Positions 1 through 64,000 of a stretch of 64,000 nt of DNA are shown here, piece after piece; positions within the stretch are counted from its first letter, which is position 1; every line of letters starts with the position of its first letter. Made by a program: the position numbers and the translations under genes. The notes under the pieces are model-generated. The model searched no databases. It was not told where the DNA came from and saw nothing but the letters and a program-made list of their open reading frames with translations. The stretch spans positions 1 through 64,000 of the IMG/VR virus record IMGVR_UViG_3300037010_001702. One strand, written 5' to 3'.

Positions 1-1291
1 TGATTGCCTGCTGTGCTAACATTGCTGGCCCACCAGCACTGCCATTAGCATTACCGCCCGCTCCAACAATGTAACCGTTGTTAGTTAGGTTAATTATATC
101 TGACCCACTCCATCCAGTGCCAGTATCAAAAGCGAAGTTAGCAATAGATGATGCGCCTACGACAACGCCTGGATTAACGTTTACATTTATAGTTGTTCCT
201 GGAGCATATGTTCCATTAATTGTCACTGCTGAACCGTACTGGCTATTAATCCTATTGTCAAATAAAACAAAATTCTGAACGTTACCAGTAATCGTAATGT
301 ACATTGCTGGTGGCGGAGGAACATATGATGCATCTAGTGTTGTGGTAGTAGATATAGATGGCACTATAAGTGCCAAACTAGAAGCTTTTAAGATAGTCAC
401 ATTTACTGTTGTTCCAGGACTAACATTGTCAACAGTGTTAGTATATTCGTCAGTGAATGTAACTCTAAAATTAAGTGTAAGCCCATTACCACCATTTACG
501 CCAGCTACATTTGACGTGGATGCTTCAATATAATAGTCATTGGCGCTATAAGCACCACCACCAGAATTTACTCCATTATAAATGGTTTGCCAAGTTCCAT
601 TTAGCTGATAGTATCCTATGCCAGTAGCATTCCCAGTAGCTCCAGATATTTTATATGAATTGTTCCCTCTGAAAGCAGCCACTACTCCATTCAATGCATT
701 TGCCCATGCTGCATCTTGAGGTGTAACACCACTAGGATGGCTTAGTGCAAAGCGAACTTCTCCACCAGTATTGAAGAAAAAACGAACCTGATCTTCATTT
801 ATGAAGGTCATGCTATATTCAGCAGATATGGAAATGTTGTTAGATGCATTACCCCAAGCATATGACCTAACAGTTGTCGTGCCTGCTACTACAGACATAT
901 TTCCTATTAAGTAATTAAATCTGTTAGCATCCAGAGCACTAAGCATAGTTACTAAGTCGTAAGAAGGATTGCCAGCAGGATATGCTTTGATGTTATTTCC
1001 GGCATTAAAATCAGTACTAGGTGGTACTGTTACAGTACTAGTTCCCTGCCAAGCAGCAAGATTAGATATAACTGTTCTTAAATCCTGCCATTCTTGGCCA
1101 ATTACACTACCTATGGTCTTAACTCCCAAATTAGGAGTAGTTTGCCCATATCCTCTATCTCCATAGCCAACACCCCACAAATAACCTGCTTTAGCAACAG
1201 CAGCTGCTGCATTTGGTGCAGCAGCTGCTGTTAGGCCTGCAAGAGCTGTATAGTCAGTGGTAGCTATATTACTGTTTTGCGAATATGTCAT
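1..1291 (-). CDS. Virion structural/tail-associated protein (runs off window start; absent from ORF track)
   Basis: Manual translation from ATG at 1291: MTYSQNSNIATTDYTALAG...WGVGYGDRGYGQ...RFFFNTGGEVRF...IINLTNNGYIVGAGG; open to base 1; G/T/N/S-rich; TAAATA late box at 1319-1324 (minus). Confidence 0.75.
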   Translation of the reverse strand, partial: MTYSQNSNIATTDYTALAGLTAAAAPNAAAAVAKAGYLWGVGYGDRGYGQTTPNLGVKTIGSVIGQEWQDLRTVISNLAAWQGTSTVTVPPSTDFNAGNNIKAYPAGNPSYDLVTMLSALDANRFNYLIGNMSVVAGTTTVRSYAWGNASNNISISAEYSMTFINEDQVRFFFNTGGEVRFALSHPSGVTPQDAAWANALNGVVAAFRGNNSYKISGATGNATGIGYYQLNGTWQTIYNGVNSGGGAYSANDYYIEASTSNVAGVNGGNGLTLNFRVTFTDEYTNTVDNVSPGTTVNVTILKASSLALIVPSISTTTTLDASYVPPPPAMYITITGNVQNFVLFDNRINSQYGSAVTINGTYAPGTTINVNVNPGVVVGASSIANFAFDTGTGWSGSDIINLTNNGYIVGAGGNANGSAGGPAMLAQQAI

Positions 1292-1354
1292 TTTGTAAAA
1301 GAAGTCCTTAACTGGTATTATTTAGTAGTGAAGTCTATCAGATCATTTCGCTGC

Positions 1355-1388
1355 CAGGGCTGCTAGCGAATTTTCGCAAGCAGCCCTG
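1355..1388. repeat. 34-bp GC-rich imperfect palindrome (possible terminator) overlapping the end of the 274-aa fibre gene
   Basis: CAGGGCTGCT-A-GCGAA-TT-TTCGC-A-AGCAGCCCTG. Confidence 0.75.
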
Positions 1389-2187
1389 TGATAGCTTCAA
1401 TCAGCAAAGGAGCAAGACGTTCATATTGGACTGTCTTGTAATTCTCTCCGCTAATAGATTGACTAGTAGTTCCTTCATCTCTAGAGATATCGAATGGTGC
1501 TGCTTGAACTGCTTCAGGAACAACAGCTTCAACTTCCTGAGCTGATACACCTACTTGAACACGTTCATCGGTGAAGCCATATGATTTACCAAGTGCATTT
1601 ACTGTGTAGTAGAATCCGGATAGCTTATTTACCTTATCCAATGCTCCAACTATTTCGCCAGTCCTGTCTTTAAGACGCACGTCAGAATAGAATGCTGCAA
1701 CATCGCCTGCTGCATATAACGTGCCATTGACTTGGAATGAAGAGTTATTATAGGTTTGAACTAAGCTTGCACTAGTAGAGAAAATACCAGTTGTGTATGT
1801 TTCATTGTACCAGCCAGCATTGCCAGCAGTTCTCCACCATCCATCAGTTCCATTTGTATGAGCATATGCATTTGACAAGGTATTTGCACTACCAGAAATG
1901 CTGATGTTATAAGTAGCAGCATTATCGATTACAACTTTGTTCCAAGCTGAAGCGCCATTACCATTTGTGGAACGATAGTATAAGTTGTTTGTGTAGAAAT
2001 CTGCAGATAACTGCATCGCATAATAGTTAGTGCTGTTGCTGTGGGTGGTGCTAAGTAGGTGATAATATCCGCTGGAGGTTACTGACCAACCAGTTGCTGC
2101 AGTTGCCGATATTGCTGCAGTTGAAGAAATGCCAGCCATCGCGTTATAGTGTGGTGCTTGGATTATCCCAGCTTGTTGATATGACAT
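1363..2187 (-). CDS. Short (probably chimeric) tail-fibre protein with C-terminal peptidase S74 intramolecular chaperone
   Basis: YSDVRLKD...VGVSAQEVEAVVPEAV...YKTVQYERLAPLLIEAI; knob-like segment YHLLSTTHSNSTNYYAMQ. Confidence 0.8.
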   Translation of the reverse strand: MSYQQAGIIQAPHYNAMAGISSTAAISATAATGWSVTSSGYYHLLSTTHSNSTNYYAMQLSADFYTNNLYYRSTNGNGASAWNKVVIDNAATYNISISGSANTLSNAYAHTNGTDGWWRTAGNAGWYNETYTTGIFSTSASLVQTYNNSSFQVNGTLYAAGDVAAFYSDVRLKDRTGEIVGALDKVNKLSGFYYTVNALGKSYGFTDERVQVGVSAQEVEAVVPEAVQAAPFDISRDEGTTSQSISGENYKTVQYERLAPLLIEAITGLLAKIR

Positions 2188-2188
2188 T

Positions 2189-5100
2189 TTACTTCTTGCT
2201 CAATTCATTTTCAAGGAGTGCAACTCTAGCATCCAGTGCCTTTATAGCTTCAATAAGAACAGGGACTATTTTAGAGTAGTCAACTGTCTTGTAAACATCG
2301 CCATCAATTTGAACAGAGTCAGTTACTATTTCTGGCATTACAGCTTCGACTTGGTCTGCAAGAATACCATAGTCATGTTTACCAGCCTTGAATGAAGTGT
2401 GGGCAATTCCCGACTTCCAGTCAAATGTACCACCGTCAAGCTGTTTAAGAATACTAATTGGGTTAGCAATAACTTTGAAGTTTTCCTTAAGGCGTGGGTC
2501 AGAGTAAGCAGTTACATTACCGCCAGCCACCATATTACCAGATGGATCTGAGTACCAAGACCATGCTGCGCGATTCCACCCGCCTAGACCAAAATAGCCA
2601 TCAGCTCTAATACCCATCTTAACAGCGTAAGCATCATTCCAGAAAGTCATACCAGCAAGATTTGAATCACCTGTACCACTAGCCCTGACAATCACTGAAC
2701 CTCTAGTAGCACCACCATCTTGAGACATTGCCATGCTAGTTGTTACACCAAACATAGGATTTGTCTGTTGTGTTGCTGAGAAGTAGGTAGCATTTCCTAC
2801 CGTCAAGTTATTAGCAGTACCAGTTGCGTTGGTAAGAACAACAGCTGAAGGCGTGCCAAGGTTTGGGGTTACAAGCGTTGGAGATGTAGATAGAACAACA
2901 GCTCCGGTACCAGTTGAAGAACCAAATCCTGCAGACCATGTACCACTCGTAATTGTTCCTAGCGTTGTAATTTGGGATTGATTTGCAAGAACGCTAATAG
3001 TGTTACCAGAGATACCAACACCGGTTCCAGCTGAAAGAACAGCAGCGCTGAACTGTGCCCACGTAACAGGAGATGTATCTACCGTAGTTACTGTTGATGT
3101 AACTATCCAGCCTGTATTTGACTGAGATGTTCCGCTTGTTACAAGAACAGCAGCACCATTGAACTCATTAATTGGTGTTGATGCATCCATATCAGCTGCC
3201 CGAGACCAAGCTGAAGTGCTTACAACGTAGATACCATTTTCAGAAGATGTAGTTTGGTTCTTTACGAGAACTCTTGTGCCAACTGTAACCGCGATGCCAT
3301 CAATAGTTTGCGTTCCACTACGTGTGATGTTAGTGGTAGTAGCAACTAAGACCGTGTTCTTCCAGGTCAATCCTGCGGCTACAGCGTCAACGTAGTTCTT
3401 ATTAGCTACTTGTGTTCCCAATGTAGGAGTGTCGGCTACTGTAATGCTTTGACCGGTAGGAATGGTAATTGAACCAGTCATTACCCCGCCACTCAGCGAC
3501 AGCTTAGACGTGTCACTAGGGTGAACGTGATCAGCGCGAGCAACTTCAAAATCATAACCAACAGCAGCAGTTCCATCCATTAGTGGGACAGTGCTTGAAA
3601 GTCCTGTAATCGAGTTGAATGAAACACCCGTAGCAATGCCAATGCTTGGCGCTACAAGAAGAGGACCATTGTTGAATACAAGTTGACCAGTTCCAGTCTC
3701 ATCAGAGATAACACCGGCGAGTTGCGCTGAAGTTGTAGATGCAAACTGCGCTAGAGGACCACTTGTTACTGCGGTGGCTGGATCGCTGGGGTGAACGTGA
3801 TCTTGTCTAGCGACAAGAGTGGATGTTCCAACAGTAGCTGCACCAGGGACCAGCGGTGTTGCAACTGCAAGGCCAGTAATAGAGTTGAATGAGGTACCAG
3901 TAGCAACGCCGATATTAGGAGTTACAAGGATTGCTCCAGCTATTGTTGGTGAAGTGTCCATTACAAACTTGGAACCAGTACCAGTTTGAGATGCTACAGA
4001 CGTAGCGTTTCCAACAGAGGTAATTGGACCGGTTAGGTTTGCATTAGTCGTGACTGTAGAAGCATTACCAGTTAAGTTACCGGTGAATGTAGTCGCGTAA
4101 ACATTCTGCCAAACAGCAGAAGGCGTACCAATCGTGTAGCTGTTGGTAGCAGATGGAACCATTGATCCACCAATGCTACCACCGCTTGAGCTAGCTGGTG
4201 TATATCCAAGCGCTGTGATAATATCGGCTGAAGAAATAGTAGTTCCGATAGTAATACGGCCCTTTGCATCAACAGTAACTTTCGTATATGTTCCTGCCGT
4301 AACACCAGTGTTACCGAGAGTTGCAGTAAGAATAACGTCAGACGTACCATCAATGTTTGGAGTTGATCCAAGAAGATCACCAGAAAGATTTATCTTTCTA
4401 GCATTCTTCCAGCTGGTGGCGGTGCTTGCATTACCGATAAGATCAGCAGTAACAATACCAGCAGCGAAACTTCCAGCTGCATCTCTAGCAACCAATGTTG
4501 ATCCCACGTTCGCAGCTGTCGCATTAGAGGTAATGGTTGGATTGCCAGAAACACCATCAGGGTTAGTAATTGAAATACCAAGACCGCTTACGGCTAGACT
4601 TATCGTGTTAAAGCTGTTAGTGCCAATATTAGCAAGTAAACCAGTAGAGCTTACACTTGAAATACTTGTTAGATTTCCATTTAACGGTTGAGCATCGGTG
4701 ATTCCGTAACCATTAAGAGTTGTTGGCTTACCATCTATAGATGTCCACGCAAGAGTTGAAGTACCTGCAGTGACGCGACCGTATGTATCAACCGTAATGC
4801 CTGCATAATTTCCAGCAGCAACTCCAGTAGTTGCAAGGTCAATGTTGTCAGCATTAACTACGATGCGGGAGGTTGAAGCTGTGCCAATGTCAAACGTGTG
4901 ACCAGTAAGAGTAAGACCAGCTCCTGCAGTGAAGTCACCTGGACGGCTAAAGACCGTGAAAATAAGTGCGGTAACATCAACGGTGATAGTGCCAGTGGTT
5001 GTTAAAACCCATGAGCTGTTACCAGAAGATGTACCAACAGCAACGTAGATAAGCGCGCCAGTTTTAATCTCAACTACTGGCTGATTGTTAGAATCAAGGT

Positions 5101-6247
5101 TGTCAAAGTCAGTGGCTCTAGCCCAAGCGTCACTTGCTGCAGTGTAAATACCATTTGCAGCTGCATTAGATTGGTCCTTTACAAGAACTCTATCACCTGC
5201 AGTCAAGACGATGTCATCTATAGTTTGAAGACCGCTTAGGACGATAGGTCCAGTTGTTGCAACTCTAACGGATTTCTGAAGTGAAAGACCAGCAGCAACG
5301 TTATCAACGTAAAGCTTAGTAGCAAGGTGAGATGCGATTGTTGGAGGAGAACCAGTGACTGGATTGTTAAATGTCCAATTGCCTGTGATCGTTTCATTAC
5401 CCGCGACACGAGCTAAAACAGTGCCGTCAAGAATTTGATTTTCAGATATAGCGAGAGATGCTTGGTACTGAGTAACAGAATCAACTGAAATTCTAGCACT
5501 AGAAACAGAACCGCTTATCATTTGAGAAGCATCTATTCCAATAGGAACATTTACTGCATGAGTAACTCTACCCTTCACATCTATGTCGAGCTGTGGAACC
5601 GAAGAAGCTATTCCATAGGATGCGGCAGTAACACCAGAGTTAGCTAGTGTCAAGGCGATAGAAGTGGTTCCAAAACCAGTTGCATCGCCAGAAACGGCTA
5701 TCTGTTGGTTCTGGGTAATATAAGTAGTGGTATCCAGCGCCCACGAATTTACTCCTATCTTCTTCAAAAAGCCAGCTGTATCGCTAATAGCAGCAATAGC
5801 CGTAAGATCAGCATCAAGTGGCTGTGCATCAGTTATGTTGTAGCCACCAAGGGTAGTTGGAGTAGAACCACCTATAACTCTGCCAAGTGAATCGACCTTT
5901 ACTTTCGTGTAGAATGTACCTTGCACCGGATCAATTGCTGGCGTAAATGCAGCAAGTCCGGACACTGGGTCAATAGGTGATACTGGAGGAAGGATGTTGC
6001 GAATTTCTTCAGGCGTAATGCTGTTCTGGTTAAGCTGTAATGTCCAGTTAGTTGGATTATAGATGTTTCCGGTGTCTGCTCCATTATAGGAGTAGACACC
6101 ATTAAGTGCAGGGTTTGGGTTGCCGATAAGGTTGAAGAGCTCACCCTTAACTGGAACGTGCGGGGCAGATGGAAAAGCACTGCCACTCGCTACAATCAGA
6201 GTGGAAATCTCTGAACCTTCTACCAAATTGATGCCGGAAAATTGCAT
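2189..6247 (-). CDS. Long tail-fibre protein with C-terminal peptidase S74 chaperone
   Basis: 1352 aa T/G/S-rich; YTKVTVDAKGR and TTLxGYGITDAQPL fibre motifs; C-term YSDPRLKEN...GILADQVEAVMPE...VDYSKIVPVLIEAIKAL. Confidence 0.9.
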   Translation of the reverse strand: MQFSGINLVEGSEISTLIVASGSAFPSAPHVPVKGELFNLIGNPNPALNGVYSYNGADTGNIYNPTNWTLQLNQNSITPEEIRNILPPVSPIDPVSGLAAFTPAIDPVQGTFYTKVKVDSLGRVIGGSTPTTLGGYNITDAQPLDADLTAIAAISDTAGFLKKIGVNSWALDTTTYITQNQQIAVSGDATGFGTTSIALTLANSGVTAASYGIASSVPQLDIDVKGRVTHAVNVPIGIDASQMISGSVSSARISVDSVTQYQASLAISENQILDGTVLARVAGNETITGNWTFNNPVTGSPPTIASHLATKLYVDNVAAGLSLQKSVRVATTGPIVLSGLQTIDDIVLTAGDRVLVKDQSNAAANGIYTAASDAWARATDFDNLDSNNQPVVEIKTGALIYVAVGTSSGNSSWVLTTTGTITVDVTALIFTVFSRPGDFTAGAGLTLTGHTFDIGTASTSRIVVNADNIDLATTGVAAGNYAGITVDTYGRVTAGTSTLAWTSIDGKPTTLNGYGITDAQPLNGNLTSISSVSSTGLLANIGTNSFNTISLAVSGLGISITNPDGVSGNPTITSNATAANVGSTLVARDAAGSFAAGIVTADLIGNASTATSWKNARKINLSGDLLGSTPNIDGTSDVILTATLGNTGVTAGTYTKVTVDAKGRITIGTTISSADIITALGYTPASSSGGSIGGSMVPSATNSYTIGTPSAVWQNVYATTFTGNLTGNASTVTTNANLTGPITSVGNATSVASQTGTGSKFVMDTSPTIAGAILVTPNIGVATGTSFNSITGLAVATPLVPGAATVGTSTLVARQDHVHPSDPATAVTSGPLAQFASTTSAQLAGVISDETGTGQLVFNNGPLLVAPSIGIATGVSFNSITGLSSTVPLMDGTAAVGYDFEVARADHVHPSDTSKLSLSGGVMTGSITIPTGQSITVADTPTLGTQVANKNYVDAVAAGLTWKNTVLVATTTNITRSGTQTIDGIAVTVGTRVLVKNQTTSSENGIYVVSTSAWSRAADMDASTPINEFNGAAVLVTSGTSQSNTGWIVTSTVTTVDTSPVTWAQFSAAVLSAGTGVGISGNTISVLANQSQITTLGTITSGTWSAGFGSSTGTGAVVLSTSPTLVTPNLGTPSAVVLTNATGTANNLTVGNATYFSATQQTNPMFGVTTSMAMSQDGGATRGSVIVRASGTGDSNLAGMTFWNDAYAVKMGIRADGYFGLGGWNRAAWSWYSDPSGNMVAGGNVTAYSDPRLKENFKVIANPISILKQLDGGTFDWKSGIAHTSFKAGKHDYGILADQVEAVMPEIVTDSVQIDGDVYKTVDYSKIVPVLIEAIKALDARVALLENELSKK

Positions 6248-6270
6248 GTCATTAATCTCCTAAGTCATTA

Positions 6271-6322
6271 TATTTATGAAAACGTGCTACGATTGACATA
6301 TCTTACTCATCCCCAATAAATA
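6271..6322. promoter_or_regulatory. Back-to-back T4-type late promoters (ATAAATA on minus 6271-6277 and on plus 6316-6322)
   Basis: Divergent genes 6247(-) and 6348(+) each have ATAAATA about 25 nt upstream; T4 late consensus is TATAAATA. Confidence 0.65.
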
Positions 6323-6347
6323 TTGGAATTATTCAAAGGATTTTCTC

Positions 6348-7229
6348 GTGATCTCTTTCAAACAGTTTCTAATGGAGGGCGGCAAAGCAACTGCTAAGTT
6401 TGATGTGCAGCGAGCAGAGCAAGCTGATGTAAAGGCAGCTTTAGAATTTGTATCTAAAGTGCTTGGAATTCCATTTGACACGCTCAAAAATGATCTTCTA
6501 GGTTCAACAGAGCTTACTCTTCTAGGTAAAAAGAAAGACAGCGGAGATGTAGACATCGCTATGTCACTTAAGGATTCTGACGTCAACAAAATAAATGACG
6601 AGATGCTTAAGGCAACTGGTGGAGAGGGTGACTACAATGCTGGAACAAAGGTGGGTTCCTACGCAGTTCCAGTTAACGGAAAGAAGATTCAGGTCGACCT
6701 TATGTACGTGAACAATAAGGACTGGGCTAAGTTTGCGTATCACTCTGCAATTGGAAGAGGTTCAGTCTATCCAGGTTCCGTTCGCAATATCATCATGCTT
6801 ACGGCTCTTGCACATACACAAGAGCCTGGTAAAGATTTTGTTATGCGTGATGAAGATGGTAAAGCAATCATCAGAGCATCTAAGTCTGTCAAGCTAGACT
6901 CTGGAATGGAACGTCTATTCAAGATGGCTAAAGTCAATGCTAAGACGGGAAAATACAACAAGACCATTGAAACTGTAGCTCCTGAAGAAATAGAAGCTCA
7001 CCTTAAGTCACTTGGTAAGGATGTAAAGTTCTCCAAGGATAAGGATCACACTGATGTTCCAGATGAAGTGGCAGCATTTATCTTTGGCAAGAGTGTCAAA
7101 GCTGCTGATGTTATGACAGCAGAGAATGTTATCAAGCATATCAAGAAGCTTAAGAATTCTACTGAAATTATAGAAGCTGCACGTAAAGAGCTTGAACGTC
7201 TGAAGCTACCTATCCCGAAAGAACTATGA
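6348..7229 (+). CDS. Pol-beta-superfamily nucleotidyltransferase with capsid-targeting-like leader
   Basis: LLGST...SGDVDIA...IQVDLM (GS, DxD, third D); leader MISFKQFLME. Confidence 0.7.
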   Translation: MISFKQFLMEGGKATAKFDVQRAEQADVKAALEFVSKVLGIPFDTLKNDLLGSTELTLLGKKKDSGDVDIAMSLKDSDVNKINDEMLKATGGEGDYNAGTKVGSYAVPVNGKKIQVDLMYVNNKDWAKFAYHSAIGRGSVYPGSVRNIIMLTALAHTQEPGKDFVMRDEDGKAIIRASKSVKLDSGMERLFKMAKVNAKTGKYNKTIETVAPEEIEAHLKSLGKDVKFSKDKDHTDVPDEVAAFIFGKSVKAADVMTAENVIKHIKKLKNSTEIIEAARKELERLKLPIPKEL

Positions 7230-7261
7230 AAGTCAAAGAACTATGAAAGTCAAAGAACTAT
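7218..7261 (+). repeat. 17-bp tandem repeat x2.6 at a gene junction
   Basis: AAAGAACTATGAAAGTC AAAGAACTATGAAAGTC AAAGAACTAT. Confidence 0.9.
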
Positions 7262-8253
7262 TTGAAGCAGTGAAGCGAAAGCCAGGTGATACGTATTCTG
7301 ATGATGAGCTGAAGGCCCAACAGGATGAAAGACTTAAAAGGAAAACCGCGGCCCAAAGCCAACTTATAAATTTGCTAAAAACAAAATGTAAAAAGAACTT
7401 TACTGCCTTGGTAAATGGTACGTCATCAATTCTGTATAGATCAACTAACATGCCAAATTATGTGAAGCTTGGTGATTATGTGTTTGCAGATATTACAGGA
7501 AGAACTGAACCACGCCGTTCAAAGACTGGTAGTAATCTATTCATGAACTATGCATCACAATCTCACGATTGGGCTGGATATCCTAAAAGAGAAATTTCAA
7601 ATTCAGCTACTCCAGATTATTCTGCTGCTAAACAGTTTGGCGGGGTGTGTTGGCTGATTATTCCTTACGATGACGTAGGACCATTTGCCAGATGTAAGGG
7701 CGATTTCAATTACATAGATTTAGGTGATGGAACAGAAGGTATGATAGACCGGCTTAGCATAATTGATAATGTGATCCTCACAGCCCAAAATGTGCTAAAA
7801 TCTAAGTCGAAAGAGCTAAGAGCATTAGGGCCTAAAATTTTTAGTCTTGTAGATTCTCGTATTCTTAAATTTGTTCCAGAACGCCACCGATACTCAATTG
7901 AAGAAATAGAGCAGTTATCAGATACCATTGAAAAACTGATATATGAATTTGACGAAATAGGTTCACAGACTTATAAAGATGTTCGTAACATTGTTAGCTT
8001 GAAAGAAGCGCTAGATTATTTCGAAGATGAATTTAACACACGTTCATTGGACGAGTGGCTATCAGAACATATTGCCCCTAAAGCGTTAGGAATAAAATTA
8101 TTCGATTCATATCCTGGGATGAAAATTCCTAAAAATTCTGAAGTCTGGTTTGAAGGTAGCTATGTTGCAATTGCAGCAGACCCTGGCGGATATGAGGAGA
8201 CTGATAAACTTGTATCCTCTGAATGGTTTAAGGGGATAGCAAAACAGGTCTAA
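7243..8253 (+). CDS. Putative ADP-ribosyltransferase-fold protein with capsid-targeting-like leader
   Basis: ILYRS...SATPDYSAAKQFGG.CWLIIP...NSEVWFEG, resembling the R-S-E ART layout; leader MKVKELFE. Confidence 0.45.
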   Translation: MKVKELFEAVKRKPGDTYSDDELKAQQDERLKRKTAAQSQLINLLKTKCKKNFTALVNGTSSILYRSTNMPNYVKLGDYVFADITGRTEPRRSKTGSNLFMNYASQSHDWAGYPKREISNSATPDYSAAKQFGGVCWLIIPYDDVGPFARCKGDFNYIDLGDGTEGMIDRLSIIDNVILTAQNVLKSKSKELRALGPKIFSLVDSRILKFVPERHRYSIEEIEQLSDTIEKLIYEFDEIGSQTYKDVRNIVSLKEALDYFEDEFNTRSLDEWLSEHIAPKALGIKLFDSYPGMKIPKNSEVWFEGSYVAIAADPGGYEETDKLVSSEWFKGIAKQV

Positions 8254-8310
8254 GATTTCTTGTTATTGAAGCCGTGATAAAATATACATTACAGCTTACA
8301 AGGAGCCTAC

Positions 8311-9060
8311 ATGACATTAACAACATCAGACATTCGCGACCTGTTTAAGGCTCGCTTAGCAGCAAAGCAATTCACGTCAATCAACCGTGAAGCTTCAATG
8401 ACCAACCTGGTTGGCAACACAACCATTGAAATTGTGGGCGCATCTTTTATTGCTGATGAAGATGCTATCTTCGGCGAAGTCAATTGGGATTACGTTGAAC
8501 GCGAAGAAGCTTGGTATAACTCTTTATCCTGTAATGTAAATGATTTTCCTGGCGGTGCCCCCGCCATCTGGAAAGCGGTTGCAGATAAGGACGGCTTTAT
8601 TAACAGCAATTATGGTGCTATTCTTTTTTCTGATTGGAACGGTAATCAATATGAAAACTGTGTAGCAGAACTAAAGTCTAATCCTGGCTCGCGAAGAGCT
8701 ACGGCGATTTACAATCGACCGTCAATGTGGAAAGATTACAATCTAAATGGGCGTAGTGATTTTCTATGCACTAATGCCGTCGGCTATCTTATTAGACAAG
8801 ATGAGCTTCACGCAGTTGTTCAAATGCGCAGTAATGATGCCTGGGCCGGGTATCGAAATGATAGAGCATGGCAGCAGCATATTTTAGAAAAGATGGCCGC
8901 AGAACTCTCTGTTGAGCCTGGTAATCTTTATTGGAATGTAACCTCACTCCATGTTTATGCACGGAATTATTATCTTGTAGATCACTATTCTAAAACTGGT
9001 AAATACCATATTTCTAAAGAAAAATACAAAGAACTTTATCCAGAGTCTGAATATATCTAA
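8311..9060 (+). CDS. 42: dCMP hydroxymethylase (T4 gp42 homologue)
   Basis: TIEIVGASFIADE, INSNYG, NPGSRR, RPSMW.DYN..G.SDFLCTN, MRSND..GYRND.AWQ, SLHVYAR.YYLVDH; colinear with T4 gp42, with the dCMP-specifying Asp. Confidence 0.95.
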   Translation: MTLTTSDIRDLFKARLAAKQFTSINREASMTNLVGNTTIEIVGASFIADEDAIFGEVNWDYVEREEAWYNSLSCNVNDFPGGAPAIWKAVADKDGFINSNYGAILFSDWNGNQYENCVAELKSNPGSRRATAIYNRPSMWKDYNLNGRSDFLCTNAVGYLIRQDELHAVVQMRSNDAWAGYRNDRAWQQHILEKMAAELSVEPGNLYWNVTSLHVYARNYYLVDHYSKTGKYHISKEKYKELYPESEYI

Positions 9061-9086
9061 TCACGTTTTCGCAGGTACTCGAGAAG

Positions 9087-9122
9087 AGTAGATTGAGACG
9101 AGTATTACCGTCTCAATCTACT
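9087..9122. repeat. Perfect 14-bp inverted repeat (hairpin)
   Basis: AGTAGATTGAGACG-agtattac-CGTCTCAATCTACT. Confidence 0.85.
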
Positions 9123-9330
9123 GATGAAGACTGCGTAGTTTATTGGATACATGATAGCACGTGTGTTCGTTCAATAACTGATGAGTATGTTGTCGTAACT
9201 ACGGTAAAGCGTTATTGAGCACATAAGCTAGAACATCTTAGGTCTGGTAGATTTCCAAAAGAGGCAGTCATGGATATTATTCGTGACGGTAATATTGCAA
9301 GATGTTACCTTTATAGGGATCATCGTGATT
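9123..9330 (+). pseudogene. Decayed GIY-YIG endonuclease
   Basis: Frame reads DEDCVVYWIHDSTC...DEYVVVTTVKRY*AHKLEHLRSGRF...; in-frame TGA at 9216. Confidence 0.5.
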
Positions 9331-9374
9331 GTTTAGCATCCGTTGGCATATTTAAACCTAAAAAAGAGAAAATA

Positions 9375-9572
9375 ATGGAACAAGTCTTCCTATCCCGTCG
9401 CAACCTTCTTTTGCTTCTTGATAAGCTTGACAAGAAGAAGCCCGGCGATCCTATTATTGCTGCATCTATTATCAAACATGACGGGCAAGGTGAGGATTTC
9501 AATCAAACAATTCCAATCATCTGCGTAACAGCAGTCGAAGATGAAATTTATTATGGAGCAAATCATGTCTGA
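9375..9572 (+). CDS. Hypothetical protein, tandem paralogue 1
   Basis: MEQVFLSRRNLLLLLDKLD...IIK.D...VTAVEDE.YY; start reassigned from 9270. Confidence 0.7.
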   Translation: MEQVFLSRRNLLLLLDKLDKKKPGDPIIAASIIKHDGQGEDFNQTIPIICVTAVEDEIYYGANHV

Positions 9573-9801
9573 TGTTGAACATGTCTTCCTATCTCGCCGT
9601 AATCTGTTGACCCTGCTTAACAAGCTAGACCGCAAAGCTACAGGTGATAATTCTACGCTTTGCACTATCATTAAGAATGATGATGCCCACACCAAGTATC
9701 CCCAATCTTGCCCAACAATAGTGGTTACTGCTATTGATGATGACGAGTATTACGACACTCGCGAAGCAGGCAAAGTTCACCCCCTGGATACACCAAAATG
9801 A
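9565..9801 (+). CDS. Hypothetical protein, tandem paralogue 2
   Basis: MSDVEHVFLSRRNLLTLLNKLD...IIK.D...VTAIDDDEYY; GGAG RBS. Confidence 0.75.
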   Translation: MSDVEHVFLSRRNLLTLLNKLDRKATGDNSTLCTIIKNDDAHTKYPQSCPTIVVTAIDDDEYYDTREAGKVHPLDTPK

Positions 9802-10397
9802 GATTAAAAGAACTCCGTGAAATGGCAGTCAGGAATCCTATGGAAATGAATTTGACGGATTCTCAGCTTGATGAATTTTCTAAACTGTTATCAACTTCAA
9901 CGGATGTAAAACAAATAAATGAAAATAAGACAGTGAAGATCAAGCACAGTGATGGTAAAATTTACTATTCTCTTTGGCTTAGTGAGATACTTGTTTCCTT
10001 TAGCGTATGTTCTTTCATAACTATTGCTGCTAAGAAATATCTTAGTATTTTATTTTCTCATACACTAAAGGAATTTCAGCGAAAAGGTTATTCCCAAGAA
10101 CTTATTTGGGAATTACATCTAATCATTGAAGAACCAATTTACATCGGCGGATCATTTACAACTGCAGGTGAAGGTTCTACAGTCAAACTAGCAAATTATC
10201 TTGAAAAGATTAGAAGTATAAAACTAAAGATGATCGATAATAAATCGGGCGAAATTTTGGATTATGATAATGGCCTATTAATGAAAAAACCAAAAATTGG
10301 GCTATTAATAGAAAGTGCTGGAATGTTTGAAGCATTTACTGATGCTGGCCTTGTAAAATTTTGGTTGAATGACAATATAGATTTTAGTGAGACATAG
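9798..10397 (+). CDS. GNAT-like acetyltransferase with capsid-targeting-like leader
   Basis: Acetyl-CoA motif EFQRKGYSQELI; leader MRLKELRE. Confidence 0.55.
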   Translation: MRLKELREMAVRNPMEMNLTDSQLDEFSKLLSTSTDVKQINENKTVKIKHSDGKIYYSLWLSEILVSFSVCSFITIAAKKYLSILFSHTLKEFQRKGYSQELIWELHLIIEEPIYIGGSFTTAGEGSTVKLANYLEKIRSIKLKMIDNKSGEILDYDNGLLMKKPKIGLLIESAGMFEAFTDAGLVKFWLNDNIDFSET

Positions 10398-10398
10398 A

Positions 10399-10560
10399 AT
10401 GCAAGTTAAAGATCCGCGTAAAGCGCACTTACACATCTCTCTCGTAAAGAGTGTCTTTCGTGTTTTAGCAGGTGCTGTTATAATGAGCCAGATGTTTTAT
10501 ACTGGTGGTTTGCTTATCATCATTGCTGAAGTTCTTGGCGTCTTGGAAGAGATTGTGTGA
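10399..10560 (+). CDS. Small membrane protein (53 aa; below ORF-track cutoff)
   Basis: MQVKDPRKAHLHISLVKSVFRVLAGAVIMSQMFYTGGLLIIIAEVLGVLEEIV. Confidence 0.65.
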   Translation: MQVKDPRKAHLHISLVKSVFRVLAGAVIMSQMFYTGGLLIIIAEVLGVLEEIV

Positions 10561-10864
10561 CCTGTGAATGTCAAGTCTGTAAAGATATTGCCCCGCAGGA
10601 AACGTATTATAATTAATGGAAATGAGGAACAACGCCTCCAAGTTTTCAGCGAGCCGTTTGACCGCATTGAAGATGCTGAGACAGATGTAACATACTATAA
10701 AGCTATTTTGCATGGCTAAATGGTAAAGCAATCTTAGAACACTGGCTGAAGCTGTTGATCTGCACAAACACATCCAAAGTAAAAATTGCTCGGGATAGTG
10801 ACAGAAAATGCAAGTGGTAGCCAAAGTCTGATGACTTTCAAATTTACAAAGTGGTACTTATTAA

Positions 10865-12607
10865 ATGAAATACGAAAAACAAGTTGCTAATGCCTTTGAG
10901 CGGTTAGGATTCGTTCCCCGTGCAGGGCAGATGGATGCCGTTAACCAGGTCTTGGTTGCATTTGTGGATGAGAACATGCAGAATGTTGTCTTGAATGCTT
11001 CTACTGGAACCGGTAAGTCTATCATCGGCGCTGCTGTTGCTGAGGCATTGATTGAGATTCGTGGTGGGTTGGATTCTGCTACTAAGGCTAGTATCTCATT
11101 GACGGCCACAAACGTCCTCGCAAAACAGTATTCCACTACCTTTGAAAAGCTGGGTGGTAATGGCAAGTACATACAGATTAAGGGAGCAGGCAATTACGGT
11201 TGTTCTGCTTTATCTACTGGTGATGAAGAAGAAAATGCAGAAGCTTGCGCATGGTATACGATGGTACAATCTGGTTCTGAGTTTGAAGAAGTAATTAACC
11301 AGCATTGCAATAAGTGTGAGTACCTGAAAGTTAAGAAGCTAAAGAACACTACTCGACATCTTACAACCAACTACTCCTATTTCTTTATTGATCGGATGTA
11401 CACTGGTAAGTTTGAAGACCGCGATCTACTTATCTGGGATGAAGCTCACCTTGTTAATGATCTCTTCTCTGAACATAATGCAATTCACTTCTCACAGAAG
11501 CGAGTACAACAAATGGCTCAGGAAATTGCTGATACAGTTCGCCTAACTGATTTGGAAATCTCTAAAATTCTGACTTCAGTGGCTGCAGACTGTAGCAAGA
11601 AGGATAAGATTAACCAAAGCAACTATGAAGCTTACCTTCGTGCCATGCATAAAGTTTATTCTTATGCTAAGGAACAGGGAACCATTGCTGCTGAAAAAGC
11701 ATTACGCTCAAATCAAAATGGGCAGTACTCCAAGCTGACACGCTTCACGAAGAAGTATGAAGGACTTGCTTGTAAGATTGATGACCTCTTCAACTATAAC
11801 TACGAGCATGTGTTCGAGTATAAGGAAGAAGATAACTCAGTTACGGTGAAGCCTGTATTTGTTGGTTCAATGACAGAAGCTTTGCAGTGCAGTCCGCATA
11901 ATCTCTTTATGTCAGCTACTGTAACCGATCAGTTCATGATTAAGACTTTGCACTTGGATGTTGCGAAGACAAAGTTCATTAAGCTTGAGCCTACATTCCC
12001 TAAAGAGAATAAGGAAGTTGTGTTCTTTGATCCGCTATCTTTGAGTTACACCTCTCTTCAGAATCCCGACACAGTGAAAGCACTTCGAAAGAATGTAGCA
12101 CGGGTAGTTAGAAAGCACATCGACGATAATGAACGTGGTATCATTCTTACGCCATCATTTAAGCTACAAGCCGAATTGGTTGCAGAAATTACTCCTCTTG
12201 CTAGAGCAGGCAGGATGAAATTGTTCGAGCATGTACAGGGCACTAAGCTTGAAGCTACTCTAACAGCATTCAAAGAATATAAGGGAGAACTCCCTGCTAT
12301 TCTTGTATCACCTTCTATGTTTGAAGGTATTGACTTACCTGGAGACCTATCACGGTTTCAGATTTTAGTTAAGGCTCCATTCCCATCTCTGGGTGATAAG
12401 AGAATGAAGTTCATTCTAGACCACCACAAAGACATTTACGAGATAATTACGATCATGAAATGCGTGCAAGGCGCTGGCCGAAGTGTAAGATCGATAGATG
12501 ATCACGCAGTTACATATATCCTAGATTTAAATGGGCAAAGAATTTGGGGATCACCAGCAAACATATGGAAAAACGAATTCAATACCCGATATACTAAATT
12601 CTTATGA
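10865..12607 (+). CDS. DinG/Rad3-family SF2 helicase
   Basis: Q-motif PRAGQ, ASTGTGKS, DEAH, MSAT, EGIDLPGD, PFPS, QGAGRSVRS; Cys cluster. Confidence 0.9.
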   Translation: MKYEKQVANAFERLGFVPRAGQMDAVNQVLVAFVDENMQNVVLNASTGTGKSIIGAAVAEALIEIRGGLDSATKASISLTATNVLAKQYSTTFEKLGGNGKYIQIKGAGNYGCSALSTGDEEENAEACAWYTMVQSGSEFEEVINQHCNKCEYLKVKKLKNTTRHLTTNYSYFFIDRMYTGKFEDRDLLIWDEAHLVNDLFSEHNAIHFSQKRVQQMAQEIADTVRLTDLEISKILTSVAADCSKKDKINQSNYEAYLRAMHKVYSYAKEQGTIAAEKALRSNQNGQYSKLTRFTKKYEGLACKIDDLFNYNYEHVFEYKEEDNSVTVKPVFVGSMTEALQCSPHNLFMSATVTDQFMIKTLHLDVAKTKFIKLEPTFPKENKEVVFFDPLSLSYTSLQNPDTVKALRKNVARVVRKHIDDNERGIILTPSFKLQAELVAEITPLARAGRMKLFEHVQGTKLEATLTAFKEYKGELPAILVSPSMFEGIDLPGDLSRFQILVKAPFPSLGDKRMKFILDHHKDIYEIITIMKCVQGAGRSVRSIDDHAVTYILDLNGQRIWGSPANIWKNEFNTRYTKFL

Positions 12608-12840
12608 ACATCGAACAACTAAAAGAATATTTTGCAGAACAAATCAGCCGTGGTATCACTAATCTATTCTTCATGACACAGGAAGTTCATCCTGCTAATA
12701 AAGATGAATGGTGCGTGAGGGTTATCCCAGCGGCTGAGCTCGCAGAACTGGTTCCACATCTGCAGGATTATACATACTACCGTAATACGAATCACTGCCC
12801 ACATTTTTACAAGTGTCAAGTCAGGTTGAGCTTTACATAG
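12604..12840 (+). CDS. Hypothetical protein
   Basis: Coupled ORF; N-terminus resembles 30174..30371 (F..QI..G.T.L.F). Confidence 0.6.
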   Translation: MNIEQLKEYFAEQISRGITNLFFMTQEVHPANKDEWCVRVIPAAELAELVPHLQDYTYYRNTNHCPHFYKCQVRLSFT

Positions 12841-12888
12841 GCAAGTTGCGTGTTATAATAAATTTTATCTTATTTTAAAGGAGACGTA

Positions 12889-13203
12889 ATGTCCAAAAAG
12901 TTGAAGTATAAAGAAGACAAGTGTATCTATCGTTTGAACCTCACTCATACTGAAGTTGAACTAATTGCGGCCTTAGTGCAGCAGGTTCGTCTTGGCAGTG
13001 GTGACATCTATAAAGAAGTTGCATTTAATCTGTGCGAGTTATTTGGTAGCACAGAAGACTTTAATTGTTCTGTTTTGGATTCACACATCACTGTTGGATC
13101 TTCCATTGATAAGGGAGGGTATACGACTATTGAAGTCGAGGAAGCTGCATTCCAAGGTATGGGATGCCAAGGTTGCTGCTCAGGATGCAGTTGTGGCGAT
13201 TGA
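12889..13203 (+). CDS. Hypothetical protein with Cys-rich tail
   Basis: AGGAG RBS; upstream TTTACA-N17-TATAAT-like promoter; C-term CQGCCSGCSC. Confidence 0.7.
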   Translation: MSKKLKYKEDKCIYRLNLTHTEVELIAALVQQVRLGSGDIYKEVAFNLCELFGSTEDFNCSVLDSHITVGSSIDKGGYTTIEVEEAAFQGMGCQGCCSGCSCGD

Positions 13204-13257
13204 TAGTTATCATAACCTTCTATAAATTGACCCATCTAAAATAGATAGAGTAAAAGT

Positions 13258-13830
13258 ATGACAATAAATGCTATCCTCGTGGAGGGTTTGGACAGATTGG
13301 GCAAGAGTACATTAGTAGAAAGTATTCAACAAGAGCTCGGATATTTCCAAGTCATTCATTTTGGGAAGCCACAACACTTGAAGTTCTATGAGCAAAAAGA
13401 CAACAATGGATTTGTTTCGACTGGGGAGAGCGCGTATCTTTACCAGCACGCCTCATTCGACAACATGTTCAGAATCCTTAATTCAACAGCAAGAGTTATC
13501 TTTGATCGAGCACATCTCGGAGAATGCGTCTACTCACCAATTTATCGCAACTATTCTGGTGATTACGTGTATGATCTTGAGTGCTATCATGGCATGGATC
13601 ATAATGACTCTACCAAACTCATACTCTTGGTAGAGAATATGTCTATCTCTGAACACTTTGTTGACGATGGTTTATCCTTCGACATTACAAAGCGTCAGCA
13701 AGAGCAAGACCTTTTCGAAGAAGCGTTTCATAAATCAATCATTAAGAACAAACAGATCATCTGTGTAACAGACCCTGCAACGGGCAAGTTCCGCTCTAAA
13801 GAAGACATTCTAAAAGAAGCTTTACAATGA
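13258..13830 (+). CDS. Thymidylate-kinase-like dNMP kinase (candidate hm-dCMP kinase)
   Basis: VEGLDRLGKST P-loop; IFDRAHLGE.VY. Confidence 0.8.
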   Translation: MTINAILVEGLDRLGKSTLVESIQQELGYFQVIHFGKPQHLKFYEQKDNNGFVSTGESAYLYQHASFDNMFRILNSTARVIFDRAHLGECVYSPIYRNYSGDYVYDLECYHGMDHNDSTKLILLVENMSISEHFVDDGLSFDITKRQQEQDLFEEAFHKSIIKNKQIICVTDPATGKFRSKEDILKEALQ

Positions 13831-14438
13831 AATTGAATGAAATTTTACGTGTAGCTTCTTTATCCGATTTAGAATCAAAAATTAAACTCAGCCAAGAACA
13901 GATTAATAATGCTAAAAGTTTAGGCTTTATGGCACATAGTTTTGAAGTGTTTGAAATTAATGGTGAAGTCGGGGGACTGAAAGTATTTTATGCGAAAAAG
14001 GAAGAGAATATTATTGGTCAGTTAGCTCTTGAAAAAACTGAAATTTGCAAAATTAGTGGGTATATCTGTAGACGTTCATATATTATTCCATCAGAAGAAA
14101 AAAAAGGATATGGTTCAGATTTTTATGTCTTCATAAGAAAATATCTCAAGTCACCAATGTTTGCCATGTTCAGTGATGAATCGCAAACACCTGATGGAAT
14201 AAACCTGTGGAAATCTTTAAGCAAAAGATTTGATGTTAAAGTGTTAAACATTCAGACTGGCGAAATAAAATCCCGAAAAGATGTTAATGATGATATAATA
14301 TACACTAATGATGCTGACAAATCAGCAGATTTTATGCTAATGATTGAATCTGCCAAAGCATTTGCTATCCCCACACAGTCGTATATTAAGGGAAGCATCT
14401 TAACACCATATGCATTATTTGAAGATGGAGATTATTAA
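13827..14438 (+). CDS. GNAT-like acetyltransferase with leader
   Basis: EEKKGYGSDFY...FSDESQTPDGINLWKSL; leader MKLNEIL; resembles 9798. Confidence 0.55.
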   Translation: MKLNEILRVASLSDLESKIKLSQEQINNAKSLGFMAHSFEVFEINGEVGGLKVFYAKKEENIIGQLALEKTEICKISGYICRRSYIIPSEEKKGYGSDFYVFIRKYLKSPMFAMFSDESQTPDGINLWKSLSKRFDVKVLNIQTGEIKSRKDVNDDIIYTNDADKSADFMLMIESAKAFAIPTQSYIKGSILTPYALFEDGDY

Positions 14439-15560
14439 ATGAAAGTTGCAGTCATCAAGTTGGGATCGCGTATCTCCTTCAATGCTAATGATACGTCCGG
14501 TGCCAATGGAGAAGCTAGAAGCATCTGTAAGATGCTTAAAGGTGGAGGAGCCGAGGTTCATATCTACACGAAGATTCTTAAGAAAGATAAACTAGTAGAA
14601 GATTACCAGTGGCATGATCTGTCTGAGCATATTCTTGACCACCCCACAGAAGATATTCTTGTTATTCTGAATGGTAATGTTAACTTCTTTGGTGGTGCTG
14701 AAGATCGCGAACAGCTTTTGAACTATGCAATCATCAATGCATTTGAAGGCCCTATCTTTTATGTATACTGCGACCCTGAACTTACATTGAAGCAAGTATG
14801 GCCATCAGTTGCTAAGAAGCCATGGGCTGGCAATTGGTCTCAAGGCACACTTGATATCGTTCGTAAGGACATCAATTATCTGTGTCAGCCCTTCGACACT
14901 GAGATGATTCGAAATGATCTGAAGAAGCATGAAATCATTCCACAGAATATCATTCATTTCCCGTTCGAACAGTTTCCCTGTTTGAATGAACGGCTCCCAT
15001 TCAACCCAGCTCCAGAAGTTGATCTATCTTACGGCGGAACAATGCGGGGCGGTAAGCGTGTTAAGAAGATGGCTAAGTTTTACTTTGGTCATCCAGATGA
15101 AATCTCTGTAGAGATGTTTGGTAAGATTGAAGCTAAAGACTTTGAAGACAAATATGTTATGGGTCTACGCCATCCTACTTACACTGGTCCAGTTAAATAC
15201 GATGACATGCTTCCTAAGATGAATAAAGCAATGGCGCATTGTGTTATCGGAGATCCTTATTACGAGAAGATTAATGACATTCCGCAGCGCTTGTGGGAGA
15301 GCGTTAATTCCAATGTGGTTACGTTTATTGATTATGAAATGGATAAAATGCGTAGAGTGTGGGCAGCAGATAAAGTGCTAGGCGATTTTCTTTATGTAAA
15401 AGATAGACAAGAACTTTCTGAGAAAATACTATTACTAAAGTCTGATAATGAACTTCGCAAGCAAATACTGTCAGATCAGTTTACAGCACTTAACTTTAAT
15501 CCTGAAGAATATTGCGCATCATTTGTCAATCTGATTAAAAGCAATATCAGAATCCCGTAA
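14439..15560 (+). CDS. bgt: DNA beta-glucosyltransferase homologue (GT-B, acts on hmC)
   Basis: NVNFFGG, YCD (catalytic Asp position), QVWPSV.KKPWA, FPFEQ, YGGTMRGGKR, IGD..Y, RLWE; colinear with T4 BGT. Confidence 0.9.
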   Translation: MKVAVIKLGSRISFNANDTSGANGEARSICKMLKGGGAEVHIYTKILKKDKLVEDYQWHDLSEHILDHPTEDILVILNGNVNFFGGAEDREQLLNYAIINAFEGPIFYVYCDPELTLKQVWPSVAKKPWAGNWSQGTLDIVRKDINYLCQPFDTEMIRNDLKKHEIIPQNIIHFPFEQFPCLNERLPFNPAPEVDLSYGGTMRGGKRVKKMAKFYFGHPDEISVEMFGKIEAKDFEDKYVMGLRHPTYTGPVKYDDMLPKMNKAMAHCVIGDPYYEKINDIPQRLWESVNSNVVTFIDYEMDKMRRVWAADKVLGDFLYVKDRQELSEKILLLKSDNELRKQILSDQFTALNFNPEEYCASFVNLIKSNIRIP

Positions 15561-15581
15561 ATAAAGCGAGCCCGGAAAATT

Positions 15582-15785
15582 ATGGTAGTGCATTTAAAGG
15601 TTGGCGTTTATTGTGGATTTATGGAAATCTATACTGATGATAGAATATTTGCTACAAATATTATGGGTGTAGATTGCACTGTAGATAGAGATAAGATGTG
15701 TGTAGAATTTCCCTCTCTAGGTTATTCAAAGCGTATTATTGAAGATACAGGGTTCTCGATATTATTTGAAGCAATAAAATTGTGA
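15582..15785 (+). CDS. Hypothetical protein
   Basis: ORF after TAAATA at 15558. Confidence 0.4.
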   Translation: MVVHLKVGVYCGFMEIYTDDRIFATNIMGVDCTVDRDKMCVEFPSLGYSKRIIEDTGFSILFEAIKL

Positions 15786-15804
15786 TACTCTTAAAGGTAG
15801 TATA

Positions 15805-15990
15805 ATGGAACTTATCAGCAAAACCACTGTAATAGATGATGTGACATATGAACCTATTCACACACTAACATTTAAAGTTAGTCAAACTCTCCTTGATGAT
15901 TTAGCTCTCATCAAGGAGATGTATGGAGCGAATGAGGCAGCTACTATTATTGGGACCGAGCTTTTAGAACAAATTCTTAAGAGGAAATAA
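15805..15990 (+). CDS. Hypothetical protein
   Basis: ORF coupled to next gene. Confidence 0.55.
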   Translation: MELISKTTVIDDVTYEPIHTLTFKVSQTLLDDLALIKEMYGANEAATIIGTELLEQILKRK

Positions 15991-15991
15991 A

Positions 15992-17902
15992 ATGAACATT
16001 GTTATCTTAGCTGGTGGCACCGGCAGTATTGCTATCCAGACAGCGCTCTATAACTCTCTAGAACAAATCGGGGATAAAGGAGATGTTGATATAAAAATCC
16101 TAGTGAATGCATATGATGCAGGTTTGAGTACTGGTGCCGTTAGACGAGTAATGAATGGTGACATCCTTGGTCCATCTGATGTTCGTAAGAACCAGACCAC
16201 ACGGCTTAAGCTTGAGCATCCTGTATCTCCGTGGCATAAATTTCTTGACATTCGATTCTCAAAACCTGCGACCGAAGTAGAAGCATTCTGTATTCAGCAG
16301 ATTAATACACTTCAAAAGGAACTAGAAGATTATGAACTTCCATCTAATCTTAGTGTTATTGACAAGGCGGTCGGGTCTTACTTCAATGCGCCACTTGCTA
16401 CTAAGATTGACTACTATGATTTCTCTTTAGCGAATATTATCTATGCAGGCCTTGCTCGCATGCATAAGAACTCTCTTCGTGCTGCAGCTCGTGAGATGGC
16501 AAAATTGCTTGGTATCAAAGACAATGTTCTATTGAATGATGACACCTCTTTGTTCCTTGGGGCTATTACTAAGTCTGGTATCCGCGTGACAGATGAGGGA
16601 GATATTGTTTCATGGGGAAGAATGGACGATCCATTCGTAGACATCTTTTTTACTGATTCAAGAGGTAATGAATCGAAACCAGTGTTGTGCAATGAAGCTC
16701 ACCATGCAATTATGGATGCTGATCTGATTATCCTTTCATCTGGAACACAATGGTCATCATTGATTCCTACTTATGCATCTTCTGGATTTAAATCAGCCAT
16801 TGACCAGTGCAATGCGAAGTTGCTAATGGTTATGAATCGAATTCCTGATAAGGATTCTCCTGGCCAGTCTGCATCTGACATCATCAACATTCTTGTGCCA
16901 AACTATTTCCCAGCAGGTCGCTTGCATGTTCTATGTGATAATACTGCTCATGAACTTATGCAGGGTTCTAACATTGACTTCAATATCCAATCTACTGTAG
17001 CAGGCATTTATAGCTATGACTTGTCTGATTCCGAATCCAACAAGCATAGTCCTAGAGCTCTAGCAAAGTCTATTGCATCCATTTACTGGAACATCGAATC
17101 AAGTAGCCAAGTGCAGAACACCACATACGTTTTTGATTATGATGACACCCTTGTTGGTCGTGGTAATGCATACAAGAGAGCATCACAATACAATGTCAAT
17201 GGGTTAAGCGCACTAAACGAAAAGATTAATGTTGCTGTCTGCACTGGTAACGGTATCAAAGCTGTCAAACTAACCCGCAAAGCTGAAATCATGGGCAATG
17301 GTTTGACGCCAATGAGATTTGATAAACCTATGCTGCGAGTATTTGCAGATGGTGGTATTAATGAATATGCTTACAGCACTAACTGCGAAGACAGCAATGA
17401 TGGAGTTTGTGCTCTTGCAATGAAACATCTTGATCCTTCTAAAGTGCTAAGCAAAACAGAACTGTCATTAGTCATGATGCGATTGAAGGAAGCAGGAATT
17501 CCTGTTGCTAAAATTGAAAATCGTGGAGACACTGTCATTGCCATCAAACCGATTGATGCTGAGTACCGTGACTCGATTACACGATTACTTGAACTTACCT
17601 TCCTTTCTCAGAATGGAAATGAAAAGAACTCATGGGCTATTACACCTTCAGGTAGAACGACTATTGAAATTTCTAAATCTGGAATCTCGAAAGCTCGTGC
17701 TATTGAGGAATTGCTAGCATCAACATTTGAACCAATTGTATTCATCGGTGACGAGCTTGATTACGGAAATGACTTCTGTATTAAAGAACTCGCACAGAAG
17801 AATATTCAGCTGTCCTGTTTGAAAGTGCGATCACCTATTCACACCGCATGGCTGATCAACACGCTACTTGATAACTTACAAGTTATAATGTTTAATAAAT
17901 GA
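15992..17902 (+). CDS. CofD/YvcK(UPF0052)-family domain fused to HAD-IIB phosphatase/phosphomutase
   Basis: N: IVILAGGTGS, NAYDAGLSTG, GPSDVR, ADLIILSSGT..SSLIP; C: FDYDDTL, CTGN, GRTTIEI..SGISK, FIGDELDYGND. Confidence 0.85.
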   Translation: MNIVILAGGTGSIAIQTALYNSLEQIGDKGDVDIKILVNAYDAGLSTGAVRRVMNGDILGPSDVRKNQTTRLKLEHPVSPWHKFLDIRFSKPATEVEAFCIQQINTLQKELEDYELPSNLSVIDKAVGSYFNAPLATKIDYYDFSLANIIYAGLARMHKNSLRAAAREMAKLLGIKDNVLLNDDTSLFLGAITKSGIRVTDEGDIVSWGRMDDPFVDIFFTDSRGNESKPVLCNEAHHAIMDADLIILSSGTQWSSLIPTYASSGFKSAIDQCNAKLLMVMNRIPDKDSPGQSASDIINILVPNYFPAGRLHVLCDNTAHELMQGSNIDFNIQSTVAGIYSYDLSDSESNKHSPRALAKSIASIYWNIESSSQVQNTTYVFDYDDTLVGRGNAYKRASQYNVNGLSALNEKINVAVCTGNGIKAVKLTRKAEIMGNGLTPMRFDKPMLRVFADGGINEYAYSTNCEDSNDGVCALAMKHLDPSKVLSKTELSLVMMRLKEAGIPVAKIENRGDTVIAIKPIDAEYRDSITRLLELTFLSQNGNEKNSWAITPSGRTTIEISKSGISKARAIEELLASTFEPIVFIGDELDYGNDFCIKELAQKNIQLSCLKVRSPIHTAWLINTLLDNLQVIMFNK

Positions 17903-18717
17903 AACAAGACCTCTATATTATTGCTGCAGGTAAAGGCTCTCGAATGGGAGGGAGCCTTCCTAAAGCATTAGTTCCAATTAATGGTACAGAACCATGTTTA
18001 ACAACAACTCTAAAGCAGATTGGAAATAAATTTCTAAATGTATTCTTAGTTGTTAATACTGACATCATTGAGATTTGGGAAAAGTATCTCCGCACGCAAG
18101 TTGATTATACCGAGTATCCACTTGACTATGCAAGGAATGTTACCCTAGTCCCCATTAAATCAGGATTGGGCGATGGCCATGCTGTTATGTCTGCATTAGA
18201 ATCAGTTGTTGCAGAATTAGGCAAGACGAAATCAACACCTAAGTTCTCAGATGACATCGTTGTTTGCTGGGGTGATGTATTCTTTCCCCATGCAGAACTT
18301 ATCGATGAGTTGCTATCTAGACCACTAAAGAATGGATTGTTCCCTGTTGTTAGAGAAGATAATCCTTACGTGACCTTGCTTACGAATTCTGATATGCAAT
18401 GCATATCAGCAGATTTTTCTAAGTATGGTGAGAACCATCCTACTGGATTCCATGATCAATCCATTTTTAGATTCAATAGAAATCTATTGAGCCAAACCCT
18501 TTATACTCTTCATGACGCCTACTGGAAGAATGGTCGCTATATGACACCTGGTGGTGAGCTCTCACTGCTTCACACCTTCCATTATTTGTATAACACAGAA
18601 TCACCCGCATCTGTTTATGAAACAGATTACCCAACGCTAAGCTTCAATACACCTGAAGAAGTAGCAGATATTCAAAAGGAAATTAACAAAAAATGGCAGA
18701 ACAATCAGTCCTCGTGA
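17899..18717 (+). CDS. Sugar-phosphate nucleotidyltransferase (GlmU/RmlA-like NTP transferase)
   Basis: IIAAGKGSRMGGSLPKALVPING, GLGDGHAV, VCWGDV, SFNTPEE. Confidence 0.85.
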   Translation: MKQDLYIIAAGKGSRMGGSLPKALVPINGTEPCLTTTLKQIGNKFLNVFLVVNTDIIEIWEKYLRTQVDYTEYPLDYARNVTLVPIKSGLGDGHAVMSALESVVAELGKTKSTPKFSDDIVVCWGDVFFPHAELIDELLSRPLKNGLFPVVREDNPYVTLLTNSDMQCISADFSKYGENHPTGFHDQSIFRFNRNLLSQTLYTLHDAYWKNGRYMTPGGELSLLHTFHYLYNTESPASVYETDYPTLSFNTPEEVADIQKEINKKWQNNQSS

Positions 18718-19355
18718 CCCTTACTGCACCATCATGCAGTGGAAAGAGTCACCTTTTAAACTACATTCGCAATGAGCAAAAGCTTCCATGCATAGTGTCA
18801 ACTACAACTAGACCTCCTCGCCCAGGTGAAGTTGACGGCGTTGACTACTTCTTTATCTCTGAAGAACAATCAAAAGACATTGAGGCAGCAGATGGGTTCG
18901 CAGAGCTTGCTATCTATAATGGTGTACGCTATGGTGTTACTAAATCGGAATTCAAGACGAAGCTTGATACGGGTTTAACATTCCTAATCGTTGAACCTTC
19001 TGGTATTGACCATTATGTAAAGCCAGCTCTCGATGCTGGGGCAATACATCTAAAATACTTCATCACTGTTCCACAAACAGTTCGTCTTGAACGATTCAAA
19101 AAACGGCTAGATGCCGATCTGGCTGAGGTTATGGATCGTCACACCCCCACCATTGAGGATGAACTTAATAAGAAGAAACAAATTCAATCATGTGTTGAAA
19201 TGGGGTTGAAACGATATAAAGCCATGCTGACTGTTGAACCGGGATGGATTGACTTAGTGGCATGGGACGGAGTATTGTCAGGATTAGATTCGCCAAATCA
19301 TAACATGTCAGTAATCCTTGGTAAGATTCAGCAAATGAATCTGAATAGCAACTGA
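18693..19355 (+). CDS. gmk: Guanylate kinase
   Basis: APSCSGKS, VSTTTRPPRPGEVDGVDYFF, YG. Confidence 0.85.
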   Translation: MAEQSVLVTLTAPSCSGKSHLLNYIRNEQKLPCIVSTTTRPPRPGEVDGVDYFFISEEQSKDIEAADGFAELAIYNGVRYGVTKSEFKTKLDTGLTFLIVEPSGIDHYVKPALDAGAIHLKYFITVPQTVRLERFKKRLDADLAEVMDRHTPTIEDELNKKKQIQSCVEMGLKRYKAMLTVEPGWIDLVAWDGVLSGLDSPNHNMSVILGKIQQMNLNSN

Positions 19356-19389
19356 ACGGATCGAGATTAACTACAAAGTAAATACCTTT

Positions 19390-19836
19390 ATGAAAATTAC
19401 AGACAACACTCCTATGAGCGAAACTACTCCTACTTTCTGGCCCGCCGATATTGAAGATATGCACACCAAGTTTGGTGTTAACAAGGTCGTCGATACTCTT
19501 ACTAATGAACAACTCAAAACTTATCTTAAGTTCCGCTTGGATATGGTTCAAGAAGAAGTTACAGAAGCCCATGCTGCTTTTGAAGCAGCAGATGCTGATG
19601 GAATTGTTGATGCATTAATCGACGACATCGTCTTTGTAATCGGAACTCTTAATGTATTGGGTGTCGATGCTTATAAAGCATGGAACATTGTCCATGCAAA
19701 GAACATGGAAAAGTCTCCAGGTGTTAAAGAAGGTCGTCCTAACCCTTACGGATTCCCTGACTTGATTAAGCCGGCTGGATGGACCGCTCCTTCTCACCTT
19801 GACAACCTCGGCTTGCTTAGCAAGATTTTCAAATGA
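19390..19836 (+). CDS. MazG/PRA-PH-like dNTP pyrophosphohydrolase (candidate dCTPase/dUTPase)
   Basis: QEEVTE...DALID...NMEK...GRPNP.G.PDLIKP.GW.AP. Confidence 0.75.
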   Translation: MKITDNTPMSETTPTFWPADIEDMHTKFGVNKVVDTLTNEQLKTYLKFRLDMVQEEVTEAHAAFEAADADGIVDALIDDIVFVIGTLNVLGVDAYKAWNIVHAKNMEKSPGVKEGRPNPYGFPDLIKPAGWTAPSHLDNLGLLSKIFK

Positions 19837-20021
19837 AACAGATTAAATCTGTAGAATACGTTTACAATGGCAAAGAAGCTATTGTGACATACACTGATGG
19901 AACTAGACGAGTAGTTGCATCTGCAGCTGAACTCAATGAAGTTCAAGAAAACATTAATGTGCAGCAACAACGGCAAATCTTGATTGAGAAACCTCACCTT
20001 GCTGCAGGTAAACCAGTTTGA
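19833..20021 (+). CDS. Hypothetical protein
   Basis: Coupled ORF. Confidence 0.55.
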   Translation: MKQIKSVEYVYNGKEAIVTYTDGTRRVVASAAELNEVQENINVQQQRQILIEKPHLAAGKPV

Positions 20022-20094
20022 GATGAAGTATCTCAAATAGAAGAGCCGAAGCTCTTCTACAACTTTGATGTATAAGAAATAAAGGAAACAAATT

Positions 20095-20394
20095 ATGTCT
20101 ACAGCAAAAACAATCGCAGCAGTACAACGCTCTAAGCCATTCCAGAACTTGCTTGCCGCGGGTCTTCAATTGGTATCTACAGATCGTCAACTTCAAAATG
20201 GCACCCTTGCTTTCTCTGGAAAGATTAAGGCTGGTCGTAAGACAATCAAGCCTACCTACGCGGTCACTGCCAGTGGCGCGGTATTGAGCAATGAATTCGT
20301 TGCCCGTCGCGTAACAGCTGAAAAGGCGACTGATCAATACCGTCGGGGGCTCTCTGCAGTTTCTGAACTTCTTGACAAGAGATTGGCGGCTTAA
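20095..20394 (+). CDS. Small basic hypothetical protein
   Basis: AAGGA RBS, biased codon use, followed by a hairpin. Confidence 0.75.
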   Translation: MSTAKTIAAVQRSKPFQNLLAAGLQLVSTDRQLQNGTLAFSGKIKAGRKTIKPTYAVTASGAVLSNEFVARRVTAEKATDQYRRGLSAVSELLDKRLAA

Positions 20395-20413
20395 GCCAGG
20401 CAGCTCTCAGGAT

Positions 20414-20439
20414 ATGAAGGGAGCCTTGGCTCCCTTCAT
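20414..20439 (+). terminator. Hairpin, probable terminator
   Basis: ATGAAGGGAGCC-TT-GGCTCCCTTCAT. Confidence 0.65.
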
Positions 20440-20587
20440 TGTCTTAGATTACTTATCCCGCGATGAAGTGTGATGGGTGAAAGAGGAATGGGCAATGATG
20501 GTCAGAATGCAGCCAACTTGGAGTTGATCTCTCTGTTAAAACTGGGCCTACTGCCGATAAGTATTAATTCGATTACTTAGATAGTCT

Positions 20588-20618
20588 AAATAGGAGTCTT
20601 TGGGCTCCTATTTTGTTT
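20588..20618 (+). terminator. Hairpin with U-tract, probable terminator
   Basis: AAATAGGAGTC-TTTG-GGCTCCTATTT-TGTTT. Confidence 0.6.
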
Positions 20619-20668
20619 GAGCAGTGATAAATAAAAGGTAATAATTACCATATAACCTGCTCGAGAAT

Positions 20669-21643
20669 ATGAAACTACTTGTACTTGCAAACGCGCACCA
20701 TGAACTTATCAAGGAAGCTACGGTTGGAACTGCCAGCGTAGCCCTAGCCATGGAGAAGATGATCAAGTTTATCCAACGAAAGATGGATGAAAAGCTCATC
20801 AGGATTCCTGGAATTGAGCATTTTCACAATTCCACTGACAGCGGGTATGGTATTCGCTATGTATTTTCAGGTACAACGCGCTGTCTTCGCTTCAACTGGG
20901 GTTCTGAAGCTTCAGCTGGTAAGACTAGTGAGATTCACTCCATCGACATCTTCAATGGTAAGTCTGCTGATCCAACGTTCAGCATTCACTGCAAGGGTAT
21001 TTCCTTCGCGCAATCACTGCCAGCTCTTGTAGCAATTCTTCATTCTCCAACAATTGGTCATGTTCGTGCCTTCCCAGTTAGCCCTGTTGAAGCTTTGTCT
21101 GAGTCAGTTATCATGGAAGTTGCGCGGGATGCATTCTCGCCTGAAGCTGCTCTCAATGACTTCCTCGGAAAACTCGCAGCAGGCAAGACATTCACCCGTT
21201 CTGAATTCATTGGTTCCTACCACATTATCAATGCCGGTATCTTTGACACAGTCTTCAGGGACTTCAATGACAGGTTTCAAATTGATGCCAGGAGAGTTTC
21301 GCTAAAGCCAGGTTCGAAGATCGACTCTCTTAAGGACTCTATTCTTTCAAAGGCAGGAGTCATCACTGTAACCCAAGGTGGTACAGATGAATCCTTCATG
21401 AAGACCAAGCAGGAAGAGCAAGTTGAAAAGGATACCGCTGAACGCATTCCATTTGGTGACACCCTTGAACACTTGGAAGGTCTCGTAACAGGTACCATAA
21501 AGGGGGCATTCAACGCTCTCTTTGTTGCTGGTAAGGGTGGATCGTTTTCAGGTTCAACTCTTGTAAATGTTATGGTTAATAATTCATCAATAAATTTAAA
21601 TGATAATCATCAAACCGAAAACAAGATTGCCAATCATAATTAA
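20669..21643 (+). CDS. AAA-ATPase N-terminal half (291-aa N-extein) plus 33-aa N-intein
   Basis: Ends NALFVAGKGG|SFSGSTLVNVMV...; TAAATA at 20628. Confidence 0.8.
   Translation: MKLLVLANAHHELIKEATVGTASVALAMEKMIKFIQRKMDEKLIRIPGIEHFHNSTDSGYGIRYVFSGTTRCLRFNWGSEASAGKTSEIHSIDIFNGKSADPTFSIHCKGISFAQSLPALVAILHSPTIGHVRAFPVSPVEALSESVIMEVARDAFSPEAALNDFLGKLAAGKTFTRSEFIGSYHIINAGIFDTVFRDFNDRFQIDARRVSLKPGSKIDSLKDSILSKAGVITVTQGGTDESFMKTKQEEQVEKDTAERIPFGDTLEHLEGLVTGTIKGAFNALFVAGKGGSFSGSTLVNVMVNNSSINLNDNHQTENKIANHN
21542..21640 (+). mobile_element. Split intein N-fragment (Ser1)
   Basis: SFSGSTLVNV matches intein block A (C/S-F-x-G-x-T-x-V), directly after half a Walker A motif. Confidence 0.75.
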
Positions 21644-22655
21644 AACGATAGAAGAAATTATTCCTCATCTTAAACGAGTATCAAAAAGCTGGCGATCTTT
21701 AACACCACAAGTTAAAGATAGCCTTTTATCACTTCTTTCAAGAAATCCAATTTATTCAGGAATGAATCTATTTCATCTAGACTTACGTAAAGATGTTTTA
21801 CACATGCGATCCGGGACATTTTCTAGTGATCAGTATAAAAATATATTTGGATGGAGTGAAGAAGAAATAAGTTCATTAATAAAAAGTAAGGATAATATAA
21901 TAAAAAATTCTTCTGGAGGTTTAACTCCGTGTATGAAAGAATTTTGGATTAAACATCACGGATTATCTGAAAAAGATGCTATTAAAAAAGTATCAGAAAT
22001 CCAAACTAAACTAAGTAAAAGAAAAAAGAAAACTGTTTTTAACAATCCAATTTCTTTACAATATTATTTGCAAAGGGGTATTAATAAAGATGAAGCAATT
22101 AGGGCACAAAGTGAAGTTCAAAAGAAAAGAAGAAATAACTGTATCGAGTATTGGTTAAACAAGGGATATTCAAAGGAATATGCGAAAAAGGAAATATCTA
22201 ATTTACAAAAACTTAGAAGTAAATTAAGTATAGAATATTGGTTACACAGAGGATACACATTAGAACAAGCACAAAAAGAAGCCTATCTTGCACAAAAAGC
22301 TCAGATGCCATCAAAAGTTTCAAAAATATCCAAAAAATTTTTTACCGAATTATTATTAGAGCTTAAAAAATATGGTTATTTAGAAAATGAATTCAAGTAT
22401 GGTGATAACGAAGAATGCATTTATATTAGTTCAAAAAGACGCATATATTTAGATTTTTATCATCAATTAACTAAGAAGGTAATAGAATTTGATGGAAAAT
22501 ATTGGCATTCTGAAAAAACCATAGAAGATGAAAAAAGAGATAAAATGCTAAAAGAATTAGGTTATTCGGTTTTAAGAATTCCAGAAACATATGATAATGA
22601 ACTTTGGAATAAATATCTTATTCAGGCTGTTGAATTCATCGTAAAGGAAAATTAA
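21600..22655 (+). CDS. Free-standing endonuclease (Vsr/DUF559-like) inserted between the intein halves
   Basis: LDFY...VIEFDGKYWH...DEKRDKMLKELGYSVLRI; four [EQ]-[YF]-[WY]-[LI]-x-x-G...A...Q repeats; AT-rich. Confidence 0.8.
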   Translation: MIIIKPKTRLPIIIKTIEEIIPHLKRVSKSWRSLTPQVKDSLLSLLSRNPIYSGMNLFHLDLRKDVLHMRSGTFSSDQYKNIFGWSEEEISSLIKSKDNIIKNSSGGLTPCMKEFWIKHHGLSEKDAIKKVSEIQTKLSKRKKKTVFNNPISLQYYLQRGINKDEAIRAQSEVQKKRRNNCIEYWLNKGYSKEYAKKEISNLQKLRSKLSIEYWLHRGYTLEQAQKEAYLAQKAQMPSKVSKISKKFFTELLLELKKYGYLENEFKYGDNEECIYISSKRRIYLDFYHQLTKKVIEFDGKYWHSEKTIEDEKRDKMLKELGYSVLRIPETYDNELWNKYLIQAVEFIVKEN

Positions 22656-22656
22656 T

Positions 22657-23067
22657 ATGCAGTATATACAAGTCAATATGTATTGGCTAGAGCAGTATGT
22701 TAAAGACACATATAAGATTGAAGAACTAGAAATTGGGCACTTGTACAAAATTTCTGATATAATGATTGAAACCCCAAATGGGTTTAAACCTACTATTGGA
22801 TTTATAAAGAAAAAGGGAAATCAAGCTTTTGTTGAATTTGAGTCAGGTATCAAGCATGAGTGTCTTTCCAATCATATGTATATTGCCGAAAATGGAAAAG
22901 CACATTTTGTTTATAATATGGTGCCAGGAGATAAAATTCGTACAAGAAATGGTATTGATATTGTTAAAGCTGTAACAATTACCGAAAATGAGATGTTTGC
23001 TTATGACTTATCTGTTGATTCTAATGATCAAATTTTTGTAACAGCAGATGGTATTCAAAGCCATAAT
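22657..23067 (+). mobile_element. Split intein C-fragment (137 aa; His-Asn|Thr+1)
   Basis: ETPNGFKP, block B ECLSNH, PGDKIRT.NG, block F AYDLSV, block G DGIQSHN|T. Confidence 0.9.
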
Positions 23068-23709
23068 ACAGGTAAGACACAGACTGTTGAAAAGGTTCTT
23101 CATAATCATGGTTTGTCAGATGGTAACGGTTACTTCAAGAATACTGGTACGGCTTCCGCACTCGGTATCTACTCGCTTCTCTACAAGCACCGCGACGGCA
23201 TTCTTTTGTTTGATGACTCCGATGGAGCTTTGGCCGATCAAGATGGTCGTAACCTTATCAAAGCAGCTACTGATACCAAGAAGCACCGCAAGATTGCTTG
23301 GAACAAAAAGTCTGCAGGTATGTATGATCCAGAACATGAAGATGCAGAAGAGTATGCAGAAGATGCGGACAAGTTGCCACGGCATTTTGAATTCACTGGG
23401 CGCATCATCTTTATTTCTAACTTGCCATTAAGCAAGCTTGATCCAGATGGTGCGCTTCGAACTCGAGCCTTCGTCATCAACATCGATCCAACGGATGAAG
23501 AGCTTTACGAGCACATGGAAAAGATTCTTCACGAAATTAAACTCGAAGATGGCCTTTCACTCTCAAATGAAGAACGTGAGAATGTTCTAACAGTTGTCAA
23601 GAAGTCAAAGCGCAAGGGAGATGTATCTCTTCGTAAGCTTGTTCGAGCTCTTAACCTTGCAGCATCTGGTGCGCCCAACTGGGAGCGCCTGGTTTCCCTA
23701 TATGCATGA
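22657..23709 (+). CDS. C-intein plus AAA-ATPase C-terminal half (213-aa C-extein)
   Basis: SHN|TGKT, LLFDDSD, LIKAATDT, FEFTGRIIFISN, ALRTRA, SLR. Confidence 0.85.
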   Translation: MQYIQVNMYWLEQYVKDTYKIEELEIGHLYKISDIMIETPNGFKPTIGFIKKKGNQAFVEFESGIKHECLSNHMYIAENGKAHFVYNMVPGDKIRTRNGIDIVKAVTITENEMFAYDLSVDSNDQIFVTADGIQSHNTGKTQTVEKVLHNHGLSDGNGYFKNTGTASALGIYSLLYKHRDGILLFDDSDGALADQDGRNLIKAATDTKKHRKIAWNKKSAGMYDPEHEDAEEYAEDADKLPRHFEFTGRIIFISNLPLSKLDPDGALRTRAFVINIDPTDEELYEHMEKILHEIKLEDGLSLSNEERENVLTVVKKSKRKGDVSLRKLVRALNLAASGAPNWERLVSLYA

Positions 23710-23730
23710 CCTGTTTTTGCCGATTTCTAT

Positions 23731-23759
23731 AATACTCTTATCTAAACAATGAGAGTATT
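23731..23759 (+). promoter_or_regulatory. Hairpin sequestering the RBS of the downstream endonuclease
   Basis: AATACTCTTAT-ctaaaca-ATGAGAGTATT, 5 nt before the ATG at 23765. Confidence 0.55.
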
Positions 23760-23764
23760 TTATT

Positions 23765-24595
23765 ATGGAAAAGAAATATGTAAGAGCATCAAACAGAAAA
23801 CATCACATAGTTTATAAAACGACATGTATAGAAACAAATGCATTCTATATAGGCATGCACAGCACTGATAATCTAAATGATGGTTATCTGGGAAGTGGGG
23901 TTAGGCTTAGAAAATCGATTAGAAAATATGGTGAAGCTGCACATAAGACTGAAATCTTATTCGAATTAGAAAATAGACAGGCTGCATCAGATAAAGAAAG
24001 AGAACTTATTACTGCTGAACTAAGAAAGGATCCAAAGTGTATGAACTGCGGACCTGGTGGTGAAGGCTATTATGATAGACCAGCTACTAAAGAAGAAACG
24101 TCAGCTAAACTTTCTAAAGCTTCTAAGCAATATGTTCGCACTAAAGAGTGGTATGAAAAAGTAGTAGCTACTCGAAAAGCAAACAACAGTTATACTCATA
24201 CCCCAGAAGCAAGAGAAAAGATTAGAGCTTCTCTAACCGGTAAAACTTTAACTGAAGAGCACAAGAAGAAAATATCAGAAGGTGGTACTGGGCAGAAGAG
24301 AACAGAAGAAACATGTTTGAATATCTCTAAGTCTCTAAAGGGAAAGAAGTTTAAATCTGGGGTAGATAGAAAACCTGTATCAGAAGAAGCTAAAGAGAAT
24401 ATTAGACAAGATCGCATTGGTAAAAAGCACTCTGAAGAAGCCAAATCTAATATGCGAAAACCTCATAAAAAGCCAAAAACCCGCCAATGTACTGTAGATG
24501 GTATAAATATCTATCAATCAGTAAGTCAAATGGTTAAAGCTTTAGGTTCTGGTCAAAATAGTCGGAGATCACCAAATTTTAGGTGCATAATATGA
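23765..24595 (+). CDS. Seg-like GIY-YIG homing endonuclease with NUMOD3 repeats
   Basis: IVYKTT...FYIGMHST.NLNDGYLGSG; HTPEAREKI, TEEHKKKIS, HSEEAKSNM. Confidence 0.9.
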   Translation: MEKKYVRASNRKHHIVYKTTCIETNAFYIGMHSTDNLNDGYLGSGVRLRKSIRKYGEAAHKTEILFELENRQAASDKERELITAELRKDPKCMNCGPGGEGYYDRPATKEETSAKLSKASKQYVRTKEWYEKVVATRKANNSYTHTPEAREKIRASLTGKTLTEEHKKKISEGGTGQKRTEETCLNISKSLKGKKFKSGVDRKPVSEEAKENIRQDRIGKKHSEEAKSNMRKPHKKPKTRQCTVDGINIYQSVSQMVKALGSGQNSRRSPNFRCII

Positions 24596-24897
24596 AAACT
24601 TCATTCAAACAGTTCGTTCAAGAAGGTCCTATACTTGATAAGGTGAAGAAATTTTTCAAGAAGAAAGAAGTTATTCCTACTGACCCACGAATGAAGCCTG
24701 CTTTCATTCAAGCAGGTGGTGAAAAGAAGTATGACATCATGGGATGGCAAATCGGATGGTTTTGTTGTCAAGCAGATCCATCAGGAGATCCAAAAGAAAT
24801 TTTCAACAAGATGTATTATGGTGGCGGAAGCCCTATCTCATTTGATGAGAAGTCTTTTTACGCTGGATTTAAAACTTGCAGAGAGATGGCATCCTAA
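24592..24897 (+). CDS. Small protein with capsid-targeting-like leader
   Basis: MKTSFKQFVQE|G; start reassigned to ATG 24592. Confidence 0.65.
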   Translation: MKTSFKQFVQEGPILDKVKKFFKKKEVIPTDPRMKPAFIQAGGEKKYDIMGWQIGWFCCQADPSGDPKEIFNKMYYGGGSPISFDEKSFYAGFKTCREMAS

Positions 24898-24898
24898 A

Positions 24899-25930
24899 AT
24901 GATTTCCTTCAAGCAATTTATTACCGAAATGGGCGGTTGGTCTAAGACTATTACGCAAGACGTAAAGCTTACCCCAGCTACAGCAAAGAAAGCATTAGCT
25001 AATATGCCTAAATTCGAAAAAGAGTTTAATGCTTATTTGAAGACGCACGATTATGCTCCTATTAAAATTGGTAAGCCAATCGGTTCAACTGCATATCTTG
25101 AAAGAGATTTGAAGGAGCATCCAGATAAAGAATATGGAGACATTGATATTATCTTTTCAATGCCACGTATTCAAGGGACAACTGAGAGCAAGAATCAATC
25201 CCTATATCGTCAAATGGTTATCTCATTCATTAAGGATGAAAAACCTTCTTACATTTACGATGGTGGTTCTGAAAATGGAACTAATATTACCGTCTCAGTA
25301 GGAGATGATAAGTGGGCGCAAGTAGATTTAGTAGCAGCATTTACTGAGACTGAGGATTGGACTACCCATCGTATGACCCCCGAGTATGGATTAAAGGGAG
25401 CTCTAATGGGATTCCTTTATGCTTCATTAAGTGAGTTATTAAATGTAAGTATTGGCACTTCTGGTGTTCAAGTAAAACATATTGATGGTGAAATGGTTCC
25501 ATTTAAGAAAATAAAGGTTGATAGCGTTAATACTATTACAACTGATATTGGACATTTTGCTTTAGATACTTTCAATTACCTATACAATCGCACTCATGCT
25601 ACTGGAAGCAAACCGAAAATTGCTCCACTACTTAATTCAAACCCCGGTATGAAGAGAGGAGATATTAAATTCGACGATTTAGCAAATGCTGTTCGCGGAA
25701 TGGGCAAGTCTTTTGAGCTTAATAATATGTGGGGCCAGGGCGATTTGAAACATATTAAAGACTACTCTGATTTTATATCGAAAGTCAAGGCATCCTATAT
25801 TGCTAAGGCAGAAGATGCAGCAAATGCATCGAAATTTGAGAAAGCAGCTACTGTTGATGCGAAGAATAGAGCTGAAGCTACAAAAGAGATGCTTAGATCT
25901 AAGTCAAAAGAACTCATAGCAAAACTGTAA
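24899..25930 (+). CDS. Second Pol-beta-superfamily nucleotidyltransferase with leader
   Basis: MISFKQFITE; PIGST...YGDIDII...AQVDLV; start reassigned from 24716. Confidence 0.7.
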   Translation: MISFKQFITEMGGWSKTITQDVKLTPATAKKALANMPKFEKEFNAYLKTHDYAPIKIGKPIGSTAYLERDLKEHPDKEYGDIDIIFSMPRIQGTTESKNQSLYRQMVISFIKDEKPSYIYDGGSENGTNITVSVGDDKWAQVDLVAAFTETEDWTTHRMTPEYGLKGALMGFLYASLSELLNVSIGTSGVQVKHIDGEMVPFKKIKVDSVNTITTDIGHFALDTFNYLYNRTHATGSKPKIAPLLNSNPGMKRGDIKFDDLANAVRGMGKSFELNNMWGQGDLKHIKDYSDFISKVKASYIAKAEDAANASKFEKAATVDAKNRAEATKEMLRSKSKELIAKL

Positions 25931-26016
25931 CAGAGTTACAAGAATTGTTACACATTTTGGTTACAAAATAACCTGAAAACTGTGTACTTTCCTCAGGTTG
26001 TAGGGTATAATTACTT
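25927..26016 (+). promoter_or_regulatory. Early promoter cassette 1
   Basis: GTAAC/GTTAC array, TGTACT-N17-TATAAT, CAGGTT in spacer. Confidence 0.8.
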
Positions 26017-26349
26017 ATGACCAAAAAGCTAAAGTCCTCCAGAAAGCGTAGAACCGATAGATCTCACATCATCTATCTTCTTACTAACTGCGTTACCTCG
26101 GAAACCTACATTGGTCTGGCTGTTTGTGTAGATCGTTCGGGCAAGGAAACTTTAGCTGCTCGTTGGTCACGTCACGTAGGTCGTGCCTTCAATCAAGACA
26201 AAGGCTGGAAGCTTTGCGAATCCATTCGTAAGTATGGTCCAGAAGTTTTCCACAAGGAAATCATTTGCTTTGTTCGTGGTAAGGCTGCAGCCCACACTCT
26301 CGAAACCCAACTGAAGAAAGAAGGCCGCCCGGCCTTGAATACTGTATGA
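26017..26349 (+). CDS. Small GIY-YIG nuclease
   Basis: IIYLLTN...YIGL...RW..H...L.ESIRKYG...E. Confidence 0.75.
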   Translation: MTKKLKSSRKRRTDRSHIIYLLTNCVTSETYIGLAVCVDRSGKETLAARWSRHVGRAFNQDKGWKLCESIRKYGPEVFHKEIICFVRGKAAAHTLETQLKKEGRPALNTV

Positions 26350-26642
26350 TGCCCATTACTATGTCTCAACGTGATGCTCTCTTTGAAGCTGGTTATGCTG
26401 CTCGAAAAGCTGAACGTCCTCGTGCTACTGCTACTTGCGTAAAGTTTGCTGAGATCATGAAGGAATTTCCCGGCTTTGATCTCAAAACCTTTGAAGTTCT
26501 GTGCCATGAATGGTATGAAGGTTTCGATGCTTACACTGATGACATTATTGCTGCGACATTCGATGATGATGAATTCTTCTTAGCCAAGACAGTTGCTAAG
26601 AAGCAAAAACGTGCAGCTCGCCTGGCTCATGCAGGAGAATAA
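26346..26642 (+). CDS. Hypothetical early protein
   Basis: Coupled ORF. Confidence 0.65.
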   Translation: MMPITMSQRDALFEAGYAARKAERPRATATCVKFAEIMKEFPGFDLKTFEVLCHEWYEGFDAYTDDIIAATFDDDEFFLAKTVAKKQKRAARLAHAGE

Positions 26643-27275
26643 ATGTTTCAAAATCAAGAAACCTTTCTGCCTGGTATGCGGCGACATACCTTCAAGCCCA
26701 AGACAGTTTTCCACCGGGTTGCTACCTTCACCTTCGAAGAAGGTATGTATGTTATCAACCACATCAAACAGAAGAATCTCCATGGTGTTGAAGTTGAGGG
26801 TATCACTGATCCGCAATCTACTCGCATCCGTATGATCGCAAATGGTCAAACTGCTTGCGTTAAATGCGGCCTGAAAGGTAATCACTTCTACATTGAACGC
26901 CACAAGAAAGATTTGGCTAGCAAGTACAGTCTCAATCTGTATGCTCTCACAGAAGATGGTTTTGAAGTCATGATGACGTGGGATCACATCATCCCTAAGT
27001 CTCTAGGTGGTTCAAACCGGCTGTGGAATGCTCAGTGCATGTGTCAAAAGTGCAATGCTGCTAAAGGCAATTATCTGAGTTTGGCTGAGCTGGTTGAGAT
27101 TGGCAGTCATAAGAATGCTCACCTCATGTATAGCTTGCCGCAAATACAACTTAACAAGGACAACGGAATTACACGTACTTTGAAAGATGTTCGTGAGATG
27201 AACCAGAAATGGGAAAATACTCAAGCTGTGCCAGTGTTTAAGAAAGCTGACCTAACGGAAACTGCAAATGTCTAA
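26643..27275 (+). CDS. HNH endonuclease-domain protein
   Basis: CVKCG...TWDHIIPKSLGGSN...NAQCMCQKCNAAKG. Confidence 0.85.
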   Translation: MFQNQETFLPGMRRHTFKPKTVFHRVATFTFEEGMYVINHIKQKNLHGVEVEGITDPQSTRIRMIANGQTACVKCGLKGNHFYIERHKKDLASKYSLNLYALTEDGFEVMMTWDHIIPKSLGGSNRLWNAQCMCQKCNAAKGNYLSLAELVEIGSHKNAHLMYSLPQIQLNKDNGITRTLKDVREMNQKWENTQAVPVFKKADLTETANV

Positions 27276-27678
27276 AGAACTATTCACCGTAAATTATGAC
27301 AAGGTGCTGAGTGATCCCAGTATCTCGGCTTTGACCAAGCTGACTGCCATGGAGCTGAAAACTCAACAGTACCTGACGCTTGCTGAGTTCATTCAAGGCT
27401 TGAGCGAATCTGACTTGGAAGGTTTGGTGCAATCATTCGACAAGTTGTCTGATGATCGTGTCATCAACGACGTCATTATACTTGCAGAGATTGTCGCAAG
27501 TGGTGAAGGTGATAGCATTTTCAACAATGATGAGAATGAGCGGATGTCAAACCTCTGCTATTTTGTGAATGTGGTTACGTGTGAATCACTGAAGCGCAAG
27601 GGATTGATTACGATTGATTACAAAAACGTAACATTTGATCCTGCATACAAAGACAAAATTTTTGCAAAGGTGGTCTAA
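27268..27678 (+). CDS. Hypothetical protein
   Basis: Coupled ORF, 136 aa. Confidence 0.7.
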   Translation: MSKELFTVNYDKVLSDPSISALTKLTAMELKTQQYLTLAEFIQGLSESDLEGLVQSFDKLSDDRVINDVIILAEIVASGEGDSIFNNDENERMSNLCYFVNVVTCESLKRKGLITIDYKNVTFDPAYKDKIFAKVV

Positions 27679-27840
27679 ATGAAATCATTCACTGTAGAAC
27701 TAATCGAGGATGGTGATGATGTCATTCTGCCATTGCCTCAGGAAGTACTGAGCTCTCTTGACCTAAAAGAGGGAGATGCTGTAAACTGGTCTGTACAGGA
27801 AGACGGATCTGTAAAATTGACTAAAGTCATTGTTCCTTAA
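27679..27840 (+). CDS. AbrB/MazE/SpoVT-type DNA-binding protein (53 aa; below ORF-track cutoff)
   Basis: MKSFTVELIEDGDDVILPLPQEVLSSLDLKEGDAVNWSVQEDGSVKLTK. Confidence 0.7.
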   Translation: MKSFTVELIEDGDDVILPLPQEVLSSLDLKEGDAVNWSVQEDGSVKLTKVIVP

Positions 27841-27859
27841 ACAATACTTTTGGACAGAA

Positions 27860-27925
27860 TGTAACAATTGTTACACTTCTTTTGTAAATAACTGTGTTCA
27901 AAGCTCAGGTTATGGGGTATAATAA
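27860..27925 (+). promoter_or_regulatory. Early promoter cassette 2
   Basis: Perfect palindrome TGTAACAATTGTTACA, CAGGTT, GTATAAT. Confidence 0.8.
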
Positions 27926-27958
27926 CCTATCAGTTAATTAACTTAGAAAGTTTATCAG

Positions 27959-28924
27959 ATGTCCCATGTTGCTACTCTCTCCTTTCAGACCTCCACAAAC
28001 AAGTGGGTGGCCTCCTTCAACGGAAAGATTCTGGCTTCCTCTCCTAACAAGGACTATGTGATAGGTAATATCCGCTCCGGTCGTTGCACTAAAGCCGTAG
28101 CTGCGGGTGTAACTGAAGTTCGTGAGGTTGGCGAAGCTACTGTGAATGTTACAACTGGAAAGACCGAGAAGGTTGATCGTTTTTCGATCAATGAACGTTT
28201 CGACTTTATGACCGACTTTGTTAACATGGTTGCTGACCACACCTGTGCTTCAGTTATCGTAACTGGTGAAGGTGGTCTTGGAAAAACTTTCACAGTCAAC
28301 AAAGCCCTTCAAAATGCCGGTCTCCAAAATACTGCTGATCTGGTCGGGTTCGGATCTGACTCCCTTTTGAATCCTTCTGTGTCTGCGAAGATTTACTCAG
28401 TAGTCAAAGGCTACTCGACTGCTAAGGGTCTCTACCGCACTCTCTACGAAAACCGTAATCGTATTGTGATCTTCGATGACTGTGATTCTATTCTCCGTGA
28501 CCCTGTTGCCCTGAACCTTTTGAAAGGTGCTCTCGATTCCTATGATCGTCGCATCATTTCTTGGAATGCCGAGTCTTTCGGTGACGATGATCTTCCTCGC
28601 TCGTTTGAATTCACTGGTGGTGTGATCTTCATCTCGAATTTCCCACTCTACAAAATCGATCAAGCTATCCGGTCTCGTGCAATATGTGTTGATTTGTCCA
28701 TGACGACTGCTCAGAAGATTGAACGCATGGGAGCTATCATCAAGGGGGATGACTTCTTGCCTGAATACGAATTGAACACCAAGAAAATGGCTCTTGCTTT
28801 CCTCGACAAGATGAAAGATGAAGCCACGGATTTGAATCTGCGGACTTTGATTGCTGTTACGAAGGTTGCAGGTCGTGGAGATAACTGGGAACGGCGGGCA
28901 GAATACCTGTTGAATGCTGCATAA
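27959..28924 (+). CDS. AAA-family ATPase (intact paralogue of the split gene)
   Basis: TGEGGLGKT, IFDDCD, LLKGALDS, FEFTGGVIFISN, AIRSRA, NLR. Confidence 0.85.
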   Translation: MSHVATLSFQTSTNKWVASFNGKILASSPNKDYVIGNIRSGRCTKAVAAGVTEVREVGEATVNVTTGKTEKVDRFSINERFDFMTDFVNMVADHTCASVIVTGEGGLGKTFTVNKALQNAGLQNTADLVGFGSDSLLNPSVSAKIYSVVKGYSTAKGLYRTLYENRNRIVIFDDCDSILRDPVALNLLKGALDSYDRRIISWNAESFGDDDLPRSFEFTGGVIFISNFPLYKIDQAIRSRAICVDLSMTTAQKIERMGAIIKGDDFLPEYELNTKKMALAFLDKMKDEATDLNLRTLIAVTKVAGRGDNWERRAEYLLNAA

Positions 28925-29121
28925 TGAGACACTTTACAATCATGGCCGAGCATCTCGATGGCCGAGTTCGTCTCATGCATACCGACAAAGACTATCTTCT
29001 TGCAGAGGAAGATAGTGTCTATCTGCTCAATGAATTAGGAGATAGAATGCTCGAAGAGGGCTTGATTATCAGTTATCAGATTTTGGAACTTGTGGGTTCT
29101 CCAGTATCAAAGGTCGAATAA
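28924..29121 (+). CDS. Hypothetical protein
   Basis: Coupled ORF. Confidence 0.55.
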   Translation: MRHFTIMAEHLDGRVRLMHTDKDYLLAEEDSVYLLNELGDRMLEEGLIISYQILELVGSPVSKVE

Positions 29122-29202
29122 ATGTCATACAGTATTCCCAAGATCACAAATGCCTGAGCATGATGAAGCTTTGCAACAACTGGAAGAAGAGGATAACTGG
29201 TA

Positions 29203-29445
29203 ATGATTAAATCTGCAAACAAAGTTAGCGGGCATCTGTTGAGAACTTTTGGCCATGAAGGAGGGGGATATGTTTTTCGTGTTTATGGTCCTGATCATAC
29301 CTTTATTGACTATGATATTCATCATGTTGATCTTTGTGTTACCATCGAAGATGAAGATGCTTTCTTCTATAGTGGAGATGGTATTGACCGAATCGACCAC
29401 TCCCCGCAAACTCTTGGATTGAAAAAAGACTCAGCTTCTGATTAA
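29203..29445 (+). CDS. Hypothetical protein
   Basis: GAGGA RBS. Confidence 0.6.
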   Translation: MIKSANKVSGHLLRTFGHEGGGYVFRVYGPDHTFIDYDIHHVDLCVTIEDEDAFFYSGDGIDRIDHSPQTLGLKKDSASD

Positions 29446-29449
29446 AGAA

Positions 29450-29674
29450 TTGTTAGCTAAGGACAGAGCCCAAGACTACTGGTCAGTTGATGAAGCCCGA
29501 TTTATGGTTGAACACATTGGCCAGAATAAATTCTGTAAGCTGATCATTGAACGTCTTTGTGAAGAGTTTGATGCTGTAACTTGTGGTGATCATAATACTG
29601 ATGAGTTCGACGATGGCTATGATGCAGGTCTGGCCCAGGCTGCAAGTTCTGCTAGAGCATTGTTTGGTCTATAA
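29450..29674 (+). CDS. Hypothetical protein
   Basis: ORF in early operon. Confidence 0.5.
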   Translation: MLAKDRAQDYWSVDEARFMVEHIGQNKFCKLIIERLCEEFDAVTCGDHNTDEFDDGYDAGLAQAASSARALFGL

Positions 29675-29769
29675 TAGAACGAGCTAACAAAAATAGTTTG
29701 ATAAGATAAAGAATATGGAAGACATCAAGGTCTCCAGTGCAATCATAAATGTTAAGATAAAGATGAGGA

Positions 29770-30177
29770 ATGAAAATGAGCAAAGAACCGTATGCACCCT
29801 TCCTAACAGCAATGAAAAAGCTGGCTGAGGTGCAAGAACTTCTATCACATGGGCAAGCAACCATCTATGTGGAACAGATGGTGGGCGCCTATGAATACTT
29901 GATGAATCGTTTTGCGCCTTTTTGGCCTGGCGATACTGTGATGCTATTGAAGGCCCCAGATCCTATGCCGTCTGGATGGGTCAGCTGTTCGCACTATCTC
30001 AAGCCCGGGTCACTAGCTATAGTGAAGCACGTGTCGTGCGATGGAAAAGGCTTTCGGGTTGAAGTAGAATTTCTAGACGAGAGCTGGATCAATAGTGCTG
30101 GTGAAGTTATCCTCTTGGAGCAAGATCGTCGGCATACATTTAGCTTTAGTGATGTAAGTTTTGTGAAGGTACCATGA
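29770..30177 (+). CDS. Hypothetical protein
   Basis: GAGGA RBS. Confidence 0.6.
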   Translation: MKMSKEPYAPFLTAMKKLAEVQELLSHGQATIYVEQMVGAYEYLMNRFAPFWPGDTVMLLKAPDPMPSGWVSCSHYLKPGSLAIVKHVSCDGKGFRVEVEFLDESWINSAGEVILLEQDRRHTFSFSDVSFVKVP

Positions 30178-30371
30178 TGACCTTGGATGATTTGAAATTT
30201 ATCTTCAGTAAGCAGATCAAAGAAGGCACCACAAGCCTTTATTTTCTGCTAGTTGATGGTGCGCATAAAGTTGTAGAGCACCACCCTCTAGATAAGATTG
30301 AAGAGCTCATCCCAATGCTTGAGCACTTTGAACTCACACCGTTTGATCCTATGCCAAGGTTTGTAAAATGA
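30174..30371 (+). CDS. Hypothetical protein (resembles 12604..12840)
   Basis: LK..F..QI..G.T.L.F...ELIP.L. Confidence 0.6.
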   Translation: MMTLDDLKFIFSKQIKEGTTSLYFLLVDGAHKVVEHHPLDKIEELIPMLEHFELTPFDPMPRFVK

Positions 30372-30598
30372 CAGACGACTTTAGGGCTGGGGCCAAAGCC
30401 ATGTTCGACTATTTTCATTTTAGAGCCGCTAATAATTGGCACCCCAGAATGCAGGAACATTGCAATAAAGAAAATGCTCTAGTATTATCTTGGGCTAAAG
30501 ATGCATTAAGTGAAGTGTCACCTGAAGATGCTGATGAATGGGTGTCAATTGATCAAGCATACAAGGATGGTTTTGAAGCTGGAAAGAATTCAAAATGA
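30368..30598 (+). CDS. Hypothetical protein
   Basis: Coupled ORF. Confidence 0.6.
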   Translation: MTDDFRAGAKAMFDYFHFRAANNWHPRMQEHCNKENALVLSWAKDALSEVSPEDADEWVSIDQAYKDGFEAGKNSK

Positions 30599-30835
30599 GA
30601 AACAAATATTAACCCGTCTGCTCTGTTTGTCACAGGGCTGTTGCTGTTGGCGCAGACAAAACAAATATGTTTGATGGTAAATGGCTTACACGACACGGGG
30701 AGACCCGCGTTGTATTAAGCGTGACAAACCAACTCCTCCACCATATGTTCATACGCATGGGGACTACCACCAAATACAAGAAGAATTTACTAACACAGAA
30801 TTTGAAGATGCCATGGGTATCGGACGGGAACCATA

Positions 30836-31150
30836 ATGTCAATTTACAATCCAGATGTTTGGGTAGTGCTAGAATTCACAACTGAAAATGAAACTGTTCG
30901 CAAGGTATTTGCTGGATGGTATGGTGGTTTTGCTGGCTCTGATAGTTGGAAGCTCAGCTCAATGATCAACACCATATCTGAATTCCAAAATCACTACGAG
31001 TTCTTGTGCGAGAGCGGAAGCACCTACAAGTGTCATAAAAGTACTCAGAAGATGAGCATGTACATGATGACTGTATGCAGCTTTTGGCTCGAGGAAGCTA
31101 AAAAAGAGGGAGCCTTGAAAATCGAAGTCGTAGAAGGTAAATTGACCTAA
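30836..31150 (+). CDS. Conserved-looking phage hypothetical protein
   Basis: Y.PD.WVV...KVFAGWYGG..GSDSWKLSS...SGS.Y.CHK. Confidence 0.7.
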   Translation: MSIYNPDVWVVLEFTTENETVRKVFAGWYGGFAGSDSWKLSSMINTISEFQNHYEFLCESGSTYKCHKSTQKMSMYMMTVCSFWLEEAKKEGALKIEVVEGKLT

Positions 31151-31154
31151 ATCT

Positions 31155-31249
31155 TGTTACAAAGTTACAAGAATTGTTACACATTTTGGTTACAAAATAA
31201 CCTAAATAAGTGTGTACATTTAGCAGGTTGTAGTGTATAATTACTTATC
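31155..31249 (+). promoter_or_regulatory. Early promoter cassette 3
   Basis: 41 bp identical to cassette 1; TGTACA-N17-TATAAT. Confidence 0.8.
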
Positions 31250-31273
31250 TTTAACAAATGCAGAAAGTATTTT

Positions 31274-31435
31274 ATGTCCTCAATCTTTGTTTCTCGTAGT
31301 CCAGCTCCTCAAACCAAAGAACAAAAGAAGATTTCTTCCTTGGTCTTGAAGCCCAGTACTGCTGCTAAAAAGCGCATGTTGCCTGGTCCGGTTACTGTGC
31401 TTTACAAGAAGCCCGAAACCGAAGTCAAGGAGTAA
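31274..31435 (+). CDS. Small basic early protein (53 aa)
   Basis: MSSIFVSRSPAPQTKEQKK...; first ORF after the promoter. Confidence 0.55.
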   Translation: MSSIFVSRSPAPQTKEQKKISSLVLKPSTAAKKRMLPGPVTVLYKKPETEVKE

Positions 31436-31441
31436 ATCCAA

Positions 31442-31735
31442 ATGTCTTATGTCATCTTCAACACCGAAACTACCGAATTCTTTCGTGTGTGGCGCCAAGG
31501 TTATTGGCAAGATGCAAAGTATGCTGATGAAGGTGCCGCAAAGACTGCAATGACCAAGCTTACCAAGGCTGGCAAGATCGATCCTTCGAAGTTTTCCATC
31601 ATGGAAATGTCCGAGTTCAAGAAGATCGAGAAGACAGAAACGGTTTGCAGTTTGATGTCTGGTAAGCCAGTAGTTCAGTCTGTAAACACCCCTCTCTGCT
31701 GTGACCCTAGTTCAGAGACCTATTGGAGTATGTAA
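31442..31735 (+). CDS. Hypothetical early protein
   Basis: AAGGAG RBS; C-term NTPLCCDPSSETYWSM. Confidence 0.75.
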   Translation: MSYVIFNTETTEFFRVWRQGYWQDAKYADEGAAKTAMTKLTKAGKIDPSKFSIMEMSEFKKIEKTETVCSLMSGKPVVQSVNTPLCCDPSSETYWSM

Positions 31736-32053
31736 TGTCCACTTTCAATAACGAATATCTCCATTTTGTGGAAACTGTTTCTATTGTCCCTTGGGAAACC
31801 TTCGATGCTGACTATGCCGAATTTTTAATTGGTGGAGAACTATAATAAACTTCAAACGAAAACTTACCATTGTGAAAACAGCAGTTTCTCAATCAAGCGA
31901 TTGCTGAGGTGGAAAATGGCATGAATATTACGTCAATACTAAGATTGAAGCTGCAATTCTCACCTTGAATCTGAATGCTAGTTCTATGCGTGTCCGCTTC
32001 CCTTGGATGGGGAAGGTAGAAACCCGAGACATCTTGATGACAGCAGACATGAA

Positions 32054-32124
32054 TGTTACACTTTGTTACACTTAAACTGCAAAACTGTGTACATTTTGTC
32101 AGGTTTAGTGTATAATTACTTATC
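32054..32124 (+). promoter_or_regulatory. Early promoter cassette 4
   Basis: TGTTACACTT x2, TGTGTACA, CAGGTT, GTATAATTACTTATC. Confidence 0.8.
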
Positions 32125-32149
32125 GATTGATTAACTTAGAAAGTTTAAA

Positions 32150-32611
32150 ATGCTGAAACAAATCGCTGAAATCACTGGTCTCCGTTACAATGAACAAGAC
32201 ACTATCGCAATGGGGCTCCTGAACCGCATTGCTAACTACATCCCAGCAAACGTGAAGGCTGATGACAAGTACTTCGCTCGCATGGTTGCTATGGCCGAAG
32301 ATCGAGTTAATGCTGAAGGCAATCTCTGCATTGTGAGCCTTGTCAAGGCAATTACTGCTGAACCTATTGAGAAGGTTCTGAAAATCAAGTCTAGCCCTAA
32401 GGGTGCTCGCATCAAGGTTGCTGCAGTCAATGGAGTTCGCTTCAGCTTCGGTCCAATCTGGAATGCTTCGGTTATCAAGGGTAAGGGTATCGCATTGGTT
32501 GAAGCCAACCGTGTGAAGCTCAACCACCAAGCTGAAATGCTGGGTATCGCAGCTCCCGAAAAGATGGAAGCTGTTGCTCTCACCGCTGCTATTGCTACCC
32601 TGATTGCTTAA
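32150..32611 (+). CDS. Hypothetical early protein
   Basis: First ORF after the promoter, biased codon use. Confidence 0.75.
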   Translation: MLKQIAEITGLRYNEQDTIAMGLLNRIANYIPANVKADDKYFARMVAMAEDRVNAEGNLCIVSLVKAITAEPIEKVLKIKSSPKGARIKVAAVNGVRFSFGPIWNASVIKGKGIALVEANRVKLNHQAEMLGIAAPEKMEAVALTAAIATLIA

Positions 32612-32727
32612 GGAAAGAAAATCACGCAGGCATTTACTATTGATGGTTTTGAAGTTCTCAGTTCTGATGGTGACTGCATGACGATTAGCTGGTAAGTAAA
32701 TAGTTTAACGCATCAAAGGAAAATATC

Positions 32728-32901
32728 ATGGGCGGAAAAGCAACATCGATTTATCTGACCGTTTGCCCTAAGGGCAGCCACATCAGTGTTTTCAAGAAGG
32801 TCTTCTTTGAAGCCAAGGCATACAACGAGTTTGTGAGGGATCCAGCCTTCATTGAGAAGTATCCTAAGGACCGGTTTGACGTCATCAAAGAGACCTACTG
32901 A
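32728..32901 (+). CDS. Small hypothetical protein (57 aa)
   Basis: MGGKATSIYLTV...KKVFFEAKAYNEFV...KYP...IKETY; AAGGA RBS; TAAATA at 32697. Confidence 0.65.
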   Translation: MGGKATSIYLTVCPKGSHISVFKKVFFEAKAYNEFVRDPAFIEKYPKDRFDVIKETY

Positions 32902-33112
32902 CATGTCCGCCTTTGAACTACTTGATGCAGTAGAGACCCAGATTATCCGTCTGGGTGAGCTGCGTAATCTTTACAATGTGATAGTAAATGGCATGCCTAC
33001 CTCTAATGCTACTGAATTGCTAGTTCAATTCGGTATATCCAGGGGTCTCTTGAAGATATAAGTTTGCGGCTTTCTGCAGACTTCCAAATACTGCGTGAAG
33101 CTATAATGACAA

Positions 33113-33346
33113 ATGATAACACTGACTGAAATACTTGAAAGCATCAACGTACATAGACAGAAACGCATTGAGCGAAGAGCTAAAGAGCTGATTAGCGACG
33201 ATTTGGTTTTTCGGCTTCGCAAGCGAGCAGAAATTCGCAGACAGATTTCTACACGTAAGAGCGTGCAAGAAGGTAAGCCTGATCGTATTGCTGATCTTCT
33301 TGAAGAAGCTGCAAATGAAATAGAACGATTGAGAAATGGCAAATAA
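33113..33346 (+). CDS. Hypothetical protein
   Basis: DLVFRLRKRAEIRRQI..RKSVQEGKPDRIADLLEEAA.EI. Confidence 0.65.
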   Translation: MITLTEILESINVHRQKRIERRAKELISDDLVFRLRKRAEIRRQISTRKSVQEGKPDRIADLLEEAANEIERLRNGK

Positions 33347-33920
33347 GTTTTTTACATCTGACCTCCACTGGGGTCATGAACGTATTATCGGATATTGCAA
33401 CCGACCGTACCAGTCTGCTCGCCAAATGGACGAAGCGTTGATTTACAACTGGAACCTTGCAGTCAAGCCTGATGACATCATCTACATTTTGGGGGATGTC
33501 TTCTTCTGCAATCAAGAAGAAGCAAAGACTATCCTCAATCGTCTAAATGGTAAAAAGAGATTAGTCTATGGAAACCATGACAAGGTTATTCGTAATCAAA
33601 AACCTATTCAGGATCTATTCGAGGAAATTCTTCCTGAACTTTACACTGAGCACATTGACGGTATTATGGTTCATATGTGCCATTACCCAATGCATTCCTG
33701 GAACAAAGCTTTTCACGGTTCCTATATGCTTCATGGTCATGTGCATAGTCCTCAACCTATAGATGGCAAAGTCCGTCGATATGATGTAGGTGTTGATGCT
33801 AACCATTATGCACCAGTTAGGTGGGAAACAATTAAGAAGACGCTCGATAGTATCCCTGCTGGAGAACCTGATAATATTCGTTCAAACCGCAAAACAGAAA
33901 ACGAGAAGAAAGAACTATGA
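33336..33920 (+). CDS. Calcineurin-like metallophosphoesterase
   Basis: SDLHWGH, LGDV, GNHD, HYP, HGHVH, DVGVD. Confidence 0.9.
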   Translation: MANKFFTSDLHWGHERIIGYCNRPYQSARQMDEALIYNWNLAVKPDDIIYILGDVFFCNQEEAKTILNRLNGKKRLVYGNHDKVIRNQKPIQDLFEEILPELYTEHIDGIMVHMCHYPMHSWNKAFHGSYMLHGHVHSPQPIDGKVRRYDVGVDANHYAPVRWETIKKTLDSIPAGEPDNIRSNRKTENEKKEL

Positions 33921-34345
33921 CAAACTTCACGTGCGAGCTTGCCTGCACACTTGAATTGAAGCCAGATTTTAAAGCTGCAGGCGTTATCCTGCACTCAGTT
34001 AAATCTAATCGTTATCTATTCGTGCAGCGTGGTAATCGTGTTATGCAGCCCCGAACCTGGGCAGGCTTCGGTGGTGAGATTGATCCGGGTGAAACAGCTG
34101 AAGAAGCAGTTATTCGCGAGCTCAAAGAAGAAGCTGGATATTCAAATGCTGTTAAGCTAAAGAAAGTTTTCACTTTCAACAATGGTAAGTTTACCTACAC
34201 TAACTATATTGGCGATGTGTGGGATGAATTTGAACCTACACTCAACTGGGAAAATATTGATTACATTTGGTGCAATGCTAACGATCTTCCATCACCTCTT
34301 CACCCGGGTATTATTGACATGTTAAAAGTGGTCAAATTGAGTTGA
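33917..34345 (+). CDS. Nudix hydrolase
   Basis: GGEIDPGETAEEAVIRELKEEAG Nudix box; LHPG. Confidence 0.9.
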   Translation: MTNFTCELACTLELKPDFKAAGVILHSVKSNRYLFVQRGNRVMQPRTWAGFGGEIDPGETAEEAVIRELKEEAGYSNAVKLKKVFTFNNGKFTYTNYIGDVWDEFEPTLNWENIDYIWCNANDLPSPLHPGIIDMLKVVKLS

Positions 34346-35026
34346 TAATGGTTGGTATGCAGTAGCTTGTTGTTTAACGTCAAGCGCTGCTCTATCTTCC
34401 CGTGATAACTTCTTCCATTCCTTATTTGGAATGTTCTAGCCTTTCTAGGGGAAGGCCATCCAATAACTGCCCTTCTTCATCTTCCCATCAGGGTTAGTGA
34501 TAGCCCTTGTCCCAAATCGCTGCATGCCCATAGCAGTCTCTTCACCCTCCGGCGTTTGTCATACTATACGGTTAGTGTGGCCTTCCTTGTCAGTATAAGT
34601 AGCTAATATCTTTCTTGGAGGTATTGATCCTTTGCTTGCACCAGGAGACTTCCATAATTCACCCGGCTTATTATGAGTGCCATCGAACTCAGGGTTAATT
34701 TTGAATTTAATCACTGGTGTGGCAAGTGGGCATCAGCTTCTACATACTTCCTGATTTGCTGTAAATCTTCAGACCTGTCAGCTTGAGTAGCTAATTTCAA
34801 GAATACAAGTGGAGCTGTATAGGCCACAAAACCTTCATATACTACATTCAGCCCCATAGGAGTAGATGCAGTGACCTGCTTCTTTGTAAGCATTAATAAT
34901 GTCAGAACACTATGCTTTCAAAATGGTAGCCAGGCCTTCAACCTTACTAACCTTAGTGACTTCTTTATCTTTAGGGTCAGCCAGGTTATGGATTGCACGA
35001 GGGCAGAATAGTTCAAAAACTTTCAC
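34340..35026 (-). pseudogene. Degenerate minus-strand gene remnant(s) with leader
   Basis: GTG at 35026: MKVFELF...ILKA*CSDIINAYKEAGHCIY; downstream frames broken by frameshifts and TGA/TAG. Confidence 0.45.
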
Positions 35027-35122
35027 GTGTAACACTTTTCTCGAGTATTTGACAAACTTATTTGTAAAATCTTTTTGCAACCTGGCAAAAAGTACGCAGG
35101 TTGCAGTGTATAATTACTTATC
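35027..35122 (+). promoter_or_regulatory. Early promoter cassette 5
   Basis: CAACCTG...CAGGTTG dyad; GTGTATAATTACTTATC. Confidence 0.7.
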
Positions 35123-35277
35123 AGTTGATTATAATAGAAATTAAAAATGGATGTTGAAATAGTTATGGAAGAAGTTAAAATGCCAATTAAGGAAAATCTT
35201 TCCTCGCATACATACATTGACATTGATGGCGAATTTATCCGCCAAACCAGTGTAATCGAATTTCAAGTAGAGTAAAA

Positions 35278-35484
35278 ATGGCCGTTCAACTCGATAATCT
35301 TACCGATGAGCAGTGCAAGATTGCCAGCATTCTTTGGGCGTGCGAGACACAAGAAGAAGCAGATGAAGTAGTTGAAAAGGGAGGCATTGAGTTTGCTAAA
35401 ATTCGTTCCCTCTTAATTGCGGCTGCCTTTGATGACATAGAACATATTAGGGATGCACAAGCATTAGTTGAGAGAATAAAATGA
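35278..35484 (+). CDS. Hypothetical protein
   Basis: ORF in early operon. Confidence 0.6.
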   Translation: MAVQLDNLTDEQCKIASILWACETQEEADEVVEKGGIEFAKIRSLLIAAAFDDIEHIRDAQALVERIK

Positions 35485-35720
35485 CGAATGACGAGCTTCG
35501 AAAAATCTTTGACTTGAAGCCTTGCCCAAACCCCGGTCATGAATTCAAGTTCGGAAGATTGATGGGTGAATGGCGGCGGGCTGCAGATTGCTGGTCTCAG
35601 CTAGTTGGCGATAAACTTCAGACTTTGTGGTTCTCAATTCACACTACCAAATCAACCGATAATCTGACCATTTACTGCTTAACAGTTTGGAAGCTGAAAG
35701 TTATAGTAGGGGTAGTATGA
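35481..35720 (+). CDS. Hypothetical protein
   Basis: Coupled ORF. Confidence 0.55.
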   Translation: MTNDELRKIFDLKPCPNPGHEFKFGRLMGEWRRAADCWSQLVGDKLQTLWFSIHTTKSTDNLTIYCLTVWKLKVIVGVV

Positions 35721-35935
35721 TGAAGCGCGGTTTCTTCTGGTCCAAGACTAAAGGCCTCAATGCCGACATCGCTCGTCATCGCATAAAAGAAAAAGAACTC
35801 CGTGAAAAGATTGCAGAACTTGAAAAAGAAGTTCTAACTGACCCTGGAATGGACACTTATTTACAGGCCTATCGTTCTCTTCTCATCAAGCTCCAAGATA
35901 GCAAGGCAGAAGTTGTTTCGAGGATTGGACAATGA
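35717..35935 (+). CDS. Hypothetical coiled-coil protein
   Basis: MMKRGFFWSKTKGL...; start reassigned. Confidence 0.6.
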   Translation: MMKRGFFWSKTKGLNADIARHRIKEKELREKIAELEKEVLTDPGMDTYLQAYRSLLIKLQDSKAEVVSRIGQ

Positions 35936-36738
35936 AAATTCGTATCGCATCTGATCTGCATCTTGAAGCCTTTCGCGGGTGCAACATGGAGTCTTTAATT
36001 GTTGATGTTCTTCCATCTGACCCACAAGATGCAGAATCAGTACTCATTTTGGCAGGTGACATCTCTGCCGATCCTAACCAGCTGCTGGATTTTCTGCGAT
36101 TGGTTGAGGTTCGATTCCGCCAAGTCATCTATATTCCGGGTAACCATGAATATTACCGACATGAGTATCATGCTTGGAACAAAACCCTGGATGATCGCTT
36201 TACTGAGGTTCTGACTCGAACTCAATGGGCGAATGATAGGGTCGGCTTCTACATCCTTGAAGGGCAACCTTTCATCTTCGCAACCATGTGGACCGAGGGT
36301 GGGCGTACTCTACAAGAACGTGCGATGGTTGGTTCTGCAATGAATGACTTCCGTTTGATTCGCCACGGACAAAGTCCCTTCACCGTTAGTCTGATGGAGA
36401 TGTACCACAAGCGACAGAAGAAAGAGATTGTTCGGCTGCTGACGGAATGGAAGGGTGGAGTTCGGCCCGTTGTGATTACCCATCACATGCCCAGCTATTC
36501 GCTGTGTCATCCACGATTTGGAAACCATATTAATGGTGGCTTTGCAGCAGAATGCGATGACATTTTGCACGAGGATTATGCACCCCCAATCTGGATCTAT
36601 GGTCATACGCATGACTGCGGAGATACTGTGATTGAGAAGACACGTGCTATTGCTAACCCGATGGGATATCCTCGCGAATTTGGTCCTAACTCTCAATACA
36701 ATAAGTACAAAAAAGGTCCATTCTTTGTAGAAGTGTAA
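35932..36738 (+). CDS. Metallophosphoesterase
   Basis: SDLHLE, LAGDI, PGNHEYY, THHMP, YGHTH, ANP.GY. Confidence 0.9.
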   Translation: MKIRIASDLHLEAFRGCNMESLIVDVLPSDPQDAESVLILAGDISADPNQLLDFLRLVEVRFRQVIYIPGNHEYYRHEYHAWNKTLDDRFTEVLTRTQWANDRVGFYILEGQPFIFATMWTEGGRTLQERAMVGSAMNDFRLIRHGQSPFTVSLMEMYHKRQKKEIVRLLTEWKGGVRPVVITHHMPSYSLCHPRFGNHINGGFAAECDDILHEDYAPPIWIYGHTHDCGDTVIEKTRAIANPMGYPREFGPNSQYNKYKKGPFFVEV

Positions 36739-36797
36739 CAAGTTACACTTCTTTTGCAAATAACTGTGTACTTTTGCCAGGTTGCAGTGTATAATAA
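36731..36797 (+). promoter_or_regulatory. Early promoter cassette 6
   Basis: AAGTGTAAC-AA-GTTACACTT dyad; TGTACT-N17-TATAAT; CAGGTT. Confidence 0.8.
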
Positions 36798-36825
36798 ATC
36801 ATAAATTGATGATACTGAGGAATAA

Positions 36826-37038
36826 ATGATCTACGATTCAAGTAAGAACTACCTAGATGGATGGGTCACTCTTATCTTCGATGGTAATGATCCTACCCTC
36901 TTTGAAGTTGTCGAATATGTTCAAAAGAACTACGGCTTCATCCCAAAGAGTGATGGCATTGAAAGTCCTTGTGAAGGTTTCGGTGGTTTCCCCAATCCTG
37001 GTATCGTAAAAGCCCATCCACTTGAAGGAAGATTCTGA
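36826..37038 (+). CDS. Hypothetical early protein
   Basis: GAGGA RBS, after promoter. Confidence 0.6.
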   Translation: MIYDSSKNYLDGWVTLIFDGNDPTLFEVVEYVQKNYGFIPKSDGIESPCEGFGGFPNPGIVKAHPLEGRF

Positions 37039-37051
37039 TGAAAAAGGTGAA

Positions 37052-37495
37052 ATGCTTTCCAAGATGATTGTCATCGCAACGAATGCCCATGCAGGACAGT
37101 TCGACAAAGGTGGCAACCCCTATATCTTGCATCCATTGCAAGTGATGTCCTCTCTCAAAGAGGATGATGAAGAACTCCAATGTATTGCAGTTGGGCACGA
37201 TGTCATTGAAGATACTTCTACGACTTACAAGTTCCTCCGAGATGAGGGAATGTCTGAACATGTCATCGAAGGTATCCGCTGCTTGACAAAAGTTCCTGGT
37301 CAAACCTATGAAGAATACCAAGCAGATGTATTCGGCAGTGTGGATGCTATGAAGGTCAAGAAATGCGACCTCCGCCATAACACAGATACCCGGCGCTTGA
37401 GGGGTATTACCAACAAGGACACTGCTCGAATGGCAAAGTACATGAAGTTCTATGCCGACATTGAAACGCGTCTGAACCTCAAGGTGGTAGTATGA
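37052..37495 (+). CDS. HD-domain hydrolase, SpoT/Mesh1-like
   Basis: AHAGQFDKGGNPYILHPL.V...HDVIED...LT...VK.CDL.HN. Confidence 0.85.
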   Translation: MLSKMIVIATNAHAGQFDKGGNPYILHPLQVMSSLKEDDEELQCIAVGHDVIEDTSTTYKFLRDEGMSEHVIEGIRCLTKVPGQTYEEYQADVFGSVDAMKVKKCDLRHNTDTRRLRGITNKDTARMAKYMKFYADIETRLNLKVVV

Positions 37496-37674
37496 ACGAT
37501 ATCGAATTCATTGAAGAATGTCTTGCTAGTTATATCCAAGATCAACGCCGAGCTGTAGAGAACAGCAATAGCTGCACCCCATCGTTCTACACTAATGAAG
37601 AGCGACGGATTGTTGAAGAGCAATCTGCTATCTACATGGCTATGGCTCGTATCAAGGAAAGGCTTGGAGAATAA
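37492..37674 (+). CDS. Hypothetical protein
   Basis: Coupled ORF. Confidence 0.5.
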   Translation: MNDIEFIEECLASYIQDQRRAVENSNSCTPSFYTNEERRIVEEQSAIYMAMARIKERLGE

Positions 37675-37812
37675 TGAGTTTGAAAGAAAGATTTGCTCTA
37701 TGGTGGAAGCAGTTCTCATGCTTACATACAATGGAAGTAGAACATGAAGATGATGCATGTCAGGTAGAGCGATGCACTCATTGTGGATTAACACGAACAC
37801 ATGGTGGTTGAA

Positions 37813-38088
37813 ATGAACGAGAAGATAAAAAAGCTTATTGAGCAATCTTACGATCAAGTTCCTCATGAGCGAGATTGGGATGCAATGTCATCTGTCTTTA
37901 ACAAAGAAAAGTTTGCTAATTTGCTTCTCAAAGAAGTTCTCAAAGAGACACAGAAGGTTTGGTACCAGCTTAATGATACACCTCCTGCCGAAGGTGAAAC
38001 TCTGCGAGATGTGGGTATTCACATAGGACAAAAGGCTGGCATTATGAAAGTAGCACAACATCTTCGTAAACATTTTGACGTAACCTAA
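37813..38088 (+). CDS. Hypothetical protein
   Basis: MNEKIKKLIEQ...EKFA.LL.KE...HF phage-type small protein. Confidence 0.6.
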   Translation: MNEKIKKLIEQSYDQVPHERDWDAMSSVFNKEKFANLLLKEVLKETQKVWYQLNDTPPAEGETLRDVGIHIGQKAGIMKVAQHLRKHFDVT

Positions 38089-38089
38089 T

Positions 38090-38640
38090 CTCAAGTTTAC
38101 GCCAGATATTTCTTTTGTATGGTACTGCATATCTCGTTGGGTGTCACCCTTGTTTTACTTATGTGACCTCGCTTTTCAATATTTGGAAGTTGTTCTAAGT
38201 TTTGTTTTCTAGTTATTTTCCAAACTTCTCTTTTATAGTTTTCGAAATCTGAACGCAGCACAGGAGAAACAATATCACTATTAACTATTAACTGTTTTAG
38301 TTAGTACGTCATTATTAGCTCCGCTTTGAGCTCGAGATAAACCGGTCTGGTCATCCCGACTCTTATTTTCTGAGAAAAAAATTTTCATCAAATTTTATAG
38401 TGTTTAGTCTCTTTTGTGCTGCTTCTAAATATCCATCATTCTGTTTTCTTGTAATAGCAGTTTTCCGTGCGGATACTACTGAAAATTTCAGGCCATCTAC
38501 TAATTTTGATTTTCCTATAGATATAAGTTTACCTCTACAGTAACTTGAGCACGTTCTCGGAAAACAATACCTCCCATTATAGCACTAGTGAAGTGTTGAT
38601 TCTACGCACATCTCACATACAGGTTGAATAATTTTTCTAG
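38090..38640 (-). pseudogene. Decayed homing-endonuclease-like gene
   Basis: Fragments PVCEMC...H*...RTCSSYC and SDFENYKREVWKITRKQNLEQLPNIEKRG; stops; AT-rich. Confidence 0.5.
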
Positions 38641-38720
38641 GACGACTCAACGACTCACAGTTTACTTCCTTATTAGGCTAGTTTATAATCTATTATAACA
38701 ACGTTGACACAAAGCCAATC

Positions 38721-40667
38721 ATGACAAAATACGCAAAACAGACGTACCAGGTTCTAGACGAAATTGAGCACATCCGTAAACGGACTGGTATGTATGCTGG
38801 TTCTACAGCAGAACAGCAAGCAATGGAATGGGTTTATGATCTCGAAACCAAGAAGATGGTGAAGCGAGACATCAACTACATCCCAGCATTGGTAAAAATC
38901 TTCTCAGAAATTCTCGATAATGCTATTGACGAATCTCGTCGAGCACCAGAGACACTCGATTCTATTCGTGTATCCTTTGAGGATGATGGAAGCATTTCAG
39001 TTCAAGACAACGGTCGCGGAATTCCCGTTCAGATTCATGAGCAAACTGGTAAGTATATTGCTGAGACAGTGTTCTCTAATCTTCGTGCTGGTTCAAACTT
39101 CAACGATGATGAAGATCAACAGCTTATTGGAACCAACGGTGTAGGTTCAACCCTCACAAATGTTCTCTCTTCACATTTCAGAATCGAAAGTTGTGATGGT
39201 AAGAAGTTGTTCAAGCAAGACTTCCGGAAGGGTATGCGCGAGCGTGACGAACCTACCATAAAGGCTGATAACAAGAATCGCACAAAGATTACCTTTACCC
39301 CTGATTACGAGTTCTTCAACCTGAAAGGGTTGAATGAAGGCAATCGTCTTCGTATGATGAAGAAGGTTGTTGATGCTGCTGCATGTAACATTGGTGTAAA
39401 GTTCTATATCAATGGTGAACGTATTATGATTCGAGACTTCGAGGATTATGTTGCACTCTATGCTACTGACTATGTTGTTGATTCAACTCCAGATTGGAAG
39501 GTTGGTATCTCTTCGAGCGACGGATTTGAGCATGTAAGCTTTGTGAACTCAGTTGAAACATACCAAGGCGGTACCCATATTCTGTACGTGACGATGCAGA
39601 TTGCAAATGCTGTCCGCGAGTTCATTAAGAAAAAGCACAAAATCGATGTTACCCCAGCTCAAATTCGTGATCACTTCCGTGTCTACATTGCTGCCAACAT
39701 TAATCGCCCTAAGTTCTCTTCACAGACAAAAGAGAATATGATTTCAGCTGTTAGCGATTACAAGACAAGCTGGGAAGTTCCAGACAAGATGATCAACAAG
39801 ATTGTCAAGTCGACGATCATCCAATCAATTCTGGATTGGGCAGAAGCTAAGGCCCACCAGGAACAGATGAAGGACCTGCGCAAGCTTAACAAGGATACTG
39901 ATAAGGCTGACCCTCGTCGTGTTGATAAGTTCTGCGATGCTCTCGAAAAGAAGGACCGCACTAAGTGCGTTCTGTTCTTGGCTGAAGGAGATTCTGCGGC
40001 TAAGTCTTTGTTCGCTGCTCGTGGTAAGACTAACTTCATTGGTACATTCCCTCTGAAGGGTAAGCCATTGAATGTCCGTGAAAAGGATATTGCTCGAGTA
40101 CTTGGACTTGATAAGAAGAAGGACGGTAAGTCTGAGCCAAATGAAATCCAGAAGATTCTGACTATCATCGGTCTTCGTATCGGTGAGAAGGTTAACTCTC
40201 TGTCTGAACTCCGCTTCGGTAAGGTTGCGTTTGCCACCGATGCTGACGTTGACGGCTCCCACATTGCCGGTCTGCTCATGAATGTATTCGATACATTCTG
40301 GCCTGAATTGTTCGAGCTTGGGTTCATTCACATCCTCCGTACTCCTGTTGTGAAGGTTGTTTTGAAGAACAAGGAAGTTATTGAGTTCTTTACTGAACGT
40401 GAATTCAAGGATTGGGTAAAGAAAGACGGTCAGAAGGCAAAGGGTTGGTCACATCGCTACTATAAAGGATTGGGTACGACAAAGACCAATGACTTTATCC
40501 CATACATGGAAAACTTGAATCAATATCTGTTCCAGATTACAATGGATGGGCAGGATGACAAGCAAGCTCTTGACCTTGCTTTCAATGGAGAACGCGCTGA
40601 TGACCGTAAGGCCTGGCTCGAGACTCCTGCCGATAACTTTGAAGACTTCATAGTTGAAGCAGCCTAA
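38721..40667 (+). CDS. 39: DNA topoisomerase II large subunit (gp39+gp60 in one ORF)
   Basis: EHI..RTGMY.GS, EILDNA.DE, DNGRGIP, GTNGVGS, EGDSA, PLKGK.LN, TDADVDGSHI, YYKGLG. Confidence 0.95.
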   Translation: MTKYAKQTYQVLDEIEHIRKRTGMYAGSTAEQQAMEWVYDLETKKMVKRDINYIPALVKIFSEILDNAIDESRRAPETLDSIRVSFEDDGSISVQDNGRGIPVQIHEQTGKYIAETVFSNLRAGSNFNDDEDQQLIGTNGVGSTLTNVLSSHFRIESCDGKKLFKQDFRKGMRERDEPTIKADNKNRTKITFTPDYEFFNLKGLNEGNRLRMMKKVVDAAACNIGVKFYINGERIMIRDFEDYVALYATDYVVDSTPDWKVGISSSDGFEHVSFVNSVETYQGGTHILYVTMQIANAVREFIKKKHKIDVTPAQIRDHFRVYIAANINRPKFSSQTKENMISAVSDYKTSWEVPDKMINKIVKSTIIQSILDWAEAKAHQEQMKDLRKLNKDTDKADPRRVDKFCDALEKKDRTKCVLFLAEGDSAAKSLFAARGKTNFIGTFPLKGKPLNVREKDIARVLGLDKKKDGKSEPNEIQKILTIIGLRIGEKVNSLSELRFGKVAFATDADVDGSHIAGLLMNVFDTFWPELFELGFIHILRTPVVKVVLKNKEVIEFFTEREFKDWVKKDGQKAKGWSHRYYKGLGTTKTNDFIPYMENLNQYLFQITMDGQDDKQALDLAFNGERADDRKAWLETPADNFEDFIVEAA

Positions 40668-40707
40668 TACAAGATTACTTCCGTTAAAGAACAGGTTATA
40701 ATACTAT

Positions 40708-42087
40708 ATGGTTACAAAACATACACCTACTGATACTGGCAATCTTAAGGTTCGCTGTATCCCAGCCCGACACTTTTTTAATACGGCATTTAAAGAATTT
40801 TCACTATATGATAACGTTAGAAGTATTCCACTTTTGACGGACGGATTAAAACCTGCTCAGCGAAAAGCAGTATATGGCACATTTCTTAGAGGAGAAAATG
40901 CTGGACTATTAAACGTAGAGCGGTTATCTGCTGCAGTTGCCGCGTCCACTGACTATCACCACGGCATTGGCAGCCTTACATCAACTATCATTGGTCTTGC
41001 AAACGATTATCCTGGTTCGAACAACATGAACCTCTTTGTCCCTGAAGGACAGTTTGGTTCTCGTTTGACTTCTGAAGCAGCTGCTCCTCGTTATATTGAG
41101 ACGAAGCTCTCTACATTCTTTCGCGCACTCTTTCCTAAGGCAGATGATGCCATCCTGGTTCACAATGAAACCGATGGTGAGAAGATTGAACCAAAAACCT
41201 ATCTTCCAATCCTTCCTTTGTCATTGATTAATGGTGCGCAAGGTACCGGAACTGGACACGCTTGTGTTATCATGGCATACAATCCTAAAGAGATTGCTGC
41301 TGCGTGCTTAAATGTTCTGGCTGGTAAGAAGCTGAAGCCTGGTACCTTGACCCCCTGGTACAATGGATTTAGTGGCAACATCACTCGCAATCCAGAAACT
41401 GGGCAAGTTGTTATTACTGGCAAGCTTCAAGTGGTTAACTCAACCACCATCAAGGTCACAGAGCTTCCAGTTGGAGTGTATCTCGACCAATACAAATCCC
41501 ACTTGAACAAGATGGAAGATGCTGAGTTGATCAAGGATTGGGAAGACCGTTCCACTGAAGATGGATTCGACTTCACTATCACTGTTCCTCGCTCACTGAC
41601 TGCTTTGCCTGAAGAAGAACTTTACAAGAAGTTCAAGCTCATCTCTCGTGATACAGAAAATCTGACTCTTTGGGATGTTGATGGAGTTCTAAAGCGCTTT
41701 GATTCTGTTGAAGCAATAGTTGAAGCATTTGTCCCGTGGCGCCTGAGCCAGTATGAAGTTCGGCGTCAGAAGCTTATTGCTGATGCTAAGGAATCCATTC
41801 ATTGGTCCTCTATGAAAATCAGGTTCATTAATTTTTATCTGAAGAATACTGTACTCTTTAAAAATACTGGTAAGAAAGAGTTGATTGAACTCCTTATCAA
41901 AAATGAATTTAATGAGTATGACCGTCTGTTGTCGATGGCTCTTTGGAATTTAACTAAGGATAAAATAAAAGAGCTTGAAGACGAACTAGATGAGTTCAGA
42001 AAACAACTTGCTAGTCTTGAAGAAGATACTGCTAAGGCAATGTATTCTCGAGAGCTAAAAGTTTTTTCCTCATCCAATATTCCTTGA
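40708..42087 (+). CDS. 52: DNA topoisomerase II medium subunit (gp52)
   Basis: RSIP...DGLKP.QRK, YHHG, GQFGSR, AAPRYI (catalytic Tyr). Confidence 0.95.
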   Translation: MVTKHTPTDTGNLKVRCIPARHFFNTAFKEFSLYDNVRSIPLLTDGLKPAQRKAVYGTFLRGENAGLLNVERLSAAVAASTDYHHGIGSLTSTIIGLANDYPGSNNMNLFVPEGQFGSRLTSEAAAPRYIETKLSTFFRALFPKADDAILVHNETDGEKIEPKTYLPILPLSLINGAQGTGTGHACVIMAYNPKEIAAACLNVLAGKKLKPGTLTPWYNGFSGNITRNPETGQVVITGKLQVVNSTTIKVTELPVGVYLDQYKSHLNKMEDAELIKDWEDRSTEDGFDFTITVPRSLTALPEEELYKKFKLISRDTENLTLWDVDGVLKRFDSVEAIVEAFVPWRLSQYEVRRQKLIADAKESIHWSSMKIRFINFYLKNTVLFKNTGKKELIELLIKNEFNEYDRLLSMALWNLTKDKIKELEDELDEFRKQLASLEEDTAKAMYSRELKVFSSSNIP

Positions 42088-42130
42088 GTGTATTAGCTAT
42101 TTTCTGAGAATGCTCATCAGATTTGCTTTT

Positions 42131-42322
42131 CTATCTGATGAGCATTTGGTGAAGTGCCCAGGACGTCTTGGAACGTAATGAACTGCCAACCATCCTTACT
42201 AAGAGTAAATGACAGACATAATGTTGTCTAGCAGATAGAAATACTAAATTATTCTTGGTGTTTTCAATATACCCGGGTTGTTGATTATGTAATGATATAA
42301 TACCTTTGTTGTTCAGTAACAA
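42131..42322 (-). pseudogene. HNH (Mob-like) endonuclease remnant
   Basis: NNLVFLSARQHYVCHLLLVRM; N-terminal HH motif missing. Confidence 0.55.
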
Positions 42323-42365
42323 TAGACCTCTGATTTATGCTAATCTCTCTATAAGGAATGCAAAT

Positions 42366-42533
42366 ATGTATAAGATTTTGGTTGTTATCCGTGCAGTAGG
42401 AAGCTTTGATGGTGGGCGGGCTGTATCTCAACAGCTCATTGAGTTCGATAGTAAGGGTGATGCACAATATGCACTTGAGCAGCTATTCGTTTCTAAAACA
42501 GCTGAATGGACAATCGTGAAACTGTGGGCATGA
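42366..42533 (+). CDS. Small hypothetical protein
   Basis: AAGGA RBS, MYKILVVI... Confidence 0.55.
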   Translation: MYKILVVIRAVGSFDGGRAVSQQLIEFDSKGDAQYALEQLFVSKTAEWTIVKLWA

Positions 42534-43168
42534 AGACTGAACTGGCTTATAAGCTACTAGGGATAGACACCTCAGCCAATTTTGAGCAAGCACAAAAGGC
42601 TTATAGAAAGCTTGCACAGCAATATCACCCTGATAAGCAAGGTGGAAATGAAGAGAAGTTCAAGCTCATCAAAGAAGCTTTTGAAACCCTCTCACCTTTA
42701 ACCAAGACTAAGACTGAGGTAATAACAATTACTTTAGAGGAAGCATTCAGTGGCTGCATCAAGGAATTGGATGGACGCGTGTTTGTAATACGCCCCGGTG
42801 TTTATCCAGGCGATGTTCTTGAAAATGATGTTGTGATTGAAATCACTTCTGAATCATGGTCTCCACGTTGGGGTGATGATTATCCCAAAGGTGATGTCAT
42901 GAAAGACTTCAAACTTAGTCCATTCAAGATGATCCTTGGTGGTTGGGTTGATGTTCCTATTCTTGGTGGCACTAAGAAGGCTTACATCCACCCAGGTTTC
43001 AGAGCAAATAGCATTCTGAAATTGGCGCAGGGTGGTTATTGGAAGAATACAGAAGACCCGGAGCGTGGTGATTGCTACCTTAGGTTAGTCCCAGATATAA
43101 AACAATTACATGAATACGATAAGGAAGAATTAAATGTCGTTGCAAAATACACAGATTCTTGCATTTGA
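42530..43168 (+). CDS. DnaJ-domain protein
   Basis: AY..LG....KAYRKLAQQYHPDK.GG.EEKFK.I.EAFE.L; DnaJ C-terminal-like RGDCYL. Confidence 0.85.
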   Translation: MKTELAYKLLGIDTSANFEQAQKAYRKLAQQYHPDKQGGNEEKFKLIKEAFETLSPLTKTKTEVITITLEEAFSGCIKELDGRVFVIRPGVYPGDVLENDVVIEITSESWSPRWGDDYPKGDVMKDFKLSPFKMILGGWVDVPILGGTKKAYIHPGFRANSILKLAQGGYWKNTEDPERGDCYLRLVPDIKQLHEYDKEELNVVAKYTDSCI

Positions 43169-43670
43169 TTATAGAGGACTTCATAAGGTAATAAGTGGCG
43201 GCCAGTGTGGGGCAGATAGAGCAGGTATTACAGCTGCACGAGATCATGGCATAAAGACTGGTGGGTATGCTCCTCATGGATGGCGCACCCATCACGGCCC
43301 AAGGCCCGACCTGGCAGAGTTTGGTCTAAAGGAGCATTCAAGTGTTACGTATCATGCACGCACTGAATGGAATGTTGTTGCAGCTGAAGGCACTTTAGTT
43401 GTCGCATCTAATTTCAATTCTCCTGGCGTAACGCTTACACACAATCTCAACAGAAAATATCAGAAGCCGTACCTTCAAATACCACCATCTATCGAACATA
43501 CACTAGAGATAGTTGAGTGGCTCATAGCAAATGATATAGGCATTCTAAATGTCGCTGGTAATCGAGACAAAGAAACCGAAATAGGACCTATTCACAACAT
43601 GACATACTGCATTATGGTCATGGCCTTCGCAGAGTTAGACCGCAGAGGATTTCTGGTCAGAGCAGCATAA
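43134..43670 (+). CDS. SLOG-superfamily (YpsA/putative Mo-carrier-like) protein
   Basis: ISGGQCGADRAG...GG.AP.G....G...Y..RT..NV...LNVAGNR. Confidence 0.8.
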   Translation: MSLQNTQILAFDYRGLHKVISGGQCGADRAGITAARDHGIKTGGYAPHGWRTHHGPRPDLAEFGLKEHSSVTYHARTEWNVVAAEGTLVVASNFNSPGVTLTHNLNRKYQKPYLQIPPSIEHTLEIVEWLIANDIGILNVAGNRDKETEIGPIHNMTYCIMVMAFAELDRRGFLVRAA

Positions 43671-43697
43671 ATACAAAACCTATAACGAATAGAAAAT

Positions 43698-44621
43698 ATG
43701 GAACAACAATACTTAGACCTATGCAATGACGTTATGAAAAATGGTGATGATCGTATTGATCGCACTAAAGTAGGAACACGCTCACTCTTCGGACGTCAGA
43801 TTCGTGGAGACCTTGAAAAGGGATTCCCACTGATTACCACCAAACAGACTTACTTTAAACCTATCCTTGGTGAAATTCTTTGGTTTGTAGAAGGAAGTTC
43901 TGATGAACGCCGTCTTGCTGAAATTACCTATGGTACTCGTGACCCAAGCCGCACCACCATCTGGACTGCTAACGCAAATGCCGATTACTGGAAGCCTAAG
44001 GCTAAGTTTCCTGGTGATCTTGGGCGTGTTTATGGCACTCAGTGGCGTAATTGGACTCACTCAGAGCTCCGTGGTTCCAATGATGTTCTATCCCACCCCG
44101 AAGGTGGCCACACTTACTATGGCGCAAAGGTTCTAGTAAAGCAGTTCGACCAGCTTAAGACTATTGTAGAGACTATCAAAAAGGAACCAGCATCACGTCG
44201 AATGGTTCTAACAGCATTCAATGTTGGGGCAATGGATAACATGGCTCTTCCACCGTGCCATATGTTTGCCCAGTTCCATGTCAATGCTCGTACAGACAAG
44301 CTGTCTTGCCAAGTCTACATGCGCTCTGTAGATGTTGCACTTGGTTTGCCGTTTAATATTGCGTCTTATGCAATATTAACGCATATGGTTGCCCAAGTTG
44401 TGAATTTGCAAGTAGGTGAATTAATTATGACATTGGGAGACACTCATCTGTATCTCAATCATTTAGATGGTATAGAAGAACAGATATCACGCGCCCCATA
44501 TGATTTTCCTGAACTAAAAATTAACCCAGCTATAAAAAATATAGATGACTTTAAAATGTCCGATTTTGAAGTTGTTGGATATAAACACCACCCTGAGATC
44601 AAATATCAAATGGCAGTTTGA
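43698..44621 (+). CDS. td: Thymidylate synthase
   Basis: DRT.VGT, FPLITTK, LG.VYG.QWR, SRR, ALPPCH, RSVD..LG.PFN.ASY, GD.HLY.NH. Confidence 0.97.
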   Translation: MEQQYLDLCNDVMKNGDDRIDRTKVGTRSLFGRQIRGDLEKGFPLITTKQTYFKPILGEILWFVEGSSDERRLAEITYGTRDPSRTTIWTANANADYWKPKAKFPGDLGRVYGTQWRNWTHSELRGSNDVLSHPEGGHTYYGAKVLVKQFDQLKTIVETIKKEPASRRMVLTAFNVGAMDNMALPPCHMFAQFHVNARTDKLSCQVYMRSVDVALGLPFNIASYAILTHMVAQVVNLQVGELIMTLGDTHLYLNHLDGIEEQISRAPYDFPELKINPAIKNIDDFKMSDFEVVGYKHHPEIKYQMAV

Positions 44622-44676
44622 CTGCTACTCCTATAAATCATTACTTAAGAAAGAAAATTTACGATATCAGGAATTA

Positions 44677-44820
44677 ATGTCTGCAAATGCAAGACGAATG
44701 TTAGTAGATGGAACAGAATATTCTCATAGAAGAGATGCAGCAGAAGCAACCGGACTTAAACAAGAGACCTTATGGTATCGAGCAAATAGTAAAAATTTCC
44801 CAAACATTAAACGGCTTTAA
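44677..44820 (+). pseudogene. Orphan NUMOD1-like DNA-binding fragment of a homing endonuclease
   Basis: MLVDGTEYSHRRDAAEATGLKQETLWYRANSKNFP. Confidence 0.5.
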
Positions 44821-44832
44821 CATAATAAAAGT

Positions 44833-45204
44833 ATGAATTCAAAATCCTCAATCGATTCCTTCTTTCCTGAAGACACTGTATCAGAAGAACTCTTGAAGTC
44901 AGTCCCTAAGAAGGTCTACTTCTGGATTCAGGGACTTGTTGCTGATGTCGAGGAACCTGGTTGCTACAACAAGCTCTCATGGCACTTTGTTCCAGATGGA
45001 ACGAGCACTATTTCATATGGTGAGCAAGACGTGGATGATGACTTCTGCGCCATTTGGTGGGAAGGTATGCCAGACAATCCTAAAGGTCTTTGTGGTAGCG
45101 ATAAGAGAATCCAGTCCATCGTGAGCAACATGGATTTCTTTACGCTGTTCGAAGAAAATGTTTTCACCACACTTGAAACATTTGAAGAAGAACATGACCG
45201 ATAA
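44833..45204 (+). CDS. Hypothetical acidic protein
   Basis: 123-aa ORF. Confidence 0.65.
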   Translation: MNSKSSIDSFFPEDTVSEELLKSVPKKVYFWIQGLVADVEEPGCYNKLSWHFVPDGTSTISYGEQDVDDDFCAIWWEGMPDNPKGLCGSDKRIQSIVSNMDFFTLFEENVFTTLETFEEEHDR

Positions 45205-45616
45205 TCTTGAAATCTTTAGACATCTCCGCCGACAGTTCTTTGATAGAACTACAGCCCAGTTAGTTCCAGGTATTAATGGAGGAATATCCTTCATGCTTAA
45301 GCCTACAGCTGAAAAGCAGTATGATTACTGGATCTATATTTGTCCTAAGGATATTCAATTCTCTACAAAGCAAGCTGTAAAATCCCTGCGTGATACAGCT
45401 GCTAGAGACGCAATGCCTTGGGGTACTATCAATTTAGATGGTACTCCAATCATTGATCAATTAATCGGATCTGTCTTAGCTTCTAGACACGGACTTCCAT
45501 CTGAAGTATCAGCTTATGTTAGAGAAATAATTGGCTTCTCTAATTATTCAGAAGCTCGCATGTCTGAATTTAAAGATAACGCGGCGGCGAATAAAGCTAT
45601 CTATGAAACAAATTAA
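45194..45616 (+). CDS. Hypothetical protein
   Basis: MTDNLEIFRHLRR...; start reassigned. Confidence 0.65.
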   Translation: MTDNLEIFRHLRRQFFDRTTAQLVPGINGGISFMLKPTAEKQYDYWIYICPKDIQFSTKQAVKSLRDTAARDAMPWGTINLDGTPIIDQLIGSVLASRHGLPSEVSAYVREIIGFSNYSEARMSEFKDNAAANKAIYETN

Positions 45617-46092
45617 ATTTGGTGACATTCTTGATGCCCAATATGGCATCATCGTTCATGGGTGCAATGCACAGGGTGTTATGGGTTCGGGCACAGCTCT
45701 TCACATCAAGTAGAGATATCCGCAAGCCTATGGTGATTATGTTGAAGCCTGTCAGAAAAACAAGCCTGCTGATCTAATGGGACAGGTTATTCTATCGCCC
45801 CGTCACTCCAAGCCTGTTCATAGCAAACTGCATAACACAGCTCAACTACGGCAGAATGGGAACGAAGTACGTTAGCTACCAAGCTGTTCAGAAGTGCTTT
45901 GAACAGGTAGCGTCAGCGTCAGAAAGTATTCAATACCTCGATCCAGATGGCTGCAGGATGACTATTCACTACCCTTTAATAGGTGCTGGTTTAGGAGGTG
46001 GTGATTTGGCTATCATCTCAGACATCATTGAAGCAGTATTTGCTAAGCCAGAACACAAGGATAAGCCTCGAACCCTTTGGATTTACGAGCAG
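45603..46092 (+). pseudogene. Macrodomain (ADP-ribose hydrolase-type) gene with nonsense codon and +1 frameshift
   Basis: GDIL...IVHGCNAQGVMGSG.A..IK*RYP (TAG 45711); shift at CCCC 45798-45801; then FIANCITQ..YG...YPLIGAGLGGGD. Confidence 0.8.
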
Positions 46093-46137
46093 GATTTCAT
46101 AAATAGTTTTATCGATTCTGCTCAGATAAACTCAAAA

Positions 46138-47838
46138 ATGTATCTCTTAAAACTTCTTCAGGAAGCAAGTTCCCTTAAAATTTCTGATCTCAAGAAGGCT
46201 ATCAAGAAGGATAAGCGTGCAGCTATTATCTTCGACAAGGACTTGTCACTTGAGAACATCAGAGACAAGGACGGTTTTCTTGCAACCCTTAAGTACTACT
46301 TCTTCAACAACCAAGAAGTAAGAGATTTCATTGCAGCACGTCACAGCATCAAGGAAATTAACAAGTTAGAGTTTGACGATCTTAAGAAGAAGCAGGGCAA
46401 GGATCTTACCCAAGCAGACCTTTATCAAATTCAGGACATGGTTAACATTGTTTTCAAGGAGTACTCCGCAGTAGATCGCGGATCAATGTCAGCTGAACTC
46501 AAGCGTGAGCTTAGTAAGTGGATCAATACATCAGGTCGCTACTTTAACTTACCAAAGTGGGCTTTAGCTGAGCTGAAAAGCCTTCCAGGGGTTAGGCCGA
46601 ACAAGAGAGTCCTTCTTTACCGTGGTCTGCTGTTTAACAACAGCGATCTTGGGTCGCGCGAAAAGTACGATGGCACCCTTGAGATTGGTGATGGTCTAAA
46701 ATTCCTAAAGACAATACGTGAAGGTGGACGTGAAGTTGACCTTAAGTGGGACCGTCCTTCCAGCTGGACAACTGACAAGAGCATTGCGATCCAATTTGCA
46801 AAGTACGGACCTGCATCAAGTCACGTTAGTGCTATGATGGGATGGTTTGACAGTCAAATCGAAAAGCACGAGATAGATGGAGCCCTTGGCTACGTTATTT
46901 CGACATTCGCGAATCCAGAAGACATACTTTTGGACACCCAGTTAGTAACGCTTAATGGCAAGCATGGTAATGAAGGTGAGATGCTTCTTCAGCCAGGCGA
47001 ATACCTTACCAGAGTCGTTCACAAGTTCACTGTCAATGGTGAAGTTGACCCATCGATGAGCACGGCTGCTGATGAAGACCTGCCAGTCAGCAAAGCTATC
47101 AAGGCGACCGAAGAGCTTTCACAAACCTTTAAGGTTAGCGATCTCATAGACGTATCAGCTAAGGAATTAAAGCAGAACATTTGGGGTTCGAGTTCAGTAA
47201 AAATTCTTAACAATACCTCCCTCTTTAAGAAGCTTATTCTCAACAGTGCAACGACCGCAACGCTTCACGCCTATGATAAGCTGCTTGACTTCTACAAGCA
47301 CAACCTTGATTATCTGCAAGATGATGATCTACTCAATGACAAGTATGCTCACAGTGATGAGCTTCGTGAAAAGGTTCAGTCGCTTAAGAAGGTAGTTACG
47401 CGTTTCAGAAACACCATCAATCATTCAAAGTTCAAGTCAGATAAAAATCCAAATGCTAAGGGTAAGATGCACGAACTTTCCAGTGAAGAGTACCGTGCAA
47501 CCATTAAGTGCTACGATCTTGCTGACCTTGAAAAGCAGCTACTACTTCAGGGAAGAATAGTTGATCGTGAGGGACAAGTTGCATTTGGTAATCTTGCTAG
47601 CGCGCTGGGCATTGATCTTCCTGTACCAGCAGGGTTCGCAATGTTTGGCTCGGCAAAGCAGAAACCGGTCATCGATGAAGTAGTAAATGCCTTCTACAAT
47701 AAGATTGGTGTAGCAAAACCAGGTGATCTAAATGAAGCAATAAAGATGATGTTGAACCTAATTCGTAAGGCGTACCGCAATTACGAAATGATTCAGATGC
47801 TTGAACAATTACAATCTGACATTCAGGATATTAAATGA
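46138..47838 (+). CDS. ADP-ribosyltransferase-domain protein with leader (Alt-like role possible)
   Basis: LLYRGL...SSWTTD..IA.QFA...NEGEMLL (R-S-ExE); leader MYLLKLLQE; ATAAATA at 46099; the ORF-track start 45856 is read-through from the macrodomain remnant. Confidence 0.7.
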   Translation: MYLLKLLQEASSLKISDLKKAIKKDKRAAIIFDKDLSLENIRDKDGFLATLKYYFFNNQEVRDFIAARHSIKEINKLEFDDLKKKQGKDLTQADLYQIQDMVNIVFKEYSAVDRGSMSAELKRELSKWINTSGRYFNLPKWALAELKSLPGVRPNKRVLLYRGLLFNNSDLGSREKYDGTLEIGDGLKFLKTIREGGREVDLKWDRPSSWTTDKSIAIQFAKYGPASSHVSAMMGWFDSQIEKHEIDGALGYVISTFANPEDILLDTQLVTLNGKHGNEGEMLLQPGEYLTRVVHKFTVNGEVDPSMSTAADEDLPVSKAIKATEELSQTFKVSDLIDVSAKELKQNIWGSSSVKILNNTSLFKKLILNSATTATLHAYDKLLDFYKHNLDYLQDDDLLNDKYAHSDELREKVQSLKKVVTRFRNTINHSKFKSDKNPNAKGKMHELSSEEYRATIKCYDLADLEKQLLLQGRIVDREGQVAFGNLASALGIDLPVPAGFAMFGSAKQKPVIDEVVNAFYNKIGVAKPGDLNEAIKMMLNLIRKAYRNYEMIQMLEQLQSDIQDIK

Positions 47839-48959
47839 AACTACTCCAATTTCTTATAGAGCGAGCGCCTACCGAGGCAGCAAAGGCTGCAGAATTTCTT
47901 GTCCCATTCATCTGCAATAAGGCAGGTGTTGAGGAGATGAGAGGCAAGCGCGGTTCAGACTATAACATTTCTAACCAATACCAGATTCGTGTTAAGCCAA
48001 CTGACAAGGATGATGAGCTTGACCTAATCCTAGCTCGCATTGAGAAGGTTCTTAAGACACCAGATGCAAAGAAGCTTGGTATCTCTAATGCCAAGACAAA
48101 TGATCTATCAGCCAATTCAAGCAAGTTTTCAAGCGTTTCATTTGAGTGTGAAGGAATTATCTACGATGTAGTCGTAGCTCGGGGTGGTAACAAAGGTGAG
48201 AACTTTGAGAAGGATATACTAGTAAAGATGGACAACTTGGTTGGTGGAATTGAAAGCTCTGAAGAAGCAGAAGCTGCTTTCAAGGCCCTTGAAAAGGTAG
48301 ACCCCGTCTTTAAGATCACGAACATCGCGAATGTTACAGCTCGTTCTGGTTCCACTAAGCGCTCGGGAGACTTATCACCAGATGATATTGGTAAGATCAT
48401 CGCTGATGTTATCGTCGAGCTAAAGAATGGAGATAAGAAGTACATCTCAATAAAGAATCAAGATGGTAAAACTGTTGGGCAGTTCGGCCTATCAGCTGCA
48501 TTCAATGACGACTTAACTGTCAACACTAACTCTTCAGAATGGAAGACGTGGCTAGCTCCATTTGGTCTTGACCCAAAGAAAATTACCGCTGGTTTGGAAG
48601 CATCACAAAGTGGTGATGACCTTGACTTTGATGATGTTGAGGAAATGTCAAAGAAGGTAACGTCAGAATCAGCTGTTCACAAGATTATGCAGAAAATGTG
48701 GGGTTCGAACTACTACTATCTCCGCCACACGGGTAAGGACTTTAAGGCGCTAAAGATCGATGCTGACTACGTCAATAAATCACTTCTCAAGGACCTTGTT
48801 GTGACGAAGATTTGTTATCCGTCAAAGGATAGAAAGCAGATCAACATCTACCTGCATAGCGTCACTATGAACTTTAAGCTTGAGGTTAGAAACCCAAGAG
48901 GAAAGGGATCAGCTAAACCTACCCAGATTCAGCTGACAGTGATGAAGGGTGCTAAGTAA
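47835..48959 (+). CDS. PD-(D/E)xK-like nuclease with leader
   Basis: GNKGENFE...IADV......YISIK; leader MKLLQFLIE. Confidence 0.55.
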   Translation: MKLLQFLIERAPTEAAKAAEFLVPFICNKAGVEEMRGKRGSDYNISNQYQIRVKPTDKDDELDLILARIEKVLKTPDAKKLGISNAKTNDLSANSSKFSSVSFECEGIIYDVVVARGGNKGENFEKDILVKMDNLVGGIESSEEAEAAFKALEKVDPVFKITNIANVTARSGSTKRSGDLSPDDIGKIIADVIVELKNGDKKYISIKNQDGKTVGQFGLSAAFNDDLTVNTNSSEWKTWLAPFGLDPKKITAGLEASQSGDDLDFDDVEEMSKKVTSESAVHKIMQKMWGSNYYYLRHTGKDFKALKIDADYVNKSLLKDLVVTKICYPSKDRKQINIYLHSVTMNFKLEVRNPRGKGSAKPTQIQLTVMKGAK

Positions 48960-49003
48960 CCTGACACCCATAAATAAAATGTTAATCAAGAGGATTAGGA
49001 GAT

Positions 49004-49336
49004 ATGGCTAAAAGCTCAGAATACGAACATCACCAGCCACGGGCAGGCATTAAGAAGAAACAAAAGGTCTACAATGAGGAAGCGGTTCTTGAATCAAGAG
49101 GCTCACGCGTTAGCTTCAAGAATTACATTCGACAGCTTCGTGAGGAAGAAATTGCTCAAGAGGGTAATGGTGAAGAGTACGCTGTTCACGGTGGTATCAT
49201 CGATGATGGTGGCGACTTTATTGGTAAAGAGCTTGCTGTCTTCGTAACAGAAGATGAAGCCCAAGATGAGGTAGATCGTCTTTATGACTTAGAGCCAGAA
49301 GGTTCTTCTAAAGTTTATAGAGTCATTCCAGTTTAA
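49004..49336 (+). CDS. Late hypothetical protein
   Basis: TAAATA at 48971; AGGAG RBS. Confidence 0.7.
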   Translation: MAKSSEYEHHQPRAGIKKKQKVYNEEAVLESRGSRVSFKNYIRQLREEEIAQEGNGEEYAVHGGIIDDGGDFIGKELAVFVTEDEAQDEVDRLYDLEPEGSSKVYRVIPV

Positions 49337-49348
49337 CCTAGGACAAAC

Positions 49349-49849
49349 ATGTTAGTAGTTCCGCTCTATAAAGATACCATTGAAACAAGGGATGGTGCTA
49401 AGTACAAGGTAGTTGAGTACACCAACTATAAGGATGGTGGTCCAGCTGTCTACGCTAAACCAGTTGATGGTGGAGGTGTTGCACTTGTTTACTTCTTTGA
49501 CATCGCGTCAATCAATGGGACCAAGGTAGACTATTTGAAGGGTGCTAAGATTTTCCAAGCACTTGGAAAGATAAAGCGTCTTCAGCAGCTCCCACAACCA
49601 GACGACAAGATAGTCGTTCTTACCGACAACATCTCTGACGATGATGATGTAGGCAAGGAGAAGGCGGAGGTTGATAGCTTGAAGCTCAAATCAAAATCCC
49701 TCGGAATTAACAAAGGACTCTTTGTGAAGGACTCTAATGGTGTTTACCATCGTTTAAAGCAGATACTTGACATCACGCCAGCTCTTGGTGGCAGTGCCTT
49801 TAATCGTGAAGAATTTTTAAAATACTACAAGCACTATACTGGAGTTTGA
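49349..49849 (+). CDS. Hypothetical protein
   Basis: 166-aa ORF, AGGA RBS. Confidence 0.7.
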   Translation: MLVVPLYKDTIETRDGAKYKVVEYTNYKDGGPAVYAKPVDGGGVALVYFFDIASINGTKVDYLKGAKIFQALGKIKRLQQLPQPDDKIVVLTDNISDDDDVGKEKAEVDSLKLKSKSLGINKGLFVKDSNGVYHRLKQILDITPALGGSAFNREEFLKYYKHYTGV

Positions 49850-49850
49850 A

Positions 49851-50078
49851 ATGGCTAAATTACTCGGACAGGAAATTGTAACACACGATGAATTTAAAAA
49901 CTTTCTTGAAGATGATGTTAAGAAGCTAAAACACACATGTGCTGATTACCAATGCGCTGTTATTGATGCTCAGGCTCAAATGTCAGACTTGAAGTCAAGG
50001 TTTCTAGCTGTTATGGTAGTTTCAGCCACGGCCATAGTGGTCTCAATCGGGACGCTGCTTTTTGCCTTTCTGCACTAA
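49851..50078 (+). CDS. Coiled-coil protein with C-terminal membrane helix
   Basis: FLAVMVVSATAIVVSIGTLLFAFL. Confidence 0.65.
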   Translation: MAKLLGQEIVTHDEFKNFLEDDVKKLKHTCADYQCAVIDAQAQMSDLKSRFLAVMVVSATAIVVSIGTLLFAFLH

Positions 50079-50103
50079 ATAATAGAATCAATGTGGAAGT
50101 GCC

Positions 50104-50322
50104 ATGTCAAAATTTGGGTTAATATCGGGATTAGCGGAAGACGCTAAGACGCCAAAGGTAAAGTATCAGCTTTTTGAAGTTGAGATGGGCTTTGAAAAGG
50201 CCACAGTTCTGATTCCCTATATTGATGCTGAACAATTTGAAACAAGGGTATCCCAAGTAAAACCAAAGAGCATTTCGGCTCTAAGTAAGCTTGCTGAAGA
50301 ATTTGGAGGCTCTGTACAATGA
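50104..50322 (+). CDS. Late hypothetical protein
   Basis: TAAATA at 50076. Confidence 0.65.
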   Translation: MSKFGLISGLAEDAKTPKVKYQLFEVEMGFEKATVLIPYIDAEQFETRVSQVKPKSISALSKLAEEFGGSVQ

Positions 50323-51083
50323 GTCTATTGCAGCTATTCGCGAATAACGCGGTTTCACTTTTAAACGCGCCTCTTGGAATTTCAGCTACATCTATTCAGG
50401 TTCAGCCGGGTCTTGGCGCTGAATTTCCGCTCCCATTAAATCCTGGCGAGTTCTTTCTTGTTACGCTTGAAGACGTAGCCAACCCATCTAAGCGTGAAAT
50501 TGTAAAAATCATCGCACGTGCTGGCGATACGCTCATCATCGACGCGGCTGGCCGCGGCCAAGAAGGAACGATAGCACAAGACTGGGCTGCAGGCGATACT
50601 CTTGTTGATCATAGAGTTACAGCTGAAACTATGCGGCAAGCGTTCCTTCAGCCGGATGCTATCCCTGGTCCTAAGGGAGATAAAGGCGACAAGGGAGATA
50701 AAGGCGATCCCGGCTCTCCTGGAACTGGTGGAAGCATCTCTGGTTCTAACCAAGACCCTGTAGTAGTTGATCCAGCTTGGACAACATCAGTCTCTACCCC
50801 AATTCCCTACTCTGATCTTAAAAGAGGTCATAAGTTCTGGGTAACTCTCTTCTGTCCTGCCAATGGCTTAGCTCAAACATTTGAAGTATTAGCTATTATT
50901 CAAGGGTTAGTTGACACCACTAATGAAACAGTTGACTGGACAAGAACTAACAGGATTGGATATGACTTCCTTGGATCGATTAACATTGTCCTGGACCAAG
51001 CAAACAACACGCTTGCGCTAGCTTGGACAAATTCTGAGCCGCTTATGTCCGTTACTGTATCAGTGGCACATCTTTCACTATAA
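50319..51083 (+). CDS. Virion structural protein with short collagen-like repeat
   Basis: FANNA.S.L...EIVK...RGQEGT.A..W.AG...R.TA; GPKGDKGDKGDKGDPG. Confidence 0.75.
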   Translation: MSLLQLFANNAVSLLNAPLGISATSIQVQPGLGAEFPLPLNPGEFFLVTLEDVANPSKREIVKIIARAGDTLIIDAAGRGQEGTIAQDWAAGDTLVDHRVTAETMRQAFLQPDAIPGPKGDKGDKGDKGDPGSPGTGGSISGSNQDPVVVDPAWTTSVSTPIPYSDLKRGHKFWVTLFCPANGLAQTFEVLAIIQGLVDTTNETVDWTRTNRIGYDFLGSINIVLDQANNTLALAWTNSEPLMSVTVSVAHLSL

Positions 51084-51156
51084 CAGACCATATCTAATAA
51101 ATAAGATTTATAAACTCAACTGCTCGTTTGTCGGGCTAATTTTTAGGAGACACTAA

Positions 51157-52557
51157 ATGTCACAAGATTTTTTCCGCATTGAGCGTGGCCTGGAGCTCGA
51201 TGAAACAGTACAAATACTTCAGGGTTCTGGAGCACCAGGCGCAGCAGGTGATACATCAATTGCACCAGTAGGTTCAACATATCAAGACAACACCGACGGT
51301 TCCCTTTACACGAAGATTGCTTCTGGTGTTGGTGTTGTCAAATGGCAAAAGATGGCATCTGAAAAGTATGTCAACGACGCCGTTGGTGCTACTATTTCTT
51401 GGAGAGAACCAGCTATCGTTCGTGATAACGTAGCTACAGTTCTTCCAACGTCCACAGCAACATCGCCAATCGTTGTTGATGGTGTAACAGTTACAGATGG
51501 TGGTAGAGTTCTTTTCTCTGCTATCGTTGGTGGTCTTGGTAAGAACATCTATATTTACAACCAAGCAACAGGAACATTCACAGAAGACAGCAACCAAGAA
51601 TCTTCTGGTGATGCAACCTACATTCAATCTGGTACATCCGCTGGTAAGACATTCGTTTACAATGGTACTCAGTGGGTTCTTACTGACCAATCTTCTCTTG
51701 ACGAAGAAGGTTACATTCGCGCTTTCGTTGGTAAGTCTGGTTCTGGTAACGTTCTTCCAACTTACAGCACAACAAACTTCATTGCTGATGGGTCAAATCT
51801 TGAAGTTGCTATCGGCGCATTAGATGGTGAAATTGGTGCTAATGTAAATCTTGGCGCATATGTTACTCCAGCTAATACTGTAAATGCTAACATTCAAGCT
51901 CTTGATACAGAAATTGGTGCTAATGTTTCTGCTGGTAACCACATCTCCCCAGCAAATACTGTTAACAAAAATATCCAAGCTCTTGATACCTTCACTGGTG
52001 TAACACTTGCAGCTGGTAACTTCATTACTGCTGGTGAAAAGCTTTCTGCTGCTATCACAACTCTTGACAGCGAACTTGGTCCTAATGTTGCAGTTGGCAA
52101 CTTTGTAGATCCAACAGCAAAAATTAACCAAAATATTCAAGCTCTTGATACACAGATTGGTGCTAATGTTCTTGCTGGACAGTATGTATCACCAGCTGTT
52201 AGCACCAATGCTAACGTTCAAGCTCTTGATACAGCAATTGCTACAACAAGCAAGCAAGTTGCAGTTACTAATATCACTGCGGTTCAAACAGTTGATACTG
52301 CAGTCGGTGCAGCTAGCGCTAAATGGTTGGTAAGAGTTGAGAATGCTGCTGACCCAACAAATGTTTACTCTACAGAAGTTTATGCTGTTTCAAATGGTGT
52401 ATCTGCAGACTATACACGCTATGCTACCCTTAAGATTGGTGCTTCTATTATGGGCTTGACAGTTACTGTTGACCTTAGTGGAACTGATCTTCGTCTTCGG
52501 GTTGCATCAACAGGCGCAGTCAATGTTATCGCACGTAGAGTTGGTGTTATTGTTTAA
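51157..52557 (+). CDS. Fibrous virion protein with about 6 repeats of a ~28-aa unit
   Basis: NIQALDTEIGANV..G..V.P repeats; TAAATA at 51098. Confidence 0.8.
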   Translation: MSQDFFRIERGLELDETVQILQGSGAPGAAGDTSIAPVGSTYQDNTDGSLYTKIASGVGVVKWQKMASEKYVNDAVGATISWREPAIVRDNVATVLPTSTATSPIVVDGVTVTDGGRVLFSAIVGGLGKNIYIYNQATGTFTEDSNQESSGDATYIQSGTSAGKTFVYNGTQWVLTDQSSLDEEGYIRAFVGKSGSGNVLPTYSTTNFIADGSNLEVAIGALDGEIGANVNLGAYVTPANTVNANIQALDTEIGANVSAGNHISPANTVNKNIQALDTFTGVTLAAGNFITAGEKLSAAITTLDSELGPNVAVGNFVDPTAKINQNIQALDTQIGANVLAGQYVSPAVSTNANVQALDTAIATTSKQVAVTNITAVQTVDTAVGAASAKWLVRVENAADPTNVYSTEVYAVSNGVSADYTRYATLKIGASIMGLTVTVDLSGTDLRLRVASTGAVNVIARRVGVIV

Positions 52558-52576
52558 TTTTTAAAGGTTACGTCTT

Positions 52577-55500
52577 GTGGCGGATATCAGTCTCTCATTC
52601 TCAGCTGAAGGTGGTATCAGCCTTGATGATCTTGTAGGTATTTTCACAGGAACAACGGACCCTAGTATTGCTGGTGAAACAGCTCCATTAGGTTCGCTGT
52701 TCATTCGTCAAAATGGACAGTTATTTCAGAAGATCGGTCCTCTCGATACAGATTGGATCGGTTTTTCTCAAGGACTTTCCGAAGCCGTAAAGATTTCATC
52801 AACTGATACGACGCCCAACTATCTTAACTCTAAGTTAGTAGTTGCTGCTGCACTCATTAAAGATGTCATCAATAGTGGTGGCAATGAGACTCTTCTATTA
52901 GACCTTTCAGATGTAGGTACTCCTGGTACCTACACAAAGATTACTACTGATTCAAAAGGTCGTGTAATTTCTGCTTCTAATCCAACTACTCTTAGCGGAT
53001 ATGGAATTACAGATGCACAGCCGTTAGATCAAACTTTATCAGCTTTAGCTGTCTTTAATACCAATGGTATTTTAGTTCAGACTGCTCCTGATACATTTGC
53101 TGGTAGAACTATTACTGGCACAGCAAATCAAATTAGCATTCTTAACGGTAGTGGAGTTACTGGCAATCCAGTCATATCTCTTCCAACGTCAATGCTCACA
53201 TTGCCAGGCACAGAGGGTTTCATTCCTCCTTCCGGCACTACTGCCCAGCGTGTTGATATAACGGGTTATACTCGCTTCAATGCAACTACGTCTCGTTTAG
53301 AATATTTTGATGGCACTGTGTGGGTTCAAGTTGATCCATCTACTGGTGGTACTGTAACTTCTATTGCGGTAAATGCTCCATCATCTGGCATTCAAGTATC
53401 TGGTTCTCCTATCACTACTTCAGGGACAATTGTTCTTTCATTAGCCAATGATTTGGCCAGTGTTGAAGGTCTTAATGGTTTAGGTTTTGCTACTCGTATA
53501 GCAACTGATACATGGACTACACGAACTATAAATGGAACTACCGGTAGAGTTGCTGTTACGAATGGTGATGGCATCAGTGGCAGTCCAACTATTGATATTG
53601 ACTCTGCTTATGTAGGTCAATCTTCTATTTCAACTGTTGGCGTTATTAATTCTGGTATCTGGGAAGGTACCGTCATCAATACTCAATTTGGTGGTACAGG
53701 TCGTAGCACAATAGGCAATGCTAATACACTTCTTGGCGTTGCTACTACTGGAACAGAGTTAGAATATAAAGAGCTAGTTGGTGGTAATGGCATCAACCTT
53801 GCGCCAACACCACAGCAGATTCTTATCTCCAATACAGGTGTCTTAAAGATAACTGGAACAGCCAATCAAGTTGCAGTAACTCCTACACTTGGTACGGGCT
53901 ACGTAACTCTTTCTCTTCCACAGAATATTGATGCAACAGCATCTCCAGTCTTTGCAGAAGTAACAGTTGCAGCAGATCCAACTCAGCCTTTCCATCTCGC
54001 TACTAAGCATTATGTTGATAACGCTATTCAAGGCTTGCAGGTAAAAGCATCTGTTAAAGCTGCTACAACTGCTAATGTCACGCTTAGTGGTGAGCAAACA
54101 ATAGATGGCATTGTTCTTGTAACTGGTGATAGAGTTCTCGTAAAGAACCAATCAGCTCCAGCTGAAAATGGTATCTATGTTGTTGATGCAGCTTCTTGGG
54201 CACGCGCAGCAGATGTTGATGATTGGGCAGAAGTTCCTGCAGCATTTACATTCGTTGAAGAGGGTAATACTCTTCAAGATACTGGCTGGATTTCTACAGC
54301 TATATCCGGTGGTTCACTTGGCACAACAGCAATTGAATGGGTGCAGTTCAGTTCTGCTGGCATCATTCAAGCTGGTACTGGTCTTACTAAGAATGGTAAT
54401 GTAGTTTCAATTGCTAACACAGCTGTTTCACCTGGTGCCGGCTATAATAATTTTAGTGTAAATGCACAGGGCCAAGTAATCCTTGCATCAACTATCCCCT
54501 ACCTGACGAACAACCAGACAATTGTTCTTGGTGGTGATGTTAGCGGTAGTGGTACTAATGCGATTACTACAACACTTTCTGCAACAGGTGTTGAAGCAGG
54601 CACTTATACTTCTGTAACAGTAGATACAAAAGGGCGTGTAACTGCTGGCACAAATCCAAATACCTTAGCTGGATATGGAATTACAGATGCGCAGCCACTA
54701 AATTCGTATATTACTGCAGTCACTGGTTTAGGTAATGGTATTGTCATCAAGGATGGTGATCTTGCTTTCTCTCGCGCTATAATTGCTGGCTCCTCAAAGG
54801 TTTCAGTTATTGATGGTGATGGTATTATTGGCAACCCAACAGTTGATGTTGTTGAAGCTAACCTCGATCTAAATAATATCAGTGGCACTTTAGCCATTAC
54901 TAAGGGTGGTACTAATCTAACTACACTTGGTACTTCTAACCAAGTACTTGCTGTAAATGTTGCAGCGAATGGTTTAGAGTACAAGACATTCACCGGAACA
55001 AATATCATTGTTACTTCAACAGACAATGAAATTAATTTCGAGACAGTTAACAATGGTACAGTAACTTCAGTTGATGTTCTTGGTTCAACAGGAATTACTT
55101 CTACAGGCGGTCCAGTAACTTCAAGTGGTTCTATCCAACTTACTTTGAGTGCTGAGCTTCAAGGATTATCAGCTCTAAGTGCTCTAGGATTTGTAACTCG
55201 CACTGCTTCTAATACATATACAGCTAGATCAATAGTTTCTGGTGCTAGCACCATTTCTATTACTAACCCAATGGGAACTGCTGGAAATATTGGGTTGGAT
55301 CTATCAACAGTAGGAACACCTGGTAATTATTACAAAGTTACTACTGATATTTTCGGCCGTGTAACATCTGGTGCAACAACAATTCCTTGGTCCGTAATCA
55401 ACCTTACTCCAACTACATTAGCTGGATATGGAATTACAGATGCGCAGCCGTTAAATACCATTCTAACTGGAGTTGTAAACTCTCCATTTAATGGGTTAAT

Positions 55501-56284
55501 GGTAAAGAATGGAACAAGTGGAGTTATTCGTACTATAGTAGCAACAACTCCAAAGATTGTTGTAACTAATGGCGATGGTAGTGCTGGCAATCCTTCTATT
55601 GATCTTGGCACTGTTAATCTTGGTGACCTAGCTAATGCCGTTGTTCCCACTCCATTAGCTGGTGATTCACTAGTATTTGATGGTACTAATTGGGTAAATG
55701 GTTCTGTTACTCCTAAGCTTTATGCTGAGCATCATGTATCAGAAGTTCCACCTGTTGCAGTGGGAATCAATTCTATTGCTCTTGGCTCTGCTGCAACCGC
55801 TGATGCTCATGATTCGATTGCACTTGGTGTGCAATCTCTTTCTAGATTGCCAGGTATCACTCAAGCTAATGGTCGTTTTGCAACTCAGGGCGATGCACAA
55901 GCAGGCAAATATCTTCTTAGAACTGGAACTATTAATGCACTCACTGCAGAGATGTTCTTAGATGGAACTAATGGTTCAGAAAGACTGCAGCTTGCTTCTG
56001 ATATGACCTGGGTGTGGGAAGCAACTATTATTGCGCACCGCACTGATAGTTCAGATCATGCAGGTTTCAAAATTAAGGGTGTGACTTACTGTGGCGCATC
56101 TCTAAATAGTATCACTATGCTAGGAAATCCTACCAAGGAAATCTTGGCTCGCAGCGACTCTTCATGGGATGTATCAGCTTCAGTTGATCCAACTCAGGGG
56201 TCTTTAAAATTGACAGTAAAAGGTGCTACCGGGCAATCAATCAGATGGTTCGCTGTAGTAGAAACAACAGAAGTTACAAACTAG
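52577..56284 (+). CDS. Tail-fibre protein
   Basis: 1235 aa; GTYTK.T.D.KGR and TL.GYGITDAQPL x3; GDRVLVKNQ domain. Confidence 0.85.
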   Translation: MADISLSFSAEGGISLDDLVGIFTGTTDPSIAGETAPLGSLFIRQNGQLFQKIGPLDTDWIGFSQGLSEAVKISSTDTTPNYLNSKLVVAAALIKDVINSGGNETLLLDLSDVGTPGTYTKITTDSKGRVISASNPTTLSGYGITDAQPLDQTLSALAVFNTNGILVQTAPDTFAGRTITGTANQISILNGSGVTGNPVISLPTSMLTLPGTEGFIPPSGTTAQRVDITGYTRFNATTSRLEYFDGTVWVQVDPSTGGTVTSIAVNAPSSGIQVSGSPITTSGTIVLSLANDLASVEGLNGLGFATRIATDTWTTRTINGTTGRVAVTNGDGISGSPTIDIDSAYVGQSSISTVGVINSGIWEGTVINTQFGGTGRSTIGNANTLLGVATTGTELEYKELVGGNGINLAPTPQQILISNTGVLKITGTANQVAVTPTLGTGYVTLSLPQNIDATASPVFAEVTVAADPTQPFHLATKHYVDNAIQGLQVKASVKAATTANVTLSGEQTIDGIVLVTGDRVLVKNQSAPAENGIYVVDAASWARAADVDDWAEVPAAFTFVEEGNTLQDTGWISTAISGGSLGTTAIEWVQFSSAGIIQAGTGLTKNGNVVSIANTAVSPGAGYNNFSVNAQGQVILASTIPYLTNNQTIVLGGDVSGSGTNAITTTLSATGVEAGTYTSVTVDTKGRVTAGTNPNTLAGYGITDAQPLNSYITAVTGLGNGIVIKDGDLAFSRAIIAGSSKVSVIDGDGIIGNPTVDVVEANLDLNNISGTLAITKGGTNLTTLGTSNQVLAVNVAANGLEYKTFTGTNIIVTSTDNEINFETVNNGTVTSVDVLGSTGITSTGGPVTSSGSIQLTLSAELQGLSALSALGFVTRTASNTYTARSIVSGASTISITNPMGTAGNIGLDLSTVGTPGNYYKVTTDIFGRVTSGATTIPWSVINLTPTTLAGYGITDAQPLNTILTGVVNSPFNGLMVKNGTSGVIRTIVATTPKIVVTNGDGSAGNPSIDLGTVNLGDLANAVVPTPLAGDSLVFDGTNWVNGSVTPKLYAEHHVSEVPPVAVGINSIALGSAATADAHDSIALGVQSLSRLPGITQANGRFATQGDAQAGKYLLRTGTINALTAEMFLDGTNGSERLQLASDMTWVWEATIIAHRTDSSDHAGFKIKGVTYCGASLNSITMLGNPTKEILARSDSSWDVSASVDPTQGSLKLTVKGATGQSIRWFAVVETTEVTN

Positions 56285-56296
56285 GGGAGTTCCTAA

Positions 56297-58891
56297 ATGG
56301 ATTTCAATCACGATACCGGTACTATTCTCACCGGCCTTCAAACACTTGACGTAACAACTACTCCTCCTCTTGGCGGAGTAGCTGGCGTTCTTTCAATCGT
56401 AGGTACAGGTGCAGTTGTTTTAACAGCTGGTACTACAGCACAACGTCCAGCCGGTGTAGCCGGTGCATTGCGTTACAACTCAGATATTTCTGACCTTGAG
56501 TACTACAATGGCACAGCGTGGGTTCAGCAAACCGGTGGTACTGTAACTTCTATTACTGCTACCGGTTCAACGGGTCTTACAGTTGGTGGTTCTCCAATCA
56601 CTTCATCTGGTACTCTTACATTCACTTTAGCACCAATCCTTTCAAGCTTGTCTTCATTGGCAACTTCTGGTTTGACTGTTAACAATGCAGGTGTTATCTC
56701 TGCTGTTACCATCGCTGGTACTGCTGGTAATATCGTTGTTACCAATGGCTCCGGCACTACTGGTGCTCCAACAATCAACCTCGCAACAGCTGGTACTCCA
56801 GTTGCTGGCTTCTTTGGTCAGATCACTACTGATACATTCGGTCGTGTAACATCTACTGGTGCTGCTACTTCAGCTAACATCACAACGGCTCTTGGTTATA
56901 CTCCAGTAAATAAAGCTGGCGATACCATGGGTGGCAACCTTAACATGGGTGGCTTCGTTATCTCTAACGTAGGCACTCCAGTTGCTGGCACTGATGCTGC
57001 TAACAAGAACTATATTGACCAAGCTATTGCAGGTCTTTCTTGGAAGCAAGAAGTTGCAGCTGCTACAACTGGTAACATCACTCTTTCAGGTCTTCAAGCA
57101 ATTGATGGATATACTACTGTTGCTGGTGATCGCGTTCTTGTCAAGAACCAAACTGCCGGTTCAGCAAATGGTATTTATATTGCTTCAACTGGTGCTTGGA
57201 CCCGCTCTTTGGATGCTGACGCTGCTTCTGAACTTGTTGGCGCTGCTGTTTATGTTACTCAGGGTACCTCACAAGCTAATACAGGCTGGACACAAACTGT
57301 AGACATTATTACTCTTGATACTACATCACTTGTGTGGTCTCAGTTCTCTGGTTCTAATACATACGTTGCGGGTGCGGGTCTTACACTTACTGGCAATTCC
57401 TTTGCAATTACTGCTCCAGTATCTATTGCTCTTGGTGGTACCGGTCTTACGACTACCCCAGCCAATGGTCAAATTGATATTGGTAATGGCACAAGCTTCA
57501 CGCGTACTACTCTTACAGCTGGTACTGGTGTTTCTGTTACTAATGCTGCCGGTTCTATTACACTTGCAAATACCGGCGTAACAGCTTTCACATCTAATAC
57601 TGGTCTTTCAGCTAATGTATCTGCTACAGGCGCTGTGACTGTTACCAACACTGGTGTTCTTTCTGTTGCTGGTACTGCTAACCAGGTTATGGTAAATGGT
57701 ACTACGGGTGCTGCTACAACTGGTGCAATCACTCTTACATTGCCACAGTCAATCGCTACCACATCTTCACCAACTTTTGCCAACATCACTGACACAGCTC
57801 TTACAGCTAATGGTCACGTTTATGCGGGCGCTGGAGGTATCCTTTCTTCTACTGCTGCTGGCACAAATGGACAGATCCTTATCAGCTCAACCGGCGGTGC
57901 ACCAGTTCTTGCAACAATCACTGGTACTGCTGGCCAAATTGGCGTAATTAATGCAGCTGGTTCTATCACACTTACCAACCTTGGCGTTACATCAAATGTT
58001 GCAGGGGCCGGTATTTCTGTATCAGGTGCTACAGGTGCAGTCACTATCGCTAACACTGGTGTTACATCCATTGTTGCTGGTACTGGTATTTCTGTATCAG
58101 GTGCTACAGGTGCAGTCACGGTTAACAACACTGGCGTAACTTCTGTTGCTCTTGCTCTTCCTGCTATCTTCGCAATATCTGGTTCTCCAGTTACAACGAC
58201 AGGTACTTTGACAGCAGCTCTTGCTTCACAAACAGCTAACACAGTATTCGCAGCTCCTAATGGTTCTGCTGGTGCTCCTACATTCCGTGCTCTTGCATAT
58301 GCTGATCTTCCAATCAAGCTTTATGTCGAAAATCCATCTACTCCTACAGCTCCTATAGCTGCTGGTGCTAATGCAGTTGCTATTGGTTCTGGTTCTTCAG
58401 CTGCAGCTGCAAACTCTGTAGCAGTTGGTTCTGGTTCTTCTGCAACTCTTCCAGGAAGCTTCGTCTCTGCTAGTGGTTCATTCGCTACAGCTGGTGATGC
58501 ACAAGAAGTTGAAGCATTGCTTCGCAACATTACAACAACTGCAACAGCAACTGAATTGTTCCTTGACGGTGTAACTGGCACCCAGCGTTTTGTTCTTCCT
58601 AATAACTCTGCAGCATCATTCACGATTATGGTAACAGCACGTCGCACTGATGCTACTGGTGGTGCTGCTGGCTATAAGTTCGAAGGTAACATCCGTAAGG
58701 ATACAACCTCAGCTTCTACAGCTCTTACGGGTACTCCATCTAAGACTGTTCTTGGTGAAACAAACGTAGGCTGGGATTGCAGCGTATCAGCTGATACAAC
58801 AAATGGTTCTATCAAGGTAACAGTTACTGGCGAAGCAGCTAAGACAATCCGCTGGGTTGCTTCTGTTAAGGCAGTTGTTGTAACTAACTAA
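56297..58891 (+). CDS. Tail-fibre protein
   Basis: 864 aa A/T/G-rich; NTGVTS repeats; C-terminal domain paralogous to that of 52577. Confidence 0.85.
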   Translation: MDFNHDTGTILTGLQTLDVTTTPPLGGVAGVLSIVGTGAVVLTAGTTAQRPAGVAGALRYNSDISDLEYYNGTAWVQQTGGTVTSITATGSTGLTVGGSPITSSGTLTFTLAPILSSLSSLATSGLTVNNAGVISAVTIAGTAGNIVVTNGSGTTGAPTINLATAGTPVAGFFGQITTDTFGRVTSTGAATSANITTALGYTPVNKAGDTMGGNLNMGGFVISNVGTPVAGTDAANKNYIDQAIAGLSWKQEVAAATTGNITLSGLQAIDGYTTVAGDRVLVKNQTAGSANGIYIASTGAWTRSLDADAASELVGAAVYVTQGTSQANTGWTQTVDIITLDTTSLVWSQFSGSNTYVAGAGLTLTGNSFAITAPVSIALGGTGLTTTPANGQIDIGNGTSFTRTTLTAGTGVSVTNAAGSITLANTGVTAFTSNTGLSANVSATGAVTVTNTGVLSVAGTANQVMVNGTTGAATTGAITLTLPQSIATTSSPTFANITDTALTANGHVYAGAGGILSSTAAGTNGQILISSTGGAPVLATITGTAGQIGVINAAGSITLTNLGVTSNVAGAGISVSGATGAVTIANTGVTSIVAGTGISVSGATGAVTVNNTGVTSVALALPAIFAISGSPVTTTGTLTAALASQTANTVFAAPNGSAGAPTFRALAYADLPIKLYVENPSTPTAPIAAGANAVAIGSGSSAAAANSVAVGSGSSATLPGSFVSASGSFATAGDAQEVEALLRNITTTATATELFLDGVTGTQRFVLPNNSAASFTIMVTARRTDATGGAAGYKFEGNIRKDTTSASTALTGTPSKTVLGETNVGWDCSVSADTTNGSIKVTVTGEAAKTIRWVASVKAVVVTN

Positions 58892-58903
58892 TAGGAAGTA
58901 AAA

Positions 58904-60343
58904 GTGGAATTTGACCACAGCTTTGAAGTAATCTACCCTTGGACATCAGGGGTAGATTCAATTACCTTAGGCGGAACAGCTGGAGTTAATATCCCAGCTG
59001 GTGCTACTGCGAGCAGAACATCTACTCCTGTTGCTGGTTCCATCCGTATTAATACTGATACTTCTCAATTAGAATACTATACAGGAACTACTTGGATGTC
59101 GCAGGGAGCAATCGCTGCAGGTACAGGCATTTCTATTGCTACGTCAAATGGTGTCTCAACCATTTCAGCTGCAGGTACTGGTACAGTAACTTCAGTTGCT
59201 CTGTCATTACCATCAATTTTTTCTGTCAGTGGTTCGCCAGTTACTTCATCTGGAACACTAACAGCAGCTCTTGCATCTCAAGCAGCCAATACGTTTTTTG
59301 CCGCTCCATCTGGAAACGCAGGAACACCTACATTCAGAACAATTGGTCTAGCGCAGAATGATTTAAATGATGTAACGATAACTTCAGCTACTGCTGGGCA
59401 GTATCTTACTTATAATGGTTCTCGCTGGGTAAATTCTAACTCTGATGGCGCTGGAAGTGCAGCGGGATTAATCGGATTCGGGCAGACTGGTGGGCAGGCA
59501 TGGACACTTATTTCTGGAACAACTTACTATGCAGATTTCCCTCATAATTTGGGAACATATAGTGTGGTCGTAACAGTCTTTGACAGTTCAACAAATATTG
59601 TTGTTCAACCAGATCTAGTTACACTTACTTCTGCTAATAATGTCCGGGTTCAAGTTACTGGAAACTCTAGAACACTTAGAGTAGTTGTAGTAGCATTTGG
59701 GTCATCAATCACAGGTGTAGCTACTCCTTCAGCAGTTATCACTGCTCTTGGTGGTGTAACAGTTAATACAGCAGCAACAAAATTAAATTTTGTTGGTCAG
59801 GCCGTTAATGTGACAGATGGTGGTGCAGGTGTTTCGAATATTACCATTGGTGCACGTTATACTTATTTTGCTAACTCATTAGACTCTGTTAATAGCACAG
59901 ACTTTGCTGTTAATGGTTTATCCCCTGTAACAACTGACCCAGCAAATCCTGCATTTAACGTTCGTTCATTTTCAAATACTACCGAAACTGGTGTTGGCTT
60001 CATGTGCTCCATCCCACAGGGCGCTACACAGGTAACTATTAGACTTAAAGGTCGTCCAGCCACAGCACCCACAGCATCATCTGTTGTAATGTTCAAGTTA
60101 TACAACAGATTGATCCCAAGTGGTGCTGCTATGGGAATGTGGTCTGGCTCCAATCTAGCAAATAATGTGATTCCAACGAATGCATTCTTTCAGTATTTTA
60201 ATCAAACACTTACATTATCCTCCCTAGGATTAACTGCTGGTAACTTGTATCAGTTTGAAATGACTAGACCTACTAGCGGTTTTACTGGCACCAACCTTGC
60301 ATTTGCATTCTTACTAGCAGAGCTTACACTGGAGTTCTCGTAA
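58904..60343 (+). CDS. Tail-fibre-like protein
   Basis: N-term resembles 56297 (M.F.H); shared GSPVT.SGTLTAALASQ.AN..FAAP module. Confidence 0.75.
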   Translation: MEFDHSFEVIYPWTSGVDSITLGGTAGVNIPAGATASRTSTPVAGSIRINTDTSQLEYYTGTTWMSQGAIAAGTGISIATSNGVSTISAAGTGTVTSVALSLPSIFSVSGSPVTSSGTLTAALASQAANTFFAAPSGNAGTPTFRTIGLAQNDLNDVTITSATAGQYLTYNGSRWVNSNSDGAGSAAGLIGFGQTGGQAWTLISGTTYYADFPHNLGTYSVVVTVFDSSTNIVVQPDLVTLTSANNVRVQVTGNSRTLRVVVVAFGSSITGVATPSAVITALGGVTVNTAATKLNFVGQAVNVTDGGAGVSNITIGARYTYFANSLDSVNSTDFAVNGLSPVTTDPANPAFNVRSFSNTTETGVGFMCSIPQGATQVTIRLKGRPATAPTASSVVMFKLYNRLIPSGAAMGMWSGSNLANNVIPTNAFFQYFNQTLTLSSLGLTAGNLYQFEMTRPTSGFTGTNLAFAFLLAELTLEFS

Positions 60344-60344
60344 T

Positions 60345-61061
60345 ATGGCTATTAAGCTTAATTCGTCAAACTCGCACATGTATGTGGCTGGCGCCAATTT
60401 TCTAAGATCGATTGATCCCTACACTATAAATATCTGGATCAATGCAAATTGGAATGCTGGGACAGTATCTAGCTTTGTTGGTATGTACGACGGCACCCCC
60501 TTAACTGGTACACCTACAACAGGATTACAGATTGGCACGCGCAATGGCGCCGGAGATTTAGCTGTCTGGACATATGGGGGGACAATGTTAGTAACCAGCA
60601 CAAATGGTGTCATGACACCATTTAGCAACAAATATGCGATGGTTACATATACATTCGATGGTACTTCGCATAGATTATATCTTAATGGGGTTCTACTAAA
60701 TACAACTACGGGCAATACAGTTACTGGGACATTCACCCAAATTTATATCAATGGGTACCCACCAACAGGTAATGCTTATGAGACAGCAACGTATACATTA
60801 GATGCATATAGTTATTATGGCAGAACTTTATCTGCTGACGAACTATTAACAATTTATAATTCTGCTGGTACGCGTAATGGTATTTTTTATGGAGAAATTG
60901 TTAGATATGAGTTTGATGAATTAGCAGAGGGAGCTACTGTGACAGGTGCAGTTGATCTGTCAGGACACAATAATCCTATGCTTTATTCCGGCAATGGAAC
61001 AGCTATAACTTATACTTACATAGCTTCATATGCAGATTCAAATATAAGGCCAGTATTATGA
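60345..61061 (+). CDS. LamG/concanavalin-A-like domain protein
   Basis: YTI..WIN...MVTYTFDG...RLYLNG...Y.R.LSADE...IY. Confidence 0.75.
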   Translation: MAIKLNSSNSHMYVAGANFLRSIDPYTINIWINANWNAGTVSSFVGMYDGTPLTGTPTTGLQIGTRNGAGDLAVWTYGGTMLVTSTNGVMTPFSNKYAMVTYTFDGTSHRLYLNGVLLNTTTGNTVTGTFTQIYINGYPPTGNAYETATYTLDAYSYYGRTLSADELLTIYNSAGTRNGIFYGEIVRYEFDELAEGATVTGAVDLSGHNNPMLYSGNGTAITYTYIASYADSNIRPVL

Positions 61062-61948
61062 CAACGGAAGTTTTAGGTACGTATTCATTTGCATCAGCAC
61101 CAACCGTCAATGGTAGCCCTGTTGTCTTGAACGACGGTACAGTGCCATCATTATCTTCTGGCATAGCAAGTGTTAGACCAACCGCTGGTGTTGCTGGAAG
61201 AATGTTTATCGACACGTCAGTATTAGGTATCTTTAGAGACAACGGTGCTACGTGGGATGAGGTAGGTAGTAATCTTACTCTCTCTCCTAAAGCAAATGAA
61301 ACAACTGTTTTGTCATCGGCTGGTGCAGCGACAATTGGTCTAGCTGATAATGCAATTATGCCAGGTTTTGGCGGTCTTACATTCCCCACGGGCACAACAG
61401 CCCAGCGGCCGGTTGCTCCTAACAATGGTCAAACACGTTGGAATTCCACGCTCAACTATGCAGAACAATTTAATGGGGCAGTGTGGCAGCCTTTGGGTAA
61501 AGTGCTTCAGTATATTACTGGAGCAATCCCGCAATCATCTGGTGCAATGACTAGCGGTATTCGCTGGACATTAGGTTCAACTGCTCCAACAACTGCTCAA
61601 GGATTCCAGGTATGGTCACAATCGGTCACACCTATCTCTGCAGCTTCTAAATTCGTTATTCGTTGCGCATTCACTGTCGCATATTCTACTGTATCAGTTC
61701 CTATCTATCTTGCCATTTATTCTGGGACAACCTGCATAGGCATGTCTCTTGTTGTTTCATCAGCATTAGCTAATCAGCCAGTTTGTATTGCTATCAACTT
61801 AGCACAGCCATCGGTATCAACAGCAGCTCTGACATTTAGTGCACGCATAGGAGTTACATCTGGTACCGGAACATTATACTGGAACCAAATGTCAACAGCA
61901 CTTCCAGCCCAAATGGTTACTGCATTCGAAATAGGGGAGATTCTATAA
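61058..61948 (+). CDS. Tail-fibre-like protein
   Basis: P.GTTAQRP..P..G..R.N motif shared with other fibres. Confidence 0.7.
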   Translation: MTTEVLGTYSFASAPTVNGSPVVLNDGTVPSLSSGIASVRPTAGVAGRMFIDTSVLGIFRDNGATWDEVGSNLTLSPKANETTVLSSAGAATIGLADNAIMPGFGGLTFPTGTTAQRPVAPNNGQTRWNSTLNYAEQFNGAVWQPLGKVLQYITGAIPQSSGAMTSGIRWTLGSTAPTTAQGFQVWSQSVTPISAASKFVIRCAFTVAYSTVSVPIYLAIYSGTTCIGMSLVVSSALANQPVCIAINLAQPSVSTAALTFSARIGVTSGTGTLYWNQMSTALPAQMVTAFEIGEIL

Positions 61949-62448
61949 TGGCTGCTAGCTACATTGACGTCATATCACAATTTTTCCCTAATGTGGGCGC
62001 TACTGCTGACGGCTCAGCATACGAGTATAATAATCTAATGCATGTTAGCGGCGATCCTATACCACCAAAATCAGAATTAGATCCATATCTTATAAAGGTT
62101 CTTCAGAATAACAAGTGGAAAGAAATTCAAACGTACAGAGATCAACGTAAAGTATTAGGTACTTTCGTTGTAGACAAATGGTTTAACTCAGATGACTTCT
62201 CCCGTATTCAACAACTGGGATTAGTTATGATGGGGACGAATATGCCGCCAGGCATTATGTGGAAGACTATGGATGGTTCATTCATTCCTATGACCCCACA
62301 GTTGGCGCAGCAATTGTTCTTTGCTGTTGCAACACAGGATATGGTAATCTTCGGAGTTGCGGAGCATCATAGAGTAGCTATGATGGCTTCATCTCACCCA
62401 GATACATATGATTTTTCACAAGGTTGGCCTAAAGTGTATGGAGAATAA
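61948..62448 (+). CDS. DUF4376-like tail-fibre assembly protein
   Basis: W.EI...RD...KWF.SD..SRIQQ.GL...WKTMDGSF..MT...YDFS.GWP. Confidence 0.75.
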   Translation: MAASYIDVISQFFPNVGATADGSAYEYNNLMHVSGDPIPPKSELDPYLIKVLQNNKWKEIQTYRDQRKVLGTFVVDKWFNSDDFSRIQQLGLVMMGTNMPPGIMWKTMDGSFIPMTPQLAQQLFFAVATQDMVIFGVAEHHRVAMMASSHPDTYDFSQGWPKVYGE

Positions 62449-62450
62449 CT

Positions 62451-63086
62451 ATGCAAGATTTTCTTAGAAAGTATTTTGGATGGTTGGTGAATTGGATTTC
62501 ATCTACTATCGGTAAAATTAATTGGAAACAAACTCATCCAATTACAGATGCGGATAAAGCACTGATCATGTCTATGCTCGAAAAAGATTATTACATTATT
62601 GCTACACGACATAGTAATCATTTGTCAACTTATGCAATTAGCTTGGCTGGATTCTGCTGTACAGGAAGATGGAGCACTTATGGCCATGTATGCATGAATC
62701 TTGAAGGTGATGCCCCAGGAAAAGAAGATTTCCGTTTGGTTGAGGCTGTTGGAGTTGGGTCAAAGTATTCCACGTTTGATGAAGTATTTGGCGACTGTGA
62801 TGGGGTTGCTCTTCTGAAGCCACGTAATATGTCAATTGACCAATGGACATTAGTTCTAGACAAAGCAAAATCAGAAGTCGGTAAACCATATGATACGCTA
62901 TTTGATCTTTCAAATGATAAAGCAGTAAGTTGTGTTGAATTAGTTAGAGATGCTCTTCAAGGTGAACAAAACTATGCAACCGACTTTGCCAACTTTGATC
63001 GCATGATAAATAAGATCAACAATCTTACTCCTCAAATGTTCAGAGACTGCCCAGACTTTGAGGTTGTTCTTGAAATAAAGAGATAA
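62451..63086 (+). CDS. Permuted papain-like NlpC/P60 (YiiX/YebB) amidase
   Basis: YGHV...VEA...GKPYD..FD......SCVELV. Confidence 0.8.
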   Translation: MQDFLRKYFGWLVNWISSTIGKINWKQTHPITDADKALIMSMLEKDYYIIATRHSNHLSTYAISLAGFCCTGRWSTYGHVCMNLEGDAPGKEDFRLVEAVGVGSKYSTFDEVFGDCDGVALLKPRNMSIDQWTLVLDKAKSEVGKPYDTLFDLSNDKAVSCVELVRDALQGEQNYATDFANFDRMINKINNLTPQMFRDCPDFEVVLEIKR

Positions 63087-63467
63087 ATGTCAATTAACGC
63101 CTGCTCGATTAACGAGTTCACAATTAACACCCTGTGTGGAAGACGTCGGCAGGCTATCATTGATAGTCTGCGTCCACCAGTTCCTGTTATAGGTGAGCGT
63201 GGACATCCACAGCACGTTAATCCTGTAACGCAGGTTCCTATGAGCATCTTCAGAAGAGATGCTGATAGAGACGATGATGTTGAGATCACTAACCTTGAAC
63301 AGTCGCACGTGTCGGTCACTATCCAGTTTGCTGGGCAGACCTTCAGTCAGATACTTGAACGCCCAAGCTTTGATCCTGTGGTAACTGTTTACGGTATATC
63401 AGTTTCTGATCAAATAGACGAACAAGTAAGTATTACTGATTTTAGAATGCACGTTCTAAATGCATAA
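63087..63467 (+). CDS. Hypothetical protein
   Basis: Coupled ORF. Confidence 0.65.
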   Translation: MSINACSINEFTINTLCGRRRQAIIDSLRPPVPVIGERGHPQHVNPVTQVPMSIFRRDADRDDDVEITNLEQSHVSVTIQFAGQTFSQILERPSFDPVVTVYGISVSDQIDEQVSITDFRMHVLNA

Positions 63468-63597
63468 TTTCTACTGCTACATTTGGTTTAATCCTAAGAA
63501 CGATTCACTAATATATGTTGGCAAGGGCCATTGGGCCAAATCTCATCTTCAATCAAAGCAAACACGACTAAGTAAATTATTGAACAAGAGAAATTAA
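63460..63597 (+). pseudogene. Truncated GIY-YIG endonuclease
   Basis: MHNFYCYIWFNPKNDSLIYVGKG...SHL, stop after 45 codons. Confidence 0.55.
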
Positions 63598-63740
63598 GAT
63601 TATTTTTCCATCTGGTGAGGAACAGGTTATTTCTAATCTGAATAGCTTCTGTAAAGCACGCTCGCTTAATCAGGGAAATATGACTATCATTGCTAAGAAC
63701 GGCAGGCCGAAGCAACATAAAGGTTTCAAATGCCAGTATG

Positions 63741-63748
63741 TATAAATA
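63741..63748 (+). promoter_or_regulatory. T4-consensus late promoter TATAAATA
   Basis: Exact match 27 nt upstream of the ATG at 63776. Confidence 0.7.
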
Positions 63749-63775
63749 TTGCTATCAAATTCAGGATTCTTTAAA

Positions 63776-64000
63776 ATGGAATTGTCATTCCCTTCCAACA
63801 AACAAATAGAACTGACCTTCAAGGTTGGTGTAGCTGGTACTTCAAGTGCTCCTCAGTCTGTGTCTGTCGTTCTTGAAAAGAATTCCAAGTCGCAAAGCTT
63901 CTCAGCTAAGCAGGATGGAGATGATTGGATTGCACTTATCGATAACCCAGGTCACCTTTTTGGTGAAGGTGAGGTGAGTATTGCCATCAATGTTCTTCTC
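63776..64000 (+). CDS. Late hypothetical protein (runs off window end)
   Basis: MELSFPSNKQIELTFKVGVAG...; open to the end. Confidence 0.65.
   Translation, partial: MELSFPSNKQIELTFKVGVAGTSSAPQSVSVVLEKNSKSQSFSAKQDGDDWIALIDNPGHLFGEGEVSIAINVLL

What the first reader, a model, noticed from the sequence alone, without database searches (positions are those of the whole stretch)
20669..23709. Fractured AAA-ATPase: atypically split intein with a very short N-half and Ser1/Thr+1 (no catalytic Cys), with an endonuclease gene between the halves
Seen: ORF 20669 ends ...ALFVAGKGG|SFSGSTLVNVMV and stops 33 aa after the junction. ORF 22657 begins with 137 aa carrying intein blocks B (CLSNH), F (YDLSV) and G (GIQSHN), followed by TGKT. 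Joining the exteins restores the Walker A motif GKGG-TGKT and gives a 504-aa ATPase; the intein-free paralogue at 27959 has GEGGLGKT at this position. An AT-rich Vsr/DUF559-like endonuclease occupies the split in a different reading frame. Known: fractured phage genes with split inteins and free-standing endonucleases exist, mostly in replication and terminase genes, and most split inteins have a long N-half and Cys1. Inference: this intein splits right after block A. The functional IntN may be only about 12-16 aa, since its tail overlaps the endonuclease ORF. It uses Ser and Thr nucleophiles, and its single Cys is in a non-nucleophile position. That combination is rare and useful for protein semisynthesis, and the host family is unusual.
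Basis: partly seen in the sequence, partly recalled or inferred. Interest (0 to 1): 0.9.

Follow-up and report, generated by a model that had tools for sequence, protein, structure and literature searches.

The report
Split Ser1 intein breaking phage ATPase
A phage ATPase gene is cut in two inside its ATP-binding loop by a mobile self-splicing protein element (an intein) that is itself split just 12-14 residues from its start by a homing-endonuclease gene; the arrangement is a known kind, but this copy uses serine and threonine instead of cysteine, which is rare and useful for protein engineering.

Summary
Three ORFs in three frames encode N-extein+IntN (20669-21643), a Vsr-like/EDxHD homing endonuclease (21600-22655) and IntC+C-extein (22657-23709).

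- **Boundaries.** About 70 intein-less orthologues join residue 291 of ORF1 directly to TGKT of ORF3, giving FVAGKGG|TGKT and a 504-aa protein. The intein therefore runs exactly from Ser1 to Asn.
- **Relatives.** Contiguous (cis) mini-intein alleles exist. So do more than 15 diverged split alleles, some of which have lost the endonuclease.
- **Fold.** The IntC model is a Hint fold. Its best match is the VidaL atypically split intein.
- **Selection and mobility.** IntC is under strong purifying selection (dN/dS about 0.1). The IntN-endonuclease-IntC cassette is 84-96% identical to a relative whose exteins are only 60-76% identical, so the cassette moves as a unit.
- **Split site.** The split lies in the hairpin turn after the strand formed by intein residues 7-12 (the S1 site). 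Only IntN residues 1-12 are conserved.
- **Ser1.** At least 11 split alleles carry Ser1; sister and cis alleles carry Cys1.

This is a new member of a known kind (fractured genes, Dassa 2009). It stands out as a natural Ser1/Thr+1, ultra-short-IntN intein outside the PolB lineage. Splicing itself is untested.

The parts
20669..21541 (+). N-extein of the ATPase (291 aa), ending ...FNALFVAGKGG, the first half of Walker A
   Evidence: It is collinear with residues 1-291 of the contiguous 504-aa orthologues, e.g. L008 4158-5030 at 78% identity.
21542..21643 (+). IntN: 33 aa plus stop. The conserved core is S-F-S-G-S-T-L-V-N-V-M-V (21542-21577). The rest is a variable N/D/K-rich tail whose last 44 nt overlap the endonuclease ORF.
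   Evidence: Across 15 alleles S3, G4, T6 and N9 are invariant, positions 1-12 are conserved and positions 16 onward are not. IntN dN/dS is 0.3-1.1, against about 0.1 for IntC. In the cis relative, intein residues 7-12 form a strand.
21600..22655 (+). Free-standing homing endonuclease (351 aa). It has an N-terminal repeated W-x-x-x-G-[YF]-[ST]-x-x-[ED]-A module and a C-terminal Vsr-like/EDxHD nuclease (residues about 270-351).
   Evidence: Pfam DUF559 at 29.6 bits, above the cut-off. The nuclease profile hits 3hrl (E 1.3e-4) and 3r3p, I-Bth0305I (E 2.9e-3). E66, D68 and D80 of alignment A5 are invariant, and the His of the YWH motif is present in 6 of 7 sequences. dN/dS is 0.13-0.16.
22644..22648 (+). 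AAGGA Shine-Dalgarno-like motif for the IntC fragment, inside the last codons of the endonuclease gene
   Evidence: The same motif sits 8-10 nt before the IntC ATG in W, L101, L102 and L099. Its function is inferred.
22657..23067 (+). IntC (137 aa). It holds the strand that pairs with IntN, helix alpha-1, block B (His73), block F (YDLSV) and block G (SHN).
   Evidence: AlphaFold model with pLDDT 87. Foldseek against the PDB returns only inteins or Hint domains in the top 50, with VidaL 6vgv best at E 1e-7. The profile against PDB sequences gives VidaL E 1.3e-9. H73, Y116, D117, H136 and N137 are invariant in 22 relatives. dN/dS is 0.07-0.10.
23068..23709 (+). C-extein (213 aa plus stop), starting at Thr+1 of TGKT, the second half of Walker A
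   Evidence: 35% identity to the paralogue from TGKT onward. PHROG 1250, E 2e-27. It abuts the N-extein in frame in about 70 orthologous loci.
27959..28924 (+). Intein-free paralogue (321 aa) with GEGGLGKT at the same position. It is context, not part of the element.
   Evidence: (PHROG 1250, E 2.4e-58).

Best explanation
This is a 'fractured' phage gene. A class 1 mini-intein of the VidaL-like lineage sits in the Walker A loop of a 504-aa P-loop ATPase, between GKGG and TGKT. A free-standing EDxHD (Vsr-like) homing-endonuclease gene landed inside the intein, in the hairpin turn after the strand formed by intein residues 7-12 (the S1 site). That broke the intein into a very short IntN (functional core about 12-14 aa, plus a dispensable tail) and a 137-aa IntC.

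The two ATPase fragments are translated separately. IntN completes the IntC Hint fold by adding its strand. Ser1 makes the N-O acyl shift and Thr+1 attacks the ester. Asn137 then cyclises and releases the intein, leaving a seamless GKGGTGKT P-loop.

The endonuclease cuts intein-less alleles in co-infecting phages, so the whole IntN-endonuclease-IntC cassette is copied in as one unit.

**Shown:** anatomy, exact boundaries, Hint fold of IntC, purifying selection, lateral movement of the cassette, and persistence of the split state after endonuclease loss.

**Inferred:** trans-splicing chemistry and rate, the endonuclease target, and expression signals.
For: - **Exact empty site.** In about 70 loci N-extein residue 291 is followed in frame by C-extein residue 1. 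Examples are L008/9/10, FVAGKGG|TGKT, and 39 contiguous proteins of 490-507 aa.
- **Contiguous alleles.** L085 and L086 carry the same intein unbroken at the same site. The L086 intein model has pLDDT 93, with a strand at residues 7-12, a strand at 15-20 and a helix at 21-32. Its best PDB match is VidaL (E 2e-9).
- **IntC alone is a Hint fold**.
- **The split state is old and kept.** 23 IntC-extein proteins of 343-413 aa share 35-100% identity. L002/L087 and L089/L096 keep both halves although the endonuclease is deleted or decayed.
- **Catalytic residues are invariant:** block B His, block F Asp, terminal His-Asn and Thr+1.
- **Selection.** IntC dN/dS is 0.07-0.10 and the endonuclease 0.13-0.16, while synonymous sites are near saturation in more distant pairs.
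- **Mobility.** Between the window and L101, nucleotide identity is 84-96% exactly over 21548-23077 and 56-80% (mostly 60-76%) in both exteins. Cassette dS is 0.33-0.47 against about 2 for the exteins. Cassette G+C is 25-30% against 45% for the host gene.
- **Ser1 is stable.** Eleven split alleles carry it: the window, P0140/L101, L102, P0141, P0142, P0143, P0145, P0146, P0155, L003 and L099. All five with DNA in hand use TCR codons.
- **Splicing is needed.** The break lies inside GxxxxGKT, so a non-covalent two-piece enzyme is unlikely to work.
Against: - No biochemical or proteomic evidence of a spliced product.
- The canonical block B Thr is Leu.
- No [KR]-His 'NX' motif specific to the Ser1 alleles could be identified. 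Published work finds that C1S substitutions usually inactivate inteins and that Ser1 inteins rely on that His (PMC10189870).
- IntN and IntC could not be modelled together here.
- No promoter or terminator signal above chance, and the endonuclease start has no obvious ribosome-binding site.
Confidence: 0.82

Rival explanations
1. The locus is a dead or dying element. The endonuclease insertion inactivated the intein. The two ATPase fragments are then either non-functional, with the intact paralogue at 27959 covering the function, or act as a non-covalent two-piece enzyme held together by the intein halves without splicing.
For: An intein-free paralogue lies 4 kb downstream. The block B Thr is missing, and Ser1 is a weaker nucleophile without an identified NX histidine. 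A phage RNR is known to be assembled from fragments without splicing (PMC3045599, listed).
Against: IntC dN/dS is 0.07-0.10, as low as in the exteins. The catalytic His, Asp, His-Asn and Thr+1 are invariant across alleles of 35-100% identity. Both ORFs stay intact in more than 15 diverged alleles, including ones that lost the endonuclease. The break lies within the P-loop itself. The paralogue shares only 35% identity and has an unrelated N-terminal region.
Confidence: 0.12
2. The locus is a contiguous intein with a nested endonuclease domain, and sequencing or assembly frameshifts make it look split.
For: Three adjoining or overlapping ORFs in three frames are what two frameshift errors would produce.
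Against: The arrangement is identical in three contigs from three samples. The IntC-extein and N-fragment proteins were seen on 6 and 5 contigs. The same frame layout occurs in alleles of 50-93% identity. Endonuclease-less alleles have stops in all frames between the halves. A conserved ATG with an AAGGA motif precedes IntC. IntN tails differ in length and end at their own stops.
Confidence: 0.02
3. The AT-rich insert is removed at the RNA level as a group I intron carrying the endonuclease, so no protein splicing is needed.
For: EDxHD endonucleases also live in group I introns (PMC2677866 and PMC3239194). The insert is AT-rich.
Against: Rfam finds no intron or other RNA family match in 20400-24000, even at E <= 1. 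The flanks of the insert encode a complete, conserved Hint domain under purifying selection. Removing only the endonuclease part at RNA level would still leave an intein to be spliced.
Confidence: 0.01

Closest known systems
Fractured genes (Dassa et al. [quoted passage not shown]
   Same: The three-gene layout, overlapping frames, Vsr-like endonuclease, phage and metagenome origin, and P-loop/replication-type enzymes as hosts. That paper already noted one terminase locus split after motif N1 only.
   Different: The host is an uncharacterised ATPase (PHROG 1250 plus a 290-aa N-terminal region) that is not among the eight enzyme types listed there. All but one of their inteins split at the canonical site, and they report the N-terminal Cys1 and the Cys at +1 among the five catalytic residues, whereas this one is Ser1/Thr+1.
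VidaL intein (PDB 6vgv): natural, atypically split, 16-aa IntN, cysteine-dependent, half-life about 1 min
   Same: It is the best structural match (E 1e-7 for IntC, 2e-9 for the cis relative) and the best sequence-profile match (E 1.3e-9). It shares the S1 split position after the strand of residues 7-12, and its C-extein also begins [ST]GK, so it also sits in a P-loop.
   Different: Identity is only 20-26%. VidaL is described as cysteine-dependent. The window intein has Ser1/Thr+1 and a 33-aa IntN with a non-conserved tail.
[quoted passage not shown]
   Same: Ser at position 1, a hydroxyl nucleophile at +1, a split at S1, and non-catalytic Cys in the block B region.
   Different: It belongs to a different lineage: 11-13% identity and rank 28-31 in the fold search. 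Its host is PolB. It depends on the NX-motif His and has a dispensable block B His, whereas here the block B His is invariant and no Ser1-specific His was found.
I-Bth0305I / EDxHD homing endonuclease family (PDB 3r3p; PMC3239194)
   Same: A C-terminal Vsr-like nuclease with the E, D, H, D residues and an N-terminal repeated DNA-binding-type module. The family is found in fractured genes.
   Different: The match is weak (E 2.9e-3 by profile). The N-terminal repeats gave no Pfam NUMOD hit. The target site is untested.

Membership tests
Class 1 intein (Hint domain) | In-frame insertion whose precise removal restores the host protein | tested here: met
   About 70 orthologous loci join N-extein residue 291 to C-extein residue 1 in frame. 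FVAGKGG|TGKT gives the GxxxxGKT Walker A.
Class 1 intein (Hint domain) | Nucleophile (Cys/Ser) at position 1 and Cys/Ser/Thr at +1 | tested here: met
   Ser1 (TCG) and Thr+1. Alleles carry Ser1 or Cys1, and all carry Thr+1.
Class 1 intein (Hint domain) | Block B T-x-x-H | tested here: inconclusive
   The His (IntC 73) is invariant in 22 relatives. The Thr position is Leu in this clade, Ser in some distant alleles and Ala in VidaL.
Class 1 intein (Hint domain) | Block F Asp and block G terminal His-Asn | tested here: met
   Y116, D117, H136 and N137 are invariant.
Class 1 intein (Hint domain) | Horseshoe Hint fold | tested here: met
   The IntC model (pLDDT 87) and the cis-relative model (pLDDT 93) match only inteins or Hint domains in the top 50 PDB hits. 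IntN and IntC of the window were not modelled together.
Class 1 intein (Hint domain) | Protein splicing activity | not testable with these tools
   This needs expression or proteomics.
Naturally split intein with atypical (S1) split site | Halves encoded by separate genes, each fused to one extein, conserved among relatives | tested here: met
   The split persists after loss of the endonuclease.
Naturally split intein with atypical (S1) split site | IntN limited to block A (about 11-37 aa), with the break after the first long strand and before helix alpha-1 | tested here: met
   IntN is 33 aa with a 12-aa conserved core. In the cis model, residues 7-12 form a strand and residues 21-32 a helix. 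IntC starts with the partner strand and then the helix.
Cysteine-less split intein (sense of PMC10189870) | Ser/Thr at positions 1 and +1 | tested here: met
   Ser1/Thr+1.
Cysteine-less split intein (sense of PMC10189870) | No other, or only non-essential, Cys | tested here: inconclusive
   There is one Cys (IntC 69), conserved in at least 90% of the family and also present in VidaL and Cat. Whether it is dispensable is untested.
Cysteine-less split intein (sense of PMC10189870) | Motif NX [KR]-His near Ser1 | tested here: inconclusive
   No column separates Ser1 from Cys1 alleles. His67 is present in both groups and K-H only in the window's subclade. The tool returns no model coordinates, so contacts could not be measured.
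Fractured gene (Dassa 2009) | Free-standing endonuclease gene between the two intein halves, in the same orientation, often with overlapping frames | tested here: met
   ORF2 21600-22655 overlaps IntN by 44 nt and ends one base before IntC.
EDxHD / Vsr-like homing endonuclease | Vsr-type nuclease domain with conserved E, D, H, D | tested here: met
   Pfam DUF559 above gathering. The profile hits 3hrl at 1.3e-4 and 3r3p at 2.9e-3. E66, D68 and D80 are invariant, and the His of the IEFDGKYWH motif is present in 6 of 7 sequences.
EDxHD / Vsr-like homing endonuclease | Site-specific cleavage of the intein-less allele | not testable with these tools
   The evidence is indirect only. The cassette is far more similar between phages than its flanks are.

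The most novel reading that the evidence does not exclude
In this VidaL-like lineage the position-1 nucleophile has switched from Cys to Ser on an essentially unchanged IntC scaffold. No IntC column separates the Ser1 alleles from the Cys1 alleles, and no Ser1-specific NX histidine is evident.

If both forms splice, Ser1 activation here works differently from the PolB-type cysteine-less inteins. The locus would then supply a natural cysteine-independent intein with a synthesisable IntN of 12-14 aa, from the same lineage as the fast VidaL intein. It would also come with a ready-made Cys1/Ser1 allelic series for dissecting what a Ser1 intein needs.
Probability: 0.35. Interest if true: 0.75.

Novelty: new member of a known kind. 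Interest (0 to 1): 0.6.

Why it matters
**For biology.** The locus is a well-documented series of one mobile element. It includes the empty site, a contiguous mini-intein, an intein split by a free-standing endonuclease, and a split intein that has lost the endonuclease. All forms sit at one P-loop position of one phage ATPase family, and the cassette shows a clear lateral-transfer signature. This is the pathway Dassa et al. proposed for the origin of split inteins.

**For protein engineering.** Recent literature (PMC13014065, March 2026) states that only one natural cysteine-less, atypically split intein is known, and that it is slow. The same paper says that 'other naturally occurring candidates' are lacking. 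This family offers at least 11 natural Ser1/Thr+1 alleles with a 12-aa conserved IntN core. They are related to the fast VidaL intein and have Cys1 sister alleles as built-in controls.

Tried and rejected
- **Direct family searches found no intein.** Pfam and PHROG scans of ORF1 and ORF3 gave no Hint or intein hit. A single-sequence PDB search with IntC found nothing significant. A five-sequence profile and a structure search were needed.
- **Phage databases.** Megablast of the locus against phage genomes gave no match. tblastn with ORF1 gave no match. The C-extein family is widespread in T4-like phages, but only as 'hypothetical protein'.
- **N-extein against the paralogue:** no significant similarity.
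- **Endonuclease against the PDB.** The single sequence gave only E 0.5 to a DUF559 structure. A profile was needed.
- **Signals and RNA.** The promoter/terminator scan was not above chance. Rfam found nothing.
- **Tree.** The tree of IntC sequences did not resolve whether Ser1 arose once. The codon evidence (all TCR) is only suggestive.
- **Co-varying columns.** A search for IntC columns that co-vary with Ser1 or Cys1 found none.
- **Read-through avoided.** Natural contiguous relatives (L085, L086, L008) were used instead. Only two 30-nt flanks were joined, in a script, to display the empty site.
- **Missing data.** Two homologue contigs (P0014, P0018) had no DNA on file.
Full report
**1. What is in the sequence**

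Three same-strand ORFs in three different frames occupy 20669-23709.

- ORF1 (20669-21643, 324 aa) reads ...GAFNALFVAGKGG and then SFSGSTLVNVMVNNSSINLNDNHQTENKIANHN-stop.
- ORF2 (21600-22655, 351 aa) overlaps the last 44 nt of ORF1.
- ORF3 (22657-23709, 350 aa) starts one base after the ORF2 stop. An AAGGA motif lies 9 nt upstream.

The first 137 residues of ORF3 end in GIQSHN, followed by TGKT. G+C drops from about 45% to 25-30% between roughly 21560 and 23070. ORF2 hits Pfam DUF559 above its gathering score. ORF3 from residue 139 onward matches PHROG 1250 and is 35% identical to the paralogue at 27959-28924. That alignment begins exactly at TGKT/LGKT.

**2. The boundaries are exact**

A scan of IMG/VR returned 80 related loci.

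- Three of them (L005-L007, from three samples) carry the whole locus at 100% identity.
- In about 70 loci the orthologue is a single gene. In these, the residue aligned to ORF1 position 291 is followed, in the same frame and with no gap, by the residue aligned to position 138 of ORF3.
- Examples are L008, L009 and L010, which read ...NALFVAGKGG|TGKT....
- A protein search with the end of ORF1 found 39 contiguous proteins of 490-507 aa with this junction.

The insert therefore runs precisely from Ser (21542) to Asn (23067). Removing it gives GKGGTGKT, a GxxxxGKT Walker A loop, and a 504-aa protein.

**3. It is an intein, and of the VidaL kind**

Pfam and a single-sequence PDB search were blind to it. 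Three other lines of evidence are clear.

- An AlphaFold model of the IntC piece alone, built on an alignment of 22 relatives, has pLDDT 87. Its top 50 PDB matches are all inteins or Hint domains. The best is the atypically split VidaL intein (6vgv, E 1e-7, 26% identity), and the consensus atypically split 'Cat' intein is also present.
- A five-sequence profile finds VidaL (E 1.3e-9), CatC (1.5e-8) and gp41-1 (1.4e-4) by sequence.
- Across 22 relatives the block B His (IntC 73), block F Tyr-Asp (116-117), the terminal His-Asn (136-137) and Thr+1 are invariant.

The canonical block B Thr is Leu in this clade. The single Cys (IntC 69) is conserved across the family, including VidaL and Cat.

**4. 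It is really split, and has been for a long time**

An exhaustive HMMER search with IntC found orthologous ATPases of 622-664 aa that carry the intein as one piece (P0024, P0026, P0037, P0045). Two of these contiguous alleles were recovered with their DNA (L085, L086). The neighbours of L085 (guanylate kinase, PRA-PH) are the same as those upstream of the split alleles.

Twenty-three proteins of 343-413 aa with 35-100% identity carry IntC sequence, and most begin with it. Wherever DNA was available, the gene upstream, or two genes upstream, ends with GKGG plus a short IntN.

In L002/L087 the endonuclease is reduced to a 305-nt remnant that still reads IEFDDKHWH in one frame. In L089/L096 it is gone. 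In both cases IntN and IntC remain intact. This rules out an assembly frameshift. It also argues that the split intein still works after its endonuclease has died. Rfam finds no intron in the region.

**5. Where the split lies and how long IntN needs to be**

The model of the contiguous L086 intein (pLDDT 93) has a strand at intein residues 7-12, a second strand at 15-20 and helix alpha-1 at 21-32. In the window, IntN supplies S-F-S-G-S-T plus the strand L-V-N-V-M-V. IntC starts with the partner strand (YIQVN) and then the helix. The break is therefore in the hairpin turn. This is the 'S1' position, as in VidaL and PolB16 OarG.

Across 15 close alleles S3, G4, T6 and N9 are invariant and positions 1-12 are conserved. 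From about position 16 on, the tails differ in sequence and length (23-38 aa in total) and are N/D/K-rich. IntN as a whole has dN/dS of 0.3-1.1, against about 0.1 for IntC. More distant alleles (L011/L088, L089/L096) have an IntN of 13 aa in total.

**6. Selection and mobility**

Between the window and its closest diverged relative, L101:

| Region | dN/dS | dS |
|---|---|---|
| IntC | 0.096 | 0.47 |
| Endonuclease | 0.16 | 0.36 |
| N-extein and C-extein | 0.15 and 0.08 | about 1.9-2.1 |

In 90-nt windows, nucleotide identity is 56-80% (mostly 60-76%) in the N-extein. It jumps to 84-96% exactly from 21548 to 23077 and falls back to 63-80% in the C-extein. IntN, endonuclease and IntC have therefore moved between diverged phage genomes as one cassette, much more recently than the host genes diverged. 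This is the signature of homing.

The nuclease domain profile matches a DUF559 structure (3hrl, E 1.3e-4) and the catalytic domain of I-Bth0305I (3r3p, E 2.9e-3). The E, D, H, D residues lie in ...IEFDGKYWH...D.... This places the endonuclease in the Vsr-like/EDxHD family described for fractured genes.

**7. Ser1**

Eleven split alleles have Ser at position 1: the window, P0140/L101, L102, P0141, P0142, P0143, P0145, P0146, P0155, L003 and L099.

- The five alleles with DNA use TCG or TCA. The four sequenced Cys1 alleles in the same clade use TGT (L098, L002, cis L085, cis L086).
- Every more distant allele has Cys1.
- In the IntC tree the Ser1 and Cys1 alleles sit in one strongly supported but internally unresolved clade.
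- No IntC column distinguishes the two groups.
- Ser1 lineages as far apart as 51% IntC identity (window against L003) keep all catalytic residues. Ser1 is therefore a stable, presumably active state.

Published work reports that C1S substitutions usually kill inteins. It also reports that Ser1 inteins depend on an extra 'NX' histidine (PMC10189870). I could not identify a Ser1-specific equivalent here. A His six residues before the block B His is shared by Ser1 and Cys1 alleles of the clade. It is absent from distant alleles, VidaL and Cat.

**8. Comparison with what is known**

The layout is the 'fractured gene' of Dassa et al. 2009, including the Vsr-like endonuclease. It also resembles their one exception, a terminase locus split after motif N1. 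Atypically split natural inteins (AceL-TerL, GOS-TerL, VidaL, PolB16 OarG) have since been characterised.

What is new here:
- the host, an uncharacterised P-loop ATPase widespread in T4-like phages;
- the lineage, which is VidaL-like and not PolB;
- the Ser1/Thr+1 chemistry.

[quoted passage not shown] All other natural cysteine-less split inteins named in the papers read here are in PolB-type polymerases. I therefore rate this as a new member of a known kind. It has real practical interest and gives a useful evolutionary series.

**9. Verdict**

The main open point is biochemical: trans-splicing by the Ser1 allele is inferred from conservation and has not been demonstrated. Confidence that this is a genuine, functional, atypically split intein in a fractured gene is about 0.8. 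The main rival, a non-splicing remnant, is at about 0.1.

Noticed in passing
L011 3575-3653 (=L088) and L089 4252-4290 (=L096): Allelic split inteins in the same P-loop site whose entire IntN is 13 aa (CLSADTAIVATQD / CLSADTEINATME). This is shorter than the 15-aa 'record-short' natural IntN quoted in PMC13014065. L089/L096 have also lost the endonuclease.
   Followed up: partly
window 21600-22655 vs L100 2898-4004 and L011 3704-4948: Endonucleases at the same intein site share a homologous N-terminal region of about 216 aa (E 3e-21) but carry different nuclease domains. The window has Vsr-like/DUF559, while L100 has T5orf172 (GIY-YIG-like) and L011 is homologous to L100 (E 8e-33). This looks like a nuclease-domain swap on one DNA-binding module.
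   Followed up: partly
L050 2549-5450: A more distant orthologue carries a different intein allele inserted three residues further along the P-loop (GAGGLGK|C...HN|THTVEE). It is also split after block A (20-aa IntN) by a Vsr-like endonuclease gene.
   Followed up: partly
L091 (1-3023); L093 2804-6306, L094 and L095; L090 and L092: The same IntC family interrupts other P-loop proteins at ...G|C...HN|TGK[ST]. A DnaB-like helicase occurs contiguous in L090/L092 and split with a 16-aa IntN in L091. A ClpA/B-like ATPase is split with a 24-aa IntN. Each split form has a free-standing endonuclease between the halves.
   Followed up: partly
L002 5696-6000 (=L087): Decayed endonuclease. A 43-aa ORF matches the endonuclease N-terminus, and an out-of-frame remnant reads IEFDDKHWH. 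Both intein halves (Cys1) and the site upstream of the IntC ATG are intact.
   Followed up: yes
L039 about 4990-5005: An intein-less orthologue whose N- and C-terminal parts are in different frames exactly at the P-loop codons. It may be a sequencing error in a G-rich run or a real frameshift.
   Followed up: no
window 22855-22857 (IntC His67): A His six residues before the block B His, preceded by Lys in the window's subclade. It is conserved in both the Ser1 and Cys1 alleles of the close clade but absent from distant Cys1 alleles, VidaL and Cat. It might be the counterpart of the NX-motif His of Ser1 inteins, but this could not be decided without model coordinates.
   Followed up: partly
window 23765-24595, 26017-26349, 26643-27275: Three more free-standing homing-endonuclease-type genes lie within 4 kb downstream: GIY-YIG-type with NUMOD3 (PHROG 314, E 1e-39), a small GIY-YIG, and an HNH. 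The first directly follows the fractured gene and is also low in G+C.
   Followed up: no
window 22657 vs 22678: The public protein cluster for ORF3 (P0001, 343 aa) starts at the second Met (MYWLEQ...). The first ATG (22657) is favoured because relatives start there, the AAGGA motif precedes it, and residues 3-7 form the strand that should pair with IntN.
   Followed up: partly
window 27959-28924: The intein-free paralogue has Leu (GEGG-LGKT) where the fractured gene has Thr+1. Many intein-less orthologues have Val or Ile there (VGKT/IGKT), whereas every intein-bearing allele has Thr.
   Followed up: partly
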